Source: Eledone cirrhosa (Eukaryota). Taken from it: 64,000 nt of DNA. The DNA lies in NCBI GenBank assembly GCA_964016885.1, contig OZ024765.1:2170001-2234000 (forward strand), read 5' to 3'. The translations under genes and the position numbers were made by a program. The stretch's first letter is position 1. Each line of letters starts with the position of its first letter. The notes under the pieces are model-generated. The model worked only from the letters and a program-made list of their open reading frames with translations. It ran no database searches and was not told where the DNA came from. Of this stretch, positions 1 to 64,000 are shown piece by piece.

Positions 1-12695: not shown

Positions 12696-13120
12696 AGTGA
12701 TTTTTATTTTCGTTTTTATTGTTGTTTTGTGTATAGTCATAAAGTAAAGTAATCGGAATGTGTGTGTTTGTTGGGGAGGGGGTATTGTAATTGCACCTGG
12801 GGAATTCATTCAATAAAAAAGGGGCCCTTAATTCTAAAAAAGGTTGGGAAGTATTTGATATAACTAGGGCTATATTTATGTGTAAGGGCGGAGAGGATTA
12901 ATACAACAAAAGCGCACATTCGCCCCCTATGAAAAAAAAACGAAAAAAAAAACCAGACAGCCCTGTCTTTTGCTACTTTTTAAGACCAAGACCCCTTTGA
13001 TATTGATAGAAAAATGGGCCCAGTTCTTCAAAATTCGTTTTGTTTTAAGCATACACTGGAACTAGAATCCCGCTCTTTTTAAAAACATGTTTATAGTAAT
13101 TGGTGGAAGAATATATAGAG

Positions 13121-13430
13121 CAGGGGTGTGCAACATATTCCATTGGGGGGCCACTTTTGAACATTGGAACAACTATTAGGGCCATTCATATTTATTAAGC
13201 ACTATTCCAAAGATTCACCACAACTTCTTTCCATGGAACTGGGAAATTATAACACACATAACCCTATCAGTGAAGCCCTTTAGTATAGGTCAACTAACAG
13301 AAGTATTACGGTTACGAAGAAAATTCTAAATAAGCCTACAAGGTAAACATTAAGAACTATCATCGCGGGCCGCTCTGACTGGGCAGGCGGGCCGCATTGT
13401 GGCCCACGGGCCGCCTGTTGCACGCCCCTG
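13121..13430. mobile_element. hAT-type (Charlie-like) MITE
   Basis: TIRs CAGGGGTGTGCAAC / GTTGCACGCCCCTG; 8-bp TSD atatagag/gtgtagag. Confidence 0.8.
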
Positions 13431-13790
13431 GTGTAGAGGGTGGAAAAAAGTGAAAAGACGAACACAAAATCAACAGTTACAGTATAAAGTCACATGGTCT
13501 GTATCTATAATTTAAAGGGCCAGCTTTTGACATACAATCTCATGATGGATCTCCCTGAAATTTTCATTTAAGTGTACACGTGTTTGTGGACTACACAGCC
13601 ACAATATATATATATATGTGTATATATGTGTATGTATATATGTGTGTGTATGTATATACATGTATATATAAATATATAGAGAGAGGGTACCGTAAGTATG
13701 GAGCATTATAAAACATTACACATATTTGTGAATAAGTCCGTATATGGATTGATGTGTCCTATAATATACCAACACTAGTATATATGTTTT

Positions 13791-14990
<1,200 letters not shown>

Positions 14991-15254
14991 ATAAGAGGCA
15001 GCATTACATAAAACTATTTTTGGAAGTTGAATGAAATATGCAAAAAAGAAAAATGAACGATTTGAAATAGAATGATTACAAAAGACGTTAACTCCATTAA
15101 CTACTATAGTGGGCGCGAGAGGGCGCTGTAGTGAACGTTTGTGTTGGAGGCATCATCTGTTGTATCGGAAATTCTGTAATAGGGTTAAACAATAATAGGA
15201 AAACAACATGGACGCCGAAATATTATTTGGGTTTTGGTGAAATATATATCTATG

Positions 15255-15335
<81 letters not shown>

Positions 15336-15412
15336 ATATGTGTGTATATGTATATGTATATATATGTATATATATACATATATATATATATACATGTATA
15401 TGTATATATATG

Positions 15413-15443
<31 letters not shown>

Positions 15444-15456
15444 GTATATATATATG

Positions 15457-15487
<31 letters not shown>

Positions 15488-15530
15488 GTGTATATATGTA
15501 TATGTATATATATATGTATATATATATATG

Positions 15531-15570
<40 letters not shown>

Positions 15571-15665
15571 AATATGAATATATATAGCTGTATATAAATA
15601 TGTATATTTAGCTGTGTTGTGAGGGATGATGGGTATTCTGTGATGGTTGGTTATATATATATATT

Positions 15666-15735
<70 letters not shown>

Positions 15736-15790
15736 ATGTGTATATATATATATGTGTATGAATATATGTGAATATATATGTGTATGAATA

Positions 15791-15824
<34 letters not shown>

Positions 15825-15845
15825 CATGAATATATGCCTATGAAA

Positions 15846-15929
<84 letters not shown>

Positions 15930-15980
15930 ATGGATATATGTGTATATATATATGTGTGTTTTCATATATATATGTGTGTG

Positions 15981-16020
<40 letters not shown>

Positions 16021-16148
16021 AATATATGTGCATATATATATGTGTATATATATGTGTGTGTGTGTGTGTATGAATGTATGTGTGTGAATATATGTGTATG
16101 TATATATGTATATGTATATATGCATATATGTATATGTATATGTATATA

Positions 16149-16201
<53 letters not shown>

Positions 16202-16474
16202 GCATATTTGAAAAAAGGAAAGAATGACTTCACTTGTAGTTCTAAAACCATTTAACTTTATAATGTTATAATTTTAGAATTTAGATTTGTTGATGTAGTA
16301 AATTATTTGTTAACTTCGGTGGGAAGAGTTTAAAGAGGAGAACTTTCTCGCATTCGTCGGTGGCGATTGTCAAACTGAGATCAGGTTAACCAGGAATCTT
16401 TAAAATATCTCTCCACCGAAATTAACAAAGAACTTACTAGATCTAGACCTACTGGTCTTCTCTTATAATATGTT

Positions 16475-16505
16475 TACCCGGGCGAAGCCGGGTACCTCAG
16501 CTAGT
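16475..16505 (+). mobile_element. Possible Helitron-type 3' terminus
   Basis: tacccgggcgaagccgggta hairpin followed by CTAG-T. Confidence 0.4.
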
Positions 16506-16516
16506 CCTTAAATAAT

Positions 16517-16701
16517 TGTTTCCACTATTGGCACAAGGCCAGCAAATATCCCAGTGTATTACTGGTACTTTATTTTATTGACCCCCGTAAGGATGAAAGG
16601 CAAAGTTAGCCTCGGCAGGATTTGAACTCAGAATGGCAAGGGCCGTAACTCTATGCGTCAAAGCATGGCGTCCGACCCTCTACCGATACTGCCAATTCAC
16701 C
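16517..16701 (-). mobile_element. Full-length S1 SINE with TSD
   Basis: Boxes A and B on the minus strand; direct repeat gctagtccttaaataat at 16500-16516 and 16702-16718. Confidence 0.9.
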
Positions 16702-17045
16702 GCTAGTCCTTAAATAATATAAGCTAATCGGTAAAGCCTCGTGACTTCAGTATAAGAGGATAAACAGGATATAGCTGTTCTCTACATATCGATGGATATA
16801 TACATAACACAAACAAACGTATATACATACATACATACATACATACATACATACATACATACATACATACATACATACATACGTACGTACATATATACAT
16901 GCATACATACTTGCATCCATGATTACACACACATATATATATATGTATATATATGCATACAGATGTACATTCATACATAGGCAGGCATGTATATATATAT
17001 ATATATGACAAGTAAGTATGTTTTGAAACAGTGAGCAGGTTTGAA

Positions 17046-17210
17046 ATTAGAAAATAGTATAGCTTTCACCGTATTTTTGACTAAAGAAATTTTAGCCTGA
17101 TCATGGGGTGTAGAACCCTCATATAAATGGAAAAAGATGAGTCTAAACCCCATTATCAGGCTAAAATGTCTTTAGTCAAAAATACGGTGAAAGCTATACT
17201 ATTTTCTAAT
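17046..17210 (+). mobile_element. Fold-back element with hammerhead-like 3' half GAAAGCTA
   Basis: Arms 17046-17114 / 17142-17210; ends in (TA)n. Confidence 0.6.
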
Positions 17211-17280
17211 ATATATATATATATATATACATACATGCATATATACATACATGCATATATACATACATGCACACATTCAC

Positions 17281-17349
<69 letters not shown>

Positions 17350-17459
17350 TCGAATATATACATACTTATTTATTTATGTAATATAATATATATATATATA
17401 TATGTATGTATGTAATGTATGTATGAATATATATATTACATACATATTTATATATGTAG

Positions 17460-17501
<42 letters not shown>

Positions 17502-17899
17502 GATTATATATATATAATCATATATAAATCTGAGGTCGCCATTTTGTCTTAGCTGCGACATATTCACAAGGCGTTCGACAGAGACAAAAAGACGCCATTT
17601 TTGTTGAACATTGTTCAACGGGGATATTTTAATTTTCATTCGTTTATAGCAGGAGGAGAAAGAGGAGGATGAGGACGATGATGTGTAAGATGAGGGTGAG
17701 GATAAGGGGGAATAGTAAAACATTTAGACATTTCCTCTCCCCCTTCGCCCTCCACCAGCTCCGCCATCTTTTTGTTTGTTTTACTTTGGTTTGGTTTTTG
17801 CTTTCTAATCCGAGTCGAAAGTTTCTTTGTGCAATTGACGTAGTGGAAATTTCGTTATTAAACTCTGCTAAATTGATTTGTGACGGTGTGGGATTCTAC

Positions 17900-17942
<43 letters not shown>

Positions 17943-18303
17943 GGGGAACACACACACACACACACACACACACTTATATATATGTATATATATAGAGAGT
18001 GATAGAGATGGAGGGAGAGGGAGAGAGAAAGAGGAGGGGGAATACACACAGACACACACATATATATAGTGAGAGAGATAGAGTATCAGTGATAGAGATA
18101 AAGAGAAAGAGCTAGAGAGAGAGAGAGAGAGATAGATAGAGAGAGAGAGATGATGTTGTTTTAGTGTGTGGAATTGAACTGATGTGAAACAGTGGGAGAG
18201 AAAGACAGATATATAGAGAGAGAGGGATAGCTACAGAGAAAGAAAGATAAAGATAAAGAGAGAGTGATAGAGAGGCAGAAATGATATGTTTAGTGTGTGT
18301 ATG

Positions 18304-18396
<93 letters not shown>

Positions 18397-18444
18397 TAGA
18401 GAGATTCAACTGGGGTGAAAGAGGGAGTGGATACAGACAATGAT

Positions 18445-19115
18445 AGATATATTTCTTTATTTGCCACAGGGGCACAAAAGATGGGGACAAATACAAATAC
18501 AAATGAGGAGTTTACATACAAGCGTATACAAATAGAACTAATAAATAAATAACAAATAACAATTGAAATCCCCAATAGGGGGGGGGGGGGGGGGGGCATT
18601 ACACATGGGTTGTACACTCCCCGAAAAAATGTACAACCCTCACCCCCAGGAGCACGAAGAGCGAGCGCTCCTTTCCTCTCTTCCTCTTTTTCCTCAACCT
18701 ACAGGTTTATATAGAGAGAAGGCCCAACCACTCGGGCTATCCTTGCCACATTCACCCACCTTTTGTAAAATGCGCTGGGGTGCAGCACCTCTCTCTCTCC
18801 ACTCTCATTCTTCTGCTAAAGTGATATTTGAAGAAGCGAACCAGTTGTTCGCCGGTGAGAAAAGTGTCTGATCCAGGGCCGACTTAACGGATGGGCGCCG
18901 CTGGGTAGTTGCCCGGGGGCCCCACGAGGATAGGGGCCCATTTGTATTTTTATTCCTGTAGGTAGGGGCCCCAGTGCTATGCTTTGCCCGGGGGCCTATG
19001 ATGCTGTTAAGCCGGCCCTGGTCTAACCTCAGCCCTTTCAGCCTTGTCCACCATATAGCCTCTTTCACCGTAGCCATTACACAGAGGAAAACCGCCTCCC
19101 CTTCGTCTTTACTTT
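18445..19115 (-). mobile_element. Tx1/L1-clade LINE 3' fragment (ORF2 C-terminus + 3' UTR), interrupted by a MITE
   Basis: VFLCVMATVKEAIWWTRLKGLRLD|TFLTGEQLVRFFKYHF...AFYKRWVNVARI reads through once the MITE is removed (one later frameshift); AATAAA at the end; same 3' end at ~5025-5060. Confidence 0.7.
18874..19020. mobile_element. hAT-type MITE (147 bp)
   Basis: TIRs CAGGGCCGACTTAAC / GTTAAGCCGGCCCTG; 8-bp TSD gtctgatc/gtctaacc. Confidence 0.8.
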
Positions 19116-19144
19116 ATATAGATAGATAGATATGATGTTGTTTT

Positions 19145-19177
<33 letters not shown>

Positions 19178-20040
19178 TGCTACGTGCTTGTATGTGTGTG
19201 TATGTATGAATGCATGTGTGTACATGTGCTTCTGTGTGTGTGTGTGTGTATCTGCTACGTGCTTGTGTGTGTGTGTATGAATGCATGTGTGTACATGTGC
19301 TTCTGTGTGTGTGTGTGTGTATCTGCTACGTGCTTGTGTGTGTGTGTATGTATGAATGCATGTGTGTACATGTGCTTCTGTCTGTGTGTGTGTGTGTATC
19401 TGCTACGTGCTTGTGTGTGTATGTATGAATGCATGTGTGTACATGTGCTTCTGTGTGTGTGTGTATCTGCTACGTGCTTGTGTGTGTGTGTATGTATGAA
19501 TGCATGTGTGTCCATGTGCTTGTGTGTGTGTGTGTGTGTTTGTATGAATGCATGTGTGTGCTTGTGTGAGTGTGTGTAAGCATAAGTATGTGCGTGTGTG
19601 CTTGTGTGAGTGTGTGTACGCATATGTATGTGCATGTGCGCGTCTGTGTATCTGCTACGTGCGCGTGTGAGTGTGTGTATGTGCATGTGCGCACGTGTGT
19701 GTGTGTGTGCGACTGCTGGGTGCTTGTGTGAGTGTATATATATATGTATGTGTATGTGCATGTGTCCTTGTGTGAGTGAGTGTAAGCATGTGTGTGTAAG
19801 CATGTCTGTGTGTGTATGTGTGTGTGTATAGAAATGAAACATTTAAAATGTCAGATGAATCTTGAACGCTTTTGTATTTGTTTCTACGTAAATCTTGGTA
19901 AATTTCACGGGGGCCGCTTGTAACAATATATAACAACAACAACAACAACAACAACAACAGCAATAACAAGTGGACAAGGATACCATGCAAAATATCCGAC
20001 AATTTAATCGTAAAAGAAAAGTCGTGATAAAAATAATAAT

Positions 20041-20165
20041 AATTGTTTCTACTTTCGGCACAAGGCCAGCAATTATCCCAGTGTATTACTGGTACTTTAT
20101 TTTATTGACCCTGTAAGGATGAAAGGCAAAGTTAACCTCGGCGGGATTTGAACTCAAATCGTAAA
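20041..20165 (-). mobile_element. S1 SINE, 5'-truncated
   Basis: Same core and box B. Confidence 0.85.
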
Positions 20166-20328
20166 GGCAAATGATGATATATATACAGGGTGTTCCCCCA
20201 AAAATGTATACACTATTTTAATAAATAGTGTCTGTACAAGTAATATGAGTGTGTATATATTAATGCGCATAATAAAATACATGGAACTCTTTTAACCATC
20301 TTTTGATCTTATATTATTTATACTCCAG

Positions 20329-20516
20329 AGGGCGGTGAATTGGCAGTATCGGTAGAGGGTCTGACGCCATGCTTTGCAGGATAGAGTTACGGTCCTTTCC
20401 ATTCTGAGTTCAAATCCCGCCGAGGTTAACTTTGCCTTTCATCCTTACGGGGTCGATAAAATAAAGTACCAGTAATGCACTGGGTAATTGCTGGCCTTGT
20501 GCCGAAAGTAGAAACA
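20329..20516 (+). mobile_element. Full-length S1 SINE with 16-bp TSD
   Basis: Box A tggcagtatcgg, box B gagttcaaatcc; TSD attatttatactccag at 20313-20328 and 20517-20532. Confidence 0.9.
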
Positions 20517-20607
20517 ATTATTTATACTCCAGTCCTATAAACTGTGGAGTGCTTCTTATCCGATATTTGCATTGTTTTATTGTGCTACAATAAAACTCAC
20601 CTCCTAC

Positions 20608-20664
<57 letters not shown>

Positions 20665-20742
20665 GTATTTCCGTACAAAAGGTAAAGGAAAGTAGAGTGT
20701 TCTATGTATTGTACAGAGCTATTTAATTACTACTACGTAATT

Positions 20743-20787
<45 letters not shown>

Positions 20788-20969
20788 ATATACGTATATA
20801 TCTACGTGCTCTGATGTGTTGGCCAGTGGTAAACAATGTATTGGAGATCGATTGACGCAACCTCAAGCGATTAGCGAACTCTGGACTCCCCTGATCAACG
20901 AAACAATTGTCAGTACTTTAAATAAAGCCCTCATTGTACAGCCAACCATGTTACTCTTCTTTCTTTAAC

Positions 20970-21046
<77 letters not shown>

Positions 21047-21079
21047 GTGTATATATATATATATATATATGTATATGTT

Positions 21080-21123
<44 letters not shown>

Positions 21124-21226
21124 TGTGTGTGTATGTGTGTGCGTCTACATATATCTATATACACATACATATATATATACATAGATATATACATATATTC
21201 ACTAAGTCACCTATACTATATGAAGA

Positions 21227-21267
<41 letters not shown>

Positions 21268-22401
21268 ATGTGTGTGTGTTTAGTGGTCCACTATATAAAT
21301 CAGTGCAAATGGCGGCAATTAAGAAGGCAAACGGTATGAAATGAGACGCTGGTGGGTGGTGGTGTCGGTTTAACATATGTAGTCCCACTAATATCCCTGT
21401 AGGAGGTTTACAGGATAATTACTTGGGCAAAATTGTTCAATTACTCGGCGTATTATTACATTTGCTGTGTTTATTACGGCTTTTTATGACCGCATTGTGT
21501 CATTCAAACTGTCACACTTCCTACACACACACGTCCACCCCCTCAGTCTCTCTTTCCCTCCTTACCAACCCTACGGTATCTCTCGTCTCTTTGCTCCCTT
21601 TCCCCCACCCCATCTCTCGCTCTCGCTCCCTCATTGTAGCTCTCTCACTCTTTCTCGCTCTCTCTTTTGCTCTTTCTAGCTCTTTCTCGTTCTTTCACGT
21701 TCTCTCTCGTTCTTTCTCGTTCGCTCTCGCTCTTTCTCGTTAGCTCTCGTTCTTTCTCGTTCTCTCTCGTTCTTTCTCGTTCGCTCTCGCTCTTTCTCGT
21801 TAGCTCTCGCTCTTTCTCGTTAGCTCTCGCTCTTTCTCGTTCGCCCTCGCTCTTTCTCGTTCGCCCTCGCTCTTTCTCATTCTCTCTCGTTCTTTCTCGT
21901 TCACTCTCGCTCTTTCTCATTCTCTCTCGTTCTTTCTCGTTCACTCTCTCTCTTTCTCGTTCACTCTCTCTCTTTTACGTTCTCTCTCGTTCTTTCTCGT
22001 TCACTCTCGTTCTTTCTCATTCTCTCTCGCTCTTTCTCGTTCACTCTGTCTTTCTCGTTCACTCTCGCTCTTTCTCATTCTCTCTCGCTCTTTCTCGTTC
22101 ACTCTGTCTTTCTCGTTCTCTCTCGCTCTTTCTCGTCCTCTCTCTCTCGCTCTCTCTGTTTCTCGCTTTTTCTCTCTCGCTTTCTTTCGTTCACTCTCTC
22201 GCTCTTTTTCACTGTTTCTCGTTCTCTCTCTGCTTCCCCCCCCTCTCTCTCTTCTGCCTCCACCTCTCTCTCTTACACTCAAACTCCCCCACTCAATCAA
22301 GTCATCACTCCACCTCACCCCCGACCCACCTCAAAACTAATCTACCAGGACCTTAATTAAATCGTGAGGAAATTCACAAAAGCAACGAATTAGATCGGAC
22401 G

Positions 22402-22451
<50 letters not shown>

Positions 22452-22507
22452 CATTACTACTACCATTACTACTACTAATACTACAGCTACTACTACTACA
22501 ACCACTG

Positions 22508-22548
<41 letters not shown>

Positions 22549-22597
22549 GCTACTATTACTGCTACTACTACTACTACTACTTCTACTATTACTGCTG

Positions 22598-22638
<41 letters not shown>

Positions 22639-22896
22639 GCCACCGCTACTACTACTGCCACCGCTACTACTACTACTACTACTACTACTACTGTTGAATA
22701 GACTGTTCTTGAAATGATCATGCATGTGGCTGAGTATTCCACATACATGTGTATATACAGACAAGTAAGGTGAATCCCGAGTTAAATCAGTGTGAGACCG
22801 TGTGTTAATACTTAGTTCAATCCACCCCTTACAACATAATTATCTCTGGGTGTATCTACAGACAAGTAAGGTGAATCGTATGTTGAATCACTGTAT

Positions 22897-23120
22897 GAAG
22901 GCACATGACTTAGTGGTTAGAGCATTGGGCTTGCAATCGAAAGGTTGTGAGTTCAATTCTCGGACCGGGTGATGTGTTGTTTCCTTGAGCAAGACACTTT
23001 ATTTCACATTGCTCCATTTTACTCAGCTGTAGAAATGAGATGATAGGACTGGGGTCCATATCATTAAATCACCCAAGACACCTCCAACGAGATATACCTT
23101 GGAGGAGGCCAGCTAAACCA
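22897..23120 (+). mobile_element. CORE-like SINE (S2) inserted in a ~100-bp tandem repeat
   Basis: Near-identical to 10931-11165. Confidence 0.85.
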
Positions 23121-23988
23121 GCTAAAACTGTGTGAATACCTGGTACAATCCACCCTTTACAACAGAATTATCTCTGGGTATATCTACAGACAAGTGAGGT
23201 GAATCCCATTTGAATCGGTGTGAGAGTGTTGCGTACCTGGTACAATCCACCCTTTACAACAGGATTATCTCTGGAGCTGGCAACATCAACAACAACAACA
23301 CCTCCACAACCAACAACACCTCCACAACCAACAACACCTCCACAACCAACAACATCACCATCACGAACATTAGTACAAACAGCCTCACCAACACCCACAC
23401 ACACACACCAATACCTACAACAACACTATTACCTTGGTGATTTTGATGGTGAAGGTGGTGATGGTTGTGGTGGTGATGTTGGTGATGGTGGTGTAGTGGT
23501 GATAGTAGTCATAGTGGTGATGGTGGTGATGGCTGTTTCGATGGTTAAGGTGGAGATGGTAGTGCTGACGGTTGTGGTGATGGTGATGGTTATGGTGGTA
23601 GTGATGGTTGATTTGATGGTTAAGATGGGGATGGTAGTGGTGATGTTGATGGTTAAGGTGGAGATGGTAGTGCTGATGGTTGTTTTGATGGTTAAGGTGG
23701 AGATGGTGGTAGTGATGGTTAAGGTGGAGATGGTGGTGGTGATGGCTGTTTTGATGGCGATGAACTGAATCTGCGCTGACAGCTCTAGTTGTTACTAAAG
23801 CAGGCATCAATTACCTCCCCCTACCTATCCACTCTCCCAGCCTGAAGCTACGACAGCAATTAGCGGGATATTTTCAATATGGTATTATACTATTATATGG
23901 CTTAGTTGGTCTCAATTACCTCCCCTGTCGCTCTAGCTCTCCCCAATTCTTCACAGATTCTACAGTGTGTCACTGCCTGTCTGTTTAA

Positions 23989-24064
<76 letters not shown>

Positions 24065-24147
24065 CATATGTATACACACATACATTTATACATATGAATA
24101 CATACATACATTTATGCATACATATATAGGTACACATATTTACGTAC

Positions 24148-24201
<54 letters not shown>

Positions 24202-24371
24202 TGTATATATATATATATACACGCATGCACATATAAACATTCATACATATATACATATATGTATGCATACATACATACTACACACATACATTCACACATA
24301 TAGGTACAGTCATAGATACATACATATGTGTGTGTGTATCTCTTTATATATACACACACACATATATACTG

Positions 24372-24408
<37 letters not shown>

Positions 24409-24882
24409 ATAGCTGGGCTTGAATGTTGATTTTATTGTCACTAAAACTCTCTCCCAATCTCTCTCCTCTTCTCACCCAATATCCCTTTCAATTTATCTCC
24501 TCTCTCTCAATCTATATCTCTCTCTCTCAATATATTTTCCGCCTCTCTCTTTCTCAATCTCTCACCCTCTCTCTTTCTCAATCTCTCAATCTCTCACCCC
24601 CCTCTCTCTCTCTCTCAAACTATCTCTCTCTCTTCTCTCCCCTCTCTCTCAATCTCTCACCATCTCTCTCTCTCTCTGACTCTCTCTCTCTCTCTCAATA
24701 TATTTTCCTCCTCTCTCTCTCTCAAACTCTCTCTCTCTCTTCTCTCCCCTCTCTCTCAATCTCTCACCCTCTCTCTCTCTCTCTCATGACTCTCTCTCTC
24801 TCTCAATATATTTTCCTCCTCTCTCTTTCTCAATCTCTCTCTCTCTCAAACTCTCTCTTCTCTCCCCTCTCTCTCAATCTCT

Positions 24883-24918
<36 letters not shown>

Positions 24919-25242
24919 ATCTTTTCCTCCTCTCTCTCAACCAGTCTCTGTTTCTTTTTCTCTCAATATCTCTCTCTATCAGTTCCTCGAAATCCCTCTC
25001 TCTGTCAAAGGCTGCCAGTCTCTCACCCCCCATCCCACAGTTAAAAGCCCAGTAGACAAGTGAAGGGGTGTAAGGGATGAATTATCAACCACCCCACCTC
25101 TCTACCATTTCAGCCCCACCCCACCGACGTTGCAGAAATCGAAGAGATGTTTACCCACCTGTCAGTCAACGACCGCAGATAAATAGGTGGGGGTGGGGGT
25201 AGAATTGCAAAGGATTGACTACAAACACCACCACCACTACTT

Positions 25243-25300
<58 letters not shown>

Positions 25301-25330
25301 CACCACCACTACTACCACTACTACTACTAC

Positions 25331-25366
<36 letters not shown>

Positions 25367-25453
25367 ACGTAGCGCTGCTGCTGTTGCTACAACTGCTACT
25401 ACTACTATTACCTCTACTACTTATACTACCACTACTACTCCCACCACCACTAA

Positions 25454-25485
<32 letters not shown>

Positions 25486-25731
25486 ATGATGCTGCTGTAA
25501 CACTAATTATCTATCTGTCTGTCTGTCTGTCTATATTAACCACATAAACATCCTTGCTCTCTTCGTATATATATATATATACATATATATATATACAAAT
25601 ATATATATATACATACATACACACACATATATATATATATATATTCACACATACACACATATAAATATATACATACAGACAAATATATATATGTATATAT
25701 ATATATATTCACACAGACACACACACACACA

Positions 25732-25805
<74 letters not shown>

Positions 25806-26307
25806 ATATATATTATCCTTCATACATTTGTTCAGATCTCAATTTATACACCCGTCCACCCAACTACCCATTAGGCACCCACCACTACACCACCCCTCCA
25901 TAAACCACCATCAAATCCGTCCGTCCGTCCGGCTTATCTATCTAATTCTTCAGCCAGTTCAGTGGAAGAACCAGCTGCCAATAGCTATGTCTACACTATT
26001 ACCAAAGTCAGGAATCCATTTTGTTTGGTGAATCATCGACCGACATTGCATCTTGGTCGTTCTTCTCTACTGGTTTCCGCTTCCGGTCAAAGTGTTTCAT
26101 TGCTGTTAAGACCAGGCAGCTGATTCTTTACTTCAATGAGACTCTCTTACAAGAGAACTACTGGCACCACGTATATATATTTGTATATATATTTATGTAT
26201 GTGTATATATATATGTATGTATATATAAATAAACACACACCCATATTCATTAACAGACAAGTACACCCACACATATGTATATATATATACAAACAGACAT
26301 ATATACA

Positions 26308-26392
<85 letters not shown>

Positions 26393-26536
26393 ATAAATAT
26401 GTACACACACACATATATATATATATTCATACACACACACGTGTATACACAAACACAGGGACGCATAAAAGCAGTATGACCTATTCGTCATTGCAAAGAA
26501 TGTTAACTTATATCTGTGTATGCATATATATATTTA

Positions 26537-26620
<84 letters not shown>

Positions 26621-27337
26621 CATATATATATATGTATGTGTATATATATATGTGATGTATGTTCGTATATATATATATATATATATATATAAGAGAGAGA
26701 GAGAGAGAAAACCCGAGTTAAATCGGAGGTAACCACAGTAGATAAGGTACTCAAAATTGATGATTCCAGGCGAATGAAACAGATCTAGTTCTGTAGAAGC
26801 CGTTTCTCTCTCTCTCTCTCTATATATATATATAATATATATAATATATATATATATGTATATATATGTATATATATATATTATATATATATATATATAT
26901 ATTATATACATACATATATACACACACACATATATATATAGTCTGCATATATGTATATATATAGTTATAGAAATATGTATACATATATATACTTAAATAC
27001 TTAAATTTATACTTATGATGCAATATAATAATGTATGTATGTATGTATGTATGTATGTATGTATGGCATCTCTTTCTCTTAATTTCGAGTATATTTTTTT
27101 GACCGGCCACCTTCCTGGTGGCAAGGTTGTAAAAGAAAAGAAATTGTCATCCCTTGAATCGCAAATTTTGCAAATTTTGAAGGTGCCAGCTATCGCAGCC
27201 ATTTGTAGACTATGAATTAGGGAGCTGCGCTATGTATGTATGTATGTATGTATGTATGTATGTATGTATGTATGTATGTATGTATGTATGTATGTATGTC
27301 AGGTCACCAGTTGGTGCTACTGGTAACATGTATCCCA

Positions 27338-27907
27338 GTACAACCTGTTCCATGGTCGGGTCGTTGGCGACTAAACTGGCAACCCCACCAAGGTTTCTTG
27401 GTGAGGAGGGTGACTTTGGACATCCTGCAGGACTAAAAACAAAACCTGTCAAAGGGCAAAGGAGCTCTTTAGAGTCAATGGCTATCCAAAATCACTGGGA
27501 GAGATGACCCCTTAGCCTTTGTCAAGGCAGAATTCTAGGAGAAGGAAAACTCTGATATAACATCTGCAACCCTGATGGTATCCAATGATGTTGACTTGTT
27601 CTTCTTTTTGGTAAATATTATCTTGGTTAAGAGAGTGGGACTGGCTTTGTGCAGTGCCTTTGCTCACTATAAAAGCTTCACGGCACAGGCATTGCTTTAT
27701 ATCTGGAGATCTCTCTGCACTTGTCATCACATGGTACCATGGGCCCAGCACTATGTGTCAATAATTGTCACAGGTGTAGTGTTTGTACCAGAGTTTTCAA
27801 GTCGCTGGCTGGACTAAAAAGTCACACTCGTTCAGCGCATTGGTAGGGGTTCTCCTACATGGATATAAAGTAGTGGCCGTACTCGAAAACGAGTTGGCAG
27901 CCACCAT
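27338..27907 (+). mobile_element. ~570-bp dispersed repeat, probable RTE-derived 5' region / non-autonomous retroelement
   Basis: Highly similar copy at 56589-57154; contains ctaggagaaggaaaactctgat, recalled as RTE 5'-UTR-like. Confidence 0.6.
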
Positions 27908-28194
27908 GTATGTAAGAACATGCGTATGATATATTTTTATGCAGACAGAATTAAAATAGATTCTACCTTTCTTAACAAGGCTGCATATGACATTGGTTCG
28001 GACACAAATAAACATTTTACAATATCTAAAATGTATATTGCTGTCCATAAAAAGTGTACCAGCGCTGTGAGTCTATCCCCTCACAGTAGCCTCACATCCT
28101 TGGTGCACGAGTGTACAAACCAGTTGGCGAAACTGCGGTCGGGACTTTGGAGAACATCTAGGTATATTTTGTCTATTCTTTTCTAATATGTATA

Positions 28195-28264
<70 letters not shown>

Positions 28265-28442
28265 TTTACATATATATATATACATATATATACATATACG
28301 TGTTTTGCAACTGGTCACTTTGTGGCTCAATGAAAAATTAATAAATTAAATAATCACAGCTATATATCATAAAACATGTCTATGCTAATTGGGAGAGGAA
28401 ATAGTTATATATTTTATCTTGTGATTCTATAGACATGTTTTA

Positions 28443-28497
<55 letters not shown>

Positions 28498-28671
28498 TTT
28501 CAAAATATGCCGTTAAGGGTGAAAGCACCGATTCTTTGCTTCAACTGTAATCCTGTAATCTGTTATTTTAATAAACATTTGCTCCATGGTTTTATATATT
28601 TTGATATATATTTATATATATTATCCTTATCGTGCCCTCTTCGGATTTTAATCTTCACATTTATTATAACT

Positions 28672-28708
<37 letters not shown>

Positions 28709-28710
<2 letters not shown>

Positions 28711-28888
28711 CGAAGGAATTGTGGTAAGGAACCAGATCGATCATAACGCGCCAAAGTACTCAATACTTAGTGTAGTAGAGTGGGTAATAGGAACAAGTAT
28801 GACCCCGACGGCAGAGCTCAAGCCGTTTCGAGTCCAGAAATAGCCGTCGAAACGGCTTAAGCTCTGCCGTCGGGGTCATACTTGTTTC
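28709..28888 (-). mobile_element. F1 fold-back element
   Basis: Same tail and hairpin, in (TA)n. Confidence 0.85.
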
Positions 28889-28936
<48 letters not shown>

Positions 28937-29055
28937 TGTATGTATGTATGTATGTATGTATGTATGTATGTATGTATGTATGTATGTATGTATGTATGTG
29001 AGTGTGTGTGTGTGTGTGTAAAAGGTAAAGAGAAATAACACAATCGGTACAACAG

Positions 29056-29091
<36 letters not shown>

Positions 29092-29206
29092 TGTATGTAT
29101 GTATGTATGTATGTATGTATGTATGTGTGTGTATGTGAGTGTGTGTGTGTGTGTGTATGTGAGTGTGTGTGTGTAAAAGGTAAAGAGAAATAACACAATC
29201 GGTACA

Positions 29207-29243
<37 letters not shown>

Positions 29244-29244
<1 letters not shown>

Positions 29245-29665
29245 TGAAGTAAAAGTTAAGTGGAAACCTCCAAGAGTAAGAGCACTCAGTCCATAGGACG
29301 AGTTTAGTATATATAATTACAACAGTGACATAAACAGGTACTCAAGTTTCGTTGGGTTCTGGGCCCCAATTTCTTCAGCCTATCATGAGAAACCTGAATG
29401 ACAAAGATGGCCGCCTTTGGTTGATTCTGTTTTTCCTAAGGGGATATAACAAAAGAGTTTTCTTTTCTTTAAATAACCCCCTTTTTTCTATACTTTTTAA
29501 AATTACCTGCCCCTGCGTGAACTCTTTTGTTTCATCCCCGTAGGGAAAACACAATCAACCATAGACGGTCATCTTTGTATTTCATTTTTTCTCATGACAG
29601 GCTGAAGACATTGGGGCCCACAACCCAACGAAACTTAAGTACTTGTTTATGTCACTGTTGTAGTT

Positions 29666-29672
<7 letters not shown>
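29244..29672. mobile_element. Fold-back element (arms ~29308-29460 / 29520-29672) with a hammerhead motif in each arm
   Basis: Diverged inverted arms between (TA)n tracts. Confidence 0.7.
29596..29647 (+). ncRNA. Type I minimal hammerhead motif; mirror copy on the minus strand at 29333-29384
   Basis: acagg-CTGAAGA-c-attggg..cccaac-GAAA-cttaag-TA-cttgt; palindromic stem III ACTTAAGT; GUA triplet. Confidence 0.65.
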
Positions 29673-29725
<53 letters not shown>

Positions 29726-29726
<1 letters not shown>

Positions 29727-29867
29727 ACGAAGGAGATGTGGTAAGGAACCAGATGGACCATAACGCACCAAAGTACTCAATACTTAGTGAAGTAGAGTGG
29801 GTAATAGGAAAAAGTATGACCCCGACGGCAGAGCTCAAGCCGTTTCGACGCGGTCATACTTTTCCCT
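29726..29867 (-). mobile_element. F1 element, internally deleted
   Basis: Tail plus one arm and a short return arm. Confidence 0.8.
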
Positions 29868-29911
29868 ATATATATATATATATATATATATATCATTATA
29901 ATGGGGTCATA

Positions 29912-30029
29912 TGGTCTGAGTTCAAATCCCGCCGAGGTTAACTTTGCCTTTCATCCTTACGGGGTCGATAAAATAAAGTACCAGTAATACACTGGGATAA
30001 TTGCTGGCCTTGTGCCAAAAGTAGAAATA
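29912..30029 (+). mobile_element. S1 SINE, 5'-truncated, with 17-bp TSD
   Basis: attataatggggtcata at 29895-29911 and 30030-30046. Confidence 0.85.
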
Positions 30030-30064
30030 ATTATAATGGGGTCATACTTTTTCATATATATATA

Positions 30065-30132
<68 letters not shown>

Positions 30133-30674
30133 CATTATAATGGAGGTGAATCGATGAAGGAACAGATCGATAAAGAGACAGACAGGTTAGCACGTGGTTA
30201 GACGCAGACATAACATAGATTTCTAGACTGATTGATTGAAAGAAAGATAGGTCAATATATTTTGTATATATTGGTGGGATAGTGATTGTGTGAGAGGGTG
30301 AGAGAGAGAAAGAGTGTGTGTGTGTATGAGAGAGGGTGAGAGAGAGAAAGAGTGAGATGAGGGTGTGTGTGTGTGTGTGTGTGTCTGTGTGAGTGTGTGT
30401 GTGTGAGACTATCTGTGTGTGTTTGCGAGAGATAGAGGTGAAAGTGAGTGTGTGTGTGTGTTTGCGAGAGATAGTGAGGTGTGTGTGTGTGTGTGTGTGA
30501 CTGTCTGTGTGTGTGTTTGCGAGAGATAGAGGTGAACGTGAGTGTGTGTTTGTTTGTGTGTATGACTATGTGTATGTTTCCGAGATATAGTGAGGTGTAT
30601 GTGTGTGTGTGTAAGACTGTTTGTATGTGTGTGTTTTGCGAGAAATAGTGAAGTGAGGGTGTATGTATCTGTGT

Positions 30675-30727
<53 letters not shown>

Positions 30728-32201
30728 ACTGTTTGCGAGAGATAGTGGTGAAGATGTGTGCGTGTGTGTGTGTATGCGAGAGATAGTGAGGTGTGTATGA
30801 CTGTGTATGACTGTGTACATATTTCCGAGATATAGTGAGGTGTATGTGTGTGTTTGTATGTGTGTTTGCGAGAGATAGAGGTGAATATGTGTGTGTAAGA
30901 CTGTGTATGTGTGTATGTTTCCGAGAGATAGAGTGAGGTGAAGTGTGTGTGTGTGTGTGTGTGTGTGTGACTGTGTATGTATGTGTATTTGTATATGTGT
31001 GTGTGTATGTATGTATGTTTGTATGTATGTATGTATGTATGTTTGAATGTATGTATGTAGGTTTGTAAGTATGTATATATGTATATATATGCATGTATGC
31101 ATGTATATATGTATGTATGCATGTATGTTTGTATGTATATATGTGTTTGTTTATGTATATATGTATATATGCATGTATGTATGTATGTATGTATGTATGT
31201 ATGTATGTATGTATGTATGTTTGTATATATGTATGTATGCATGTATATATGTATATATGTATGTTTGTATGTATGTATATATGTATGCATGTATGTTTGT
31301 ATGTATGTATGTCTGTATGTATATATAATGTATATATGTATGCATGTATGTTTGTATGTATGTATGTATGTTTGTATGTATGTATGTCTGTCTGTCTGTC
31401 TGTATATATAATGTATATATATATGCATGTATGTTTGTATGTATGTATGTCTGTATATATGTATGTATATATGAATGTATGTATGTATATATGTATATAT
31501 AATGTATGTATGTGTGTATGTATGTTTGTATATATGTATATATGTGTGTATGTATGTATATATAATGTATATATGTGTGTATGTATGTTTGTATATATGT
31601 ATATATAATGTATATATGTGTGTATGTATGTTTGTATAAATGTATATATAATGTATATATGTGTGTATGTATATATAATGTATATATGTGTGTATGTATG
31701 TTTGTATATATGTATATATAATGTATATATGTGTGTATGTATATATAATGTATATATGTATGCATGTATGTTTGTATATATGTATATATAATGTATATAT
31801 GTGTGTATGTATGTTTGTATGCGATGTAAATCATCGCTCGATTTAAGCTGAAAAAAGACAATTGATTGGGAAGACGAGTCTAAGTTAAAGACAGGATAAG
31901 GCTCAAGGTGTGGGAGTGAGGGCGAGATTATTACAATAGGGGTGGGTGGGAGGACAGGAAATGGTTTGTCTCCATTTTGAGGGGTTTGTCTGGGTGTTGG
32001 GGAGGGCGTTAGGGCTAAATTCCCTGTCCTCCATAATCGGGAGTGATTGGAGTCACAACTGCAACAACAACGAGATAATGAATCCATATATGGTTACACA
32101 ATATGCTAGAAACAGCAGTCAAATCTGCTTAACTGTTCACTTTAATCGTGTCTCGATGTATGTATATATATATATATATATGTTTCTTCATAGATGTGTG
32201 T

Positions 32202-32248
<47 letters not shown>

Positions 32249-32357
32249 CCTGGAGGGGGATCGGCTCCGCCAGGGTTAAAATACCCAAGAAACGATGTGT
32301 CAATACGGTGCTCCTACGACTCTAACAGGGTTACGGGACAATACCATACCATATATA

Positions 32358-32430
<73 letters not shown>

Positions 32431-32954
32431 ATCTCCTCTTATTTCAAAGATTTCTCCTCCTAAAGACGGAATTTAACTTCTTCCAATATTTGTTGTTTAA
32501 ATGTTTAAATAATTAATATTGTTTCTAGTTAGGGACTTAAAATGCCCTCCCGAATCCAGATTTTCGATGAAGTTTCATGTTTATATATACAGTGCCAAGT
32601 GTTTCTGATGAATAGATGAAGGAAAAGCCTGCTCTATGTCAGGTATAGAGGAAGGTATATTAAATATATGTTATATTATATTATATATATTATATTATAT
32701 TATATATATTATATATATGTTATATTATATTATATATATTAAATATATGTTATATTATATTATATATATTATATTATATTATATATATTATATATATGTT
32801 ATATTATATTATATATATTATATTATATTATATATATTATATATATGTTATATTATATTATATATTTATTATATTATATATATAAAGGTATATTATATAA
32901 AGGGGAAAGACACAGGAGAGTCTCTCTCTAGTAGTGCGGACAATATCGGCCTTC

Positions 32955-33032
32955 CACATGCTGATGATCCACAGGGTTGTATTGGAACCCACTTAAATGG
33001 CGAAACATTCTCCTGGTGAGTGTGTACATGTG
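32955..33032 (+). ncRNA. Type I hammerhead motif
   Basis: Stem I cacatg/catgtg; CTGATGA 32961-32967; stem II tcca..tggc; GAAA; stem III acattctc/gagtgtgt; GUA triplet; flanked by a short IR (32901-32921 / 33155-33177). Confidence 0.65.
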
Positions 33033-33301
33033 TGATTTAGGTGAGGATGGTTTCTCATTTCAATTTATACTTTTAATTTTAATGTTTTACCAATGCCTCT
33101 AGTAGCTTATATTCTCTTCACGCTGGTGGTTCGAAATTCCTGTAATGAAAAACCCACTCTCCTGTGTCTTTCCCCCCTATATATTGTATTTTAAAGTGCT
33201 CAGGAAAACTATTTCCTTTGAGCTCATTTAATTACAGGATTATACGCGAGTCCCTTGCTCTGTTATTTTTACTTAAGGTATATTATATATATTATATCTG
33301 T

Positions 33302-33494
33302 AGGGCGGTGGATTGGCAGTATCGGTGAAACGTTGGGCGCCATGCTTTGTAGCATAGAGTTACGCCCCTGTATGATCCGAGCTCAAATCCCGCCGAGGTT
33401 AACTTTGCCTTTCATCCTTACGGGGGTCGATAAAATAAAGTAGCAGTAATACACTGGGACAATTGCTGGCCTTGTGCCGAAAGTAGCAACAATT
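33302..33494 (+). mobile_element. Full-length S1 SINE
   Basis: Boxes A and B, core and tail. Confidence 0.9.
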
Positions 33495-33554
33495 ATGTAT
33501 AATTTCTCAACACAACTGCATACTACCCCAGGTTAGACAACAATGTCAGGAATA

Positions 33555-33765
33555 ACTGTTTCTAATTTAGGCACAAGGCCAGCAAATATGGGAGGGGAAA
33601 GTCGATTAAATCAACCCAAGTATATTACTGCTACTTTATTTTGTCGACGCCATAAGGATGAAAAACTAAGCTAACCTCGGTCCTATTTCAACTCAGAGCA
33701 TTAGGGGTCATAACTAAATACTGCAAAACATTTTGTCCGACGCTCTACTGGTTATTGCCAAACCA
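33555..33765 (-). mobile_element. Older S1-related SINE
   Basis: Diverged core and tail. Confidence 0.7.
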
Positions 33766-34161
33766 ATTGTAACAACAATAGTAACAAGAAAATCAATAAT
33801 AACACTGCCACTACATTTACTATTGCTACTATAACCACTAGCACCACCACCAGTACTACTACTACCACCACTACCACCACCACTACCACCACTACCAACA
33901 TGATCACTACTACCACCAGTACTACTACTACTACTACCACTACTACAGGTAAACAAGACAACCAGAGGACCGTTAATAACTGCTATTATGGCCGTTTAAT
34001 GGCGACCACAACCGGAAGTAGAGGAGGAAGTGTTGACATAAACTGTGGGGATAGCATCAGCATCAACATCAACATCAACAACATCAACAACATCAACAAG
34101 AACAACATCAACAACATCAACAAGAATATCAACAAGAACATCATCTGTAAATAATTATATT

Positions 34162-34223
<62 letters not shown>

Positions 34224-34269
34224 CATACATGCACACAATAAAATTAGTATTTAATCCGTGTATATATAT

Positions 34270-34318
<49 letters not shown>

Positions 34319-34320
<2 letters not shown>

Positions 34321-34496
34321 CGAAGGAAGTGTGGTAAGGAACCAGGTGGACCATAACGCACCAGAGTACTCAATACTTAGGGTAGTAGAGTGGGTCATAG
34401 GAGAAAGTATGACCCCGATGGCAGAGCTCAAGCCGTTTCGACGGAAATAGCCGTCGAAACGGCTTGAGCTCTGCCGTCGGGGTCATACTTTTTCCT
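34319..34496 (-). mobile_element. F1 fold-back element
   Basis: Same tail and hairpin. Confidence 0.85.
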
Positions 34497-34497
34497 A

Positions 34498-35526
<1,029 letters not shown>

Positions 35527-35643
35527 GTAGTTGTAATAGTAGTGATAGTAGAAATACTAGTAGTAGTAGTGGTAGTAGTAGTAGTTGTAATAGTAGTAGT
35601 AGTAGTAGTGATAGTAGTAGTGATAGTAGAAATACTAGTAGTT

Positions 35644-35675
<32 letters not shown>

Positions 35676-36127
35676 TGTAGTTGTAGTAGTTGTAGTAGTA
35701 GTTGTAATAGTAGTAGTAGTAGTAGTAGTGATAGTAGAAATACTAGTAGTAGTAGTAGTTGTAGTAGTAGTTGTAATAGTAGTAGTGATAGTAGAAATAG
35801 TAGTAGTAGTTGTAATAGTAGAAATACTAGTAGTAGTAGTAGTTGTAGTAGTAGTTGTAATAGTAGTAGTGATAGTAGAAATAGTAGTAGTAGTTGTAGT
35901 AGTAGTAGTAGTTGTAATAGTAGTAGTGATAGTAGAAATAGTAGTAGTAGTGATAGTAGTAGTAGTAGTAGTTGTAATAGTAGTAGTGATAGTAGAAATA
36001 CTAGTAGTAGTAGTAGTTGTAGTAGTTGTAGTAGTAGTTGTAATAGTAGTAGTGATAGTAGGAATACTAGTAGTAGTAGTGGTAGTAGTAGTAGTTGTAA
36101 TAGTAGTAGTGATAGTAGAAATACTAC

Positions 36128-36173
<46 letters not shown>

Positions 36174-36202
36174 TGTAGTAGTAGTAGTGATAGAAATACT
36201 AC

Positions 36203-36236
<34 letters not shown>

Positions 36237-36483
36237 TGTTGTTGTAATAGTAGTAGTGATAGTAGAAATACTAGTAGTAGTAGTTGTAGTAGTAGTTGTA
36301 GTAGTAGTTGTAATAGTAGTAGTGATATCAGTGGTGATAATAGGCGAATACTAGTAGTACTAGTAGTGATAGTAGAAATAAGAGCAGTAGTAGTAGTAGA
36401 AGTGATAGTAGTAGTAGTAGCAGTGATAGTAACTGTAGTAGCAGTAGTGACATTAGCAGCAGTAGTAGTAGTAATAGTAGTGA

Positions 36484-36521
<38 letters not shown>

Positions 36522-38166
36522 ATATTAGCAGCAGCAGTAATAGTAGTAGCAGTGATAGTGATGGTATTAATAGTGTGATGACAATAGCGCCCAGAGCCAA
36601 ATGCAATAATTGGCGAGATAATAGCGACGACAACAATGGCCGCTGATTGCTTATTTAAGCAGAGCGCCATTTTGTTTTGTTACCGCGCCGCTCTTATTTA
36701 TACATTTATATATTTATGTTTATATAGTTAGATATTTATATATTTATGTGTTTTTATATTTATATATTTTTATATTTATATGTTTATATATTTATATATT
36801 TATAAATTTATATGTTTATATATTTTTATGTTTATATATTTATATATTTATAAATTTATATGTTTATATATTTATATATTTATATGTTTATATATTTATA
36901 TATTTATATATTTATATGTTTATATATTTATATATTTATATGTTTATATAGTTATACATTTATAAATTTATATGTTTATGTGTTTATATATTTATTTATT
37001 TATGTTTATATGTGTGTGTGTGTGTGTGTGTGTATTATGTGTATATATGTATATATTTATGTGTTTGTTGTATAATTGTTTGTCTATAATCTTTATCGTT
37101 ATCATCATTGTTGTTTTCTTACTGCGATCTCTATTATTGTCTTTTTGTGTTGATGTTGTTGTTATTGTTGTTATTGTTATTGTTGCTGTTGATGTTGTTA
37201 TTGTTGTTGTTTTTTGATAATGCTGACTGTTGTTGCTGTTGCTGGTGTTGTTGTTGTTGTTGATAATCTCATAACACTTTCCACCCTCCCTCTTTAAATA
37301 AAACAACAACAAAACAAGAGACTCCATGTAAAGACTCTCTTCCAATCTTCGTTCTTTCTTATTGTCCTAGTTGTTATGGTTGTTATGTTGTTGTGGTGTT
37401 AGTGTTGTTGTTGTGGTTGTTATGTTGTTGTGGTGTTAGTGTTGTTGTTGTGGTTGTTATGTTGTTGTGGTGGTAGTGTTGTTGTGGTGTTAGTGTTGTT
37501 GTTGTGGTGTTAGTGTTGTTGTTGTGGTTGTTATGTTGTTGTGGTGTTATTGTTGTTACTGGGGTTGTTATGTTGTTGTGGTTGTTATGTTGGGATGTTA
37601 TTGATGTTGCTGTGGTTGTTATGTTGTGATGTTATTGTTGTTGCTGTGGTTATATTGTAATGTTATTGTTGTTGCTGTGGTTGTTATGTTGCTGTGGTTG
37701 TTATGTTGTTGTGGTGTTAGTATTGTTGCTGTGGTTGTTATGTTGTCATGTAAATACTCTTACAATCTTCGGTGTGTCTTCTTCTTGTTGTTATTGTGGT
37801 TGTTATGTTGTTGTTGAGGTTATATTGTTCTTGTTGTTATGATGTTGTTGTCCTTGTTATGTATTGTTATTGCTATTTAATCTTATCTATTAATTAAGGC
37901 ACCCTTCTTGTTACATATACGTATATATATATAGATATGTATGTATATATATAGATAGATATGTATGTACATATATATTTATATATATATATACACACAC
38001 ACACATATGTATATATATATACATTTACAAAATTATGTTTATATATATGTATATATATACACATATGTATGTATATATATATATATTTACACACACATAT
38101 GTATGTATATATACATTTACATAATTATGTTTATATATATATGTATGTGTATATATTTGTTTGTAT

Positions 38167-38261
<95 letters not shown>

Positions 38262-38609
38262 AACATCATTTATATATATATATATATAATGTGTTATAGA
38301 AATTAATATTTCCAAACAGTTTTCAAAATTAAGGAAATTATTTCTCTGTATAATAATTTTCTTCATAATTAATAAAATCTGTCATTAGTTTTGATAACAC
38401 GGGTACACTATTTTATACACGGGCATATATATATGCATACATGCATGCTTCCATAAACACACACATATACATATATATACACACACATGCTTCCATAAAT
38501 ACATATATATATATATACACATACATACACATATGCATATATGTATGTCATTACATATATACATATATCTCCAAACCTATGTTCATACGTACATGTATAC
38601 ATACATACA

Positions 38610-38661
<52 letters not shown>

Positions 38662-38754
38662 TACATACATACGTATGTCCATACATGCATATACACATTC
38701 GTGCATATACACATGTATACACACATATGCATGCATATATTTATACATATATAG

Positions 38755-38818
<64 letters not shown>

Positions 38819-39001
38819 GGATACGTATATTATGCATGCATATATGCATACATATACATGCATACGTACTTACAGAGATGCACATGTCCATACATACATA
38901 AACATACGTATACACATACATACATACATATATACATACATACATACATATACACATACATACATACATACATATACACATACATATACACATACATATA
39001 C

Positions 39002-39032
<31 letters not shown>

Positions 39033-39064
39033 CACATATACACATATACACATACATACATACA

Positions 39065-39097
<33 letters not shown>

Positions 39098-40280
39098 TCT
39101 GAATGCGTCGAAGCAGGCGAGTGTAGGTGTCATCCAAGCGCTTTTGTTTGGATGAAAGCGCCCATGTTTTACTTCCATAGCAAGATCGGTTGAATTGTCA
39201 CCTGGATGTTATACACAAACCCACCTCGGCCAAAATATAACTAAACATGGATTTGTGGTGAATGTATATGGCTTCTTAATCTATAAACTACAAATGGTCG
39301 CGATATCTGAAAATTTCAAAATCTGTAAAACATTCTTACGATTCAAAAGATGAACGATTGCACAAGTGACAACGAAAAAACCTTTTTTTTTCTGTACAGC
39401 CTTGCCTCCGGGAAGGTGTCCAGTCAAAAATAAACTCTAAATTTAGAGAGAGAGCATATACATACGTACATACATATATACATTCACACATACATATATA
39501 CATACATTCATATATACATACATACGTACATATACGTACATTCATACACAGATACATTCATACATATATACACGTACATACACATACACATAAACAAATA
39601 CATACACACGCGGGCATACATACATACGCACATGCACACAGACGTACATACATACACACATACATGCATACATACACGCATGCATACTACACATTTACAT
39701 TCACGCATAAATATATACATAGATTCATATATGTATATATACATACATACTACACACACACACATATATATAGATAGATATATACACATATAAATACATT
39801 CAGATACATACATACATACATACATACATACATACATGCATACATACATAAAACATACATACATATATGCAAATAAACATAAATACATATATAGATACAC
39901 ATACATACATATATGCACACAGATGTACATGGGGAATTTTTATTAAAATGTTAAACGGTGCGGATTGGAGGGGGGGGGGGCGGATGAGGCCGGAAGACGA
40001 CTTCCGGATGATGTGGAAGGAGGACTTCCGTTTTAATTTCCAAATAAAACACTTCACGTCCGATCTCAAATTCCCTGCCCCCACAAAGCTCTGCTCTGTC
40101 CCCAACAAAGCTCTGCACTGTCCCCAACAAATATCTGCCCTACCCGTTTGCTTGCTTGCTTGTTTTCTCAAGTAGAGGTTCTACCGCGAGCTTGGCGGTT
40201 TCGGCTAGCCACCTCTTCTAAACTTTCTGAGGAAAGAAATTATACATATATTGGGGTACATGCGTAGAATAGGACCGTCT

Positions 40281-40353
<73 letters not shown>

Positions 40354-40462
40354 ACGTACTGATGAAATAGCTCAGTACCTCTGAAATATGTATAATAAAA
40401 TATATTTGATCACATGTCTATATTTATTAATATTTTGAAGTTATATATATATATATATATAT

Positions 40463-40673
40463 AGGAACGAGTAGGACCCCGACGGCTGAGCTCAATCCGT
40501 TTCGACGGCTAATTCTGGACTAATCGACTAATTTAGTCCACAATTAGCCGTCGAAACGGCTTGAGCTCAGCCGTCGGGGTCCTACTCGTTCCTATTACCC
40601 ACTCTACTACCCTAAGTATTGAGTACTTTGGTACGTTATGGTCCACCTGGTTCCTTACCACATTTCCTTCGTT
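40463..40673 (+). mobile_element. F1 fold-back element (longest hairpin)
   Basis: ~65-bp arms, apex ggactaatcgactaatttagtcc, full tail. Confidence 0.9.
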
Positions 40674-40747
40674 ATATATATATATATATATATATATATC
40701 TTTATTTTCTGTATCTCTCCTTCGTGATCCTGTCTCTATTTTTGTAC

Positions 40748-40780
40748 TCCCGAAGAAGGGCTAAAACCCGAAACGTCGAA
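40748..40780 (+). ncRNA. Degenerate PLE-type minimal hammerhead
   Basis: CCGAAGA-a-ggg-ctaaaa-ccc-GAAA-cg-TC; core position U4 is C. Confidence 0.45.
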
Positions 40781-40853
40781 CTTTCTTTCCCCTTTTCCAT
40801 ATAAAGCGTGAAACTAATAAGACTTTTTTTACTTCTGTTTTTTTTGTTTCCTT

Positions 40854-40958
<105 letters not shown>

Positions 40959-40993
40959 CCTTTCAGAAGATCCCGTTAAGAGGTGAAAGCAGC

Positions 40994-41833
40994 CAATGAT
41001 GTAATTATATGGGTACATATGTAGAATAGGTCCGTCAATGATGTTATTATATGGGTACATATGTAGAATAGGTCCGTCAATGATGTAATTATATGGGTAC
41101 ATATGTAGAATAGGTCCGTCAATGATGTTATTATATGGGTACATATGTAGAATAGGTCCGTCAATGATGTTATTATATGGGTACATGTGTAGAATAGGTC
41201 CGTCAATGATGTAATTATATGGGTACATATGTAGAATAGGTCCGTCAATGATGTAATTATATGGGTACATATGTAGAATAGGTCCGTCAATGATGTTATT
41301 ATATGGGTACATATGTAGAATAGGTCCGTCAATGATGTTATTATATGGGTACATATGTAGAATAGGTCCGTCAATGATGTTATTATATGGGTACATATGT
41401 AGAATAGGTCCGTCAATGATGTAATTATATGGGTACATATGTAGAATAGGTCCGTCAATGATGTAATTATATGGGTACATATGTAGAATAGGTCCGTCAA
41501 TGATATAATTATATGGGTACATATGTAGAATAGGTCCGTCAATGATGTAATTATATGGGTACATATGTAGAATAGGTCCGTCAATGATGTAATTATATGG
41601 GTACATATGTAGAATAGGTCCGTCAATGATGTAATTATATGGGTACATATGTAGAATAGGTCCGTCAATGATGTTATTATATGGGTACATATGTAGAATA
41701 GGTCCGTCAATGATGTTATTATATGGGTACATATGTAGAATAGGTCCGTCAATGATGTTATTATATGGGTACATATGTAGAATAGGTCCGTCAATGATGT
41801 TATTATATGGGTACATATGTAGAATAGGTCCGT
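40994..41833. repeat. Minisatellite, 20 x 42 bp (caatgatgt[a/t]attatatgggtacatatgtagaataggtccgt)
   Basis: Direct count; near-identical units. Confidence 0.95.
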
Positions 41834-42799
41834 ACAATTATTTACAAGTGTAAGATGTACATAAGTGTTAGAATTGTTTAGTCGGATGAATGACAACATG
41901 AATGGGGCCCGGTACCATGGACAATAGCTCCGTGTTTGCTTATTATTTAATGTTGAAGATGTGTGTTGAGTGAGAGAGGGGGGGGGGCGGATTAGATGTG
42001 AGATGTGAAGTGCTTGACGGGAGGGGGTGGAATTATAGGGGGGTAGGTGGAGTGAGAGAAGAGAGGAGGGGGAGGAAATATTGAGGGGTAGGAGGAATGA
42101 GAGAAGAGAGGAAAGGGTTGGTGGAGGAGGGGGAGTAAGGGTTAGGGGTCAATTGAAGGTTTTTATCGTCGTTTAAATTTTTTGAATAAACAGTCCCAGA
42201 AAATTATGATGGCGTGGTGTGGTGGTGTGGTGGTGTGGTGGGGTGTGGTGGTGTGGTGGTGTGGTGGTGTGGTGGTGTGTGGTGGTGTGTGGTGTGGTGG
42301 TGTGTGGTGGTGTGTGGTATATTGTGGTGTTGTGTGGTATATTGTGGTGTTGTGGTGTGTGGTGTTGTGTGGTGTTGTGTGGTGTGGTGGTGTGTGGTAT
42401 ATTGTGGTGGTGTGGTGTGGTGGTGTGTGGTATATTGTGGTGTGGTGTTGTGTGGTGTTGTGTGGTGTGGTGGTGTGTGGTATATTGTGGTGTGGTGTTG
42501 TGTGGTGTTGTGTGGTGGTGTGGTGGTGTGGTGTGGTATAGTGTAGGGTAGTGTGGTGTAGTGTGGTGTGGTGTAGTATGGTGTTGTAGTGTGGTGTGGT
42601 GTGGTGTAGTGTGGTGGTGGTGGTGGTGGTAGTGGTGGTGATTGTAGCGGTGTTAGTGGTGGTGGTAGCAGTGGTGGAGGTGGTGGGGACAGTGGTACTG
42701 GGTCATGTGTGATTGAAATTGAAATTTTAAAAAATTACAGACAAAAAGACGCCAACAAAAAAACAAAGAGGTTGGTTGACTGTCATAAAGACGTGAAAA

Positions 42800-43070
42800 T
42801 AATTGTTTCTACTTTTGGCACGAGGCCAGCAATTACTTCAGTGTATTACTGGTACTTTATTTTACTGACCCCGTAATAATTGTTTCTATTTTTGGCACGA
42901 GGCTAGCAATTACTCCAGTGTATTACTGGTACTTTATTTTATTGACCCCATAAGGATGAAAAGCAAAGTTAACTTCGGCGGGATTTGAACGCAAACTGTA
43001 AAGGGGCGTAACTCTATGCTACACAGCATGGCGTCCGACCCTTCTACTGATAATGCCAATCCACCGCCCT
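42800..43070 (-). mobile_element. Full-length S1 SINE with duplicated tail
   Basis: Boxes A and B; the tail segment occurs twice. Confidence 0.85.
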
Positions 43071-43393
43071 ACCACACAGACGTAAAAATAGCCCCATCTG
43101 GACACGGTTATCGTTGAGTACAGGGGTTTGACAGGCAAGACGGCCGCAAAAGAAGTGTGTATGTTATAGACCCCTTCAAAGGGGCCACTTTCACTGCCGT
43201 CCAGCTGCTTACTCTTCGACATTATAAAGTGAAAAAAAGGGGTCTTTCTTGTGTGTGTGCCTCCTCCTTATTAGTTACAAATGATAATAATAATAATAAT
43301 AATAGAATTAGAAAGAGAAAGTGGTGGAGGGGGGGGGGCGGCGACGGCGTTCTATTTATTTGCTAACTAAATATGTTTGTTTAGACTCGTGTA

Positions 43394-43454
<61 letters not shown>

Positions 43455-43491
43455 ATATGTATGTGTATATATATGTATGTGTGTATGTATG

Positions 43492-43534
<43 letters not shown>

Positions 43535-43644
43535 GTATATGTATATATAAAGAAAATAAGATGTCCTACACGGTTGTAAGTATAAGGAAAAGAAATCGAA
43601 AATGCAACTGGAGTCTTTTAAGAATATTTATTTAAAGACTCCAG

Positions 43645-43680
<36 letters not shown>

Positions 43681-43682
<2 letters not shown>

Positions 43683-43887
43683 CGAAGGAAATGTGGTAAG
43701 GAACCAGGTGGACCATAACGCACCAAAGTACTCAATACTTAGGGTAGTAGAGTGGGTAATAGGAACGAGTAGGACCCCGACGGCTGAGCTGAAGCCGTTT
43801 CGACGGCTAATTCTGGACTAAAATGATTTTGAGTACAGAATTAGCCGTCGAAACGGCTTGAGCTCAGCCGTCGGGGTCCTACTCGTT

Positions 43888-43890
<3 letters not shown>
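43681..43890 (-). mobile_element. F1 fold-back element
   Basis: Same tail and hairpin. Confidence 0.9.

Positions 43891-43931
<41 letters not shown>

Positions 43932-64000: not shown

Follow-up and report, generated by a model that had tools for sequence, protein, structure and literature searches.

Retrotransposons of the Penelope-like (PLE) type are known for a peculiar insertion layout, in which an inverted truncated copy accompanies the element and a 'tail' is present on one side only (PMC8557442, PMC3846280, PMC2377424; here and below, papers are cited for those portions of their text that were available to us). The closest described group is the Hydra clade, whose marks are RW[KR], DKT, CxCX5C, CxxC and CxH motifs in the protein (PMC8557442). 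In the available text, how PLEs come by the inverted copy and the one-sided tail is stated to be undefined (PMC8557442), and what their hammerhead ribozyme does is called unclear (PMC8557442, PMC11167929). For one purified Penelope-like enzyme, cleavage and extension of both strands were shown, with copying initiated at two internal sites of the RNA between which the 'tail' lies, and a dimer is predicted (PMC11167929).

The stretch of DNA analysed here (64 kb, hereafter the window) carries 29 arms of a hairpin family, F1. They make up about 17 insertions, of which 11 are adjacent pairs, one is a pair whose arms are separated by about 177 nt of filler (46776/47077) and five are single or near-single arms. 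Genome-wide (3.0 Gb), 62,608 exact 19-mer arm matches were counted vs 0 for the reversed control, and the density in the window is about twenty times the genome average, the two counts using different methods. From the look of its SINEs, the host may be an octopod cephalopod. The copy at the centre of this study had been described in the initial annotation as half a hammerhead folded back on itself, and the hairpin is real: two near-identical opposed arms (mismatched at 2 of 59 positions) are abutted by (TA)n at both outer ends, and the 3' half of the ribozyme lies at 40542-40580. The 5' core of the F1 family, which the annotation had found missing from every copy, is indeed absent throughout the 64-kb window, so that no F1 copy there has both core halves on one strand. 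A scan of the window against Rfam gave chance hairpin matches only, among the best 150 of 587 rows. With the A of AGTCC (window position 40535) numbered +1, the features of the focal copy and of four sister insertions are as follows.

40442..40463, left (TA)n target run (sequence).
40464..40523, minus strand, tail-less arm, element +58 back to about -2; putative second cDNA, primed at a TTCC/TAT site.
40524..40528, 5-nt copy-specific insert at the apex junction (contig row 2210461, gap 5).
40529..40672, plus strand, tail-ended arm of 144 nt, element -6 to +138; putative first cDNA, primed at a CTTCGT/TAT site.
40533..40539, plus strand, initiator-like TTAGTCC with its A at 40535 (+1); usual 5' limit of arms and likely transcription start.
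40542..40580, plus strand, type I hammerhead 3' half: stem II 3' strand, GAAA at 40553-40556, stem III.
Within 40542..40580, plus strand, predicted cleavage after C 40575 (+41): UC, then the stem I 3' strand GGGGT(C).
40593..40672, plus strand, 80-nt 'tail' between both fixed 3' ends, +59 to +138.
40673..40699, right (TA)n target run (sequence).
2586..2775, plus strand, sister insertion whose two arms have differing subfamily haplotypes (contig row 2172583).
28710..28888, minus strand, sister insertion with the tail-less arm reaching +1 and the tail-ended arm only +17.
46776..47135, minus strand, sister insertion whose apex contains microsatellite filler and a local fold-back of 10 nt.
59738..59870, minus strand, sister insertion in which the arms are disjoint, the tail-ended one covering +73 to +138 and the tail-less one +2 to +58.

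As judged from its sequence, F1 corresponds to the terminal 138 nt of a Hydra-clade PLE that is itself autonomous, and neither to a MITE nor to an orphan half-ribozyme. The parent was found through unpaired arms on contig C1, which showed a common upstream sequence. Its unit, defined from a tandem array of four units with 0-1 differences among them, is 3,531 bp long with a 717-aa ORF starting at +232; upstream of F1 there come a whole hammerhead, then about 1 kb of untranslated sequence, the endonuclease and the reverse transcriptase (RT). F1 is the first 138 nt of the unit and therefore doubles as the ORF leader and the 3' end of the insertion; the tail segment, +59 to +138, is in the parent a portion of the 5' leader upstream of the ATG at +232. 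The array itself (G000:C1:437.198-437.214 Mb; L245, L246) spans 4.5 tandem 3,531-bp units with intact ORFs and 0-1 differences, and many further open frames of about 784 codons are present in the genome; near-identical tandem units together with so many open frames make the family look recently active.

The parent protein has an RT with YRDD at residue 348 and, at its C-terminus, a GIY-YIG endonuclease with VIY...YIG at 591. RWR at 37 is an RWK-type motif, DKT at 117 replaces DKG, GxKF/Y is lacking, CNCPDRSIC at 572 is a CxCX5C linker, CNLC (CxxC) and CKH (CxH) lie at 670 and 698, respectively, and CNLCSEE and LNKKDE are also present. No family was assigned by Pfam to the one 710-aa parent copy searched; 2,036 homologues were found at E<=1e-20, the best being a bivalve protein with PF01541. 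The target is (TA)n: TA-type sequence follows 58 of 58 tail-end arms, and a perfect (TA)5 follows 52 of them. On these protein motifs and the (TA)n target, the parent is assigned to the Hydra clade. Three other assignments were considered and rejected: a Neptune-clade PLE, the CX2-5CxxC linker (looked for in the parent protein) and DKG both being absent; the listed element Hydra-1_Obim, which differs in length and ribozyme; and a non-LTR retrozyme, F1 not consisting of tandem ORF-less units each with a whole hammerhead.

A parent bearing a 5' catalytic core, which the initial annotation had called for, does exist, and its core is (U/C)UGANAA (UUGANAA in 43 of 55 distinct parents, CUGAGAA in 12), not the canonical CUGANGA. 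The parent specifically predicted, gacccc-CTGANGA, has only four matches in the genome, none belonging to F1; another CTGANGA-parent search gave 41, and the 30 examined were apex inserts, chimeras with other families, or chance. CTGAWGAGTCC was also entertained as the parent core and was dropped, the core in the shared parent sequence being (U/C)UGANAA. The UUGANAA-type core is matched 4,655 times in the genome, with another 375 matches for a diverged subfamily, and it is this core with its U3-A8 swap that makes CTGANGA searches miss the F1 ribozyme. The swap is a published hammerhead variant (PMC4209133), and the C3-A8 combination of the CUGAGAA parents is a mismatch. Three stems could be drawn around the core as in a type I hammerhead, with 87.9% of 462 cells paired across 22 aligned parents; three pairs of stem II are altered on both sides, which is essentially one split between two subfamily groups. 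The minimum-energy fold of the young subfamily has the type I hammerhead topology. On the other hand, an Rfam search of the parent gave no hammerhead match, the stability of the parent fold was no better than that of shuffles (z -0.59), and RNAalifold recovered part of stem II from the parents and no more. On this model, cleavage is predicted after C+41.

The layout of insertions was surveyed over 1.064 Mb of contig C26 around the window, where 192 arms were found to form 70 head-to-head pairs. Sixty-six of these join a tail-ended (+138) to a tail-less (+58) arm, three have an interrupted long arm and one is nested; in no case (0/70) are two tailed arms joined. By a second method, applied to 1.154 Mb, 48 partners were found for 59 tail-ended arms, none of them tailed. 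Moreover, among 20 kb-scale loci, whose choice rested on facing core matches or ORF matches and took no account of their ends, all 19 with both ends in view had one end of each kind, and the loci L162, L169 and T1 have one end of each kind apiece. In the parent, TAT comes next at both +58 and +138. TA loose ends at both fixed 3' ends were also seen in contigs from four sequencing runs, one of which may be the window's own sample, with the proviso that contig depth there does not equal copy number. Target-site duplications are unreadable within (TA)n.

The apex, by contrast with these ends, is variable: 62 distinct apex segments were counted among the 66 pairs, as the initial annotation had maintained for the copies in the window, and their junctions comprise 28 with 1-6 nt of microhomology, 25 with inserts, eight blunt and five ambiguous. 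All of the apex sequences that it quoted were located in the window. The one quoted for the focal copy is only in part an apex, since it is present as given but includes TAATTT (40529-40534) before AGTCC, which is parent sequence and not copy-specific. Two F1 copies with the same rare junction lie facing each other, about 1.1 kb apart, at about 2,326,100-2,327,300 of G000:C26; they represent one duplicated event, counted twice in both pair surveys. F1 resembles a MITE, in the sense of a fixed non-autonomous DNA transposon, or one palindromic master that is copied whole, in being short, hairpin-shaped, abundant and flanked by TA, yet such an origin is extremely improbable given the 62 distinct apexes, an inverted repeat that is subterminal at one end, and a parent in which F1 sequence continues without a break to the RT-endonuclease ORF. 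F1 does not have the fixed length and internal sequence with terminal inverted repeats of a MITE. The earlier proposal that the hairpin arises anew at each insertion is supported.

The two arms of an insertion are usually alike. Diagnostic subfamily sites are concordant between arms in 38/39, 51/56 and 50/55 cases vs 0.34-0.52 expected, and a comparison of arm-arm with inter-copy identity, which had been proposed as a check, gave a median of 2 differences in 112 nt between arms vs 9-25 between copies (28 elements). This agrees with the annotated copying of both arms from one template, at least in most cases, and the variants described as mirrored in both arms are so as subfamily haplotypes but not as private mutations, rare variants being mirrored in only 3 of 70. 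The average difference between arms, 5.6%, speaks against fold-back artefacts in the reads. Differing haplotypes were scored by eye in 4 to 6 of 41 scoreable pairs (52 rows, 11 unscoreable), and 3 of 50 listed loci showed mixing at a single site. Matched pairs strictly use one site of each kind, which suggests one RNA per insertion; two RNAs of one source copy would look alike, and arm-to-arm gene conversion could add to the concordance.

We consider it probable that each F1 hairpin results from two target-primed reverse transcriptions, one per end of the cut (TA)n and probably on the same RNA. What was observed directly is the identity with the parent, two fixed 3' ends that occur once each per insertion, arm lengths that are independent of each other, haplotypes common to both arms and junctions that vary. 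The enzyme would prime at the +138 and +58 sites close to the 5' end of the mRNA, so that the cDNAs would run off the RNA after 138 and 58 nt and give F1, whereas priming at a downstream copy of the same sites would give kb-long or multi-unit arms with an unchanged layout. Both cDNA 3' ends would be of the same sense and could not anneal lengthwise; they would therefore be trimmed and joined by microhomology, with templated filler, which would make the apex differ each time. In a minority of insertions, the ribozyme may have cleaved the template at +41/+42, or a different RNA may have served each end.

The main rival is that one cDNA, started at +138, snaps back or self-primes and copies itself as far as +58, with a later asymmetric deletion at the centre of the palindrome changing the arm lengths. 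The initial annotation had favoured snap-back, or a template switch, and junction palindromes in PLEs were read as self-priming, on an antisense template, in the available text of PMC3846280, which comes near to this rival. The haplotypes shared between arms would follow from it directly; some apexes are perfect palindromes, both arms end alike in 14 of 66 pairs, and local fold-backs do occur, e.g. at 47065-47085 of the window, where a short snap-back served as junction filler. However, a snap-back copy is limited to what the tail-ended cDNA contains, and in 33 of the 66 C26 pairs the tail-less arm extends further 5' than the tail-ended arm. When only differences of >=10 nt are counted, the tail-less arm is the longer in 25 pairs and the tail-ended arm in 6 (p=0.0009), and the second method gave 23 vs 4 on 1.154 Mb; the bias weakens to about 14 vs 6, with some rows being alignment artefacts, when restricted to pairs whose tail-ended arm is from +45 or earlier. 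Furthermore, in 10 of 66 pairs the start of the tail-ended arm is at +55 or beyond, so that the arms are disjoint or nearly so, and the disjoint arms of the insertion at 59738..59870 imply in themselves that snap-back alone is insufficient. At the kb scale (19 loci), the tail-less arm exceeds the tail-ended arm in 7, falls short of it in 11 and is about as long in 1; at the extreme, a tail-less arm of 16 kb (4.5 units) faces a tail-ended arm of 281 bp. In addition, the multi-unit arm at T1 passes +58 four times without a stop, and the +58 end is followed by TAT just as the +138 end is. Palindromes undergo deletions at their centre, and a later asymmetric deletion across it could yield unequal arms and variable apexes, but it could not account for single insertions whose arms belong to different families or subfamilies. 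Snap-back was thus not borne out as the general cause, its failure resting on the sequence present only in tail-less arms and on these mixed arms, and we hold the rival as a whole to be quite unlikely. Two primings fit best with both the published biochemistry and the arm counts. No paper on twin or two-ended priming for PLEs was found in the literature searched, with many subscription papers lying outside that search. At the locus L306, the cDNA end recurs in the apex as several short re-primed copies; this is clearly a templated insertion, and it lies at the predicted cleavage site.

The mixed insertions take several forms. At L001 and L019, an arm of an unrelated hammerhead family faces an F1 arm inside one TA run, and at L010, L018 and L027 the F1 arm runs on into another hammerhead family, near the ribozyme of that family, a pattern suggestive of jumping between templates, from the F1 5' end to other RNAs. 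Two tails are present at L285, where two subfamilies are joined, and also at L001. These insertions were drawn through a biased search pattern, so that no rate can be derived from them, and no clear chimeric insertion was seen among 11 unpartnered C26 arms. One of the other families, Z, has a 314-nt unit with a whole hammerhead and a start at TCAGT, and forms long-plus-short pairs of its own as well as pairs with F1 arms. Its loci are listed below.

Family Z: L001, L019 and L250; block of C26 near 1,759,300 and 2,426,600.

The 5' limit of the arms is a zone from +7 to -5 with no sharp edge: among 85 arms with intact +8 to +22, the exact match to the parent extends to +1 in 38, to -4 in nine and beyond -6 in one. 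AGT at +1 is invariant in 22 aligned parents, in an initiator-like context, and we take the AGTCC surroundings to fit the initiator consensus. Transcription likely starts at AGTCC, between the two halves of the ribozyme; that is, a start at about +1 (and also about -4) would fall within the stem II loop, so that the mRNA leader would carry only the hammerhead 3' half. A copied cap would add a G. Of the bases counted before +1 genome-wide (T, G and A), T is present in 18,589 arms, G in 5,540 and A in 821, and the parents have T or C at -1 in 21 cases and G in 0/21; the excess of G is partly due to 1-nt microhomology with the other arm. A TATA-like motif at -29 is missing from the diverged subfamily. 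Alternatively, the two primings would hold and the AGTCC limit would be an RT stall in the long stem II of a longer RNA. The limit does fall in the stem II extension, the ends are scattered over +7 to -5, a few arms reach -13, -37 or -61, and at least 4,655 genome copies pass the limit. Nevertheless, arms of the diverged subfamily end at the same AGT despite another loop sequence, arms of the unrelated family Z likewise stop at their own TCAGT, the G at -1 is non-parental, and the ORF-bearing arms L223 and L236 start at the same place. Drosophila Penelope, for its part, starts transcription inside its pLTR (PMC2377424). A stall is therefore rather unlikely in our view, and a transcription start at AGTCC is retained as the likely cause of the limit.

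Some hairpins end elsewhere. In five C26 insertions, the tail-less arm ends <=3 nt from the predicted cut and the tail-ended arm never lies across it, the p values for these five being post hoc. Genome-wide, 146 loci fold at the predicted cleavage site vs 3-6 in the control, and all six inspected were long-plus-short F1 hairpins. Among 50 such loci listed, 47 belong to the TCTTACT subfamilies, including the young one, and three to TCATACT, vs 28:19 for the corresponding groups at a control apex (249 loci; Fisher p=6e-5); the search pattern excluded the TCCTACT subfamily. The junction sequence equally fits a 2-nt microhomology one base upstream, and a stall at stem III is another possible source of these hairpins, so the about 140 mini-hairpins are suggestive only as a record of the predicted ribozyme cleavage. 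At internal unit junctions, no indel was present at +41/+42 in any of the 21 that were readable, which fits a ligated circle and an uncut multimer alike. We tentatively raise the possibility, as a conjecture somewhat less likely to be right than wrong, that the element splits its own ribozyme by its transcription start and uses it as a switch: the leader of the capped mRNA would be uncuttable, the whole ribozyme downstream would remove the 3' priming sites, monomeric mRNA would yield F1 hairpins only, and long or tandem copies would need an uncut or a re-ligated circular RNA. If true, the +41/+42 mini-hairpins would be a genomic record of in vivo cleavage by a Penelope-like hammerhead, the cleavage product being copied from both ends of the DNA break by one enzyme dimer.

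Other hairpins and ribozyme-like motifs occur near F1. Upstream of the focal copy, 40357-40395 holds a hammerhead-like motif of another family (CTGATGA...GAAA), and downstream, 40749-40780 holds a hammerhead-like degenerate core with GAAACGTC, again of another family. At 5700-6100, 6550-6750 and 29260-29690 there are long hairpins bounded by TA runs, with GAAAC close to the apex or arm; they are probably two-armed insertions of other Penelope-mobilised families. The inverted repeat at 34542-35523 (491 nt, 96%, spacer-free) is largely built of microsatellites. Outside the window, two F1-derived heads lie 476 bp apart on G000:C26 (about 2,036,600 and 2,037,100), with a different common sequence after GGGGTC, possibly as a non-autonomous tandem derivative.

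Copying from two primers would explain the long-puzzling mirror-image layout of PLEs. With insertions that number tens of thousands, and with young copies that are near-identical and carry intact ORFs, F1 allows two-ended priming and self-priming to be compared, and it pinpoints candidate functional sites at +58, +138, +41 and +1. Furthermore, abundant MITE-like hairpin repeats can be by-products of a retrotransposon, and a family with more than 60,000 arm matches has a ribozyme that goes unnoticed in CUGANGA searches.

A known analogue in mechanism is LINE-1 twin priming, in which both target ends prime on one RNA and microhomology joins the resulting head-to-head inversion. In LINE-1 the internal priming sites vary and the two pieces are mostly non-overlapping, whereas the second site of F1 is fixed and its copies usually overlap, implying strand displacement or a second RNA. 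Within PLEs, the parent and the layout are of a known kind; the cited PLE literature, as far as its available text extends, mentions neither this family, nor its core variant, nor leader-sized hairpins in such mass. Hydra-clade PLEs, including Hydra-1_Obim (Craig et al. 2021, PMC8557442), and the parent alike have a C-terminal GIY-YIG endonuclease, a (TA)n target, the RW[KR], DKT, CxCX5C, CxxC and CxH motifs, a hammerhead near the 3' end, an inverted 5'-truncated copy and a one-sided tail. The parent differs in its 3,531-bp unit, the listed Hydra families being mostly under 3 kb (Hydra-1_Obim is 2,507 bp long, with another ribozyme sequence), in its UUGANAA/CUGANAA core vs CUGANGA in all Hydra motifs of File S2, in a tail of 80 nt vs 30-40, and in the mass production of 60-200-bp hairpins, a feature of F1 unlike the Hydra-clade PLEs in the available text of that paper. 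The hammerhead of the Schistosoma PLE Cercyon (Cervera and De la Pena 2014, PMC4209133) shares with the parent the U3-A8 swap, the long helix II and the close spacing of motifs on opposite strands; Cercyon has minimal dimeric motifs, whereas the parent, with a stem III of 5-6 bp, could fold as a monomer. In Poseidon of Anolis carolinensis (PAc; Frangieh et al. 2024, PMC11167929), as in F1, two internal RT starts just downstream of the ribozyme bound the tail, the target is AT-rich and both strands are extended. The PAc starts lack homology to the target, and in vitro neither strand is preferred, whereas the F1 starts both precede TAT and are used once each per insertion; in the available text on PAc, no RNA ends were found at the cleavage site and the inverted copy is left unexplained. 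Finally, animal non-LTR retrozymes (bioRxiv 10.64898/2026.07.22.740005) are, like F1, hammerhead-bearing repeats linked to PLE pLTRs, from which F1 differs in having no tandem whole-ribozyme unit and in being derived from an autonomous element.
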